Shown: positions 1 to 64,000 of the stretch, in pieces
Position numbering within the stretch: the stretch's first letter is position 1
Layout: the number at the start of each line of letters is the position of its first letter
Assembly: GCF_000150275.1 (NCBI RefSeq)
Contig: NW_002060946.1
Coordinates: 677,562 to 741,561, forward strand
DNA length: 64,000 nt
Direction: 5' to 3'
Source: Trichoplax adhaerens
Lineage: Eukaryota; Animalia; Placozoa
Translations under genes and position numbers: made by a program
The notes under the pieces: model-generated
The model's input: the letters and a program-made list of their open reading frames with translations, nothing else
Databases searched by the model: none
Told to the model about the DNA's origin: nothing

Positions 1-11
1 GCCTTGAAAGC

Positions 12-3000
12 ATGGATTATGTCATGTTAAGAGAATCAGAAGACGGAAATAGCGAAGAAAATAACTGGCCTGATCTCTTGTTAAATGCCAGTATATCATT
101 ACATAATAACTGGGATAAAATCGACCCGGTGGAAAATCCTTTCGTTCCTCTCGATTTACACACCGCCTCTTCTATTGGTCATTATGAACAAGTCCGAAAT
201 TTAACGGATGGCCAACCCTTTGACGTTGTCAATAAACAAAATAAAGGTTCATTTTCCTTCGATTCCATTGATGTGATCTAGTATAGTGTGTATACAATCC
301 AAGTTAATCTAGAAATGAGACGATAGTGTGGAAATAATATCCATGATATAGAAGTTTCAACAACAAAAATAACATGCACAATCATCGGAATAATAATCAC
401 TTTTATTGATGACCAGCGCATACAAAGGCACATGAATTAAGATAACACAGACGATCATCGTCATAATTGTTTACTTTGATCTGATCCACTTTTAATGAGA
501 ATCAATTTCCATTAGTTAGCCAATGAATTTCTAACTAACTCCTTTGCTATCCTTTACTGGATGATATGACACAACCGTACAGATAATAAATAACACGAAC
601 ATGCTGTAGTCATTCTGGTTATAACTTAGAAAAATGCTTAGTTTGCTCTGTTGTCTTATTTTTATAAACTGATTTCTGTCTGTTAATAAATATCTAATTG
701 TAGATCATTGGACACCATTAATGTATGCTTCTTATATGGGCCACGATACCACCCTTGATTTACTTTTTGAAGCTGGAGCTGATCCCAACGTCAAAACTAT
801 TCATGGTATCACCGCATTGATGTTAGCTGCAAGCTGTGGCCATGAATCGATAGTCTACGCACTTTTACAGGTAATTGCATTCATTTTGAATAAAGATTCG
901 CCAAGCTATGTTATACTACTTTCGATATCAACCTGAAATCCTATTCTATCATCATGCAGTAGGTTCATTGATCCCATTTTTATAATTAGGCAATAAGTGA
1001 CTCTGAATTACTAGTTTACGCGTAAATGTATATACATTTAAATGATAGCCCACTTGCTTGAAGTATCACATTTCCCCAACATCAAAGTGTCAATGAATTC
1101 ATAATTAAGTACTATTTCAAACTGAATATAAACTTTAATGATATTTTACTTGTATGATAGATCCTACTTAGGCAACGTCTCCGTTTTGAATAATTTAGAT
1201 TAAAGTACTCGTTCAAATTTGAACCCATTTTAAAACTCTTTTATAAATTTTGTTTCTAATAATATCAAGCTGACAGTAGCAATCCTACAAAATTTCCAAA
1301 ATAGCAAAAATTTTAAATAATTCATATTAAAATACACTAGAACTTCTAATTTAAAATCATATAAATCATATCCTATGCTAGTATAACCTCTCCATTTTTC
1401 CTACAACATGAAGAAATACGTATTTAATTTACGCTATTTTATATTTGTAACAATATTAAAATGTTGCAGTTGTTTTTATAAAAGTATCAAAGTTATAAAT
1501 CAATGAGAGAAAAAATTAATACGTACCCATATTCCATAACAGCACAATCTTTCCCATTGTATTACATCAAAATATTGTATGGTTCATATTAAAATATTGC
1601 ACCTATTCAAGTTTATCTTAGAAAAAGTTACCGATAATTTACTCATTAATATTGATCAAATTTAGGAGGAAAATGATGCGATAATTCAGAATAAATTGTA
1701 TACCTTAGTATATATATATATGGATGAGCTATTTAATACGGTATTTTCCATTAAATCCTTTTCACCGACATTATTAATTTTAATTAAATTAATGAGAGTA
1801 AATATAAGTAGATACTTTATAAATTACAGTGCTTTCGTAGTATTTGTTTTATGCAAATGCCTTCCTGATTTCAAATCTCTATTGGACAGTCAAATTTTAC
1901 ACAATTCTTACTCGTTCATAACTTTGATGACATGAAATAATCTCAAACTAATTTCATTTTTAATTACGTCATTTCAGCAAGGAGCAGCACCTAACGATGC
2001 AGATCAATGTGGAATTACGTCATTGTTTTATTCCTGTCGTCAGGGAAATGCCAGTGTTGTAGCATTGCTGCTTGCCAATGACGCAGATCCAAACATAAAG
2101 TAAACGCCGTCTGACGCAGTATAATCGATGATAGCATTAACTTAAAAATGCCGTACTATTTTCTATATTTCGTCTTGAAATACATTCAAAATTTCTTACG
2201 TTAGTAAAAACTTATCGCTATTTACAGAGACCCAAAAAATGGTATGACACCACTACTGGAAGCCGCAAGAAGTGGGCGCGAAGTTATTATTAGCACATTA
2301 CTGAAAAATGTAATGCTAGTACCCTCCAAAATATCACTAACTTATTAGAACCACATATACGATAGCTAACTGCAGGTTACTGCATGATTATATAGGGTGC
2401 AGATCCTCATATCCGAAATAAGGAAGGAAGTACAGCGCGTTCCTTAGCTGTACGCTCTGGTAATACTGTTGCAGTTAAAATGTTTGACAACCTCTTACCT
2501 CAACGCGATGACTCTAAACTAACATCGAGTGATCCAGGTCTGAATCAAGGATAACCCGATATGGAAATAGATATCTATCATTTCATTTCAGATATAATGT
2601 GACGTATTATAATGCTGCGCATTCATTTCCATGATTTTTACTCATAAGGTGTGGTCAGATCGAGATCATCTGATCAGATTGAAGAAATTAGCAAAGAAAA
2701 TGCTAATCTAAATACGCCGCAAGATTATGGCATTAGAAAAGGACCAGAAGAATTTAATCGCCTGGTTAGGCAAAAATCTAATGAAAAGCAATTACCTACT
2801 GCTGGTAATGAGATAGCCGATCTAGAAGGTAATTTTTCCAAGTTGACTCTAGGATTCGGAAAGTAAGAGATTGTATACTATTAGACATCTAAATACTTTC
2901 TTATATTCTATCTCTACAGCTCGTAAAACCGTTAAATTTCAAGAAGATATTGATGTAGCTCTAATACAATCATCAGATAAAGATGTGACTCCTACCAAAA

Positions 3001-5394
3001 TGAATCCCCTACCCACTGAACGAGGTATACATGATTTATTTCTCATTATGCCATTTAAAAAATTATCATAGCAATCGTACTAAATGACTACATTACGAAC
3101 TAAAAGAATTTATAACTAATCTTGTAATGAAACACTTTTCATCCATAAAATGATTTATATATAATACTAGCCGTTTCATCCAAGAAAGAAGTAGAAATCT
3201 TATCAAATAGTTCAGAAAGCGATTCTGATATTGGATTCTTTCGAGGTGGCATGGAAACAGTAAAATATGATGGTCCGTTAAGTCCAAGTTCAAGTAGTAC
3301 TAATCTACTACTTAAGCGCAGCGATTCTATTCCAGAAAAACAGGAGAATAAGCAGCAAAATACCGTAAGTAGACAAAACTCAGCAAGTTCTCGCGCAGTA
3401 AGTGATCATGATGAGGGAGTCGTTCAGTTCTTGGAACAACTCAAGCTATCGAAATATTTATCGACTTTTGAAGAACAAGAGATCGATATGGAAACGCTAT
3501 TGACGCTTAGTGAAGCAGATCTTATATCGATAGGAATCAAGTAATTGCTCAATTTCTTTACAAAAAACATTCACTACTGTTGCCGTAAACATTATAAACA
3601 TTTATACTTAATGTCATCAAACTGGATACCATCATAACGGCATTCCATTTGCATCTATAGATTATTAGGTCCTAGAAGAAAAATTTCTATGGCAATATCG
3701 CGTCACTCGTCAAAGAGATCGTCTAAAGTTAGTATCTCTGTATCACTATACAAGTTAGATAAGACTATAATACATCCATCGTTTTTCATTAATTTAATAT
3801 TAGTTATTTTAGAGCATTAGAGTATTGCTCTACAACTTTTAGCTATGTAGCTATTTAAATCTGGATATTGGAAGTCCTCTAAATTTAATTCCTCTCAATA
3901 AGTAGAATACTGGAACTTCATAACTACAGTTTAAATAACTTCATTAAAATATGAAATTGTACTATAAAAATGACTTCAGATGTATAATTTCGAGACGAGG
4001 AATCATACATGGAAGTCTCTCTTTCCCTAATGATTTTTTAAGTGTAGAATGTAATATATTTCATAAAATTACAATATTGCCTTTTTGTATAATATTATTG
4101 CTGCTTCCTCAACTAAAAGCTTTTGAAATATACTGATTAGGATTCGGGAATAAATCAAAATATAGAAAAAGAGAAAAGTGATTTAGAATCACGATTACAA
4201 CAGGTAAATTTATTTAATTCATTAGACAACATTTCTAATAGCATTCAACCAATGATTTAAAAATAACCCTGTTCACTCATCTATGCACCGATTTGGTGAT
4301 AAATACCGTATGAAATTTTTATCTCATTTTTTGATGTTGTAAGAAATCAGTAAATCTAAATAGATTTCTATTCCACACATTCAACTTTAATTTGATGCAG
4401 TACTCATGCCATGCTGTATCACTCTTACTATTGTAGAAAGCTAATTTATTAGATTCATGTTATGAGTGAAATAGTAAAATTCTTCTGCCTGATTTACGAA
4501 TCTTCTCATTTAATCCGATACAGCATACCGTCACATGGTCTATTATAGTAAATAGTCATAATTGTATAGTAGTGTAGTATACCGATTTGAATAGATATAA
4601 TTTATGTAACTTCCAAGCTTTTTCCGTCTTAGTAAAGCTACCAGTAAATTCATACTATCCTGGAGAATGAACATAACTCCTACTATTTTACTCATTCTAT
4701 ATTTCAATGTGATACATTTGTAGGCTTTAGACAAGATTAAATATATATCAAATCAACTACAGCAAAGCAATAAAACAAATGAACAATTACGCAAACATCT
4801 CAATGAAGAAAATTTGCGTAGTCAACAAGTCGTCAGAAATGTTAAAAAAATCAATGAAGCCACTGTGAAAGCTTTAAAACGTCTTACAGCAGCAAGGTTG
4901 TTGTTATCTCCCTACCCTATTTTACGTAGATTTTAGTTTAAGGAACTCCCATTTGGTATTAGAATAATTTTTTTTATTATAGGCAAACCAATGATATCAT
5001 GCAAAAAAGTTTCCGTCAATTGGAATTGCGCTATCGCGGTATGCGAATATAATATTTCTACTTTTAATTTAACGATAGCAAATTATTAATGATTCTTACC
5101 ATGAAAAATCAATTAATTTTTATTATCCTTCAGAAAATTAATTCAAAAATATATACCACTTACTTTGCAGAAATGACAAGGGCATTAGAAGCCAAGAAAA
5201 TCAACTCAGAACCTGATGAATCGTCATCAAGTCCTTTATCTAGTAATAGTGAAACTAGTGAAACCATTAATAACACTACCGACAAATTACTTCCAGCCTT
5301 AAGTAATGTTAATAGTCAATTAGTCGAAGAACTCAATTCAGTTAATAACATGATAGAAATTGCTATAAGCAATCTTAATAAAATATCTCTTTGA
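12..5394 (+). CDS. ANKS3: Ankyrin repeat and SAM domain protein 3 homologue (multi-exon)
   Basis: Exon 12-246 (VPLDLHTASSIG) splices in phase 1 to 704-870 (DHWTPLMYASYMGHD...TALMLAASCG). Further ankyrin exons lie at ~1978-2099, ~2228-2309 and ~2396-2537. A SAM domain (FLEQLKLSKYLSTFEEQEIDMETLLTLSEADLISIGIK / LLGPRRKI) is at ~3420-3700, followed by coiled-coil C-terminal exons ending at 5394. Confidence 0.85.
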
Positions 5395-6391
5395 ATTAAG
5401 TCAGGCTCATACTGTATAGACTAATAAATTACCTTCAAGACGATATAATACTGTATTTAATCTATCAATACTAACTTTCGTTTGTCGTTACTGACTGTTT
5501 ACGTAATGAATATATATATTGCAGTTTACTACTAGCGTACAGTAAATTTCACTATAGCTCATGGACTACATATCATTTTTTGTCAAATCAAAAGTAATCC
5601 CTTAGCCTATTTTTATCTCTGCGTTATTTTTACTATACTAATGATTATTAATTGAGCTTCATATCAGTTATAATTTTTATTGATCACAAGTTAATTTTTC
5701 CTACATTTAAAAATGTAATATCAAGAGTTAATAACTAGATAGACTGTACGCTTTTACTTACTATCAATTTTTTAATTATCGTTTGTGAATTTTAGTTTAT
5801 ATTCCATTTTAGTAAGTATTTACAATATTAAACCTCGATTACACTATGATGCAAAGACATAGAATAATAGATAATGAAATTATCTCAAACAACTTCTCTT
5901 GGATTAACTAATCTTATTACCTTACCTCTTCTAGGTAGATCATTATTATTTTATTTTTCCTATGTATTTCTGATGAATTCGTTTCTTTTACAAATACATA
6001 CAAGTAATTAAGTCTGCGTAATTGACGATCTAAGCTACAATTATCATGAAGCTTGAATAAAATAATAATATCGTACTTAGGTACATTTTCTATATTATTA
6101 TTAGGATCGTGAATGTTTAAGCTAGATTCCAAGTTTATTAGATGAAAATTTACCGATATTTACAACTATTTAGTATGCTCTATATTTATGGGTTAATATA
6201 ACGATGAAGCCTTATTCACGTTAGCAGTGCAAAATTGTATAGTGCTAGCTTCAAAAACCCTCCAATTTTGATCAGCTGAGGTGCGAGATTCGCATTACTA
6301 ACATTCCTTTTAATGAAGTTTCATTCTACATCAGTGTACTTAATTATGAATTACGCTCCACCAAACCAATACTTCAAGATTAAAAACAATA

Positions 6392-9300
6392 TTATTTCAT
6401 CATAGATGCTCCATTTTTAGTTTCGCAGCCTAAATATTTATTAATCATTTTTATTTGATGACACTATTTGCAAGCTATAAATAAATCCGATGCTATGAGA
6501 TTTCTTAAGCTATATTTTCGTTATTGAACAGTTTTACTTATGCAAGACTGTTTATAATTTAAACACAAATTACAATTGATAGTATGATTTTAATTATATT
6601 GAGATATATTTAAAATATCTTGCTTATTCAGACCAAAAAGGAAAAATACACATGACTTATTCATAGCAATGTTTGTTCTATATTTTGTATAGATGTAACT
6701 AAGGCTGCATAGTAAATAATTTTTAAATACTTCATAATGTAGTACTATAATATCTTGAAATCTTACAAGTCTGCTATTTTCAAAGATCAAAAGCTATTCT
6801 ATCTACTATGGCATATAAAGCATTTATAAGTAAATTATAGCTATTTCATGAAGGAATTTAATGACCTGTGGCCACAGTTGTCAATGCATTTTCGTCTTGC
6901 TGATTAAAACAATCACCGCAGGCGTTATAATATCCAAAAACACTTATAGCGCCTACTATGATACTGATTAAGATCTATTTGGATATAAGATTGTATTAAT
7001 ATGATTGGATTTACATACGTATCGTACTTACTTTTATATCCTACGCTCCAGCTATCGATACAAATAATAATATATAAAATCGATCTAAATAATAATACTT
7101 ACCGAAAATATAATGTAATGTTCAAAGAACTGTTTCTTGATCATAACTTTTGCGTAAGCAAAGGCACAAGGTATATGAGCTTCTCGTTTTTGACTTTTAA
7201 AGCATCTAAATGTATCATATATCATTAATTAATATCATTAATTGTAAATTTAGGGCTATAACGGAAAATTTAGGAACCGGTTTAATCAGACTTGATTAAG
7301 ATGATAGCTATCTGTTGCAAAATAGTGATAAAATCTCGGCCAGTCAAAAAATAAGCTGATATTCCTCTAGTCACCTTTCGTAAAAATAAGCCGCAGCAGT
7401 TAAATTGCCATTAGTTAAGGTTAAATTACGAGCACCAAAAGTGAAAACGGTGTCATTATCTAATTGGCCACTCTCAATTAACCAACCAAGGTTAAAATAG
7501 CCCTAAAAAATTAAATTTCAGTAATTGTAGATTGCTGTTGGAGGATAAATCAACAACAAAAAGAATAAGTATCTCTAATTATCTGTATACAAATACATGT
7601 ACAAGTCTAGTTCAGCCTGTAAAGTATGCTTATCTTTCTTTTATTTGCTGTATTTACTCCAAAAGAAAACGAATCTGCATTTATCTGAATATTTCTACCA
7701 AAATTTTGACCTATAGCAAATTTTAAATGTACTTGACAAGTAAAGCACTATACGGTATTTACTGAATCGTTCGTCGTTGTATTTCGGGTTAACGAGAGAG
7801 AATGATTGTCATACAGTATATATCTGTTCCTCCATGCTAAATGTAATCATAATATCTTATATACATAAGAAATTCATTCCTATTTAACACTATTCAAATG
7901 GATGCTTCTATTGCGTATATACCAAATATCTAGTCCTTTTCTTACAACTCTAATAGCTATTACAATAATTCCGATTCAGAACAATCTCATTACTAATCAA
8001 GATAGAATCACAATACTCAGCAAGGATTAGATTTCTCTGTAAATTTCTGATTTATAACCTTGAGGGAGCTAATAAATCGCTGATAAGGCATGATAGTAGG
8101 AAGAAACAGAAGCTCATTGTCCCTAACCGGTAAGGCTAAGGATGTTTAATTAAATTACCTGAGGTTCATTCTTTTCAGCTGCTTCGATATATAATTGTGT
8201 AGCTCGCTTACTATCTCGTTTCCCTTGCAATCCATACCAATAAGCATCTGCGATCTTGACTTTAGCTGTTAGACAATCAATTTAACATTAATTTATGTTG
8301 AAAGCACGTAATTAACGTTTGCCAAATACATTCAACATTCGATTAATCAATACTAGAATTAATCAGTGAGTTAATCTATTCTAGTATCTGAAATTTTATG
8401 TCCGTAGAATCTAGAATTGATGTATCCTTCAAGGATAGTATAACGTATGAAAGATATATAATATATATGCATATTATATTTACATACTACAATATGTAAG
8501 TCATATATAATGCAATAAATATAATTTTAAGCATATATGTAGGCATACTTCTTACCATTTTCTATAATTACCTGGTGCATGACCTTGTACAGCAGAGAGA
8601 TTATACTGACGCCATACGCTATTATCGCAATCTGGTAATTCATTCTAGTCATATTTGGTGTTAAGAGAAAAGGATTTTACTGCAATCTATAGTTTGATGT
8701 CACGATTATTGTGATCTTATCGGAATGCAAAATTTATATAACTCACGTAGAAATTTTCACATATGAAAGCAGCGTTAAATTGTGCGAATTCAATTCCAGC
8801 TTCAGCAACCATCAGATAGAAAAGAAATGCATGTCGTCTATAGTTTGGTGTTTTATGCAACATTTTTGATCAATTTATAGCTTCATACATTCTAATATAA
8901 AATATTTTATGCAGTATTATCCAATTCAACAATTGAAATTTACTCATAAATAATACGTCTGATACCTATGAGATGCAAGAAAAGCATCTAAGCCTTTTCT
9001 TAACGTTTTGGCTAACATTGGACTTTTTTTAGCAACTCCATCAACATAGCTGCATTTGAATAAATATTAAGTTAAAGAAACTTTAACAGTGCTTTCAGAA
9101 TGTGCTACAATTATCACAGAGTAAATTTAAATATCTGCTTTGGATTATCAAAAATGGAAGAAGAGAATTAATGTAACTCTACTGTATAGGACAAAAATTT
9201 TTACCCAATAGCTTGCGGACATGATCGTTTAATAAATTTATTGTGTCCCATAAAGGCTTGAGCAACTTCCATACTACCGTCCATACTACCAAGATTAGCT

Positions 9301-12300
9301 GCTTTAACAAAGTATTTTAAAGCCATTTCCTATATTATTGAAATAATTAATGGTTAAAAATTATTGATATTCCATAGATAAGTCTATTATATAATTCTAT
9401 CACAAATTATTGGATAAATAATTAAAATACATTAAACTAACTTCGTCTCTCGTTCCGTTATTTAACTGGCCTTGAGCGTACATATAGCCCAAGTTATAAG
9501 CAGCTTCAGGATGATTTAATTGCGCGGCTTTTTGATAGTAGTGTGCGGCTGCAAGTTTGTTATCATCGACATTAGCCGCAATCCAACCTAAGGCAAAGTA
9601 TGCGTTAACGTTGCCCTATGCAAAATCAAAAGGAACGTTAGGCAGACGTCAAGACACTACGGTATATATGTGTATATAAACTAAATAATCCATAAAGATA
9701 CTGGTAGCAATTATGATTAAAATCTATAGCATCAATACTATGCCAGCTGTTCAATGTAGATTGTAATAGTCTAATCGCAAACTTTATTCATACGCATAAA
9801 TATTTTAAGCGTTTATATTATCCCTACCATCTTCGCTGCTTTTTCTAAATAAGTTACTGCTTTAGGTACATCTTTCGGAACACCCTGGCCCTATGAAAAT
9901 GATAATTCAGTTATTTAGTAGAAGTAATTTCTCAACCTGAAGAACTACCGTAATATGTTGTTTCTATAAGGTTAGTGGATGATATGGCAGTTAATGATAG
10001 CATAGTGGTATCTGCATGATTCTAATGGGATAACGGAATAAATTATCTACGCTTCATTACTTTAAAGACATTTACCTACCCTCAAATGAACAATTCCTAA
10101 ATTATAAATTGAATCCGGATCCTCATTTTTAGCTCCCATGCTGTAATACTTAGCAGCTGCTCTAAGATCCCTTTTAACACCTCGATTTCCCCAAAATAGT
10201 AATCCTGCCATTTGCGCCTATTTATTGCGATGCATAATTGAAATGATTTAGTAGTCTAAAACCGTTTTTAGTATTCAGTCTGGTATATTAGATAGCTTGA
10301 TACTATAGATATTAATAAATACAACATTCAGATCATTTTATTCATGTAAATCTATACCTGCGCTGACGTGAAACCCTTTTCCGCTTGGTATTTTACAAAT
10401 TGTACGTAACCGTCATTAAGCCCCTGCTGTCCTTCTAGATGTTCTGATATCGATAAACGGATTTCCTCAAGATCAACCTACGATATACATACACGTAAGT
10501 TTAGATAAAATGGGTTTGTAAAATCTAATTACTTGACTACATTTTATTTAAGCAAGTTAGTGTTTATGCATGTTGTCGTAGACTAATATCCAATTACATC
10601 GCCAAAGCGGTGAGCTTCAAGGTCTTCTCTTGTCCTAATTGCAGCTAATTTCAAATAAGCTACGTAAAGAAAGAACTTACATCAACTCCGGATGACCTAT
10701 GCAGGAAATTTTAACCTCACACAGCAAGTTTTACTTCATTTAAGAGCTTAAAACTAATATCGATATGATAAATTTTGAAGTTAAATCCTAGTAATCTTAC
10801 CATAAGCTATATCACAAATTATAGGATAGCGGTCGATACCGTGAGCTTGACGAANATAAGTAAATTTAGGCCAAATAAGGCTTAGGGTCAGTTACTGCGG
10901 GATAAATTGAGTCCTAGCAACTTTGAGTATACTGCTATACCTTGTCAATATCTACGGGTGTTCCAATACCATTAGTATATAATGTTCCTTGAAAGTAATA
11001 TGCATCGGAGCTGCCAGCACATCCAGCGTAATCCAATATTTTAAATGCACGTTGATTATCTTTTTTAGTCCGTTCTTGACCTCCCTATAAACATTGTATC
11101 AGACTATAACTACCTATATTTCATTAGCTATATGTTATTTTAACATATCTATTCATATTATATTGTATGATTGGAAACAATAATTCATTATGAATAATAG
11201 CTATCTATATATAAAAGTCATCTGACCATAATCGCGAATGCTTGGTAATACAGCTCATCTCCTATGGAGGACATATCTAAATCGGTAGGATAGAGTCCCG
11301 GAGATCCATTTTTATAATTATTTTTAATTGTTGTATTGACTGCACTGATGACTTCTGGTATGACTATCTCATTTACTGGAGCTAAGCATATCTGATATCG
11401 TTCAATATTCTTCCTTAATATTCTCCACATAGCTGAAGGACATGATCCTATTATTTCAATCAAAAATCTATTAGTTGCTTACATGATCGTATTTCGAGAC
11501 TGAAGTATAAATACGCGTATGCGATAATTACGTCAGTAATCAAACCTAAGATTTCTAAAATACTTTATGAACTAAATACATTATACATGTATAATATATT
11601 TTAATTAAATAACTTCAAAGTAAGCAATGAACCCTTAAATATTATGATAATTATTAATAAATAAAAGATGATAAAATCTACAGCGTATAGTTTACCGTAT
11701 CTATCTGCCTATTTATCAAAGTTGTATCCCAATAATTACTACACGCGTACAAATATGCAATATGATTGTTGCATAATTATTCTTTCAATTATACCAAAGT
11801 CAGTATAAAATTTTAATTATCACCACAAGCAATAATCAAAATTTGATGTAGTTATAATTTTCAATGTTACTGTAGTAATATTAAATTATTTCTGAGAATT
11901 AAATTTATCTCATGAAGTGATGATAGAAGGATTAAACAATATGAGCACTTGCCGTAATTTCGCCTTCCTTTTGGATTGGCTGCCAAGTAATATTTAATAT
12001 GTGTTCGCCTAATATCCCTTCTATACTGTAAGCAAATCTTTTTTTGCTGATTGAAGTCTAGTGATTAATCATTAGCGGTAGGTAAATAGAATGTAATTAT
12101 AGTGTTAACTAACGATTTAGTTCAAGTCTGTAACTATCGTACAGCTATCACATTTTACCTTTTACTAGCTCTGGTGGTTCCTTATGATCTGAAGGTAGCT
12201 ATACGTATTGATTGCCGTTGGAAAAAAATATATGTTAAATCTCATCTAATAAACTTATAAGTTAGGATCATTACTAATCTCTCATTACCAAATCATAATG

Positions 12301-15268
12301 GATGCAATGTCTGCGGAATAGAGTTACTTTACTAAGATATCCTGTAAATGACGGAAAATTTTGATTTCCACCTAATGTCCACTGTCGTTCGTTATGATTA
12401 TAGCGTACTCTTCCAGGCAGTCTAAATTATCAAAGAATAGAATAATCTAATTTTCAATCAATTTCAATTTTACATAAAATTGTCAAATTAATCGTTGTGA
12501 TAGCTTTAATCCACTGTATTGATTATAGTAACAAAGAGAATCTTAATTTTTCACGCTCTTTATCAAAACTGAAATCTATAACTAATTTCAGACCCAAAGA
12601 TGGCCTTAATACGAACACTTCAAATCGGCTGACTAATGTTTCATCGTCGCTTGACATATAAATGGTGGCCTATTGAAATGATCAAAACCGGTAAATATGC
12701 TATTAATTTATATTGTATATGTTATCCTCTCATATATATAAATTAATCAATTTATAAACAGTTCAGTTTACATAGAGAGGCTTCATAAAGTCGATGTTTT
12801 TAAAATTACCGTGTTAGAGCAAATGGTAAGGAGGATATGAACCCATGATTTGACTGGTATTTTCCATCCGGTAAGAAATGCATAAGGTTTGCCTGATGAT
12901 AATTCAACTTGCACATGCAAATTACCTATATCAAGGAATGATATTCAAGATTACTATATATATATCAGATTTTGGAACAAATTAAAGCTGGACAAAGTAA
13001 GGTAATTTATATTAAAATGAACCTATAAGAATTTGATGTGTTTCTAAATTATATTATATTGTCCTGTATCCCACAACAGATAATTAAATACTATATCAGA
13101 GAATAAACCTTTCAAATTGTGGCCAGTAAAATCAAATTACCTGCTTTAATTTCGTAAAGATGAGGCGTAAGAAATCTCTCTTGTTGGCGAAATATGATAC
13201 TGCAGAAGTTATAGGGACATCTTCTAGCGATGTAAACCCACAAGGAAACGGTAACACTATAGAAAATAACGACACGTTTCGTTATAGGAAAATGATCATT
13301 TAACAAGTAACAAATAACATGCAGTACAAGCATAACAATTAAATACTACTTAATCTTTATGATTTCGTACCTTGGCGGCATAAAAATATTATCCAACCGT
13401 ATTGATGGATCGTAATATTTATCTAAATAACTATCGAGACGAATAAAATTTATCGATAAATCGCTCATAGTCATTCGGTAGTATTTTCTAATAAATTTAT
13501 GAATATTGATCATTTTACTGTATAATTAATGCTGTATCAAATAGGTGAATATTACTTGAGTTATAATTGTTACAGTTAATAAATTATACTACTGTCGAAT
13601 CGTCGAGATTAGATAAGGATATTTAGAGCAGGCGCTCCGAATATTTAAAGCAGCCACTAATAAAAGGTAGGTTAAAGGTGACGTTTTATTAAATAATACC
13701 ATACGCCATCGGAAATTGATATTTTGGGGGATACTTATATATGTAAGACTCTTATGGCTATAAATGGATTGAATTATAATATTTTGTATTTCTTAAGTTA
13801 TTGTGTAATAATCAAGACCGAAAGAAAAATCTAAAACTACAATATTTTACATTTGGATTCAGGAGTTCTTCAATAAATTAATGAAATAAGTTTTTATGTT
13901 TTCGTTATAGCCATATGTTGATTAACTTATAATTATGTTTCTCTAATTGCTTTTTAATTAATAAATCTGTCGATGTAATCTAAAAGTGCAATCTGTTATT
14001 GAGTATTGATGTTTTGGGTGGAGATTAATTAATGTAGAACTATTGTGCTTGATTTATTACTAATAGTACGCAGATGCTAAGTCTGGATAAGGATATTAAG
14101 AAATGATTAACTCAAGATTTATGGTTATCTAAACTGAATAGTACAAGGCTAAAATAAATATTTCTAGTGATTAAAGTTAATGTCAATCTACAAGATCGTT
14201 TCTAACTATATTCAATATGCCGTAGAAATTGTAACTATTCTTTTAACCCCTGAGTGCGCAACTACCATATAACATTAACGAGCAAGCTGGGTCTAATAGA
14301 CCCGACAGTTAAGAATTACATCAATTTAATCATATTTATCAAAAATTATAAAGCTATTTATCCTAAAGCACTTCTAGGTATACGAATACATCAAACTGCT
14401 TTTATCAAGATTTCTTGAAAGAACAGTGTTAACCTCGTGATTCCATTCTGTTCTCCAGAAAAGGTTATTGGTGTCTCTACCAAAGTTACAACTTCTGCAG
14501 TAATTAAAAAGACAAAAGAGCAACAAAAATCTTTTTCAAAAATATGAAAATTAAGTCGAATAAATATCAAAATGATTCTTCAAGTTTATGTGTGAAATAT
14601 GCGTAAGAAAGCAGAAAATTTCAACTGAATTTTAAATTTAAATACTTTTATATTCTTGATTTGAAGCTAACAATAACTAGATTAAATATCGGCTACTAAC
14701 CGCTCTCAATCTTGCAAGTTTTATCCCTATATTGCTCAAATTCGTTTTCACAAAATGAGACAGAATGACCCCAAATGTTCAAAGGATAGATACCATTAAT
14801 GCTAGCTAAATGAACCGACGAAATACCATCTTCTTCCCACTTTTTTGGCTCAATTAAGGCTGCATAGAGATTAATTTGATGAGCGAAAGCGTCTAATTGG
14901 ACAATGGATTGGCCAACTCTTAACAACGCAGGCAATAAGACTTCAAAGTATATTACACCTTCTCCAGCAACGGGTATAGATTGATTATTCTGACTCACTT
15001 CCCAATGATATTGACGTATGTCAGTCGCTAATATGCGTATTGCCAACATTTTAGGATTTTTGCATTTGTACTTGATAGGTAGTATAATAATTTCCGATGG
15101 TACCAAAGATTTTTTAGGTTGAACAAAATCGACATATTCAGCTGGTACAATCTTCCGCCGCCTACTATCACTTCTGTGAGATAATCTGGATAATTGGGCA
15201 CGGCTAGTAAAATTAGGCCAAACGATGACGATATAAACGAAAATTACCCAGCTTATAGTCGCCTTCAT
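6392..15268 (-). CDS. SEL1L3: SEL1L3-like type I membrane protein (signal peptide, Sel1 repeats, C-terminal TM helix); multi-exon
   Basis: Signal-peptide exon 15268-~14700 (MKATISWVIFVYIVIV). Sel1-repeat exons include LFWGNRGVKRDLRAAAKYY, LGIVHL, KIADAYWYGLQG and GYFNLGWLIESG. The late exon CFKSQKREAHIPCAFAY resembles the SEL1L3 C-terminal region, followed by the TM exon ILISIIVGAISVFGYY. The last exon and stop at 6392 are tentative, and the exon near the N at 10855 does not read cleanly. Confidence 0.75.
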
Positions 15269-17367
15269 GTTGAAAAATTCGAGACTGTTTCAAGATAATA
15301 TTGTCTTATTTGTCGTCGCTTGAGTTAAATTTGTTTTTCTAGATTAAAATATTTTCATTTGAGCAAATAGGATAAAATATCAGTAGTAATAAGTAGATGC
15401 AATAACTATTCTATATTCATAATTCCAGTCAGCCACGAAGTAAAATGATTCGTACATATAGTATGGTTTCCGCAATTCTATTCAATACTTCACCTAGTTT
15501 GGCTTCTATTGAAAGACTCTTCTCGACTGTAACTATAATCTACTTACAATTTTAGATCGTCAATATTCCATCTGGGTTGGTAGTTATGCAAAGCATTCTA
15601 TTGTATTGACAGTCTTCTGTTAATACTCCAAGATCAATTTAGAAGATGCCACGTAATATATTTAATGATAATCAATCTGGATGAACCATTTAATTTCTTT
15701 GATCCTAAAGACATCTGTTGCCATCTGAAGAAAAAATTAATAATTCCGGTTACTGTGTTGATCGTTAGGATTAACAATATGTATAGCTTCTGTGCTATAA
15801 TAAGAGGATACCAATCCTGTATACTTTTATTTGACAGAAATTAAATCAATGTAGCGTTTGCTCTACACTTTAGTCTATATTTGGTTCATAATATGAGAGT
15901 ATGGTATTATAATATAGTGAATAATTATAATAGAACTAGTATAACAATCAAAGCGGCATTTTATCTCCATTTTATTAATATCTCACGTATACAATTACGT
16001 TCTATAATATGCAAAAGGATAACAATGTCAATACACTATACTATTACATGAGTATAATCAAAGCCGGAGTAATATTTATTCTAGATTTTGGTCTGTATTT
16101 AGTATAAAATTTTGGTAGAATAGTACGAATGTAGCATATCAATATAAGCTATAATAGGCTATTTTTACTCGAATAAATCAAAGTTGTTAAAATTCTCTCT
16201 CGATTAGTTCATATTCAGCTTTTTATATGATTCTAAACTATAATAAATAAAAGATAAATTTATTACTATTTGATATTGATTGAAGGTGGCTGAAAGTACC
16301 CCGGGATTCTTTTCTTAACCCTATAAATATACAGTTTATAATTTTAGCGTGTATAATCGGGGAATAGCAACACCAATACTATATTCTCTTGCTTGAATTA
16401 GACTAACTAAAATTTTTTTATAATTTCTTTTACATTTTACGTAGATAATCACACTATAACAAAGGAATGAGTTATTTACATTACAATATCGATAATAAAC
16501 TCTCGCATGGTGTTACTAGTATAGAATTAAAGCACTTAAATATTTTGTCATTTCGTTTATACAGTTTCTATAATAATCCTAAGTTTTCTTCACCATTTTG
16601 TTTACGTATAGTTCACTTTGTACCGTGTATATTGAAAGATGGCCATCTCAGTAATTGTAATCATACTTGCATAAGATCAAACATGAATTGCTAGAAGCAC
16701 CGAGCATTTCTAGTAGACCACACTGTATGTATGTAAGATCAAAAATTTTCCTTATTTTAGCCCTTTACAGCTACGCAGGTATATGATTTTGAACTATCGT
16801 AAAACAATGATAGGACCGTTATTGAATAATCCCCAGTGGCCTCTCAAGTAAGTTTATACTTCTGTAATTGCAATCTAGTATTAAGAGAGAACTATGGGAA
16901 TATTACAGTCTATACCGTGGCTTAAGTATAATATAAGGTTAGCTCAAATTGTTCTCGATTTTTGTCCATATTTATTTAGTTTGTAATTTTAAAACTGCGA
17001 TAGTGAAATAACGTCATCGACTAAAATAGTCTACCATATTACATACATTTCCAGCAGTCTATCATTGCAATGTTAATGTACATAATTATTCGTGTATACA
17101 GTTTTACTGCATCGATTAGCTCAAACTTTTTCTCATTCTTGATCACGTACGGCTAATTTTAATTTTATTTCCATGTTCTAATCAGGATTTACAAAACAAA
17201 TACGACAATCTCATATATATTTATGTATGGTGTACAATCTCGTCAGCGTGTTTCGTACAATAACATATATTTGACTGGCTTGAATGGGTTATCCTACTGT
17301 AAAGTAATGGAGTTCCCCACAAACAAAAAACAAACCACGTAATACGCTTGCTCGATGAGTTCGCGTT

Positions 17368-17381
17368 ATTTCCATGGCAAC
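17368..17381. promoter_or_regulatory. RFX X-box-like element upstream of the SPA17-like gene
   Basis: ATTTCC-AT-GGCAAC, one mismatch to the X-box consensus GTHNYY-AT-RRNAAC. It is followed by splice donors (~17507, ~17721) consistent with non-coding 5' exons. Confidence 0.5.
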
Positions 17382-18654
17382 GGCTGTTTTCATATGTTAC
17401 TACAGCTTACAATGATATATAATCAAATAGTATGAGTTAATTGATCATTCTAGACTCAAATAACAAGGAATTCTATGAGATTTCAAGGCCACACAATAGT
17501 AAAGTTGTAAGTAAGTATAAATTTATATATTAGTCAAGCATTTCCATAGTCACGGAAAGAAATCTTAGCTCCAAGAAGGCTTGACTTGTATAGCGTGATA
17601 TTGTATTAGATATAAGCAATTACTGATATTTATATTAGCAGATTAATACCATTAAATCTAGAACAAATTGGTTAGAAGTTCATCATCTGCTACTCCAAAG
17701 ACTACAAGTTTAACAAATAGGTAAATATTCTAGATAATTGGCGATTCATTAAATTTCTGTAAAATCTTTGCTAGTTTATTGCTTGATGGACCGTTCCCTA
17801 GTGTTTTCTTGAAATGAGTATTAAACTATCTGGAACTTATACCTAAATGCCGTTTTCTGGGATTAAAAATTACCGATATCAGCACTTGTTTGCAAAATTA
17901 ATAGAAGATTAATAATCTGCTTATAAGAAAGACTCGCATTAGTTGACCGATAGCTAAATGGACTTTAAACAACCTGAATTTCATTAAAGTTATAAGAATC
18001 ATTTCTAGCTCATTGTTAATATACCGTTCGCTAGTATCTTCTCGGTATGCATACAATTAATTAAAACTAGCACGTAGATAATTTTTTTCCTTTAACTGAA
18101 ATTACCAGTATCTATTGGTTATTGGTTAATAAATGTTTGATTTTTTGCTCTTATATGCTGATGTCATAAACTATAAGTATTATCTAAACTACAGTATATT
18201 AGCGATGAATACCATTATCTTCATCGATAAAATAATTTCAACTAGTAGAATTAACACAGTCTATAGTATGGACATCAATTTGTAACCAACACATACAGTA
18301 CTCGTTGCAATCGTAATAAATACATAATTGCGCTATGAATGTACTTGGATAGTCTGTCTGCACAAAAAGCACTATAGAACACTGCTATCTATCTGTTTAA
18401 ATTGTGTGATTGAATACAAATTGTGCTACTGTTGACTAACATGTACGATTGGATATGAATTAAGCAAGATTGTTATGTTTAAGAACTGTGTTAAATTACG
18501 ATATAAAAAGTTTGCATTGAATTGATTTCATTATCAACATGAGCGACACCAGAAATAGAATATAGCCACAATGCTAACTGAGATAGAGATGCTATTTTAA
18601 ACTAATTTAATCACAACATCTTCTATAAAATAACTATTACAGATAGCTATCAGG

Positions 18655-20135
18655 ATGTCGGTCTCCTATGCACCCGTTAACTTACGTTTGCCTCCTGGAT
18701 TTCAAAATCTATTGGAAGGCTTAGCACGTGAAGTTTTAAGATCTCAACCGGAAGATTTATATAGCTTTGCTGCGGGCTATTTCAGAGATAGATTGACCTA
18801 TAGAGAAGGTAATACACCAAATTCTTGAAATCATAGCATTGCTAAAACCTTAGCGTAATTGCAAATGTATACTTCACTATGTCAGATACCGGAATTGATG
18901 ACGCCAAAATTGGTGCGGAGATGGAAAAACGCATTAAAGGAGATGGCGCTATACCTATAAATTACGATGATCCAAAGGTGGAAAATGCGGTTATAACTAT
19001 CCAATCAGGCTTTCGAGGCTATAAAGATCGTAAATTAGTGGCAGAGATGAAATCGGAGAAACCTCAAGCTGATGGAGAGACACAAGAAGGTGAAAATCAG
19101 ACCGAGACGGTAGAGGAAACAGCTACAGATGAAAAACAAGACGATGCAGAGAAAGATAATACGGAAAATCAAGAAATCTTAGACATTGATATGGATGATC
19201 CCGAGTTAAACAAAGCTGCAATCAAAATTCAAGCCAGCTTCCGAGGTCATGCTTCAAGGAAAGATATGCAAAAAAGTAAGGATAGCGGTGATGACGAAGA
19301 GGCAAAAGTTGAAGATAAGGCTGAAGAAGCACAGACCAATGACATAGATTTCGATGGAGCTGCTATTAAGATACAATCTACTTACAGGGGCTATCGGGTT
19401 CGAAGGACCCTAAGGCGATCAAATAGCGCTCCTTTAATTGATCCACGTGAACAATATCGTCATCAAGCCGCTGTCAAAATCCAATCGACGTACAGAGGTC
19501 ATCGTACAAGGCAGCAATTTCGATCTTCATCAGCAGGAAAAAGGTTCTTATCAAGGAAATCATTTGATGCGAATGAATATACCGCAATAAGTCAAAGCCA
19601 TGAGTTTGCTACCAAAGATGCAACTGACGCCGCATTAACAGCTACAGAAGATACTCAACCTACGGAAGAAGTTGCAGAAGAAAATGCAACCATAATCGAT
19701 ACGACAGTCGGAGAAGAGAGTACAGAGGTAGCTGATGATGGAAATAAAGTTACGGATCCAATAGCTACCACGGATAATGCAGAAAATCAATTAGAAGGGG
19801 AATCGCAAGCGAAAGCAGAAAATCAAGCCGAAGGGGAATCGCAAATAGAAGAAAATCAGCCAGAAGGGGAATCGCAAGCAGAAGCAGAAAATCAGCCAGA
19901 AGGGGAATCGCAAGCAGAAGCAGAAAATCAGCCAGAAGGGGATGCGCAAGCAGAAGCAGAAGCAGAATCACAAGCAGATCTAAAACCCGAAGAAAGTAAA
20001 GAAGAAGATATTGATATCGATTTAAATGATCCCGAAGTCAGTAAAGCTGCTATTAAAATACAAGCTACGTTTCGAGGCCATGCTGCCCGAAAGAATCAAC
20101 AGTCTTCACGAACAGACGAAGAAAACAATGAATAA
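18655..20135 (+). CDS. SPA17: SPA17-like protein: RIIa dimerisation/docking domain + five IQ calmodulin-binding motifs + acidic repeats
   Basis: Exon 18655-18808 (MSVSYAPVNLRLPPGFQNLLEGLAREVLRSQPEDLYSFAAGYF, Sp17-type RIIa) splices in phase 1 to 18886-20135. IQ motifs: IQSGFRG, IQASFRG, IQSTYRG (x2), IQATFRG. Confidence 0.8.
19782..19977 (+). repeat. Coding tandem repeat, ~36-bp unit (ENQPEGESQAEA), ~5 copies
   Basis: Repeated gaaaatcagccagaaggggaatcgcaagcagaagca inside the SPA17-like exon. Confidence 0.9.
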
Positions 20136-21643
20136 GTAAAATGTGATGCAGCTACACATTCAATTAATACCTTTTTCTCACTGCAGTCCTTAGTAAAATC
20201 ACAATTAAGCATAAAATGTCTTTAACAGCAATTAAGTGTTACTTAAACATAAAGAAAAGATAATATAGACATGATCTAACTACGATCAATCAATTCAATG
20301 TATCAACAATTTTAAACTAATCATCTATTAAATTAACAACTCTTCCATGGACATTACCTTTACATTAGTACCTGAACAATTGTATTATTTTTATCTACTT
20401 AATGTACTGTAAACAGGATAGATTAAGCAATTATTCGTTAGCAAACCAATTTCTCCAAAGCTAACTTTTATTATTGGTTGTATAATATTAAATAGATAGT
20501 AAATTGAAATAAAATAAAAAACAGGCTTCAAAGTAACGTACTAAACGGCGAGAATAATTTTTATGAGATCTAAATTTAAGATATTAGAGGAACAGAAGAA
20601 TTTTTGGGTTGTAAGTCTTGATTATATTGAGTCCTACGTGCATCTATCCTCTCCATCATTTATAACATTAATCATCTCGTATACGAGTACATTACTGCCT
20701 AAATAATTTAAACGATCTCTCTGCTTGCAGAAACTTGAGAAGGTAATAATTCCAGCTGTATAAGATTGTATTTTTCGATAAATTTAATCATAAAAAACGT
20801 AACAATAGGGCCAGTGCTTCCATGTTGTAAGATTCGATATATTTTAGATATTGGTTAGCATGTTATAAATCCGTCGTAGAATTTATTTAGCTCCTTTTGT
20901 AGCTATCAGTCTTTCAGTAACGGAGATCTTTTAAATTCTTTAGATTGGAAGCTGTCCCTATCCACTACGTAACCACTTCACTTTATATCTATATACATGT
21001 CTATTATTTCATTTTACTGAATAAAATTTAAGAAATAAAGACCAAATCCGTTAAAAGGGCTCTGTCTTAAAATTTAATCGAAATTAAATTATAATTAATT
21101 AACTCAACTATCGTACAATCATAAATATCTCCCTTAGCCATACAGGTAAGATATTACTGGTTTAATGATAAATTTCCATTTAATCTTTATTCTCATCTAT
21201 TAAATGAAAATAGATCAGCAGAATAACAATCAATATTTTTAAAACATCCAAATTTGATTAAAAAAAGGCTAACAATGAAATAATACAGTCACATTTGGTG
21301 ATACTTTTGATTAATAGATAGAATATTAGGAAAGATTATGTATGACTATTTGTATGGCATAATAACATTGTAGTTAAAACATCAATATCTTTACAACCAT
21401 GTTGATTTTTAGTTTATTCGAAATTATACTGTAGTTCCTTCAAGCAACAAAATAAGATATCTTACACTTGAATTTTAGCTATACTATTACCATACTAACC
21501 AATGTACAAGATAGCATAATTGAATTACCAATGGTAATTATCAAATGCCAATTTGGTAGTGTAAAATATACACGCACCATCATCGATTTAAGTTTATAGA
21601 TGGTAAACTAGTCGTAATAGATTATAGTACGTATTATCATTTT

Positions 21644-26645
<5,002 letters not shown>

Positions 26646-26680
26646 TTCGCCTTGGAGATTACTGAGATTCTGTCCAGAAT

Positions 26681-26694
26681 GTATCTATGGTAAC
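26681..26694. promoter_or_regulatory. RFX X-box upstream of CFAP91
   Basis: GTATCT-AT-GGTAAC matches GTHNYY-AT-RRNAAC, 36 bp from the ATG at 26645. Confidence 0.75.
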
Positions 26695-28885
26695 GTCATT
26701 CTTGTTGATAACTGGGTACGTACCGTACAGTATTGTATTTGTCTCAGACGTCCCTGACAGTGGACTATTACTCAAAAAGTGCCTTGTGTAGTACAGTACA
26801 TTACACTTAACATTACAGTACTGTGTACTGTAATGTTAAGACCCACTTCTTAGTCCTACAGTACAGTACAGTATGTTACGGTGGCCCAAGGGGACGGCGT
26901 TATGCAGAGATTATGCATCTTCCCCAATTCAGAACACCTGCCGGAGATTTTCAATCTTCTCACGTACGATGTAGTTATAGAGTAAGTGCACTGCACTTAG
27001 CTATTAGTGTTACTTGTATCACAATCAACTGCTATGGAAGATAGTCAGCGAGCGAATACTATATCACATTATCTCCTTATAGTAATCGTAACTAAATTTT
27101 TCTTAATACTATTGATCTTTTTAATTAATTACTACTCAAACAGTATTTCAAATTTTCAAATATGTGATGCTAGATCAGTTTCCATGAAAATGTCTTTCAA
27201 GTTACTTAGTTCAACTTAGGCTATGTTAGGAACATTTATTTTGAAGATTTAATGCGTCAATAATTGTGAAATTCCTTAGTATAGTGTTTGCTAAACCATG
27301 GACGCATGCTACTACTCAATGTACATGATCGCAATATGAAATAAAAGCATATCATACTATGGAAGCCGTTCTACAGAAGCGCCCAGCCTATCTAAAATAA
27401 GAGTTTATTTGAAATACTCTCCTTTTAGGGTCTCTACTCTCTCTAGGCCAGTATGACTATTTCTCTCTTTTTACTGCAGTCAGCGATGGCTACTTCTACT
27501 GTACTGTTCAGCACAGTTAGCTAATATAGTATACGTCCACTCTATACGGCCGTTCATTTGCAGTTCCACAGCCTGAACCACAGGCATAACAGGCCTGCGC
27601 ATTTTCCCGATTTTGCTGCGCACAAAAATTATTCTTGTCCGCTACTATACAAAGATATACTCGTATTTCGAATACTGTATGTAGTATTCATCTTTAGTTT
27701 TAGATTAGACTATAAATTTTGTGTACCAACAGTTGCTAAATCGTTCTAAACCGATTATCAGCAGTAGTAAACGTGACGATTGTATAATGTACAGTCAAAA
27801 TTCGGAAAAAAAGTTCATGCAAGCTGCGCGCTACTCTGCCCAAGTCTGAAGCCGACGATGCATTCACATTTAATTATACTGTACGTATACACACAGTATA
27901 CAATATACGTACAGTACTATATTACTAGACTTGATCAACAGAAATGGGAAAGTCCCTGATTTGATTTATAGTAATTATAAGATTTTATCTGAAAGTTGGC
28001 GTAACTTTAATTTTTCAATTATAAATAAAAAATTTATCTGCATCTGTTTTAAATTTTTCTCTAGATGGATTAGATAAGACATTTAGGGGCAATACATTTA
28101 TCTACTATATAGAACACTGTAATACTGTTCTACAATTTAATTTATTTATTACTTTTGCATAATAATATTGTCTAATACTGCGCAGTGAATACGACAGTAT
28201 CTCCTTTAATTTCATTTCTCATTAGATTCGAATGTGAGGGCACTACCTCTATCCCTGTAAATAACCAAGTTTTTAACACATACAGTACAGTACTTTACAT
28301 CAGGTATTGAAGTTGCATGATATAATTGGGCTGTCTGGCCAAAGTTGTCAACAAAACACAACTGTGTGAAAAACTACACTGCAAAACTGACAAGATTTGG
28401 TTGACGATTTCTACAATCTGTATTACTGTAGTTCTATAGTTCTAACTGACTTTTAAATACTGAATGATTGGTTAATTATCGCCCTTCTTTTATTACTTGT
28501 AAAGCCGTCAAGTCCTGCTATTCATTACGTGCTGTACATTAACGGTTCGTGAGTATTTTCTGGATTTTAAATACGCGTATTCCTCTAGCTTAAGTTATAG
28601 TTGCATGTCGATCCTTAAGCTGCTAGCGATTATTAATTTTAATAATTTCACTACTTTAATTTCTATGTAAAAGGTAAAAGGAAGTCTGCAAGTTATTTAA
28701 ATTCCTTATTCTTTTGTAACAAATATAGCAGTACAGCTGTAATAACATAAAACCATAAATCAATCGCTGTACACAGATTGCGATCTAACCGATGTACTGT
28801 ATGTTTTAACTATGTAAATTTATCTCTGGGTGCGCAAAGATTTTCAGGAATACAGTGTTGTTATTTGTCGTATTTCTCTGTAAAA

Positions 28886-30982
28886 ATGGATCGACTATCA
28901 AAAATTCAATGCGGTACTCAACAAGTGAACATTAGCAATGAATTAATTAATATCCTGATGGCTTCATCTGACGATATCATGTATCCTAGTCAATTCATTG
29001 CCATTAGCAAAGAACGTTGGCAACAGAATGATCAACAATTTGGGCCAGATCTTATAACTCCAATCATTTCTCTGTTCGAGTTATTGGCACATTTGAAAGG
29101 CAGAGACATGTCAGCTATGCAAAAATTTTTACGCAGTTATTCTGCTATTTTGTGCTGGAGACATGAAGTATTAAAAGTGAATACAAAATCGATGGAAAAA
29201 GCAAAGTACAACGACAGTGATACAATAATGGAGGCTACGCTAGAAGAAAATCGACGTTGTGTTCGAAGTGAAGAAAATATGATAGCATTGCTTGCTGATG
29301 AATTATGCCTGGAAACTAGTCATATCTTTAAACGAATGTGTATATCAGAATTGAAAGTGAAATTTTCTATACTAAGATCTACAAAGCACTTATACAAATT
29401 AAACAAAAATCATTCTATGGCCATGACCGAACATTACGACAATACATTCAAGCCACTGTCTTATTATTATTGGCAGGAAGATGTTGATAATACCTGGAAT
29501 TCACTGGATGATGATAAGACATTGGAAAATCATCAATTTGAGAATGACAATCTGCAATCGATATTTAATGGTAGTTTATGCAATAGTGATCAGAATATTT
29601 CATGTAGCCTAATTGGCAATGCACCATGCAATAAAAGCTCAGTAGAAATAGATTCTATAATCACACAGCAGAGTAAAAATTGTAGACATGACGATGATTA
29701 CCAAATTTCTCCCGCTGCAGAATATGATTTCAATAATTTATGTCAAACAATGCAAGGACATAATATCGCTATATCGTCATTTTACAAAGAAATTGCAAAT
29801 AAGGATAAAACTCTCATCGACAGCAAGATCCAACAGGCTCAACCACTATCTACTGATCAAATCGATCGAAAAGTTGACGTCAAAGACGATGAAACTTCGA
29901 CAGCGCAGAAAGATGATTGCGATGTTCAAGCAAATGTAGGTGCAATAATAATTTAGTACATGTGCTGTAGTGGTTATAATTCAATGCTTGTATGGTTTAT
30001 ACGAAGTAGCTTATAGCCGAAGTCTGAAGATGTAGCGTTCCCTTTATTGAAGAGAATTTTAAATTAGCTAAAATTTGTGAAGGAGTAATAACTTGGAGGT
30101 TGTAACTTCATCCTAGTAGTAGACCTCCTGTAAATAGTAGTGTTTAAACTTAAATTGATAGCCATTTTATTTGCTATTATTATCTTTTGTAAAGCATTAC
30201 AGTGAGAGTTAGTGTGCACTACACAGAAGTACTACGTCTATGCTAGCAATTGCATATCTCACAAAATTGATTTATTAAAGTATTTCAGCATGTAAATTTC
30301 ATTACTGTATAATTGCATTATCCTTTAGAGCAGTAGATCGAAAATGCACTTTTAATAAATTTCTCTACGACTTATTGTAACATTCCTTATTTTTGAATCA
30401 GTCATGGAAAGAAAAGCAAGTTTTAAAGGTTTATTTGGAGAATTTATGTCGTTTATCGCATGAATCGCACTTGAGTATCGTTGCAACACCTGATGGCTGT
30501 AGCGGAATCGTTTCATATTGTCCCCAATCCAGTTATGGCTGGCCGAAAATTTTTCGTTATTTATTATATCGAGAAATCTGGATGGTTTGCAGTTTGAGTG
30601 AGCAAGCATTAATCATGTATAAAGGTGTGATAGTCAATATAGTAACGTAATTATGGGAAATGCGTTATTTTGACATAAACCAATCTAACTGTTAAGTCTC
30701 TCAAACTTTTCTAATACTTCAGATATGACCAAGAACGAATTTGTATGGAGACTCCCTTTTCGATTTATCGCTAATGTTGCTTTAGCTAAAAGACATCGAA
30801 ATAGAAAGTCATTTTTCATTCAGCATCTGCACTATAAAATTACACTCAAGACAAAGAATAAAAATTGCGCTGCACTGTGGGTGTACATTATTACTTGGTC
30901 AATGAATCAAACCAGTCCGTCGTGGCTTCCGTCATCAACTGACGCAGATATGCATGAAATACGTACAATACATTGCAAATAG
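28886..30982 (+). CDS. Uncharacterised protein: N-terminal helical region, acidic linker, C-terminal PH-like domain (3 exons)
   Basis: Exons 28886-29935, 30402-~30625 and 30724-30982 join in frame with GT-AG sites. The C-terminus (EIWMVCSLSEQALIMYKD...FVWRLPF...SFFIQHLHYKITLKTKNKNCAALWVYII) has the PH strand pattern and the terminal-helix Trp. Confidence 0.6.
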
Positions 30983-31649
30983 GCGAATAGAAGATCAATT
31001 GTGTCATTAAGATCCCTTTTAGTAAGTACAGTGTATAGTCATAACTTAGTTTTTTAATGAACTAGATTAGCGTGTTTCTCATTCCACTCTTGTTGTACTG
31101 TATATTCCAATAGTTGATTACCGTTACTTGGTCTATTCTATGATTTGTATCATTAATTAAGTTTGTATCAAGCCATGACACTGTTTGTGTGTAATACCCA
31201 TACATAGACTGCTCACCGGCTTGTGGCATTATTCAATTGAGTAAATCAGTGTGTATTTGTAGTCAGGCTTATTTATACAATTTATCTATCTCAGATCTAG
31301 ATACAATACTATTTGTAGCCTGCATTCTGCTAAAACTATCAACTACTGTAAAGTTATCGTATAAGAAAGGATGGTATTTCTTAAAGTAATACAAAAGGCA
31401 GGCTTACTGTAACAAAAAATGCTGTCCGGTGATACTCGATAAGTAGCTTTCATGTATCAAAAAATTTCCACATTTGATTATAGAATAATAATTATTCGCA
31501 TTTATTATCCAAATTCTATTAAGTTAAATCATTTAATGTCGTAAAAACATTATCAAAGCTGTCATAATAATATCATGTTGATAATAGCTATGAGTAAATG
31601 AGTAAATATTCATTCTCTTTAGCTCTTTATATGTTTCTTTCGATGGTAG

Positions 31650-34549
31650 CTAAACAAATCCGTGCGATTTCAACTTTTCTACGAGTTCACTGACATCCTC
31701 AACCTTACTTCCGGCTTGACGTACGGGGGGATCTTCCACACTTAATGTTTCCGTTCGAGGCGAGATATCTACACCCAAATCCGCTGGAGTCTTTACATCT
31801 ATCTTTTTCTTTTTTGCTTTCTGAATAAATTATTTAAGAAGAGTATATTAGAATTTACGTAATTTTTATCGCATGGCGTATTCATTCAGAAGCTATTAAT
31901 TATTCGAGTGTACGAACCATGATATTTGGTAATGTGGCATAGCGAGGTTCATTTAATCTACCCATGAAAATATAATTCACCAACAATTAGTAAACGAAAT
32001 AATCATTATAGGTTATTAATGGCGGAACGTGCCTTTTTCGTCTCAGTAGCTTGCTACGGCATACAACTTTGTACTCATAAGGTAGATTAAAGTATGTTGT
32101 ATAGATTTTGTTGATTTCATTGCAGGGTAATACTGTATTCCAATAAGGAAATTTTGTAACAACTAAAATTGATGATATGCATTAAAGAGCTATGATCTAC
32201 CTCAAATCCGCGGATACTACAGCCGGCATGTTTACTTTTATCGTTTCTAATCCACCATCAACTTCACGAATGACTTTCATACTGTCGCCATCAACTGTAA
32301 TTTCTGAGGCAAAAGTTGCCTATTGTAAAAATAATACCATAATTAATTACAACTGTTCATTTCTATATAAACTTTCAAGACGGTTTTTATATACTGTAAA
32401 TTATGTACCTGAGGCCAATCCAGTAAAGCTGCAGTTAGCTGGCCGGTTTGGTTACAATCATCATCAATGGCCTATTCAATTGCATATAATCGCAATTATA
32501 GGTTAATCCACATAGAGGGTTACCAAAAAATTATAGAACGCAGTAACGGAATTTTGAAAGGCCGGTACTATATTTAAAAAACTTGTGCAATACGCGTAGA
32601 ATATTAAGATGACGAGTCGTTTACCTGCTTGCCAACAATGATCAAGCCTACGTCCTCATCTTTAGCTAATTTACTAAAGATTTTAGCAACACCTAATGGT
32701 TCCAACGTATGGCTTTCTGGTTCAGGCACTTCCACGTGAATTGCACGATCAGCTCCCATCGCTAGAGCTGTTCTCAACGTTTCCTACAGCATTACAGACA
32801 ATGCAATATTAGTTGCAAAAATCACATGGATTGTAGGATAAAAATTGTATGTATCTTATTTGGTCTACCTGACATTGCTTAGGTCCACAGCTGATTGCAA
32901 CAACCTCTGAGGCTACTTTTTTCTCTTTAAGTCGAACTGCCTATTGATATGAATACAATAAACAGTACATGAGTCATAGATCAATCTTTTAACTTTAGTA
33001 ATTATAAAATGTTTCTGTACAAACTTCTTCAATAGCAATTTCATCAAATGGGTTCATACTGTGCTTGACGCCATCCGTTACTACTCCAGTCTTATCAGGC
33101 TTTACACGCACCTTTTAAGAAAATGATACATACGAACATCGATCAATGCTGTTTCAAGAATTGTTGAAAGTAACTCCATACAGGTATAAAAAAATTAAAC
33201 TCAGAGGTTTGTAAATATGCAAGGAAAGATAAGTGCTCGTAATTGTAGGAGAGTTGTGCTACACGTTGTGTTATTAATAGGCATCATCTTAAAGATAAAG
33301 TATTGAACTACTTATACTGTATTATTAACATTAAGATGGATTTAGGTGAAAGTTGCAATACGAATAATTTGACTACAGTCAATACTTGTATTTTACAGGT
33401 CTTGATGGTATTCATTTCACCGAATCTACTTAACAATTCGACCTTAAATACTGTAGTTTAGAAGGGTTACTATAAAACGAAAGACTCGATTCTAGTGTTT
33501 TATTCCATTAATGAAAAGCTAAGATATTTCGATATTTCGTTACATTTATGGACTAATCGAATCGGTCAGTTCTATATTTTAGTAAGAATTAATCCTTGAA
33601 TTAAATTATGCCGAATAGTAAAAAAGTATTGTGTGACTAGACACTGATAGCCAAGTAAATAAACACTAAATTAATATACTCGTTAACATTGCGGCATTGA
33701 TGAAAGTACAAATATTATCGATGGAAGGATCAGAACGGTTTGTAATACGTTATTACTGCATTTTTTACACAAGTTTTGATGACCACAATCCTCAGTATTA
33801 ATTCATGGACTATTAGAAGAAAACTGGTTTTCTTCCAGTAGTCATGATTAATCCAACTCGATATACGGTTGATATCGCCCGTAGCATCGACGTTACGGCC
33901 AGTTTCCTATCAGGCTTATCAAGTCATGCCACGAAAGAAACTTACTCAAGAATGGAAACTCCACTAGCAAATGATTTTTTCAAATCAGAATATACAAGAT
34001 CATCTGCTCTATCATTTAAACTATCTGCTACCATTAGACTAAGATCAGCAGTGAGCTGATGTACATAGAACAAGGTTTAAAGTACAGTACAAAACGTCAA
34101 CTATCTTACTAACCCATTTTTCAGTAGCTAGTATACGAGTACTGTAGTATACAGTACAACTACTTCATCGAGCATCTACTCTATTACTAATATTTTATGA
34201 CTAAAGCTTTTCTAAATTTTATGAATGCATTTGTAAGGTTGGAAAGAAGAGAATTTAGCTATAGCCATTAGTCTGCATGTTAGATAGCTCGCAAGAGAAC
34301 AAAATGACCTTATTACTACAAGGATTTGGCACAACATTGTGTCCATTGAGGGTTGAGCAGTATGCAACTGCATTGTACTTGCATACTGTTGAACTCCCAT
34401 TTTGTAATGTAACCCTTGTCCAACTGGACTCATAGAACAGTAAAGGATATCTTCAATGGTTAAAAGATTGGATTAAAATTACAAATTGAACTTACTTTAA
34501 CGGCATAATCAATGACACGCTTGCAACCAACAAGAACTCTGAGAGCCAT
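31650..34549 (-). CDS. ETFB: Electron transfer flavoprotein beta subunit, multi-exon
   Basis: Exon blocks [18 protein letters not shown]; [29 protein letters not shown]; [17 protein letters not shown]; [11 protein letters not shown]; [10 protein letters not shown]; [13 protein letters not shown]; KAKKKKID. Stop at 31650. Confidence 0.97.
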
Positions 34550-35303
34550 ATTGCTAACCGTTGCGGGGGGACGTATTAAGTGATAGATTGAACGTTGGCC
34601 GTGGCTGTCACCCAGCTTTTCGGGCTGAGGGGTTAACAGGGGTTGACTGGTTAACACCTGTTTGACTTCAACACCGTGCACAGTCATACTACTGTTGCAC
34701 AATGGACTGTATCAGCAGTTCAGCACCACGCTGCTACGGTCACAGGAGTCTAGTCGTGGGTGATTGGGCAGCTGAGCATGAGCAGTATACACTACCCGTA
34801 CAGTACTAGGACACGAACTGTACAGTACTTGACGCCCCGGGTACTGACTGTACACTACCGTATGTACTTTAGTACCTCGTAAAGCCAGTCAAACAGGATC
34901 CGATCCAGCTATTGGACATAGTCAACATACGGTGCAAAGTCCAAGTTTCACGAAATGCTTTTATACTGTACTTGTATACAGTACTTCAGTCTTCCGTCAT
35001 GTACCTCATATTAGTACAGTACAGCTTGGCGTAGATGGATTGTTAAATGTTGATATCGATACTTTGACATAAGCAATCCAGGAGAAATACGTTGATTAGT
35101 CTTCCACATCAACTCATTATATACTGTATAATCATTAATTTTCTTCTCATTTCATCCCATAATTATTGTTATTGCTGTTTTATGATATGTAGTCAGACTG
35201 GTGTTAATCTTTATTTTTCTTTTAATTGTGATTGCTGTTCTATGCCGTGTAGTCAGCCAGACGTTATGCTGGGGGGGAATTGGCCAACAATTTGCTAGCA
35301 ATT

Positions 35304-35502
35304 TGTAATAATGACTATGAAAACTACTCCAGCTTCTATGTTGAGGTCTACGGACAATACATGCGAGCACTGTAGTATGTAGATCCCCAAACCCTCCTCC
35401 GTCAATTAAAGCTTTCATTGGTTACTATCTTCGGAATCAGTCATCATTATTTTGTAATAATGCAAGCAAATGACAACAGTAGTTCTTATAGTCATTATTA
35501 CA
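35304..35502. repeat. 199-bp segment bounded by 25-bp inverted repeats (MITE-like)
   Basis: TGTAATAATGACTATGAAAACTACT (35304-35328) versus the reverse complement of 35478-35502, 23/25 identical. No clear target-site duplication. Confidence 0.55.
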
Positions 35503-36903
35503 GAATACCTGTACTCGCATCACCCATCCAGAGTGCATTTATTATACACGAGTACTGTTTATAGCTTGACAAAATTGAAACCAATAATATCTTTGCCAAT
35601 AGGCAAATAATGTAAGCTGGTTTCCTCTTGATCTCAATCCAATCATATAGTCGAGCGTATCGTATTATTCTAGAATCAAGACCACATTGAGTCAGCTATT
35701 ATGCCATTTTCTTGACCGCGAACGCAATCGTCCACGAATAGTTTGTTTACTATAATTACATTACGTAGATACGACCACCACAAGCACAGATACATGACAA
35801 CCTAAACTTAGATTTCTCCGAAATATGTAGTACTGAAGCTAGCTGATTTTATTTTGCTCATAAACGCGCATATAATACTCGAGATGTTTTAGAAGTAATA
35901 CCTTGTTAATGCTAGTTATTCCCGTAAAGAATAGTTGAAATCTTTCCATTTATTACATGCCAGTATGCCATAGTCGTTCAATATTTCGTATATTGCATGT
36001 AATATTATTTATAAATATAATACATAAAATGATAATAATAATAAATTATAAATTCCCGAATACTGTAAATGATATGCTACCTGTAGATGTCATCGGTTTC
36101 AACTTTACAACTGCATTAGCTCTAGAGAACACCGTTACTTTAAGCAAATGAAATTATCTTGCATTCTTTTTTTAATATGAAGTACGGTATATTAAATATC
36201 TTCCTATGCCGCCTGGGTTACCAAATAACAACTATTATTTAAGATGCAACTTCGTTTAGAGCATAGAATGAAGATCGATCAAATTGAGCTATATGGACTA
36301 TAAATGTAGAAATGATAGCCTATACATGTTCGGAATACATTGTATAATATCTTCGCTAAGCAATAGACTGTGTATACAAAATTTAAACCTGTATGCAATA
36401 ATAAAAAATGGTTGTCAATATACACTGTACACTAAGAATATTACAGTCATGACGATATACTCAATTGGTATTGCTAATAGATACCAAAAAGAATGCTCCT
36501 ATGATTTATGAATTACAGTTGCATCGTGCAGTAGCTTCCCAAAAATAGAGTAGCAATAATATATAGTGCAGGGACGCAGTAAAATAGATAGGAGGTACGT
36601 GACTGATTTTGAAAATTTGTCAAGTCAGTGAACTTAAGTCTTATAAATTTTTTAAAATGGATATACACTGCTACTCGTCATTAGTTATATAAACTAAGGA
36701 TAAGTTTTAATTAATGGCTTCGAATAAATTAAATATAACTCTATAAACAAGTAGTATCACTAAGTTGACATTAACTAGGAAGATTAAATACATGGAAGAT
36801 GTTCCAACCAATCAGTAACCAAGCATCAAAATTTTAACTTAAACAGTTAATAAGATGGGCACCATCATGCTGTCATAGTTAGTCCAGATTAAAATGGTAT
36901 AAC

Positions 36904-38153
36904 CTAATAATCACTGAGATCTCCATTAAATTCATCAATTAAATTATGATCTTCTTCAAAATGACGAAGAGCGTTCATGGTTTCGTTAATTTCGTTTAAA
37001 TCAGATTCTTTGATCAAATCGTCGTTATTCCTATGAATTTGGTATAATTATATCAATTACTAATCACTTTCCATTCAAAGATTAAAAAAATTTAACGAAA
37101 TACTCACATAGGGGAACTGTTTACGTCGATTACGCTTTGAAGGGATTGTTTCTCTAACTATACTCATAAAATAAAGACTACAGATTACTGATACGGAAAA
37201 AATTTGCGCTATAATACATATAAATTACGGCATATATTTTCAAAGCAAGAATTAAAGTATATAACTTATTTTAACTACCTGCTGCCTTTCCTCGATCTTC
37301 CTATGTAGTCTATCTAGTGCTTTTTTGCGCCTTTTCAATACCTAAAGTATATTGCAGCGCAAATAATTATATTACCTTATTACAATCTAATAGATTAATG
37401 TTAAACTCGACATAATGCAAAGATTTACAATGACTTTAGCATCTGCAAGACCAGTAAATTATTTACCTCTTTACGAGCTTTAAGCTCTTCCTCTGCTTCT
37501 TTCTTCCTTCCTCGTTCTAAGTGCTCGTTGGTAACTTTAAATATAAAAAGAAACAAATTATGCAATGATACTTTATTCAGGATGTAGAATAGTAAAATAA
37601 GGCAAATTCTGTAAGAATCAATCATTAGAATTTAGATTGCTTGTCTGATAAAGTTATTTTGTTAAATTAACTCACGTTTATCTTCTTGAGGAGGATTGTG
37701 TGCATAAGTAATATCTATGAAGTAAAATAGATGAATTCGTAATCATTAAAATGGTCATTGTATCATCCAACAATGCATCAATTCGTATTTATGTAACCAT
37801 ATCTATCATTGAATTACTGCATGATACTCTAAAATTCCAAAGACTGAATAATTATAGTAGCTACCACTTAGTGACTACAAAGAGATAAAAGTAATAATTC
37901 AAGGGGAATATTATTGAGAAAGTGATGGATATTTGGCACATTCGTAAATCCAAGTTTATGGTGACGTTTACAATTACATTATATTAGATGAATTCATACT
38001 TAATTTTGACTCTGGAGCTGCTTCTAATTTCTGTGAAATATTCAAATGCTCTAATGACGATTGAACATTGGATATTGGATCGATTGCTTTCCAAAATTGC
38101 TTCGCAAGCTCAATATCATCTTTTGAGCTACCTTCAAACGCTATTGTCGCCAT
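36904..38153 (-). CDS. HOATZ: HOATZ (C11orf88) cilia/flagella protein homologue, ~6 small exons
   Basis: Exon 1 MATIAFEGSSKDDIELAKQFWKAIDP resembles the HOATZ motif VFAGSSEQDANLAKQFW. Charged coiled-coil exons follow (EHLERGRKKEAEEELKARKE / VLKRRKKALDRL). Stop at 36904. Confidence 0.75.
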
Positions 38154-38159
38154 ATTTAT

Positions 38160-38173
38160 GTTACCCTAGTAAC
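38160..38173. promoter_or_regulatory. RFX X-box in the HOATZ/TMEM218 bidirectional promoter
   Basis: Near-palindromic GTTACC-CT-AGTAAC between divergent ATGs at 38153 (-) and 38344 (+). Confidence 0.7.
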
Positions 38174-38343
38174 GTCCGCGCATGCCTATTTTCTATATTA
38201 TTAACCGTCAGAAACGGTAGTCGGCGCAAACGCGATGATGACTCCTAATATTTGCAAAATAATTTGAACACCGACTACAAATTCCATCTTTTAATCGTTA
38301 TGATTTATGATTAAATAAGGATATCTCAATCTAAAGAGAAGAT

Positions 38344-39335
38344 ATGGCCCTGGTATTTGGAATAGGAATTGGCCTATTTATACTTATTATACTTTGGTCA
38401 GTGACTTTATTGGGCTGTTTTATATTGGCGAGAGGAACAAATTCATCGTAAGTTAGATGATGCCAATTTCAAACTAACAAAGTAGTTAATTTTTATAAAT
38501 TGATCACTTATACGCAAAATTAAAGCTTCTTACCATTAATAAAATTATAATGAAGAACCCGTAGTAATAGGGGGAATGAAGGCATAGTATAATAGAAGCT
38601 AGTGATATCACTATAATAATTATACTGCATCGAAATGTTGAAGAAGAATCACTGTAGCGGCAGTAAACTGTAATCCATTGACATAGCACGGATTCTGCAG
38701 TAACCGAACAAATAGCAACAGTCGTAGCACTTGATCGATATTAATCGGTTACGGTAATTTAAACTCGTCTCAAATTATCATTTCGAATTAATTTCTAAAA
38801 CAACAAGGAGGCAGTAAATACGTTAGGGTGCCTTAACGAATCTTGAATATTTGATTATCTAAATTAGATTGGGGTAATTATTGTAATACCAACAATCGTT
38901 TAGCAACGAAATCCTTACTCTTTCCTGTATAGGGGTGGAATCTTCGGTTTAGGGTTCCTAGCGGCGATTGTCACGGCGATATTAATTCTCTTTCCTAGAG
39001 CATCTCAGTCAGAAGCTGCGACTCTAGATAACACTGTAAGTGAAATTACTCGTAACAGTACCTGATGGTGTTTTCTTATTGCTGTATCTATACTCGCGAC
39101 TAAAAGCTTTAATAATATCACCTTTGTTACAATAGCGCTGCTTCTAATATTATTGATGAACATGGAAAGTTAATATTTCAATTTCCATTTACAGCTATAC
39201 GATGAATATCTCATTGGTCGGTCAGTACTACTCGGAGTAATGTCACTATTCTCAATAATTTGTTTGTTGTTAATGGTCGTATTCCACTGGATGGAACCCG
39301 TTTATGCCATCGAACCAAAGAAGAGCTTGTATTAA
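38344..39335 (+). CDS. TMEM218: Transmembrane protein 218 (ciliary transition zone); 3 exons, missed by the ORF track
   Basis: Exons 38344-38447, 38933-39035 and 39195-39335 give MALVFGIGIGLFILIILW...ILILFPRAS...LYDEYLIGRSVLL...HWMEPVYA, matching the TMEM218 motifs (GxGxGxF, LLFPR, IGRYVLL, EPIYA). Confidence 0.88.
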
Positions 39336-40233
39336 CGTTTTTATGCATCACTTGCTGATTTTCTTTAGTTTAAAAATTTACACTATCTCCTATTGTACAA
39401 TATTTATTTGAGGTAGTCGATGAGATAAATATTATTACAACCTTTATATCATAGTTAAAGGAGGCAAAATAATTTCAGTTGACTCGGGATATGAAATTAT
39501 AGCCGCTGTGTTACAGAAATGGATTCTACGTTGTTGATTCTCATGGATTACGATCACACTGACTGTAACGTACTGAATTATTGTATATAAGCAATCTAAA
39601 GGTTTCAGCACTGGGCGGAAGCACTACGGATTGTAAATAATAGTGATACTATATAGTGTAAAAGTACCTTAGCACCCTTGACTATGAGTTCCGTGCTAGG
39701 TAGAGAAGAACTGAATTTGAATGTTTTAATTACGGATACACCTAACACAAAACTTACTTAAGGTACAATCATTATTGTCATATGAGCTGCAAAATGGCAG
39801 TGTTGCTGTATAATATATCTTGAAGTGTTCTAAGCTTGTAAATACTCATATTCGGGATTTAAGCATAGATTAAGCGATGACAGATTTGTAAAAACAAACC
39901 AGCACGAAGCAAAATAAAGAATTTCTTAACTATGACATTATGTTTTATAATACGTATATAACTAGGTGGTTTCTAATGGCTGTTGAATTCAATGAATACA
40001 AGATAATGTAAGAATAGGGATTGTAAGGTGAGGAGTACAAGATATGGTAAGGATTCATGACTGTAACCAAAAATTTCGATCCAGTAATCAAAAAATCTCT
40101 GGAATGATGTTTTATTTATTCAATAATTACAATTTATAATGATGTTACGACGAGGTTAAATGTCAAATAAGATTAAATATCACAGGCGATAAAAAAGCAT
40201 CTACAGTAATATTAGGTATAAACCTAATGCGTT

Positions 40234-41861
40234 TCAATAAAGAATTAAATCTACTACACCAAACAAGAGGGATAAGGCAATAACGGTATAGCCAGTCTTA
40301 TAAAGCGTCGGTAGATTGAATCCTTTACCCATATCCCATATCTAAATGTTATAAATTGAAGATTGATTACAACTATTAGATCAAGGATGTATATAGCTAT
40401 TTTATCGAAAAATGAATCTTAGAGTAGCTAGCTATGTACAAGTAAAGTCCACGTTAATATCTTACCAAGTGACGGACTCCATTTATCGCGTGATAATATA
40501 ATGGAAAAATAAAGCCACATTTAAGTGTAAAGGGTACTATGGCTGGAAGGGTTTTCCAAACTTCGATATGTTCTGCTAACGTACCACTAGACGACATGGT
40601 GTATATAGCGAAAGTAGCAGCATCTAAGATAATCATCAGTGACAATTGATTATTACTTTTCACTAGTAATATTGTGGAACGTGATATAAAAGTTAATAGT
40701 TTTATTGATAATAAAGATGGAAATGTATTAGGAGCAACAGGTCTATAATTTTAGATAAGCATACTAATAATAACACGTACATGCCGATAAAATCATTCCA
40801 CTTGCGCGATGGGTGATTGACATCATCGAAGTAAGCTGAGGCCTAAAGATGGCAGCAATATAAAGAGAGAAGTAAGTTAGGAGTTAGTTTACTAAGTGCC
40901 TCTAACAGAGAAAGGCTAAAAGAAATCATCTTGAATAGCGAGATCAACATGATAGGAACATACTTATAAATAGTTAAATGAGGCGACATTGGGCGATTTA
41001 AACGCTTATTCTTTTTGAAGAAGTTATCTTCTGACGTACTAGTCGCCGTGGACATTGCAATCCTAATAAAAAGAGTCGTGAGTAGGAATAAAATGTTATA
41101 TCTACACTATCTTTAGGACTTGAAGATTTATTGAAATATTTTCAGTATCGTCCCACAGTAAAAGATCAATAGTCTAGGTGGAGTAGGCGCACAAATACAT
41201 ACGCGTATAGGCGTATGTATTACTGTACTGTACTATCGATAAAAGGTAGAATGATCTACATTATTAGTCATCGTATTTACGTAACGCCAATGCTTGTTAG
41301 CAACAACTGATTTATTTTAAAAGTACTACGTTACATGAAATTTGATATAAACAATATATACATATAACCGAAGTATAGATTGGCTTTAAGGTAGTAAATC
41401 TGGCGTTCAATTTGGAATTTGTTGATTACAGTTATTACCACACGAACCGTTGTCATCTGAGTTCGTAGTGATGTTTCAGTTGAAAAAGTAACTATCGATT
41501 ATGTGGCATCACATTGTTGACATGATTGTTAAAGAACATGCTATAGGTAAGGATATAACATTAACATCTCTATACTGATAGCTATAGTTAGGGCAATCCA
41601 TAATATATATACAAAAGCTAAGGATGAATTGAAGGATATTTGCCTCAATTACAATAATTGAATTTTACCTTCGAGGAGCTACAGATGTCAATCGGACGAC
41701 CGACAATGAGCTGCCACGCATAAGAAATAGCCGACTTGTGCTAATAAGGATGAAATAATATTCTTTAAAAGTCGTTTCAAATCTTAATTATCAATCAATT
41801 GACATTACGGCAAAGAATATTGACAAAGTTATAGCATTTACCATATTAGATTGACGGCCAT
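40234..41861 (-). CDS. SDHC: Succinate dehydrogenase cytochrome b560 subunit, 6 exons
   Basis: Arg-rich presequence exons, then KNKRLNRPMSPHLTIYK / PQLTSMMSITHRASG / YHAINGVRHL / IWDMGKG. Stop at 40234. Confidence 0.95.
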
Positions 41862-41899
41862 GTTTGACTCTCTGGGGGTTAAAGTCAGGTTGTGGTCCT

Positions 41900-42410
41900 G
41901 TACCCTTCCGTACAGTACTGTAGTGCTGTAAAAAAAAGGGTTGATCACAACACTCGTAGCAGCTAATCAAAGAAGAATTTATGTCTTTATATTTCCTATA
42001 TCGCGATGTGCCATACCATACAGTTCACTAAGTATGTCGAGTTATGGACTACGTACAGTACAGTAGTAGTACGTGCTACAGTACATGTACTGTAGTCTCA
42101 CAGATGCTTGCTTTCGCAGGATTACTCTAGTCAAATCCTTATCTGCTATACTTATTTGTTGGAGTTAACTACGTAAATGTCATGGTCCAAGTACTGTAAG
42201 GGCCCGGGCAATGTACTGTACTGTACTGTACTGTACTGTACAGTACGAGAAAACTTCTACAGTACATTTCTACGTACTGTACTGTACTGTACAGTGTACA
42301 AGTGTCTACAGTACAGTACAATCTACAGTTCATTTACTGTAGGCATACTGTACTGTACACTGAGTACAGTACTTACTGTACAGTATACTGTACATGTAGT
42401 TTATACAGTA
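41900..42410. repeat. (GTACT/TACAG)n low-complexity array upstream of SDHC
   Basis: e.g. gtactgtactgtactgtactgtactgtacagtac at ~42213-42246, with many further TACAGTAC/GTACTGTA copies. Confidence 0.85.
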
Positions 42411-42688
42411 TGTTGTGGCAAACTATCCTAGGTTTTGAGCACAACATAAGAGTATACAGTATAACCTATCGATGTTGTGGCCAACTATCCTAGATTTTCT
42501 AGATAGGTTTTGAGCACAACATACGAGTATACTGTATAACCTATAGATGTTGTGGCCAACTATCCTAGGTTTTCCTAGATTGGTTTTGACCACAACATAC
42601 GAGTATATAACCTATAGATGTTGTGGCCAACTATCCTAGGTTTTCCTAGATTGGTTTTGACCACAACATACGAGTATATAACCTATAT
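42411..42688. repeat. Tandem array of four 62-75-bp hairpin-forming units
   Basis: Units start at 42411, 42473, 42548 and 42619. Core: TGTTGTGGCCAACTATCCTAGG-TTTT-CCTAGATTGGTTTTGACCACAACA. Confidence 0.9.
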
Positions 42689-43973
42689 ATATACAAAATT
42701 CTTTCATCACTCGATATTATTCGTTGCCCAAGCATCTGCCTTTACGTCATTGCCTTCTAAGCATAGGCTTGAGATGACGAATAACTTGATGAGATCGTCA
42801 AGTCTATGATATAGAAACGAAATTGTCTCAGAGCTCAACTGAATCATTGTTGTCGTCTCAACCGTGCCGTGTAATACATTACAATATACCATACTGTCCA
42901 ACCGGCGTTCTTATTAATTTTTTGAATCAAACATCTACTTTGCATAGGTCGTGACTTCCTGTTATTTAATGAAATCTTATAACTGATAGATGCCTTTCTG
43001 CAGCCTGATACTGTTGCCAGTCTAAACGTACAATGCAATTGTTACGATGCGTAAGCTCGTCCTAATTATAACTTTAAAAGGATACTTTTATATTATGTGC
43101 ACCGGGAGTTTCTGACGAGACTATAAAAGGCTGGTGCCTGAAGATTCCTTTTTAGTTCGTTAGTCGGTTAGATAGTCAACTAGTTTTTCAATTGATATTT
43201 AATTGTAAAGACTATAATCTTGGGTGCCAAGATTCCTTCAGTAATAAATGATAGTAAATCTCTGACTATCTCGTCTACATCATCTGTGACGTTATAATTG
43301 TACCATAGTATTCGGTCGTTGGAACTGAATTATTTGGTGATATAGTTAATCTCGCCTCCTTAAGTTAGTAAGTGGCGTTCTCCGCAAGGATTGGCGTGTG
43401 TAGACTACTTTGTCACTAGTGGTGTGTGACAGCAATATACATCTGAACCATAGTACATTCACATTAGATGACATACACAAAATATTTAAGGGTGTTTATT
43501 ATTCGATGAATATATTCATTGAGCAAATCAAAAAGGGTATTCAAATCTACGACAAAAAGTATGTCGTATTAGATATGTATTGAGAACGAATAAAGCATCA
43601 CAGTTAATTGGTGTATTCAACAAAGTTATATACAAATCCGGTAGAGAAACAGTTGACTAATCATTATTTCAAGTCAGTACTGAATTCGAATTAGTGCCGT
43701 ATCCATTTACTTTATTGCGTGGATCTTGTTTTAAGGCTCTCCACACATTGTATCCGGCATTTACAGTACTTTAATTTATTAATTCTGCATTGCAGCAATT
43801 TCAAGTCGGTTACCGTTTAATTCATGGCGTATTATGGTACATATACAAGCCTGGTAACATCTATCGTATACCTGGTGATGGATATGTTAGATACACTTCA
43901 ATTTGTTAGCTCTAGAGTAATTTAGCTGAAAAGTGTTAATAAAATTATATACGCGCAGAGCGCGATTAAAATG

Positions 43974-45751
43974 TTACCGCTCTAACTTTAAATCGTTTAA
44001 TTTCTTTGTTATATCTACTTCCGTCTTATTATTACTGCATTTAGCATTTTTATATCCTTTAGTAACTGGATAGAAAATTTCTCTATTTCCTTTCCTTAGA
44101 TAGGTTTCCTTGCTTACGTTTGTAGTTGATTTTGTAACACCTATTGATTTGGCATTTGTACAGCTAGCAACTTTTTCGGTGTCAACTTTAGCAGTCTGAG
44201 CGGGCCTATGCTGCTTACTCATATCTGTTTTATTTACTATTGATTTAGAAGTTTGGGTAGCACTTTGATTAATAACATTTAAGCCTAAAGCATCTTGGTC
44301 TTTTAACAATTTGGCGTAGACCAGTTGTAATAGTTTAACATCAGTTAGTGCTCCATGCCCCAGCGATCGCGAAGACTTATCAATATTAAAGCGATCACAT
44401 AACGAATCAAGTGAGGCTGGTTGTCTCGGATATAATTTTCTAGCCATCAGCATTGTATCAATAACACGTTCGAAAGATATTTCAGGTATATTCAGTTTTT
44501 GAAATTCGTTATTGATAAATTTGATATCGAAATGGCCATTATGAATGATAAGGGTATCTTCTTGAATAAAGTCACGAAAGTCTTGTACTATCCCATCGAA
44601 AGTAGGAAATCCTTCTAGAAATTTGTTCGATAGATGATGTACCTCAAAGGCCCTTTCTGAGACTGGAAATTTCGGATTGATATAGCATTGGAATGTTCGG
44701 CTAGTTGGTTGATGATCGATTAATTCAAGGCAACCAATTTCGATTATTCGGTGGCCAGTTCTTACGCTTAAACCAGTAGTTTCGGTATCCAATACCACCT
44801 CTCTAAGAGGTGATAAGTTGCTGAAAGATGTTAATTGTCAAATTAGCAAAGATTAAAATGTCAGGTAGGTACAGTACTTACTGCACTATTATGGCTAAAT
44901 GGAATAGAAAGATCATTATTTTGGCTATTCTATCAACGATTAAAGTCAAAATTATTCCATATTTGCATTGCTCCTCATAGGCAACAGACGGGTTCTCTCC
45001 GGTTATTACAAATTACGACTATGTATTCACAATTTTATTTTTTCATCTTAAGCCTATTTTAAACTTTGCCGAGATATTCACATAGTATCAAAGTTCATTA
45101 CAGAGTAATTCAGTATCGGGCTCTTTTGTTGATGTCTCTTGATGAACGTCGGGACATTAAGGGTTCACTAATCTCTTTTTCGTAAGGCATTGATATAAAA
45201 TGCTGAGTACTGAAAAGTTAATTTTGCACTGACTTTGCACTGGCTCGCTTACGACTTAGTAATACAGTACAAGCGCTCGGCTGAAAATATCTTTACATTT
45301 GAGTTCAATTTTTAATTGACTTTAGTTCCAATGCGATCTGATTCAGGTCATAAATTAGTACAATTTGATCGAGACCATTAACTAAGAGTATTAAAAGAGT
45401 ATATCAGGATAAATGCTCTATAAATTCTAAAATTTATGAATTAAAGTCGTTAGACCATAGTTGCAACTTCATGACCATTGATCAGTCAGCAAACAGCTCG
45501 GACATGGTGCTCAAAAGGTACAAAACTTGAGGAGCTAAGTTGATGACAAATTCATCTTAGGAAACCGAAAGCTTTCAGGCTCGGGCTAAATTCGATCTAG
45601 TATAATCTAACTTCTACGGCTAAATTTCTGCTATATCATATTACCTTTTAGGAGGATCACCAGACATCTTTTCATGGAATATGATTGTCAAATTGCATGC
45701 ATGTCGCATAAATCTCGAGGTCTTTCTTATACATGCAATTTGTGTAAGCAT
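43974..45751 (-). CDS. dnaQ: Bacterial-type DNA polymerase III epsilon (DnaQ) DEDDh 3'-5' exonuclease; predicted 2-exon gene
   Basis: Exon 2 (44820-43974) has REVVLDTETTG (ExoI), HRIIEIG, YINP, IHNGHFD (ExoII), IDTMLMAR, SLDSLC and HGALTD (ExoIII). Predicted exon 1 (45751-45645; 107 nt, phase 2, AG|GTAAT donor) joins in frame. The domain call is firm; exon 1 is inferred. Confidence 0.85.
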
Positions 45752-47129
45752 TCCTACCACCTGGAGTACTGTACAGTAGACATCTAATGAAAGTAAAAAT
45801 GACTTTGAAAGCGATAGTTCAAGCTATGCCGTATCATATTACCGCGCTGCAATACTGCAATCAATATCACGTACTGTACGCTAGTTGTACTGTACAGTGT
45901 AGAGTATACACTACACTACCGTACAATATTCAATATTCTATACGTACTGTACTGTACGTGATAGCAACAGACGGGATTCGTAACCTGCATACTGCATACT
46001 TACGGCAGGAACTAGTATGCATTTTCAAGGAAATCACAGCATGATGCTATACCATATCTACTGCAGTTTACTAATATGTGATCAGTAGTTAATTACATGT
46101 GCATATCCCTATAGTAGTGTTAAATGATTATAATTCTCGATTTTATCTTAAGCGACGATAGCACATTAGAGGATCTACCGTCTATTGCTGTATTGAATAA
46201 AGCAAATTGTTTATTAGAATTATATTCTGCCTCAAATAACGTAGTGCTAATACTGCCATAATAATTACTCTAAATACAGTAATAGTCGTCACCGCACAGT
46301 ACTACATCAAATATAGACCGCATCGGCGTAGAACGTTTGAGTAAGTAAGTAAGCACTAACTCTTAAATGCCGTAGCAACCAACCCGATTAACATTCTATA
46401 CTGTGATCGATGTATCTATAGATCACAGCTGACTGAATATTCAAACCTCACTACTGTATAGGGTAAAGCTCAATTGTATAGGTCGCTTTCTAGTTAATAA
46501 GAGCACACTCAGATTTATGCAGCCATGTTATTGCTGTCTTTCTAGGATATACGTAGTTATTCCTTTTAAACAGCATAGCAACACCACCACATAAAATTTT
46601 CGAACAAATATTACAGAGATGGTTAATAGTTAAAAGTACATACTGTAGGTCCAAAAATAGGTATAATGAGAACTCCTTTTTAATTTCTTATTATTTCCAA
46701 AAATTGAATATTTAATTAAGAGTCTATAACATTCCTATACTCATTCACTTTCGTAAATATTTTTACATTTAAAATTCTGAAATTTAGCATCCACACATGT
46801 GGCATGTACAACACAGTCGATAGTAACGTCTGATATAATCGGAACTGACATGTGTCTATATACAGCATAAAATAATGTAAGTACTGTATTTAAAGTAATT
46901 TAAACAACTGCATGCTTCGTAGTGAAATAAAATTATGGAACAAAACTAGGCTTTCTGCCCTAAAGAAATTAATTATCAGACGAGCAAACACGTATACGTA
47001 TATATATATATATACACTGAATTTACTTTTTGTTTAGATCTCGTAACTTTATGCATACTCCCAAATAATTAGTTTAAGATAACGGATTATGCATATTAAT
47101 CGATACTATTGTTATATCATAGTGCAAAT

Positions 47130-50100
47130 TTACTCAAGTGTGTAGTTAAAAAGGGTTGTCGATCTCCAACTAAGAAGACGCACTACTACGAATGATAACA
47201 GTAGAACTCCCAAACCAATGAAGAAAATACCGGTCTGAAACGAAAATTTTTAAATTGATTAACAAAAATCAATAATAAGATAGATCCTAATCATGAAAAC
47301 ATCTTACTTGCAATGAAGGATTTGGGACAAGAAACATCTTTAAATCAACAGATTGCCACCTAAAAATATCAAATTTAATTTTAGTCTCATCTTTGGAACA
47401 TAAATGTCGATCTATAGTCAGGTCTAATTTATAGAATGCAACAAGCATACCTGCTTTCAGCCCAAGTTGAATAATTTTTAGATTTATAGTCTTTAAGTAA
47501 AAATGCAGGAGATACAGCAGGCGAATAATAAACGGTACCCCTATAGCACACGTTTTTAAAATCTTGTCCTTGAAACCATAAATAATTATATGCCTAGTAC
47601 AAAGCAATTTCATTAGGGGGATTTCAAGGTATCTTAATCAGCCTAAATTTTAACATAGTTCATTTAATACTTACAGAGTTGTCTGACGTATTAGATTTAC
47701 AATTGCTCTGCTTGGTTACATCAGCCAACTGATTTCCAGTAAAATACATCATTAAATGGTTAGTTAAATTCGTGACTTGATTAGGGCTTTGAGATACTCC
47801 CACCATACGAGGATACGCTGATGATGCTATTTAATTTAAATTAAAATCAACTGTTAAGCTCTATATCCATTCTAAGGATTGTAGCCATCTTTTGCGATCT
47901 ACTTACGTAAATTTTTAGCATTACTATTCGAAACAACCTGCTGAAAGAGGGTGCATGATGCATTCTGAAGGAAACAGTGTAGCAACTCTGAGGTCTATAA
48001 TAAAACATGCGAAAAATATTAATATTGTACCGGTAATATTATTAACGCAATTTGAACGGAGTAATTACTACTAAGAGCTTACCATATCTTCATCTGCTGT
48101 TATTTTCGATAGGTCAGGAGTAGGATTAGAATCAGAAGCCAACATATAAAGAGTTCTTGCAACAGTTGTTGCCAATCTGGTTAGATGCTGCAAACAAGTG
48201 TGGAGTCAGCCCGGTTACAGTTCTTACATTGTAGTTACCTTTATTTTTTAGCAAGTAGATTTAGGATCGAATTCATACCTTTGATAATGAATTTGGATCT
48301 CGCAATCCCTGTGAAGATAGCTTATCCATTACTTGGTTCAAAGAATCATAATGGCTGTTATAATAGCTAAAAAACGAAAGTAGCTTTCAATTCGATAATA
48401 TTTTCTCAATCGTATGAAACGATATCTATAGCGAAGGTTATCAAATTTATCTTACGCATTCGTAAAATTTTTTTTATGATCAGTTAATACGAGGCCAGAT
48501 AGTCCACTATCTTTACGAAGAAACCTTTGTACTGAAGCTGGTGGAAGAGGCAAATCATTGGATGCCTTACTAATATTAACTCCAGCACCAGTTCCCGCTT
48601 TTACCAATGCAGCGAAAAAAGCATCATTCTAAAACGGTAGACCCGAAATTTCTTGTGATACATGATTGATCATGCACAGATAAAAATTAAAGAATCAAGA
48701 GAATAAAATAATTTTGATACATACCCTCGATTTATCACCACTAGATGGGTCAAAGTGAGCCCATAAGGATTTTTCATCTTCCAGTCCTACCTGTCTAAGT
48801 TCTAAAAATTGACCAATGTTTTTCAATGTAATATTAGCCGGCCAATCCTAAAATGAATCAAGTCAAATATTAGAAAGTTGAATTGTTAACACTCTGTTAA
48901 TGCTAATTTGCCTTAGAATTGCCTGGAAACATTCCACTCTCCATATCATATACCATCCTTGAGGATCCAATGTAGTCCCAGCTTTCCTAAATTTAATATA
49001 AATTCATCGTTATGGTAATAAATTATCACTAGATGCATTGATAAAGTCAATGATCGCATACTCCTTGAAAAAATGCAAACATAATAGGCTTTTTCGGCTT
49101 CGTTAGCTTATTCTAGAGAAATTAAAATAGTAAGTAGTTAGCATAGCAAACAATAGTCGCTGACTATAAATAAAGTTTAAACAAACCGAATTTTTGGCTT
49201 TACCCAAGGCATATGCTGCAGATAATAAAGTTATGAAGCCTGAAGCATCATTATCAGTTCCAGGTGCAAAGTTGTAAAACTGGGATATGGAATCCAACTA
49301 TAAGTTTAAAAGTTAGCTTAATCATTAATTTATGACTAGTACTGCTTTGATAACATTGCTATAACATTAAACACTAAACCGATAGCAATGATAATACATT
49401 ACAGAAACATTTTTTGTACTTTGTGCGTAAATGTATACATTGAAGAGATCTCGTAAATTAAGCTATACTGTACTGTAGTACTGGGTAGGCTATCAATGAC
49501 TGATATACCTGTGCCGCTGCAATTATGAGTTCCCTTTCTTTAAGAGGGTTATTCATTGGATATAGTGTCGACCATACATTACTATCGCCAAGGGGATCAC
49601 AAAATCCTATTACGTAGTATTAAAATAGCCAAATTATGCGTTAATTCTAATGCTTCCCTATACAGATTCTTACAATATTCATACCTCCAGATGTTAATGA
49701 ACCAGCAATATTTCTACGCATGCAAACTTCAGTATTAGAAGGAGTAAACATGAAATCTCCCATTTGTACCGCACACAACGGATAAATTAGCTCTCCCTTG
49801 CTTGTAGGCATATTATGCTTAAGGTAGCACTACAATGAGATTTTGTTCAGAGGTTTTAGTTTAATACCGGATACGGTAGCATTATGTTACGTAAGTTTCT
49901 ATATCTACTAATAAATCTCGGCTAGTACGCTTGTAACTCATATATACGTATAGGATATAGAACCTGTTTTAATCTTTGAATGTCATCCTCCATATAAACA
50001 CGGAATATAGGAAAATCGAAACTTTTGTATAACATTCCACTTCCCTTTTTAGTGCAAAATACATCGATAAAGCGCATTAAAGTAACTGAAAGCAATACCA

Positions 50101-51715
50101 ATTTATCTTTACGCTGTAGAGTAAGCTTACATGAGGATTCCACTCTATTCTTTTGCAACTCTGATATTGGCTATTGTCAACGTACATGCCTAAATAGTTA
50201 AGTGAATATAATTAATGGCTTCGAAAGCATTAGTTGGATATATCTATGAAATAATTACGATTACTTTAATTTCTCTAAATTATTTTACCGAAGCCATCGT
50301 TGGGACATGGTTTATCAGGAGAATAAGCTAATATAAATGTAATTATAAAGTTTCACCAATTTGATAGTCATTTAAATTAGGCAAATATGATTACTATTTG
50401 AAAAAATATTAAGGAATGATTATAATATATGCCTATAGTAGTAGAAATACCGTCAGGAATTTCTTTATCATCAGAAGCAGTATCATTAGCTCCTAGTATA
50501 ATGATTCCAGCAATCTTTCGCTTACTCATTAAGAAATTGACGTTGTCTCTGTAAGGAGATTTAATACATAATTAAGTTTTGATTAGTAGATAAGCGATAT
50601 TAAGTAATGCATTTATGCTGTGATTATGTAGGATTATAGTTAGACGTAAAAGAATTTTTCAAAACGTATCATTTTATTGCTTTGGTGCAATTTATCGGTA
50701 AAGTTCGCCATCATGCAGTTAATCACATCATATTGAATTAATTAATTATAGATTATTGTAATACTAGAGGAATAGATGCATTATTTACTACTTACAAATT
50801 AAATAACTTTGGAGTCATTAACGGAACATAATCAATATCAAGCTTGCTTGTAGCTAATTTATTCATATCAGAAAAACTCTCCACCAAGTGTAAGACGCCA
50901 ACATTTCGCCAGTACTTGGCTATAGGAAGTACATAAAAAATTTATCCATATAATACAATGCATGTTAGATATCTATTTTAACTTTTAAAATTTCTGAACT
51001 ATATAGAACTACAGCTTTTAACTTTACTCGTATCATTGATATTTTGTTCAATGATGATATTAACCTTAAACGTCAACAATAGTGATAAGCAATTAGCATA
51101 GTACTGTGTCATTGTTACTTACAGGTGCATCCAATGCTGTGATTCTTATTGGTGTACCTGACGCAATAATTAAATGAGGTGATATCACGGTATACCAGTT
51201 TATTCACTGTTTGGCCGTGAGCAACTGTCCAAAAAATGAGTCAAGATTAAGAACGGTACTACTTCTTTATCTCTTGTCAAATACAAGTAATCTATTTTTC
51301 GATTCAATTGGTAGAAATAGGGTTACAACAAGGTTGTAATAATAGTGATGAGCAGTAATATAGCCACCGCTGTTCATTGATAGTACTACATTTAACTCTA
51401 AATTTACCTTACCCTCATTAATTACAATGACTAAGTAGCATACTTTTGGTTTATACCATATACCAAATACGTAATCAATTCTACTATACAGTACTGTGAT
51501 CATGACTGAATTCCATTTCTTCTCATTGTTCGTTTCCATCGAGCGAAATCAATTCTACGTGTACGTACATACCAAACTCGTAAACTAATGGATTGAAAAC
51601 TGATCTAATTCTATATGCTACAGATATTAAGGCATATAATCCAGTGATTACCGTGACATATCAAGATTAACCAAGCAAGCCGTAGTAGAAATCGATCACA
51701 ACAGTTGGGCTTCAT
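47130..51715 (-). CDS. NCSTN: Nicastrin (gamma-secretase subunit), multi-exon
   Basis: Signal exon MKPNCCDRFLLRLAWLILICHG. Conserved blocks: FSPDKPCPNDGFG; LDSISQFYNFAPG; ESWDYIGSSRMVYDM (DYIGS motif); LPLPPASVQRFLR; WAESRW; MFLVP. TM exon TGIFFIGLGVLLLSFVVV, stop at 47130. Confidence 0.95.
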
Positions 51716-51779
51716 CTTTTCTCCAGTGGGGGAAATGACGTTTTCCTTCCAATCCTTCAGTGGAGTGCGATCATGGTGC

Positions 51780-52135
51780 TGTACGATACAGTACAGTGCG
51801 ATATAACAGTATAGGACACTACTGTACCGTGCTGATAAAAGTTGACTAAGGTTTACACTAGGCTGGATTCTAACTGTAAGCACTGCAGATACAGTACTAC
51901 AGTACAGTACTGTACTGTAATAAGCAAATACAGTACTGTACACTGTAGCGTACATCTGTATAGCAGTACTGACGTCATACTGTACAGTACCTTACTGTAC
52001 AGACAGTTACAGTACTGTACTGTAAACGTTATACTGTACTGTACTGTCTGTACTGCATAAGTACTAGACTGGACTGGATCGGACCAAGCTGGACTTAGTC
52101 TTATAGTATGCAATACTGACTCACACTACAGTACA
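51780..52135. repeat. (GTACT/TACAG)n array in the NCSTN/BBIP1 divergent intergenic region
   Basis: Dense tacagtac/gtactgta copies, e.g. 51890-51920 and 52008-52052. Confidence 0.85.
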
Positions 52136-52191
52136 AAGAAAGTGCTGGTACCGAATAGCTATCTACTGAGTCAACTCAACTGGAGGCACTC

Positions 52192-52204
52192 GTAACTTGG
52201 ATAC
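52192..52204. promoter_or_regulatory. Possible X-box (1-nt spacer) upstream of BBIP1
   Basis: GTAACT-T-GGATAC, a degenerate match about 155 bp before the predicted ATG. Confidence 0.35.
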
Positions 52205-52358
52205 CAACTTGATATAACATCGAACTTGGACGTATTCACATCGGCAAACGTAAGCGGTTATTAATTCAAAGTACTAGAGTACCTACTTTAATCAGGCTTT
52301 ATCTGATACGGTTTGATAATAATTTAGTAAATCTAGTAAATTCTATTCCTCGCTCAGG

Positions 52359-53461
52359 ATGCTATCGCCAGAGGTAAGATTAAGATAACATTCTTAACGT
52401 ACTACTGTAAGCGTATTATGCCACCATCCTAAGTATACACGAAAAGTGATTCCTAGAACAACGGCATTAATTTTACTAGGGATAGTCGATTAAGTCTTGA
52501 GAGATAAAACCTTTCGTAGAAGTGCTTAATAATCAATACTTTAATGTGAACTTTGAGTAATTCTTAGTAGCCTCTAGTGCAATCATGCTCTTACTTAGTA
52601 TTGTAGAGACCTAGACGTGATATCAATTGTTGTTGCACTATTGCATTGCAATTTTCAATAGTATATTATAATAAAATGTACGAGTATGTATAGTACATAT
52701 TTTTAAGATTATTTACGAAGGTATGAACGAGTACCAACGATTAAATACAAAGAGAGTCTAGACTATTTATACAATAACTACCAGTATCATATAAGTTTAT
52801 ACATACGTGAACGTAATAGAAGTATAAAATTATGATGCCTTTACATCAAGCGATTAATTTATTAGTAACTCTTCTAGTTACTGCTTGAACATCATTAGAA
52901 CGGAAGAGTATAACTTGCAGTATTACACGTATACAACTGCAGTTGGTGACAATTACATAAATCACGTTTTGCTTAAATTATAACACACTAATAAGTATGA
53001 ATACACGCTTGCAGTATAGAGATAGTGCTAGAGGCGCTTCAAAAACAATTAAGGAAGTTTTACCCAAGTGTGGTATGCTGTTTGCTGAAGAAGGTGCTCA
53101 AGCCGTAAGTTTATCTTTAAAACAGATATTATTATGTCCGATGTGTAAAGAATTTAACTGCATTGCATTATGTATTTACAAGATTCTTTGCAAACCGAAA
53201 TTAATGCCTTTGAAATCGGTTACACTTGAAAAACTAGATAAGATGCAAAAAGAGGCAAGTATTATGTTATAGTTGATCGTCAACTATCATCAGTTATTTC
53301 CTTTTTCGTAGTATTAATGCTGCATATAAACCTCCATTCCACTTATCACCTATTAAATAATGTTTGCAAAACTATCGATCCAATAATATATTTAGGCTCA
53401 AGAAACTGTTAAGCAACAGGAACTTCAAAAATTAGCTGAGGAAGAAGAAAAGATCGCTTGA
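52359..53461 (+). CDS. BBIP1: BBSome-interacting protein 1 (BBS18), 4 exons
   Basis: Exons 52359-52373 (tentative), 53015-53104, 53183-53254 and 53396-53461 give KEVLPKCGMLFAEE...[33 protein letters not shown]. Confidence 0.9.
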
Positions 53462-54348
53462 ATACAATATATGTATAGTTTAAGACAACATCTAATATAC
53501 TGTCATTCTATAAAGCATTCTACAGAAAAAATATGAATTTTTTCAAATTACAATCAATCAGTATCTTAACTAGATAGACGATTCATCCGGGAGTAATGAT
53601 AGAGTAGTGATACTTCAGTAGGAGAGTGTACTACTTGAACTATAGATAATATAGCGTGTTCAAAGTTCCGGATATATTGCACACTTCCATGCAATAGCAA
53701 TTATAATTGATACCGTATAATTTATTAAAATTTGTTCATGATTGCTTAAATTATCTTAGTTATTGCTGCCGTTCTATTGATTATCGCGTGTAAATAGATG
53801 AACTCAAGGCATATTATGGCTAGATTGTAATTTAAGATCACCTACACTTGAAACCTCCATGATAAAATGTAATGCATATTCACGTATCAAATCATAAGCT
53901 TTAATAAACTTTATATTTCAAATTAAGTCCAATGATACTTTCTTAAATATTGTGATATACCTAAAACTACTAATTACATATCGTGAATACACATAGAAGC
54001 TACATAGTAAGCATGTGGAGTAAGCATATATTGCATAATTTAGGGATATCTTGAATAGAATTAAGAGCCATGTAAGTATTTCATATATAATAAAGCATTG
54101 CTAACCAGCAACTGTACAAACAGTGAAAACTTTAAGCTATTAAAACATAAGATATTTAATTTAATCATGATTTCAACTTTATGCCGATAATGCTATATTT
54201 ATTCCCTAAAAATATAGAAAAAAATTTAATTTTATAAAAAACGATAACCTTTTTACGTTGATCAGATTTAAGTCACAATCTACGTCTCTATGGAATAAAT
54301 GCATAAAGTAGTTTGATTTAAGAGTATATGTGCCTTTGCAGAACAGTC

Positions 54349-55401
54349 TTACGCTGTTTTTGCAAATTTCTTCCACTGATCAACATACGCAGCTCCAGAT
54401 GTTGTCAGAAATGTGTTATATGTGTTTCTAAGAGGAGGGAGATCTAACTCTGGTTGATGAGCAGGAAAGGCATATTTATCTCTACCTGTAATGTTTTAAA
54501 TCGTAATATATATATCATTTATCAAGAAATTTGAGATATTTGATACTGGAATAACTAATTTTTCATAGCCTATTTTAAAACACAATCTAGCAGTCAAATT
54601 ATGGTATCTTTTCAAATACTACTTCGTTAATTATAATCACGCTATTTTACGGCTTACTTTTTAACTTGCGAACTTGGTGGTCGATTTCTGGGGACTTTTT
54701 CGAAACGTATTCGACATTGTAGGTGGTTTCATAGTAGTGAGAAAACTATACAAGAATAACAACTGGGGTTTTAATGTTTATTTTAAATGTAAATAATTTT
54801 TATTCTAAATCAAGTAATGCACTTTTACTGCAATACAAAACTGTAAATCGTTATCGCTAGCTATTAATAATATAATGTACGCTCATATATTGTTATAATT
54901 TTTTGATTAATGTTAATATAATTATTATAAAACATATTACTGCATTGATAATGATCGTTTTACTAATATATTGGATAAGCGGATGTATGATCACACTGCT
55001 TCAACTATAGCCAACATTATAGCGTAAAGGAAAAAACTATGAATTCTATATAGTTACGATTATATAATCACTGTTATACACATTCCATTTATATATATAT
55101 GACATACGAGTATATTGGTCATAAAACCAATTAACTTATTCATATGTAAGACAACATTATTTAATGATCGTCATTCACTTACCCGTGATGGTAGGCATTT
55201 TCTTTTACTTACGCTAGTAAGATCTAGCTTTTCTTCCACCCAGTTACCTACTAGTACTCCCTTCCGATAGACATCATCGCGTTTACCAGATCTCCAGCCG
55301 AATTGACTAAATTTATTTTTGTCTGTGTGATCCCAAACTTCTCCTTGGGTTGTAGCCCTCACATAACTCATAAAAGGCAAATCTGTTTGGTTTTGAGCCA
55401 T
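54349..55401 (-). CDS. CFAP68: CFAP68 (C11orf1) microtubule inner protein homologue, 3 exons
   Basis: GEVWDHTDKNKFSQFGWR...LVGNWVEEK...LPSR / FSHYYETTY / AFPAHQPELD match the C11orf1 motifs. Confidence 0.88.
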
Positions 55402-55514
55402 CTTATGCAAATTAAAGCTTTTACTACAGGTAAGTATGTTTTATAAATTGAACAGCGGGGCTAACAACATGTCATATACGCACTAACTTCCTATGACTTG
55501 GTGGGAAGCCCAAA

Positions 55515-55528
55515 GTTACTATAGCAAC
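55515..55528. promoter_or_regulatory. RFX X-box upstream of CFAP68
   Basis: GTTACT-AT-AGCAAC, a consensus match 114 bp from the ATG. Confidence 0.8.
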
Positions 55529-56569
55529 CATATGATAAATCCAATTTCATGGTACAACTGGGGGTCATACTCGTACAGATAGTATAGTCAGTACATTAGC
55601 CATTAAGCACCCTTCAGTATCATACTATTGGTTAAAGAAAAGAGAGGCAGCTTAGTAGCATTAATTAATTAATTAATTAATAAATTGATTAATTTGTTTT
55701 GTTCTCAAAAGAATAGAAAAGCTAGTGATGCGAAGTTACTCGCGCATGATCTTTATCTGATTTCTATGGCCTCATATTTCTCGAAATTTATAAGATCTAC
55801 GCAAATTAAAATGGATGTCGACTTGTGCCAAGATAGTTTTGATCTGCATATCTCAGCCAAACTTTATATTTAGAGTGATGATTCATGTTTTTTATAATTT
55901 AGTTATTGTTTAATGGGAGAGTCCTAAAATAATACTGTGACTAAGATCAAGTTCTAGGACAGTACTAAATATCAAACAGTTCGCCTAAGCAATGATATAC
56001 ATTGTATATTCATATCGTGCAGTGCATGCGTAGAAATAATATAAGACTATACATATGTACTAAGCATCTTATTAAATTTAATGACTTCTTACTGTCAGTG
56101 AATCATATAATGCAGATGATTTGATATCCTAAAGGAATGTTACAGTAAATTATTTCAGAGTGAATTTACATACCTGCTCGCGAGGCATTGTGGAAGTAAA
56201 CTTTAAGATATATCGTAGCAAATTTAACACTTTTCTGTCGTTTATAGTTTTTTTCTACAAAGTCAGCTCTCGTTGCAATTTTGTGCTTAAATTGCCGGCC
56301 TTTCAGCTATTTAAGTGAGTTATAGGAAATTCAATCACCTCCGAATTACTGCAATTAATTCCACTGTTAAGATATTAAAGTTAATTTTATATGTTAATTC
56401 TATATTATTTGCAGTCACTATCTGAACAATTTATGCCATATTTGTAGCGGATATATGCTTATAAGAACATACTGCAATCCATAAGCTTCGCTATTTATTA
56501 AGATTAACACTGATTCCTTAATTGGACTTCTATACCATACTTTCTTTTTAGCTGAAATACGTGTCAAAA

Positions 56570-57708
56570 ATGGTTCTTGATGGTGAATATTATGCCGCTA
56601 CAACTATTGTAGTGACTACTCTAATCATTTATTATGGTCGTGACTTGCACTTAAAAACTTTGAGCCACTGTCAGTATCTTCCAACTGTATTTGCTATAAT
56701 ATTTAGTTGGCATCGTGGCACTCTGCAATCTTTATTACATCGAGCTCTTTTATTAAATCAAAGCTATCAGGTACACAGTACACAGCTTAAGTTAACTTCA
56801 CTGGTTTTTTAAAAATAGTTTTAATTATGATATTCTACATAAATTATGGCGTAATCGCTTGTTTTATAGTCATTAGAGATCATAATAGGTACAGCCTTAG
56901 TAATCCTTATTATGTAGCATTCTGCTGTTTCATAAAGCATATCCAAACTATTGCTATGTCGATTTAAGAATCGATAACGTATTAACAATTAAGCGTTTAC
57001 ATAACATAAAATTTTTTGTTGTGATTTCTTAACTTAAATAGAAAAAGCTGATAAGAAAGATATTCCATATAACTGAACTATATTAAATTTGGGGTTGATT
57101 GTTTTAATAAGGTTATCGGGCTTCATATAATGCAAGGGATTACGATAGCTGCAGCTTCCATTGGACTAGTAGCAATGCTAGATGTCTTTTTGGGCTGGGG
57201 TATCATTAAGCAAAGTAAAAACTCAAACACTATTTTTGGACCAAACACAATTTCGAATTATGGCATCTTTAGTTTATTGAGAGCTTTTGGAGAAGAATTT
57301 GGTTGGCGCTGCTATCTCATGCCGATACTTTTGGCAAAATACAACGTCATGGAAACATTATTTATTAGTGGTATCATCTGGGCATTATTTCATATTCCAA
57401 TTATGATATTACTAACTGCTAGATATGAAGTTGAAAGACCGTTGTATACCTGGGTGCTGCAAGGCTTATCTGTATTTCTTGACGCTTATGTATTTGGTTG
57501 GTTATCAATCCAGACAAATTACTCCCTATGGGCTGCAGGATCATTTCATGCTGCATGGAATTTCATTAATCCAATTGTGTTGGGTAGCGTATATACAAAT
57601 ACAGATGGCATTATTAAAGGAGAACTATGGAAAATTAACGGTGAAGGCTTAGCTGGTTGTATTGTTAGTCTTATGATGATTTATTTAATACAGTTAAATA
57701 TATCTTAG
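56570..57708 (+). CDS. CPBP/Abi-family (type II CAAX protease-like) intramembrane glutamic protease, 2 exons
   Basis: Exons 56570-56770 and 57112-57708 join in phase 0. All three family motifs are present: GEEFGWR (EExxxR), WALFH (FxxxH) and HAAWN (HxxxN). Multiple hydrophobic segments. Confidence 0.85.
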
Positions 57709-58828
57709 CTCTTGTAGTTATTTTTTAAAAGTCATTTATAGAAAGTAATTACATTTTAAAAATAATTAATTTCATTAGAGCCAGTTACTTTTATCTTCGT
57801 TTATATGTTGCTAAGAGTAAGTATCTATAAATGTATCATTGCATACAACTTGCATAAATGCTAATATTGATACTGTATCATTTTCAATCTGACTGACCAC
57901 ACGTTGGCTGAATACCACCTAATAGCTCTACTAGCATTACATTGAGAGTAAATAGATAATTTACAAATAAAAGTGCAGTATCTGTTTCTTTAAGTTCTTC
58001 GATCTTGCGAAAGAGCTACTGAGGATTAGATAAGCTAAATCGGTAGGAAAAATGTTGAAGTTCCATTTCGCAAAATCTTTTCACTCTTTTGCCAATATCC
58101 GTATCCGTATTCATTCTCACAAATCAATTAATAAATTTTTAACCTAGATGTATTACAAATTAATTCGTAAGTTGTACACACTCTTAGACCTGGTTTTTGC
58201 AAGTTTCTACAGAACAGTCATGACAGTAAAATGACGGAGTTTATTTATGATCTCAAAATCTTTAACTTTTTCTCACTATCAAATTTTATTATTAAATTCT
58301 TCTGACCAATAACTGCTATAAAAGTCTTCATACATGTGTTACTCTAATATGCTTTTCAATACGTAGAAATATAATCGGTATAATTTAATGCCTACACAAA
58401 ATGTACATTTCTATTACAGAAAGTAATAATTCTTTCTATGTACGCATATAGAGGATTCAGTGTAGTAGCCCACAGGTAGACTGATGATGGCATTCTACTT
58501 TATAAGAATACTGGCGCTACTATTAGGGAGGCTTTGGGGAATATGCAAAGAAAGCTTACCTTGTTCTATTTATTAGCGTTATAATGATATTGATATTTAA
58601 TTCAATTAAACTTAACTTAAACTTTTGTACAAAGTTTGCAAATAAGTTTATTGAAAGCAAATTTAGTTTTCAAATCAATTCAGTTAATAAGAATCAATCA
58701 TTTCCCGTTTTATCGTCCTAGTATACTGGTATATCCCTTACTAAAAGGAGATATTTCAAAATATACAACCAAATAGAGATTATATCAGTGATAATTTTAG
58801 TTTTTTAATTACAGCTAGTATAATAACA

Positions 58829-61112
58829 TTAATACAAGTTGATGGTAGGTTGCATAATAGTATCAGTAGTAAAGATTCCTAATTGTGCCATTTCTGTTTT
58901 TAACTTCGTCATCATATCACCTGAAAGTTCCTGTAATGGAGAGCGTGGAATACCAATGTCTAATCCCCGCAAGGTCAACATTGCTTTATGAACAGTAACC
59001 TCATTACCTGCCAACGTAATAAATCAAAATTGATAATCAAATATCATTCCTCTAATATTTCTGGATATATTCTTAAAATATATTTGATAATTGAGGTGTT
59101 GTACGCACTGTATGAACCTAATTTTCTGTGTACAGCGTTAACAATGCCCTATTAATAAGAGAAATTGAAATTGTCAGGGCAAAAATCTAATAAAACAAAG
59201 TAATCTGCCAACTCCAAAGTAGTAACTCACCGACGACATGAAATACCTTACTTGATTAATTATATACTAAAAAGACTTTGATAAATTAAAATAGCATATC
59301 TTACTTGTAGCCGTCGAGCTTCGTGTATATTACCAAGTTTAAAGCAATCAATGATACCATTGTATAATTTTCCTAAATAACCATATACGCTAGAATAATT
59401 TATCGACAATACAAAAAAGCAATTAAAATTTTACGATCATTTAAAACGACATATGAAATTTCACGCCTTAATAAAATAATTTTAATCTGTAATATTTACT
59501 GGCTTTGAAAGATCGTACACCCGACCGCAAGACCTCCTAAAAATTGCTAAAACAAAGAGTACTCGTAAGATTGTAATTTATTTGCAAATTAAAAAAATGA
59601 AACTTAAATGTACCACGAATCTTAAAGTATATTTGAGGCTTAATATTACTTAAGAAACTTCAGTTGTGTACCTCTTCTCTCCCCATGATCATGAAATAAT
59701 TTTTCGAATGAACACTCGAGGTTTTACATAGGCCGTAGTCACACAAATTATAACCATTGTATTGCGTACCACAGAACGTTGGAACATCAAATGCAATACA
59801 GTTCAAAATTTCTTCAAGATTTAGAACAGAAACTACAAATATTCGTTAGTGGTTGCTCGTAACAGTACGTACTATGCCATAAACTAAAGGTTAAATCAAT
59901 TGAATACAAAAATATTTCTCTATAACACATACATGGTTCTGTACTGGATGTAATAATAGTTTCTTCAGAGTGATTATATAAGAGAGGTATATTAGGAGCA
60001 TCGCGAGAAATATTAGACAAGTAATTTGTTAAGGTTGCTAAAGAAAACAATGAAAAAGAAAGTAAACTTTAGTACCAATGCGATAGTGACACAGGAAAGG
60101 ATTTCATGCTAACTAGTGATTGTCACTTGGAGATTTTTTAATGCCCAAGCTCCCTAAGTATCGGTAGTAACTTAAACATAGAATCAAAATTCATCTGCGA
60201 TATATCTTACCTATTCTAGTTTTATATCCATAACTTGGACAAGTACAACTAATAGCTGAAACACCAACGGATTGTGCAAAGCGTGCCTAACAAAAGTATC
60301 AGGAATAAAAAACACCATAGCGTAAGTTAAATTAATAAAATCTTTCTACCACTTTTACTCGTATAGAACGCATGCGTTAAAAATAAAAAAAGAATCGAGT
60401 GACTACCAGTTCAGTTGCTGCGTTGAGACAATCGCAACTAACGTTACAGATGATTCCCTGAAGTCTACATAAGCAAGTTTTATTATAATAAATTCAATTA
60501 CCAATAATACAATTATTGCAAATGTAAGTTTAATTGTACGAAATTTACAGTAAACATACTTTCCCTGAGATGCTCTAGCCCATTCTTGTACTATGGCTTT
60601 CCTTTCGTCGATCGTTAATGATTTATATTCACCAGCATCACTACATACTGTTGGTTGGTTAGCAATTAGGAGTAACACCCATATTAATCAATATTAACAG
60701 AAATAAGTGCGATAAAGATAGATGAAGTAGAGCTTTAGCTTTCATAATATTAAACTTACTGTGACAAATCGTAATACCATCGCTGAGTAACAAATTAATA
60801 TATTGTGGAATTAAGGTTAAATTGAGTTCTCTGCTCGTATAAATATTTTTATTAGTTATAATAAATGTTAATGTTGTATTGTTGAAATTAAATGATGAGA
60901 TTAATCTTAGTGATTTAGACTATAGGAATAATTTAAGAGCAACTTAAGGACCACCTTGCCTATTAGCTATAGTGAACATGACATCACCATATTGTATTCA
61001 AAAGAATGTAGGTAATAAATGAGCTAATAGAGTAAACTAACCCGTTACGATGAAAAGGAGTCAATACGTCAGCTATTAAACCTTCTACCATAAATTGTTT
61101 AGGTGTCGTAAT
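58829..61112 (-). CDS. N-acetylneuraminate lyase/DHDPS-family TIM-barrel domain with degenerate active site, multi-exon
   Basis: Collinear with animal NPL: GLIADVLTPFHRNG / ICSDAGEYKSLTIDERK...W / ARFAQSVGVSAI / VPTFCGTQYNGYNLCDYGLC / YGYLGK / KAMLTLRGLDIGIPRSPL. Confidence 0.85.
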
Positions 61113-61369
61113 CTAGATTTTAATAACAATATCGAATGGTGCAAAATTAATTGATTAATATTTTTTCTAAATCTTTAGCAGAAACTAAGGCGAAAATTTT
61201 GATTGAAATAGTTGAGATGTATTGCTAATTGTACCATAATTATAATTACTGTAGTTATGAAAATTATCCAATGTTACTATGGAAAAAGATAGATGATATC
61301 TATAATTAATAATACTACAAAGTTATGCAGCACAACATGCTGAATGGAGGTATTTTTCGTATAACTTAC

Positions 61370-62589
61370 AGGTGATACTTTCATGCCGTCATTTAATTCA
61401 CCTTGGATGACAGGTCGAAATACTTTACTGGTTAAACGTTTGACACCTGATGAAGAAGCTCTTGATCGATTTTGACTAGCATTCGTTTTCTTAGCTCCAG
61501 TAATGGTAATAGTAGTAGTAGCCTTGCTGGTGGAATCATTCTGATCATTTTGCAATTTCCTCACCAATAGCTTTTCATAAGGTTTTCTAGTAATACAGTA
61601 TATACATATATTCTGAAATCTCTTAGCGATCGTAAAAATTATTTGCAAATTAATTTTATTGTAGCACCTCCACATCGCCTAACTTTTGTATTATACTGTA
61701 CGAATTGCAATCACAATGATGGTTACTATGATTGTGTTACCTAATCATTTTAAAGCTTTAGCTGGCTAGTAACTGTTAGCAAAATGAGTAATAATTACTG
61801 CAGTAAGTACTAATTAATCGATGCAATTGTAAAGTAATACAGTAGTTGGTAGAAGAGTGCAGCAGGCATTTGTAATGTATTCCTTGACATTCGACGAACT
61901 TGTTGAGCAGATGAGGACAGTAGCATATGATTTATAAGCCCATAGTACTGACAGTATTATAGGGTAAGGATATCTATCACTGTTAAAGGTACAAACTGGA
62001 AGCTGATGATTGCCATATTTTGTTATGCAGATACTGTGTTAGAAACATGTAGACTATGACGTCAAGTGTAAACACCATTTTAAACCTTGCGTGTATGACG
62101 TTAGGCAATAAATATGATATGACATCAAAAGATGGTACAGCAAGATTCCTAATGCGATCAACTTGTATAGGAATTTATCGTCTTATCGTTGATGATTGAC
62201 TGTTAATTCAAAGATTTTTGTACCTATTTGAAGTTTTGATACTAGAAAGCGACATCTTTGTGAAGAAACTGAGCAGCACTGCAAGAGTAGTACGATAGAA
62301 AAATGGATCATCCATATACTGTAGACGTCTACATGCTAATACTATTGATCGTTCTTATCGGTAGAATAACATTTTTGTACAGTAATCTCGTTTACCTGGT
62401 GCTATCAGTGATTGGGCCAGGTTTCTCACCACATTTGATCAGCTCTGCTTTGAGCTCAGCGTTGCTTAATTCAGTAAGACTTTTACGTTCACCATTGATA
62501 ACGTCAAACATAAGTGTGTTGATATCTACTGTAGCTTCCTTCCGTTTAGTCGTTGACTTTCTACTTCGTTTTAATGGTGGTGTAGCCAT
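61370..62589 (-). CDS. LEM-domain exons (basic NLS-like N-terminus, LEM, Ser/Thr-rich linker); predicted to splice onto the NPL-like exons
   Basis: Exon 62589-62396 plus exon 61586-61370 rebuild LTELSNAELKAELIKCGEKPGPITDSTR|KPYEKLLVRKL, which fits the LEM consensus. A GTAAGT donor lies at 61369. Confidence 0.8.
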
Positions 62590-63198
62590 TGCCAAACTTT
62601 GAACGAGTCAGTCAGTATACAGTTCAATACACTTCAAATATGTAGACTAGTTACCGTTCGAAAGTACGGTAGGCTCTTTTTCGGCTTTCTTTGACTTGCT
62701 AGAGCTGTTGTTATGAAATGTAAGATAGTTACAGAGGACTTCTTAATGCCAGGAATACTATTGTAACAACAGTGGCTATTTTTTTCAGCCTTTCCTTGAG
62801 TTGTTCCTGTTGACAAAGTCAGTGATTTGATACTGAGTCACACTGTAATCTTAGCTTGGCAGATTCTACAGTGATCCAGTCAGCACGACTATGTTGGTGA
62901 AATCTCTCCTTCTTAGGACACGGATTGGCGTAGAACTACTGTACGTATTCATTTTTCAGCATTAGGGTCAAAGGACAGATAAACGCATACAGTTTTAATT
63001 ATCAACTGAATTAGTTGTTTAGAAGAACGTCTAGTCTTGTTTTATGTTAAGTATGTTAGCTAAGCCAGTAAATTTCATGGCATAATTTTACGTTTTTATC
63101 ACTGAAATTCTTCACTTACCGCACCATCAAGTCCGCTGGAAAAATTGATTCAATGGCTGTCAATTTACCAATTATAATGTATTTAAATGATGCTTCAC

Positions 63199-63490
63199 GG
63201 TACAGTACAGTATGACATGAAGCGTTTCAATTGTTTTTGTGTCAAACGTACAGTACTGTAGCTCTAGTCAAACAACACAACAACCGATCGATGTTCACAC
63301 TGAGTACAGTACACTGAGTACAGTACACTGAGTACAGTACACTGAGTACAGTACAGAATTGTACTGTAGAGCATGAACTCCTATAAAGGATCTACAGTAC
63401 AGTACTGTACTGTACTGTACTGTACCGTACTGTACAGTACATACTGTACACTTCGCAACGATTTGCAAGTACATTTGTACAGTACAGTTC
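63199..63490. repeat. (GTACT/TACAG)n array including a 14-bp tandem repeat (acactgagtacagt x4, ~63297-63354)
   Basis: Seen directly; lies upstream of the LEM gene on the minus strand. Confidence 0.85.
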
Positions 63491-64000
63491 ACATCAACTT
63501 GACACATCAGTTAACTCGCTGTAATTGATTAATTTATTATGATAAAGTAAAATAAAATGAAGAGGATATAAAAATTAATAATGACCGTCATAATATGCTA
63601 TTTTCTTCTTCATTTGATAATTATAATTATCACTAGCCAGCCTTAGATAACTCCATATTGAAGTAGTGCGTCAGAAACAGTGATTTCCAGCTGTAGCGTA
63701 CGCACACTCGTACGGCAGTTTACAGTATACTGCAAACACTAAGGTTGCATTGCATTGTACAAAGCACAACGTGGTGCTCCACTAAAGCAGCATGGTTCAA
63801 TAGTTCAATCTATAAACTCCAAAGGTTGATTAAATATCGACAGTAAACTTGGCTGCATATGGTGGTTGGGTTGTCAATTTCATCATGTCTATAAAATGTC
63901 TACAGTACAGTATATTCATTGAGTTAACCACACGAACTTTTATCGCACGCTCAAGTAACGAGTGGATAAACAGCAGTACAATTAAACATTATATTATCAA

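What the first reader, a model, noticed from the sequence alone, without database searches (positions are those of the whole stretch)
43974..45751. Intron-bearing alphaproteobacterial-like DnaQ with a mitochondrial-presequence-like first exon
Seen: an intact DEDDh exonuclease with DnaQ-specific motifs (REVVLDTETTG...GHRIIEIG...YINP...SLDSLCDRFNIDKSSR..HGAL), flanked by the animal genes SDHC and NCSTN, so it is not a contaminant contig. The catalytic domain is uninterrupted. A phase-compatible upstream exon encodes MLTQIACIRKTSRFMRHACNLTIIFH, which is basic and has no acidic residue in the first 26 aa. It sits directly below a TACAGTAC array. The usual DnaQ tail is replaced by ~105 Lys/Thr/Ser-rich residues. 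Known: animals lack Pol III, and placozoans carry Rickettsiales endosymbionts. Inference: a horizontally acquired proofreading nuclease retargeted to mitochondria for mtDNA repair or replication.
Basis: partly seen in the sequence, partly recalled or inferred. Interest (0 to 1): 0.8.

Follow-up and report, generated by a model that had tools for sequence, protein, structure and literature searches.

The report
Bacterial proofreading nuclease gene in Trichoplax
The placozoan Trichoplax carries, between two ordinary animal genes, a spliced and selectively maintained copy of the bacterial DNA-polymerase-III proofreading exonuclease (DnaQ/epsilon). It has lost the part that docks onto the bacterial polymerase, so it most likely works as a free-standing DNA-trimming enzyme, possibly in mitochondria.

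Summary
On the minus strand, 43974-44819 is one uninterrupted exon encoding a complete epsilon-type DEDDh exonuclease (NCBIfam NF004316, 221 bits against a cut-off of 196). The AlphaFold core superposes on E. coli epsilon at 1.5 A. The exon has no start codon, because the bacterial start is now CTT, so it needs the 826-nt intron (44820-45645) and exon 1 (45646-45751).

The window is Trichoplax adhaerens. The gene is single-copy and lies between nicastrin and SDHC in both the H1 and H2 assemblies. I found no paper that discusses it.

A 59%-identical gene on gene-poor, AT-rich metagenome contigs has its acceptor at the same position and phase. Domain dN/dS against it is about 0.2. Both proteins lack the alpha-binding C-terminus and carry unrelated disordered tails. 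No DnaE was found in the genome.

Trees place the pair firmly in Alphaproteobacteria. The best tree puts it inside Rickettsiales, among Midichloriaceae, the family of placozoan symbionts, but an AU test does not reject a position outside (p = 0.39).

Mitochondrial import is plausible but untested. The N-terminus is basic and amphipathic, and the two H1/H2 differences in it are both synonymous.

Verdict: an old, domesticated bacterial gene; function inferred.

The parts
43974..44819 (-). Exon 2: the whole exonuclease domain, the tail and the TAA stop; 281 codons. It has no in-frame ATG before the Exo I motif, and the codon at the bacterial start position is CTT.
44286..44804 (-). DEDDh exonuclease core (P0121 residues 42-214). 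It carries Exo I DTETTG (44772-44789), Exo II HNGHFD (44526-44543) and Exo III HGALTD (44340-44357).
   Evidence: Pfam and NCBIfam; alignment to E. coli epsilon; AF2 pLDDT above 92; Foldseek TMt 0.90, rmsd 1.5 A to 2gui/1j53
44280..44297 (-). QDALGL, at the position of the bacterial beta-clamp-binding motif (Q-x-x-L-x-L). It is a probable relic and is not kept in the sister gene.
   Evidence: P0002 sequence
43977..44279 (-). Tail of about 101 residues, rich in K/T/N/S and basic (pI 9.8), predicted disordered. It replaces the alpha-binding C-terminal segment of epsilon.
   Evidence: Profile match ends at 209/234; pLDDT below 55; composition; tail identity to P0002 18%, dN/dS 0.6-0.8
44820..45645 (-). 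Spliceosomal intron of 826 nt, GT-AG, phase 2. It contains an alternative phase-compatible donor at 44881 next to a GTACTGTAC copy.
   Evidence: same junction in the JGI (P0001) and H2 (P0121) models; acceptor position and phase shared with L001
45646..45751 (-). Exon 1 coding part. It has three in-frame ATGs: M1 at 45751, M15, and M29 at 45667. The M1-M28 stretch is a basic, amphipathic N-terminal extension.
   Evidence: the two H1/H2 differences in the extension (45701, 45677) are synonymous
45766..45957 (.). Cluster of five GTACAGTAC/GTACTGTAC palindromic copies immediately 5' of exon 1. Similar clusters lie 5' of SDHC and nicastrin, so it is a promoter-type array.

Best explanation
This is a nuclear placozoan gene that came from an alphaproteobacterial dnaQ, most likely of a Rickettsiales/Midichloriaceae-like intracellular bacterium. 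The transfer happened before two divergent placozoan-type lineages split.

Shown:
- The gene kept the complete epsilon exonuclease fold and all five DEDDh catalytic residues, and the domain is under purifying selection.
- It lost the bacterial start codon and the C-terminal peptide that tethers epsilon to Pol III alpha. The host genome has no detectable alpha.
- It acquired a host 5' exon behind a promoter-type motif array, a phase-2 intron, and a fast-evolving disordered tail.

Inferred:
- The protein is a free-standing, Mg-dependent 3'->5' DNA exonuclease. It would trim single-stranded or mispaired 3' ends in trans, as the isolated epsilon-186 domain does.
- If translation starts at the first ATG, the basic amphipathic presequence sends it to mitochondria (my estimate about 40-45%). 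There it could edit or resect mtDNA ends.
- If translation starts at Met-29, it is a cytosolic or nuclear TREX-like nuclease.
For: Identity:
- NF004316 scores 221 bits against a cut-off of 196.
- E. coli epsilon is the best solved relative, with catalytic residues aligned.
- AF2 core pLDDT is above 92, and Foldseek gives TMt 0.90 and rmsd 1.5 A to epsilon-186.

Nuclear and old:
- The gene is single-copy in the genome.
- Animal genes lie on both sides, in the same order in the independent H2 assembly.
- There is no ATG in exon 2, so the intron is obligatory.
- No remnants of bacterial neighbour genes were found.
- The sister gene P0002/L001 is 59% identical in protein and 73% in DNA. Its contig is gene-poor and AT-rich. 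Its acceptor has the same position and phase, and the Leu/Leu/Arg codon changes upstream of the old bacterial start are synonymous.
- Domain dN/dS is 0.18-0.22 with dS above 1.3.

Origin:
- The pair falls on the alpha side of the alpha/gamma split (99*; 100/100).
- In the careful tree it is nested in the Rickettsiales clade (98/87*) and in a clade of the Cyrtobacter (Midichloriaceae) family (87/95).
- Placozoan symbionts are Midichloriaceae (PMC6784892).

Loss of Pol III docking:
- The profile match stops at 197-209 of 234 positions in both placozoan-type proteins. It reaches 225-232 in the bacterial controls.
- No PF07733 (DnaE) match was found in the genome, while the bacterial control genomes were detected.

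N-terminus:
- Net charge +4, with no acidic residue in the first 26 aa.
- Hydrophobic moment of 0.86 for IRKTSRFMRHA, reached by 1.3% of shuffles.
- Two synonymous and no non-synonymous H1/H2 differences in the extension.
- The evidence-based MAKER annotation of H2 starts at M1.
- SDHC next door has the same layout: a presequence on a short first exon followed by a phase-2 intron.
Against: - No transcript, proteomic or localisation data were available here. The start codon (M1 against M29) and the use of the 45645 donor rest on two gene predictions.
- The nearest motif copy ends only 15 nt upstream of M1, whereas the SDHC ATG lies about 190 nt below its nearest copy. The transcription start could therefore fall downstream of M1.
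- The candidate exon 1 on L001 is basic, but it is not significantly similar to the Trichoplax exon 1 (96 of 500 shuffles score as well).
- Rickettsiales nesting is not significant by the AU test (p = 0.386). AT-rich composition could attract the placozoan branch to AT-rich Rickettsiales.
- The organism behind L001 is unknown. Its flanks match nothing in Trichoplax.
- TIGR01406's stricter cut-off is narrowly missed (219 against 222.7).
- Enzyme activity is inferred, not measured.
Confidence: 0.8

Rival explanations
1. Same domesticated gene, but not mitochondrial. Translation starts at Met-29 (the JGI model), or the nearer donor at 44881 is used. The enzyme then acts in the cytosol or nucleus as a TREX-like nuclease, for example clearing stray DNA from the intracellular symbionts.
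For: - The JGI model P0001 starts at MSGDPPK.
- Met-29 has A at -3.
- A motif copy lies only 15 nt above M1.
- The 44881 donor is phase-compatible.
- TREX1 and TREX2 appear among the fold matches.
- The Trichoplax tail is basic.
Against: - The H2 MAKER model starts at M1.
- The two differences in the extension are both synonymous.
- The extension is amphipathic and free of acidic residues.
- The basic tail is not conserved: the sister tail has pI 4.9.
Confidence: 0.35
2. An ancient eukaryotic gene inherited from the mitochondrial ancestor and lost almost everywhere else, not a placozoan-specific transfer.
For: - A jakobid (Andalucia godoyi) has a bacterial-type DEDDh protein, described as homologous to DnaQ, in its predicted mitochondrial proteome (PMC7050145).
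- The placozoan stem branch is long (1.3 substitutions per site).
- The AU test does not force the pair inside Rickettsiales.
Against: - Among the best 120 hits out of 5171, the only eukaryote-sourced protein is Trichoplax itself. The next-best hit after P0002 is bacterial.
- By eye, the Andalucia protein lacks the epsilon-specific motifs: it has DVEASG where epsilon has DTETTG, and no SLDxLCxRF.
- The ML tree puts the pair inside a Midichloriaceae-family clade.
- This reading would require loss in every other animal lineage.
Confidence: 0.06
3. Symbiont contamination, a chimeric assembly, or a recent dead insertion of symbiont DNA.
For: - Rickettsial DNA is present in the Trichoplax project (PMC3641634).
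- The GC content of the gene (36%) is not diagnostic.
Against: - The locus is identical, with the same synteny, in the Sanger H1 and Illumina H2 assemblies.
- The bacterial start codon is lost and an intron is required.
- The best bacterial identity is only 49-54%, even in 47 genomes of the Midichloriaceae family.
- dN/dS is 0.2 against a 59%-identical sister gene.
- No bacterial neighbour genes are present.
Confidence: 0.03

Closest known systems
Bacterial DNA polymerase III epsilon subunit (DnaQ; NCBIfam NF004316 / TIGR01406; E. coli epsilon-186, PDB 1J53, 2GUI, 2IDO)
   Same: Same fold (TMt 0.90, rmsd 1.5 A, 40% identity). The same five DEDDh catalytic residues. Passes the NF004316 equivalog cut-off. 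A Q-x-x-L-x-L relic sits at the clamp-motif position.
   Different: - Encoded in an animal nucleus with a spliceosomal intron and a host 5' exon.
- Lacks the C-terminal alpha(PHP)-binding segment.
- No Pol III alpha in the genome.
- Carries a 36-residue N-terminal extension and a disordered tail of about 100 residues.
- It therefore cannot be a Pol III core subunit.
Reported bacteria-to-Trichoplax gene transfers (Driscoll et al. 2013, PMC3641634: BPL_N_1/2, DapF, MurA, RsmE, PhrB_1-4, GNAT_1-2, MhpC)
   Same: Bacterial-type genes lying among animal genes on large scaffolds. Some are of rickettsial affinity, and two (BPL_N) have acquired introns.
   Different: DnaQ is not in that list. It is a replication-proofreading module, not a metabolic or envelope enzyme. 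Its intron lies upstream of the whole bacterial reading frame and supplies the start codon.
Plant DPD1 (organelle-targeted DEDDh 3'-5' exonuclease related to DnaQ/TREX; PMC12292046)
   Same: A stand-alone or fused DnaQ/TREX-like exonuclease encoded in the nucleus and acting on organelle DNA. This is a working analogue for the mitochondrial reading.
   Different: According to that paper, DPD1 is structurally closest to TREX1/2, not to proteobacterial epsilon. Its origin and lineage are different. No sequence comparison was made here.
Animal TREX1/TREX2
   Same: DEDDh fold and autonomous 3'->5' DNA exonucleases (Foldseek E about 1e-8 to 1e-9).
   Different: Only 20-25% identity, with a dimeric architecture and different insertions. 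The placozoan protein is unambiguously epsilon-type.

Membership tests
DNA polymerase III epsilon (DnaQ), proteobacterial type | Sequence passes the curated equivalog model | tested here: met
   NF004316 scores 221 bits (H1 exon 2) and 220.9 bits (H2 P0121) against a cut-off of 196. TIGR01406 scores 219-219.6 against 222.7, a narrow miss.
DNA polymerase III epsilon (DnaQ), proteobacterial type | DEDDh catalytic residues (Exo I D-x-E, Exo II D, Exo III H-x4-D) | tested here: met
   DTETTG, HNGHFD and HGALTD align with E. coli D12/E14, D103 and H162/D167. These positions are invariant columns in the 52-sequence alignment.
DNA polymerase III epsilon (DnaQ), proteobacterial type | Epsilon exonuclease fold | tested here: met
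   AF2 core pLDDT above 92. Top Foldseek hits are 2gui, 2ido and 1j53, with TMt 0.89-0.90 and rmsd 1.5-1.7 A.
DNA polymerase III epsilon (DnaQ), proteobacterial type | C-terminal segment that binds the PHP domain of Pol III alpha | tested here: not met
   The profile match ends at 209/234 in Trichoplax and 197/234 in P0002. The bacterial controls reach 225-232/234. The tail is unrelated and predicted disordered.
DNA polymerase III epsilon (DnaQ), proteobacterial type | Partner Pol III alpha (DnaE) present in the same genome | tested here: not met
   PF07733 gave no match in the 105.6-Mb assembly, while 10 bacterial control genomes were detected.
DNA polymerase III epsilon (DnaQ), proteobacterial type | 3'->5' exonuclease activity and proofreading in the replisome | not testable with these tools
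   Needs a biochemical assay.
Functional horizontally transferred gene in an animal nucleus | Physically linked to host genes in independent assemblies | tested here: met
   The NCSTN-DnaQ-SDHC order is found in H1 (window) and in H2 (L225). The two loci are 99.4% identical.
Functional horizontally transferred gene in an animal nucleus | Phylogenetic nesting in a bacterial donor clade, with no vertical eukaryotic relatives | tested here: inconclusive
   The alphaproteobacterial side is strongly supported. The Rickettsiales/Midichloriaceae nest appears in the ML tree but is not significant by AU.
Functional horizontally transferred gene in an animal nucleus | Eukaryotic gene structure and purifying selection | tested here: met
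   Obligatory GT-AG intron. Acceptor position and phase shared with L001. Domain dN/dS 0.18-0.22.
Functional horizontally transferred gene in an animal nucleus | Transcription and splicing demonstrated | not testable with these tools
   No RNA-seq access. The only support is the H2 model, which comes from an evidence-based MAKER run.
Mitochondrially imported protein | Cleavable N-terminal presequence that is positively charged, amphipathic and free of acidic residues | tested here: inconclusive
   The composition and the hydrophobic moment fit. However, no validated predictor was run, the start codon is unproven, and no significant conservation with the L001 candidate exon was found.

The most novel reading that the evidence does not exclude
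Placozoans recruited a symbiont-derived Pol III epsilon as a mitochondrial, trans-acting 3'->5' editing or excision nuclease. It would work alongside the alphaproteobacterial-type MutS1/MSH1 that Trichoplax still targets to mitochondria (PMC12292046). This would be an animal counterpart of the plant DPD1-MutS1 pairing. It also echoes the adjacent coaE-dnaQ-mutS gene order seen in a Midichloriaceae genome.
Probability: 0.15. Interest if true: 0.8.

Novelty: new member of a known kind. Interest (0 to 1): 0.55.

Why it matters
Bacterial genes that an animal has truly domesticated are few. Those reported for Trichoplax are metabolic, envelope or photolyase enzymes. This one is a piece of the bacterial replisome, cut loose from its polymerase and kept under selection in an animal that has lived with Midichloriaceae symbionts for a long time.

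It offers a clean case of how a prokaryotic gene acquires a promoter, a start-codon exon and an intron. It also gives a directly testable idea about extra DNA-end editing in the large, unusual placozoan mitochondrial genome, or about handling of symbiont DNA.

The gene is in public annotations but, as far as the searchable literature shows, undiscussed.

Tried and rejected
- Exon 1 conservation. I looked for a conserved exon 1 on the sister contig L001. There is a phase-2 ORF of 47 codons ending in CAAAG|GTAA (nt 371-513). It is basic, but its similarity to the Trichoplax exon 1 is no better than chance (96 of 500 shuffles), so I do not count it as evidence.\n- Synteny and organism of L001. 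Its flanks match nothing in the window or in the Trichoplax genome. The GTACAGTAC motif is not enriched there. The placozoan identity of L001 is therefore inferred only from the gene tree, the shared acceptor, the tail architecture and the gene-poor AT-rich context.\n- Remnants of bacterial neighbour genes (coaE, mutS and others) around either locus: none found.\n- Spliced transcript contigs for the H2 protein: only the genomic locus was returned. The H1 protein gave nothing.\n- The ESM Atlas search only repeated 'bacterial Pol III epsilon'.\n- Literature. There is no mention of TRIADDRAFT_55196. Trichoplax+DnaQ and placozoa+HGT+Pol III returned nothing relevant. Driscoll 2013 does not list the gene, and its supplements are not held.\n- The first tree put the pair at the unresolved base of the alpha group. 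Only after adding Midichloriaceae-family genomes did it nest there.\n\nSteps left out:\n- The joined (spliced) H1 protein was not built or searched. The word search already covers relatives at 50% identity or more, and the exhaustive search returns no taxonomy.
Full report
WHAT IS THERE

On the minus strand, 43977-44819 plus a TAA stop at 43974-43976 is a single open exon of 281 codons.
- It hits Pfam RNase_T at 6e-30.
- It passes the NCBIfam equivalog model for DNA polymerase III epsilon: NF004316, 221 bits against a cut-off of 196. It misses the stricter TIGR01406 by three bits.
- The best solved relatives by sequence are E. coli epsilon chains at 2e-37. DTETTG, HNGHFD and HGALTD align with the catalytic D12/E14, D103 and H162/D167.
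- An AlphaFold2 model of the full-length H2 protein has a core (residues 42-214) at pLDDT 92-98. That core superposes on the E. coli epsilon exonuclease domain with TM 0.90 and rmsd 1.5 A.
- Residues 1-40 and 220-317 have low confidence and no predicted secondary structure.

GENE STRUCTURE

Exon 2 has no in-frame ATG before the Exo I motif. The codon at the position of the bacterial start (M-R-E-V/I-V-L-D-T-E) is CTT.
- Eight bases further upstream is a good acceptor, TCTTTCAG|C.
- The exon therefore cannot be translated without an upstream exon.
- The donor CTAAAAG|GTAAT at 45646/45645 gives an 826-nt phase-2 intron.
- It joins an exon with three in-frame ATGs: 45751 (M1), M15, and 45667 (M29).
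- A second phase-compatible donor exists at 44881, which would give MIFLFHLAIIV-H.

WHOSE GENE

The word search finds the exon as TRIADDRAFT_55196 of Trichoplax adhaerens (P0001, 289 aa). That model uses the same intron but starts at M29.
- Its 90% cluster also holds RDD46033.1, 'DNA polymerase III subunit epsilon [Trichoplax sp. H2]' (P0121).
- The H2 annotation came from MAKER with transcript evidence (PMC6057997).
- The H2 locus (L225) has nicastrin upstream, SDHC downstream, and a gene span of 1778 nt, the same as 43974-45751 here.
- In the window, SDHC exons (40454-41055), a HOATZ-like exon (37974-38153) and nicastrin exons (48452-49297) are confirmed by Pfam.
- The gene is single-copy in the 105.6-Mb assembly.
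- GC (0.36) and GC3 (0.28) are host-like.
- The gene is thus already in public annotation. I found no paper that mentions it. The one systematic study of bacterial genes in this genome lists twelve transfers without it (PMC3641634).

A SECOND, DIVERGENT COPY ELSEWHERE

The only hit closer than bacteria is P0002 (278 aa, 59% identity). It is encoded on two nearly identical metagenome contigs, L001 and L002.
- L001 is 2.8 kb with 32% GC. It has no other ORF above 63 codons and no remnants of bacterial genes.
- Its coding DNA is 73% identical to the window.
- The reading frame continues upstream of the old bacterial start as E-L-P-P-L-R-E, against N-L-S-P-L-R-E in Trichoplax. The Leu, Leu and Arg codon differences are synonymous.
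- That upstream frame stops at TATTTAG|G, an acceptor at the same position and phase as in Trichoplax.
- P0002 also loses the profile match after position 197 of 234 and continues into a low-complexity tail of about 108 residues.
- Between the two genes, the domain has dN/dS of 0.18-0.22 with saturated dS (1.3-1.5). The tails share 18% identity, have dN/dS of 0.6-0.8, and have opposite charge (pI 9.8 against 4.9).
- I read L001 as the orthologue in another placozoan-type lineage. Its organism is not established: its flanks match nothing in Trichoplax.

ORIGIN

Bacterial relatives reach only 41-54% identity. This holds in 81 Rickettsiales genomes and in 47 genomes of the family of Candidatus Cyrtobacter comes, which NCBI places in Ca. 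Midichloriaceae. That family gives the highest scores, up to 193 bits.
- With 111 rows, the pair (99*) lies on the alphaproteobacterial side of a 99* alpha/gamma split, but unresolved at the base.
- Adding 118 unnamed best hits produced no sequence that breaks its long branch.
- A careful LG+C20 tree of 72 rows made it sister to Cyrtobacter (98/65).
- The careful tree of 93 labelled rows places it as follows:
  - inside a clade that holds all 60 Rickettsiales rows (98/87*);
  - inside a 26-row clade of 23 Midichloriaceae-family rows (87/95);
  - inside a 14-row subclade (86/90).
- An AU test of the best tree that keeps Rickettsiales together without the pair costs only 6.1 log-likelihood units (p = 0.386). 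The Rickettsiales origin is therefore favoured, not demonstrated.
- All these sequences come from AT-rich genomes, so compositional attraction is possible.
- The result is nevertheless suggestive, because the symbionts found in placozoans (Grellia incantans, RETA1) are Midichloriaceae (PMC6784892).
- The 49-53% identity and the long stem rule out a recent copy of the present symbiont's gene.

WHAT IT CAN AND CANNOT DO

Epsilon is held in the Pol III core by its C-terminal peptide, which binds the PHP domain of alpha. This is established knowledge, and PDB 5FKU and 5M1S appear among the hits.
- That segment is absent from both placozoan-type proteins, while Cyrtobacter and Wolbachia epsilon match the profile to positions 225-232.
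- No DnaE domain was found in the genome, although the search detected it in ten bacterial control genomes.
- QDALGL (44280-44297) aligns with the clamp-binding hexapeptide, and its Q is a near-invariant column. It is not kept in P0002, so I treat it as a relic.
- The protein therefore cannot be a replisome subunit.
- The isolated epsilon exonuclease domain is an active 3'->5' exonuclease on its own (established for E. coli epsilon-186). The conserved active site and the purifying selection argue that this activity is what is retained.
- Activity itself is inferred.

WHERE IT ACTS

The 28 residues before M29 have four net positive charges and no acidic residue until position 27. They contain an 11-residue window (IRKTSRFMRHA) with a hydrophobic moment of 0.86, reached by 1.3% of shuffles.
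- Between H1 and H2, the two substitutions inside this stretch (45701, 45677) are both third-position synonymous changes. With only two events this is a hint and no more.
- SDHC next door encodes its presequence (MRGSSLSVVRLTSVAPR) on a short first exon followed by a phase-2 intron, the same layout.
- Against this, the JGI model starts at M29. The nearest GTACAGTAC copy ends 15 nt above M1, whereas the SDHC ATG lies about 190 nt below its nearest copy.
- The L001 candidate exon 1 is not significantly similar.
- No targeting predictor or expression data were available.
- I put mitochondrial import at roughly 40-45%.

PRECEDENTS

- Plant DPD1 is a nuclear-encoded, organelle-targeted DEDDh exonuclease related to DnaQ/TREX. 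It degrades organelle DNA and is fused to MutS1 in many green plants.
- The same paper lists two mitochondrially targeted alphaproteobacterial-type MSH1 proteins in Trichoplax (PMC12292046).
- A jakobid has a bacterial-type DEDDh protein, described as homologous to DnaQ, in its predicted mitochondrial proteome (PMC7050145). By eye it lacks the epsilon-specific motifs.

VERDICT

The Rickettsiales source is favoured but not significant. The mitochondrial retargeting remains a reasonable, untested hypothesis.

The gene is already annotated but apparently undescribed. It adds an unusual member, a replisome proofreader turned free nuclease, to the known set of bacterial genes domesticated by placozoans.

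Noticed in passing
window 26791-28293, 34082-35022, 41225-42372, 45766-45957, 51902-52044, 63200-63485: The 9-mer GTACAGTAC (reverse complement GTACTGTAC) occurs 49 times against 0.39 expected. The copies form six clusters, partly as 5-nt-phased tandem arrays. Three clusters lie just 5' of the consecutive minus-strand genes SDHC, DnaQ and nicastrin. This looks like a placozoan promoter-region signature. An earlier first-reader note on another piece of this genome describes the same 'palindromic ACTGT/ACAGT arrays' at gene starts.
   Followed up: partly
window 41666-41717 (-) and 41055 (-): The SDHC presequence (MRGSSLSVVRLTSVAPR) sits on its own short first exon. It is joined by a phase-2 intron to the exon beginning (R)IAMSTATSTSEDNFF. 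This is the same exon layout as the DnaQ gene next door.
   Followed up: no
L194 (Candidatus Cyrtobacter comes contig JARGYT010000060.1) 997-4224: In this Midichloriaceae genome, dnaQ lies between coaE and mutS, overlapping both. The dnaQ-mutS adjacency is of interest given the mitochondrial MutS1-type MSH1 of Trichoplax.
   Followed up: no
window 40974-43973 compared with L225: The DnaQ-SDHC intergenic region, which holds the motif arrays, differs between Trichoplax H1 and H2 at 13.5% of aligned positions, mostly indels. The DnaQ intron and exon 2 differ at 0.24%. The arrays therefore evolve very fast.
   Followed up: no
window 37974-38153 (-): An exon matches the cilia- and flagella-associated protein HOATZ-like family (PF17664, 1e-8), downstream of SDHC.
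   Followed up: no
G000:C1414:6429059-6429511, G000:C1411:6552332-6552790 and other places: Nine further RNase_T (DEDDh) matches occur in the Trichoplax genome. Two are complete uninterrupted domains of 198 and 283 open codons. I did not examine whether they are ordinary animal exonucleases.
   Followed up: no

What the first reader, a model, noticed from the sequence alone, without database searches (positions are those of the whole stretch)
58829..62589. Predicted LEM-domain / sialic-acid-aldolase (NPL-like) fusion protein
Seen: the second LEM exon ends at a consensus donor (CCT|GTAAGT, 61370/61369, phase 0). A 257-nt intron later, an acceptor (CTAG|ATT, 61113/61112, phase 0) opens the first NPL-like exon (ITTPKQFMVEGLIADVLTPF). 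No obvious separate promoter lies between them. The product would be a basic NLS-like segment (PPLKRSRKSTTKRK), LEM, a linker and a full DHDPS/NPL barrel. Known: LEM domains bind BAF/chromatin at the nuclear envelope, and NPL/DHDPS barrels typically tetramerise. I know of no LEM protein with this partner domain. Inference: a metabolic fold co-opted as an oligomerisation or metabolite-sensing module of a BAF-binding nuclear protein.
Basis: partly seen in the sequence, partly recalled or inferred. Interest (0 to 1): 0.85.

Follow-up and report, generated by a model that had tools for sequence, protein, structure and literature searches.

The report
LEM domain fused to dead sialate-lyase barrel
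In the simple animal Trichoplax, one spliced mRNA really does join a chromatin-tethering LEM domain to a complete but catalytically dead copy of the sialic-acid-cleaving enzyme NPL; the combination is conserved in a second placozoan lineage and I found no paper on it.

Summary
Observation confirmed. The GT..AG joint 61370>61112 (257-nt intron, phase 0 on both sides) is present in RNA contigs of three runs from three studies. In one run a single 1,871-nt contig runs from the 5'UTR through both LEM exons and all eleven NPL-like exons to the 3'UTR. The open frame is 463 codons, 62589..58829 on the minus strand.

The genome is Trichoplax adhaerens. Two public automatic models already carry LEM plus DHDPS: TRIADDRAFT_55200 (UniProt B3RU92, 336 aa) and a Trichoplax sp. 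H2 model (466 aa). Both are mis-spliced, and I found no paper on either.

A diverged placozoan metagenome contig (L007) keeps exons 2-13, every splice site and the phase-0 joint. dN/dS for the barrel is 0.13.

The barrel best matches human NPL (E 1.4e-31; TM 0.85-0.87). It has Gln in place of the Schiff-base Lys and SDAGE in place of the usual G-T/S-T/S-G-E motif, so it is a pseudoenzyme. A homodimer prediction passed, 0.47 against a best control of 0.02.

Best reading: a soluble nuclear BAF-binding LEM protein made multivalent by a dead aldolase barrel. Its function is inferred, not shown.

The parts
63120..63145 (-). 3' end of an upstream non-coding leader exon (its start was not determined), spliced to exon 1
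   Evidence: Joint 62938/63120 (skips 181, GT..AG) in X8 record 22, with 26 letters on the upstream side. The donor GTAAGT is visible.
62396..62938 (-). Exon 1. The 5'UTR is 62938-62590: 349 nt with no ATG, where about 6 are expected. The CDS is 62589-62396: the basic NLS-like stretch at 62580-62539 and the first helix and loop of the LEM domain from 62478.
   Evidence: There is an in-frame TGA at 62610 upstream of the ATG.
61370..61586 (-). Exon 2. It holds the second LEM helix (61586-61562), then a Ser/Thr/Lys-rich disordered linker with a short conserved motif (KRLT.KVFRPV.Q.ELN), and ends at a phase-0 donor.
   Evidence: The LEM helix and the motif are conserved in L007. The linker has pLDDT below 50.
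61113..61369 (-). The 257-nt intron that joins the LEM part to the NPL part. Read-through would add 30 residues with a hydrophobic tail and then a stop.
   Evidence: It is spliced out in X5, X7 and X8, with zero depth at 61139-61305. The tail is not conserved: L007 reads 7 codons and then a stop. Its hydrophobicity is ordinary for intron frames here, 3 of 23 as high.
61042..61112 (-). Exon 3, the N-terminus and first strand of the NPL-like barrel. It contains the internal ATG at 61091.
   Evidence: L007 has the same 71-nt length, phase and splice sites.
60760..60830 (-). Exon 4
60560..60647 (-). Exon 5. The degenerate substrate-carboxylate motif (C-S-D-A-G-E at 60645-60628) lies where most aligned family members have G-(T/S)-(T/S)-G-E.
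60407..60464 (-). Exon 6
   Evidence: joint read with the cut shifted by 1 to GT..AG
60211..60286 (-). Exon 7
59933..60037 (-). Exon 8, with the strand that carries the family's catalytic Tyr (P-L-L-Y-N-H here)
   Evidence: The alignment of the Tyr is ambiguous.
59672..59832 (-). Exon 9. Codon CAA (Gln) at 59764-59762 sits where the family has its Schiff-base Lys. The exon also holds the start of the predicted dimer interface.
   Evidence: (Lys in all 12 other aligned family members and in human NPL)
59500..59546 (-). Exon 10
59305..59389 (-). Exon 11
59109..59148 (-). Exon 12
58707..59007 (-). Exon 13: the C-terminal helices, the stop at 58831-58829 and a 3'UTR running to about 58707
   Evidence: 100% identical to the C-terminus of TRIADDRAFT_55200

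Best explanation
This is one 13-exon Trichoplax gene, plus a 5' leader exon, that encodes a 463-residue soluble protein.

SHOWN. It codes in order for a basic NLS-like stretch, a canonical LEM helix-loop-helix, a disordered linker of about 60 residues, and a full-length barrel of the N-acetylneuraminate lyase (NPL/DHDPS) fold. The barrel has Gln instead of the Schiff-base Lys and a degenerate carboxylate-binding motif. It evolves under strong purifying selection. The same fused gene structure exists in a diverged placozoan.

INFERRED. The gene arose when an N-terminal LEM gene lost its own 3' end and spliced into the very start of the ancestral animal NPL gene. The LEM domain binds the dimeric chromatin protein BAF, which Trichoplax encodes. 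The dead barrel keeps the family's self-association (dimer or tetramer). One particle would then present two to four LEM domains and cross-link BAF-coated chromatin in the nucleoplasm. This is analogous to soluble LAP2-alpha rather than to membrane-anchored emerin.
For: Splicing. The joint 61112/61370 and the 11 other joints appear in contigs of X5, X7 and X8, three studies. X5 record 10 (1,871 nt, depth 80.9) covers exon 1 through exon 13 without a branch. The X7 and X8 contigs pass from exon 2 through all 71 nt of exon 3. The frame is open for 463 codons. The 349-nt 5'UTR holds no ATG.

Domains. LEM scores 47.9 bits and DHDPS 66.9 bits on P0004. The LAP2 LEM domain 1H9F is matched. The AF2 model has LEM pLDDT about 87, linker below 50 and barrel about 85-90. 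Foldseek's best match is human NAL 6ARH, TM 0.85-0.87. phmmer gives E 1.4e-31 to 6ARH.

Dead site. Gln sits opposite Lys of human NPL and opposite Lys in all 12 other aligned family members. The motif is SDAGE instead of G-T/S-T/S-G-E. Both changes are also present in L007.

Conservation. L007 has exons 2-13 collinear, with identical exon lengths for exons 3-13. All AG and GT sites and the phase-0 donor and acceptor are kept. dN/dS is 0.13 with dS about 1. The convergent neighbouring gene is also conserved, so the locus is orthologous.

No retrocopy or paralogue was found in the genome. BAF is present as an intronless 90-aa ORF scoring 145 bits.

Self-association. Complex prediction on residues 166-466 of P0004 in two copies scored 0.47, with a best control of 0.02. 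The runs agree in at least 97% of contacts and the partner's pLDDT is at least 71. The mark was reached by 21 of 30 solved homodimers and 0 of 23 solved single chains. Of the interface residues that can be mapped, 24 of 26 are identical in L007, against 77% elsewhere.

There is no transmembrane segment in the RNA-supported frame. A separate membrane-type LEM gene exists elsewhere in the genome (L002).
Against: All RNA evidence is from assembled contigs, not raw reads. Starts, ends and isoform ratios are therefore unknown. A minor transcript starting inside exon 3 and using ATG 61091 cannot be excluded.

X5 and X7 are only guessed to be RNA, although their 12 spliced joints say that they are.

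L007 lacks exon 1, so only the second LEM helix is seen in the second lineage.

BAF binding was not tested. The dimer pass may reflect the model's memory of solved NAL oligomers. It also used a public model that lacks exon 3 and three residues of exon 12.

The family's catalytic Tyr may still be present.

Introns 3 and 6 are partly retained in X7 and X8. Retention of intron 3 would truncate the protein.
Confidence: 0.7

Rival explanations
1. These are two separate genes. One is a small emerin-like, tail-anchored LEM protein made by reading through the donor at 61370: 167 aa, ending in a hydrophobic tail. The other is an independent NPL-like protein started at ATG 61091. The joined RNA would be a minor read-through chimera.
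For: Read-through adds 30 residues with a hydrophobic stretch before a stop. ATG 61091 lies two residues before the conserved first strand, where stand-alone NPLs start (own knowledge). An ATTAAA lies at 61124.
Against: There is no RNA depth in 61139-61305 in X5, X7 or X8, and no contig branch at 61112. In L007 read-through gives 7 codons and then a stop, with no hydrophobic tail. Three of 23 open intron frames of this gene are at least as hydrophobic. The donor, the acceptor and both phases are conserved. The Met is not at the same position in L007.
Confidence: 0.05
2. The fusion is real, but the barrel's main role is ligand binding rather than multivalency. In this reading a dead aldolase pocket senses a small molecule, such as a sugar acid or keto acid, and couples it to BAF or chromatin tethering.
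For: The barrel is under strong purifying selection throughout, not only at the predicted interface, with 77% identity elsewhere. The pocket residues are changed rather than deleted, Thr-Thr to Asp-Ala and Lys to Gln, and the same changes are kept in both lineages.
Against: No ligand evidence of any kind. The residues that hold the substrate carboxylate in the family are lost. No sialic-acid pathway genes were detected in the genome, although that search is insensitive.
Confidence: 0.15
3. The barrel is still an enzyme. It would use another mechanism or another nucleophile, and the LEM domain would deliver it to chromatin, as the GIY-YIG nuclease is delivered in ANKLE1.
For: The fold is intact with high model confidence. 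A Tyr is retained at or next to the catalytic Tyr position. ANKLE1 is a precedent for a LEM domain fused to an enzyme (PMC3810338).
Against: Class I aldolases of this family need the Schiff-base Lys. It is Gln here and in L007, and no Lys lies nearby in that strand. The carboxylate-binding motif is lost too.
Confidence: 0.05
4. This is a non-functional conjoined transcript: a decaying NPL gene captured by the upstream gene's splicing.
For: Catalytic residues are lost. Two introns are partly retained in RNA contigs.
Against: dN/dS is 0.13 with dS about 1. The frame is open, and all 11 exon lengths and all splice sites are kept in a diverged lineage.
Confidence: 0.03

Closest known systems
LAP2-alpha (soluble isoform of TMPO/LAP2)
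   Same: It is a LEM-domain protein without a membrane anchor. The LEM domain is N-terminal and is followed by a linker and a self-associating C-terminal domain. It acts with BAF in the nucleoplasm (PMC3810338 for solubility and co-localisation with BAF; self-association is from my own knowledge).
   Different: The C-terminal domain is unrelated, and LAP2-alpha is restricted to vertebrates. LAP2 also has a second, LEM-like domain. Here the C-terminal module is a whole dead NPL barrel.
ANKLE1 / LEM-3 (LEM + GIY-YIG nuclease)
   Same: It is the known case of a soluble LEM protein fused to an enzyme fold. BAF binding through LEM supports its function (PMC3810338). Trichoplax has its own ankyrin-plus-LEM gene (L004).
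   Different: ANKLE1's enzyme domain is active and acts on DNA. The barrel here is a sugar-acid aldolase fold without its catalytic lysine.
Animal N-acetylneuraminate pyruvate lyase (NPL; human structure 6ARH)
   Same: It is the best sequence match (E 1.4e-31) and the best fold match (TM 0.85-0.87, 26% identity). The match is full length, from the first strand to the C-terminal helices.
   Different: The Schiff-base Lys is Gln, and T-T of the GTTGE motif is D-A. By my numbering of human NPL, Ser175, Asp201 and Ser218 are also changed. An N-terminal LEM extension of 137 residues is added.
Emerin / Otefin-type membrane LEM proteins
   Same: They have an N-terminal LEM domain of canonical sequence (G-P-I..S-T-R..Y-E-K).
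   Different: They are tail-anchored in the inner nuclear membrane. The RNA-supported frame here has no transmembrane segment. Trichoplax has a separate LEM gene with a hydrophobic segment (L002).

Membership tests
LEM-domain proteins (Pfam PF03020) | Match to the LEM profile above the curated cut-off | tested here: met
   47.9 bits (P0004) and 48.7 bits (P0001) against a cut-off of 24. Exon 1 alone scores 34.7 bits.
LEM-domain proteins (Pfam PF03020) | Helix-loop-helix fold of about 40 residues | tested here: met
   The AF2 model has helices at 43-52 and 62-81 with pLDDT about 87. It aligns to the LAP2 LEM structures 1H9F and 1GJJ.
LEM-domain proteins (Pfam PF03020) | Direct binding to BAF | not tested
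   Trichoplax BAF exists (L014:1498-1767, 145 bits).
Membrane-anchored LEM proteins (emerin, LAP2-beta, MAN1/LEM2) | Transmembrane segment(s) | tested here: not met
   There is no hydrophobic segment in the RNA-supported 463-codon frame. The only candidate is the read-through tail, which is spliced out and not conserved.
DHDPS/NAL family (Pfam PF00701), as a fold | Profile match and a (beta/alpha)8 barrel with a C-terminal helical bundle | tested here: met
   DHDPS scores 66.9 bits against a cut-off of 22.1. Foldseek gives TM 0.85-0.89 to many NAL and DHDPS structures. The ESM Atlas structural hit has TM 0.79.
N-acetylneuraminate lyase, as an enzyme (class I aldolase) | Schiff-base lysine on strand 6 | tested here: not met
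   Gln (codon 59764-59762) aligns with the Lys of human NPL and with Lys in 12 of 12 other family members. It is also Gln in L007.
N-acetylneuraminate lyase, as an enzyme (class I aldolase) | G-x-(S/T)-(S/T)-G-E carboxylate-binding motif | tested here: not met
   C-S-D-A-G-E in Trichoplax and C-G-D-A-G-E in L007.
N-acetylneuraminate lyase, as an enzyme (class I aldolase) | Catalytic tyrosine on strand 5 | tested here: inconclusive
   MAFFT aligns the Tyr of L-L-Y-N-H with the family Tyr after a one-residue gap. HMMER against 6ARH puts Asn opposite the Tyr that precedes H-I-P.
N-acetylneuraminate lyase, as an enzyme (class I aldolase) | Homo-oligomer (tetramer of the family) | tested here: inconclusive
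   The dimer prediction passed: 0.47 against a best control of 0.02, at least 97% contact agreement and partner pLDDT at least 71. The mark was reached by 21 of 30 solved homodimers and 0 of 23 single chains. This is a model result and may be from memory. A tetramer was not tested.

The most novel reading that the evidence does not exclude
The dead NPL barrel is a ligand-gated oligomerisation module. A small metabolite bound in the remodelled aldolase pocket would control how many LEM domains are presented to BAF. That would link metabolic state to chromatin tethering or post-mitotic nuclear assembly in one of the simplest animals. It would be an undescribed class of LEM protein, built by exon-level fusion of a whole enzyme gene.
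Probability: 0.12. Interest if true: 0.85.

Novelty: new variant of a known kind. Interest (0 to 1): 0.6.

Why it matters
The seven human LEM-protein genes, emerin, LAP2, MAN1, LEM2, LEMD1, ANKLE1 and ANKLE2 (PMC3810338), pair the BAF-binding LEM domain with membrane anchors, winged-helix or RRM domains, ankyrin repeats or a nuclease. A whole metabolic-enzyme barrel stripped of its catalytic lysine is a partner I found in no paper.

It is a clean, transcript-supported example of a pseudoenzyme recruited to a nuclear-architecture protein by gene fusion, in a phylum near the base of the animal tree. It also gives a directly testable idea: multivalent presentation of LEM domains to BAF without a membrane, a role filled in vertebrates by the unrelated LAP2-alpha.

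The report also corrects two mis-spliced public gene models. One of them is named 'N-acetylneuraminate lyase', an activity the protein almost certainly lacks.

Limits: the gene is known only from placozoans, and nothing about its function has been measured.

Tried and rejected
1. Exon-by-exon Pfam scans of the NPL exons gave nothing, and one exon gave a weak PDB hit at E 0.064. The exons are too short for this. I then reached the public models through a 58-residue exon query.

Whole-protein analyses used the public models P0001 and P0004, neither of which equals the RNA-supported structure. P0001 lacks exons 9-12. P0004 replaces exon 3 by 30 residues of intron 3 and lacks three residues of exon 12.

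I redid it from references.

4. My own first rival, an emerin-like tail anchor by read-through, is rejected.

5. Word-based homologue searches with P0001, with P0004 residues 160-466 and with an alignment found no other protein carrying LEM plus DHDPS. They found only 14 family members, so they say little about other phyla.

6. Two scans of JGI metagenome contigs, one with the protein and one with a conserved exon-9 DNA pattern, found nothing.

7. The ESM Atlas search by features gave no usable hit.

8. Searches of the own genome for a canonical NPL paralogue found only an intronless bacterial-type DHDPS on the small contig C885. The profile search also missed this very gene, so absence of a paralogue is not shown.

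9. GT29 sialyltransferase and NeuB gave no hits. CTP_transf_3 hit only an intronless ORF on the small contig C925. These searches are insensitive and are not evidence of absence.

10. X4 showed no joints and covers introns. It behaves like DNA and was not used as RNA evidence.

Full report
WHAT IS THERE

On the minus strand the window holds an ATG at 62589. It is preceded by an in-frame TGA at 62610. A 194-nt coding stretch follows and ends at a GTAAAC donor at 62396/62395. A second exon, 61586-61370, ends CCT|GTAAGT in phase 0. After 257 nt, an acceptor TAG|ATT opens an exon at 61112, also in phase 0. Exon 1 alone matches Pfam LEM at 34.7 bits against a cut-off of 24.

IS THE JUNCTION USED?

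The look-up of sequencing runs listed 20 runs that hold part of the stretch. I laid four of them on window:58300-63300.

- Three runs, X5, X7 and X8, come from three studies and carry two organism labels. X8 is on record as random-primed RNA-Seq.
- All three show the joint 61112/61370 ('skips 257', CT..AC on the + strand, which is GT..AG on the minus strand).
- They also show the joint 61586/62396 and ten further joints through the NPL-like part.
- In X5 one contig of 1,871 nt (record 10, depth 80.9) runs 62939..62396 | 61586..61370 | ... | 59005..58707 without a branch.
- In X7 and X8 the contigs run from exon 1 through exon 2 and all 71 nt of exon 3. They stop at the next junction, where an intron-retaining variant forms a bubble.
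- None of the three runs has any depth in 61139-61305.
- X4 shows no joints and covers introns. It behaves like DNA and I ignore it.

Some joints were reported with the cut shifted by 1-2 bases. After moving them to GT..AG, all 12 introns are canonical. The coding lengths, 411 + 981 nt, give one open frame of 463 codons ending at 58831-58829. The part of exon 1 upstream of the ATG is 349 nt and has no ATG at all, where about 6 are expected. That fits a real 5'UTR. X8 adds a further leader exon, with the joint 62938/63120.

The genome holds no intronless copy. The joined form is therefore RNA splicing and not a retrocopy.

Limits of this evidence: the data are contigs, not reads. They show presence and connectivity. 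They do not show transcript ends or isoform ratios.

WHOSE GENE, AND IS IT ALREADY KNOWN?

A 58-residue last-exon query against 1.84 billion representatives returned three proteins. The best one, P0001, is 100% identical to the query. It is TRIADDRAFT_55200 / XP_002111802.1 / UniProt B3RU92, 'LEM domain-containing protein' of Trichoplax adhaerens, 336 aa. A second model, P0004, is 466 aa. It comes from Trichoplax sp. H2 and is named 'N-acetylneuraminate lyase'. Both carry Pfam LEM and DHDPS.

So automatic annotation has already predicted the fusion twice. Neither model matches the RNA:

- P0001 skips part of exon 4 and all of exons 9-12.
- P0004 skips exon 3, reads 30 residues of intron 3 instead, and drops three residues of exon 12.

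Full-text searches for the accessions, for LEM domain with Trichoplax or placozoa, and for an NPL pseudoenzyme found no paper.

Whole-protein analyses use P0001 and P0004, and exon pieces were searched by reference.

CONSERVATION

The second hit, P0002 (49 aa, 78% identical), lies on an ENA metagenome contig of 3,255 bp, L007.

- L007 contains exons 2 to 13 in order. Exons 3-13 have exactly the same lengths as in Trichoplax, and every AG acceptor and GT donor is kept.
- Exon 2 again ends in phase 0, exon 3 again begins in phase 0 and is 71 nt long, and the intron between them is 216 nt.
- A convergent downstream gene is conserved as well, at 83% amino-acid identity, so the locus is orthologous.
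- Summed exon by exon, the barrel has pS 0.56 and pN 0.12. That gives dS about 1.0, dN 0.13 and dN/dS 0.13, which is strong purifying selection.
- The second LEM helix is identical, and a short linker motif is conserved, while the rest of the linker varies with indels.
- L007 starts inside intron 1, so exon 1 is not seen there.

THE RIVAL I RAISED MYSELF

Reading through the donor at 61370 would add 30 residues ending in a hydrophobic stretch. The result would be a 167-residue, emerin-like, tail-anchored protein. This fails for three reasons:

- There is no RNA depth in the intron.
- In L007 the read-through is 7 codons and then a stop.
- Three of 23 open frames in this gene's AT-rich introns are at least as hydrophobic.

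The intron has no AATAAA and has one ATTAAA, at 61124. The Met at 61091 is not positionally conserved: the order is F-M-V-E in Trichoplax and F-V-M-E in L007.

THE TWO DOMAINS

LEM. The sequence is canonical, with the G-P-I..S-T-R..Y-E-K pattern. It aligns to the LAP2 LEM structures and folds as two helices with pLDDT about 87. The genome has four other LEM loci:

- one with a hydrophobic segment of membrane type (L002);
- one with ankyrin repeats, like ANKLE1 (L004);
- L003 and L006, which I did not classify.

It also has an intronless BAF gene. [quoted passage not shown] I take BAF binding as inferred and did not test it.

Barrel. phmmer gives human NPL (6ARH) as the best solved relative at E 1.4e-31, ahead of bacterial NALs at about 1e-21. 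The AF2 model built on a 14-sequence alignment has barrel pLDDT about 85-90 and a linker below 50. Foldseek puts 6ARH first, with TM 0.85-0.87.

Against 6ARH, and in a 14-sequence family alignment, the active-site positions read as follows:

- The Schiff-base Lys column is Gln in this protein and Lys in all 12 other members.
- The carboxylate-binding motif G-T-T-G-E reads S-D-A-G-E.
- The catalytic Tyr is ambiguous. A Tyr is present, but the two alignments place it one position apart.
- By my own numbering of human NPL (from memory, so a lead only), Ser175, Asp201 and Ser218 are also replaced.

L007 has the same Gln and the same D-A. The barrel is therefore a conserved pseudoenzyme. This agrees with a separate first-stage note on the same stretch (s1-778845).

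SELF-ASSOCIATION

- The score was 0.47 and the best of three controls was 0.02.
- The runs agree in at least 97% of contacts, and the partner's pLDDT is at least 71.
- The mark was reached by 21 of 30 proteins solved as homodimers and by 0 of 23 solved as single chains.
- On eukaryotes the mark was reached by 17 of 29 homodimers.
- The tool warns that a pass for a family with solved oligomers may be from memory.

The symmetric interface uses residues 326-337, 351-362 and 385-405. Of the 26 interface residues that can be mapped to L007, 24 are identical and the other two are Arg/Lys and Glu/Asp. Elsewhere identity is 77%, so the enrichment is marginal. I read this as support for retained self-association, not proof.

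HOW IT MOST LIKELY WORKS

Shown: one mRNA and one open frame, an intact LEM domain, a disordered linker, an intact but catalytically disabled NPL fold, purifying selection, and conservation of the fused structure across two placozoan lineages.

Inferred:

- The basic N-terminus imports the protein into the nucleus.
- The LEM domain binds BAF dimers on chromatin.
- The barrel dimerises or tetramerises, so that each particle presents several LEM domains and bridges BAF-bound chromatin without a membrane. This makes it a functional analogue of LAP2-alpha.

Exon 3 begins at what corresponds to the very N-terminus of stand-alone NPLs. The likely origin is therefore an upstream LEM gene that lost its own 3' end and spliced into the first coding exon of the ancestral animal NPL gene.

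Ligand sensing by the remodelled pocket is possible. It has no evidence.

VERDICT

The architecture is already present, uncharacterised and mis-modelled, in public databases, and I found no paper on it. I class it as a new variant of a known kind: a soluble LEM protein with a novel pseudoenzyme partner. Interest is moderate to high. It is limited by the narrow taxonomic range and by the absence of any functional measurement.

Noticed in passing
window 60831-61041 and 60287-60406: Introns 3 and 6 of this gene are represented by unspliced contigs in both X7 and X8 (records 14, 16, 20, 21), at roughly a third to a half of the depth of the spliced form. The other introns have none. This looks like selective intron retention. 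Retention of intron 3 would stop the frame 18 codons after exon 3. The Trichoplax sp. H2 public model reads part of this intron as coding.
   Followed up: partly
window 62590-62938 and 63120 upward: The 5'UTR is long. The 349 nt inside exon 1 are completely free of ATG, where about 6 are expected. A further spliced leader exon contains a short upstream ATG.
   Followed up: partly
window 63297-63355 and 63393-63449: Two tandem repeat arrays lie just upstream of the leader exon, in the presumed promoter region. One is 4.2 perfect copies of a 14-nt unit. The other is 11.6 copies of a 5-nt unit (TACTG).
   Followed up: no
window 61430-61380 (linker, exon 2): A short motif in the otherwise variable, disordered linker (K-R-L-T-x-K-V-F-R-P-V-x-Q-x-E-L-N) is conserved between Trichoplax and the diverged placozoan contig L007. 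It could be a docking motif.
   Followed up: no
window 57550-57711 (+ strand): This is the last exon of a convergent neighbouring gene. It is 83% identical at protein level to the end of L007, has no Pfam match, and its 3' end lies about 60 nt from the 3' end of the fusion gene (X5 record 9 ends at 58646).
   Followed up: partly
G000:C885:2090-2932 (L001/L015) and G000:C925:80-697: Intronless, bacterial-type DHDPS (E 1.2e-87) and CTP_transf_3 (E 3.4e-39) ORFs sit on very small contigs of the assembly. They are probably bacterial (symbiont or contaminant) DNA and not Trichoplax genes.
   Followed up: no
L014:1498-1767 (G000:C1403): The Trichoplax BAF gene is a single intronless 90-codon ORF in a genome where most genes are intron-rich.
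   Followed up: no
L002:1489-2310 (G000:C1410): A single long exon encodes an N-terminal LEM domain, a disordered Ser/Thr-rich region and a hydrophobic segment. It is a candidate for the emerin- or LAP2-beta-type membrane LEM protein of Trichoplax.
   Followed up: partly
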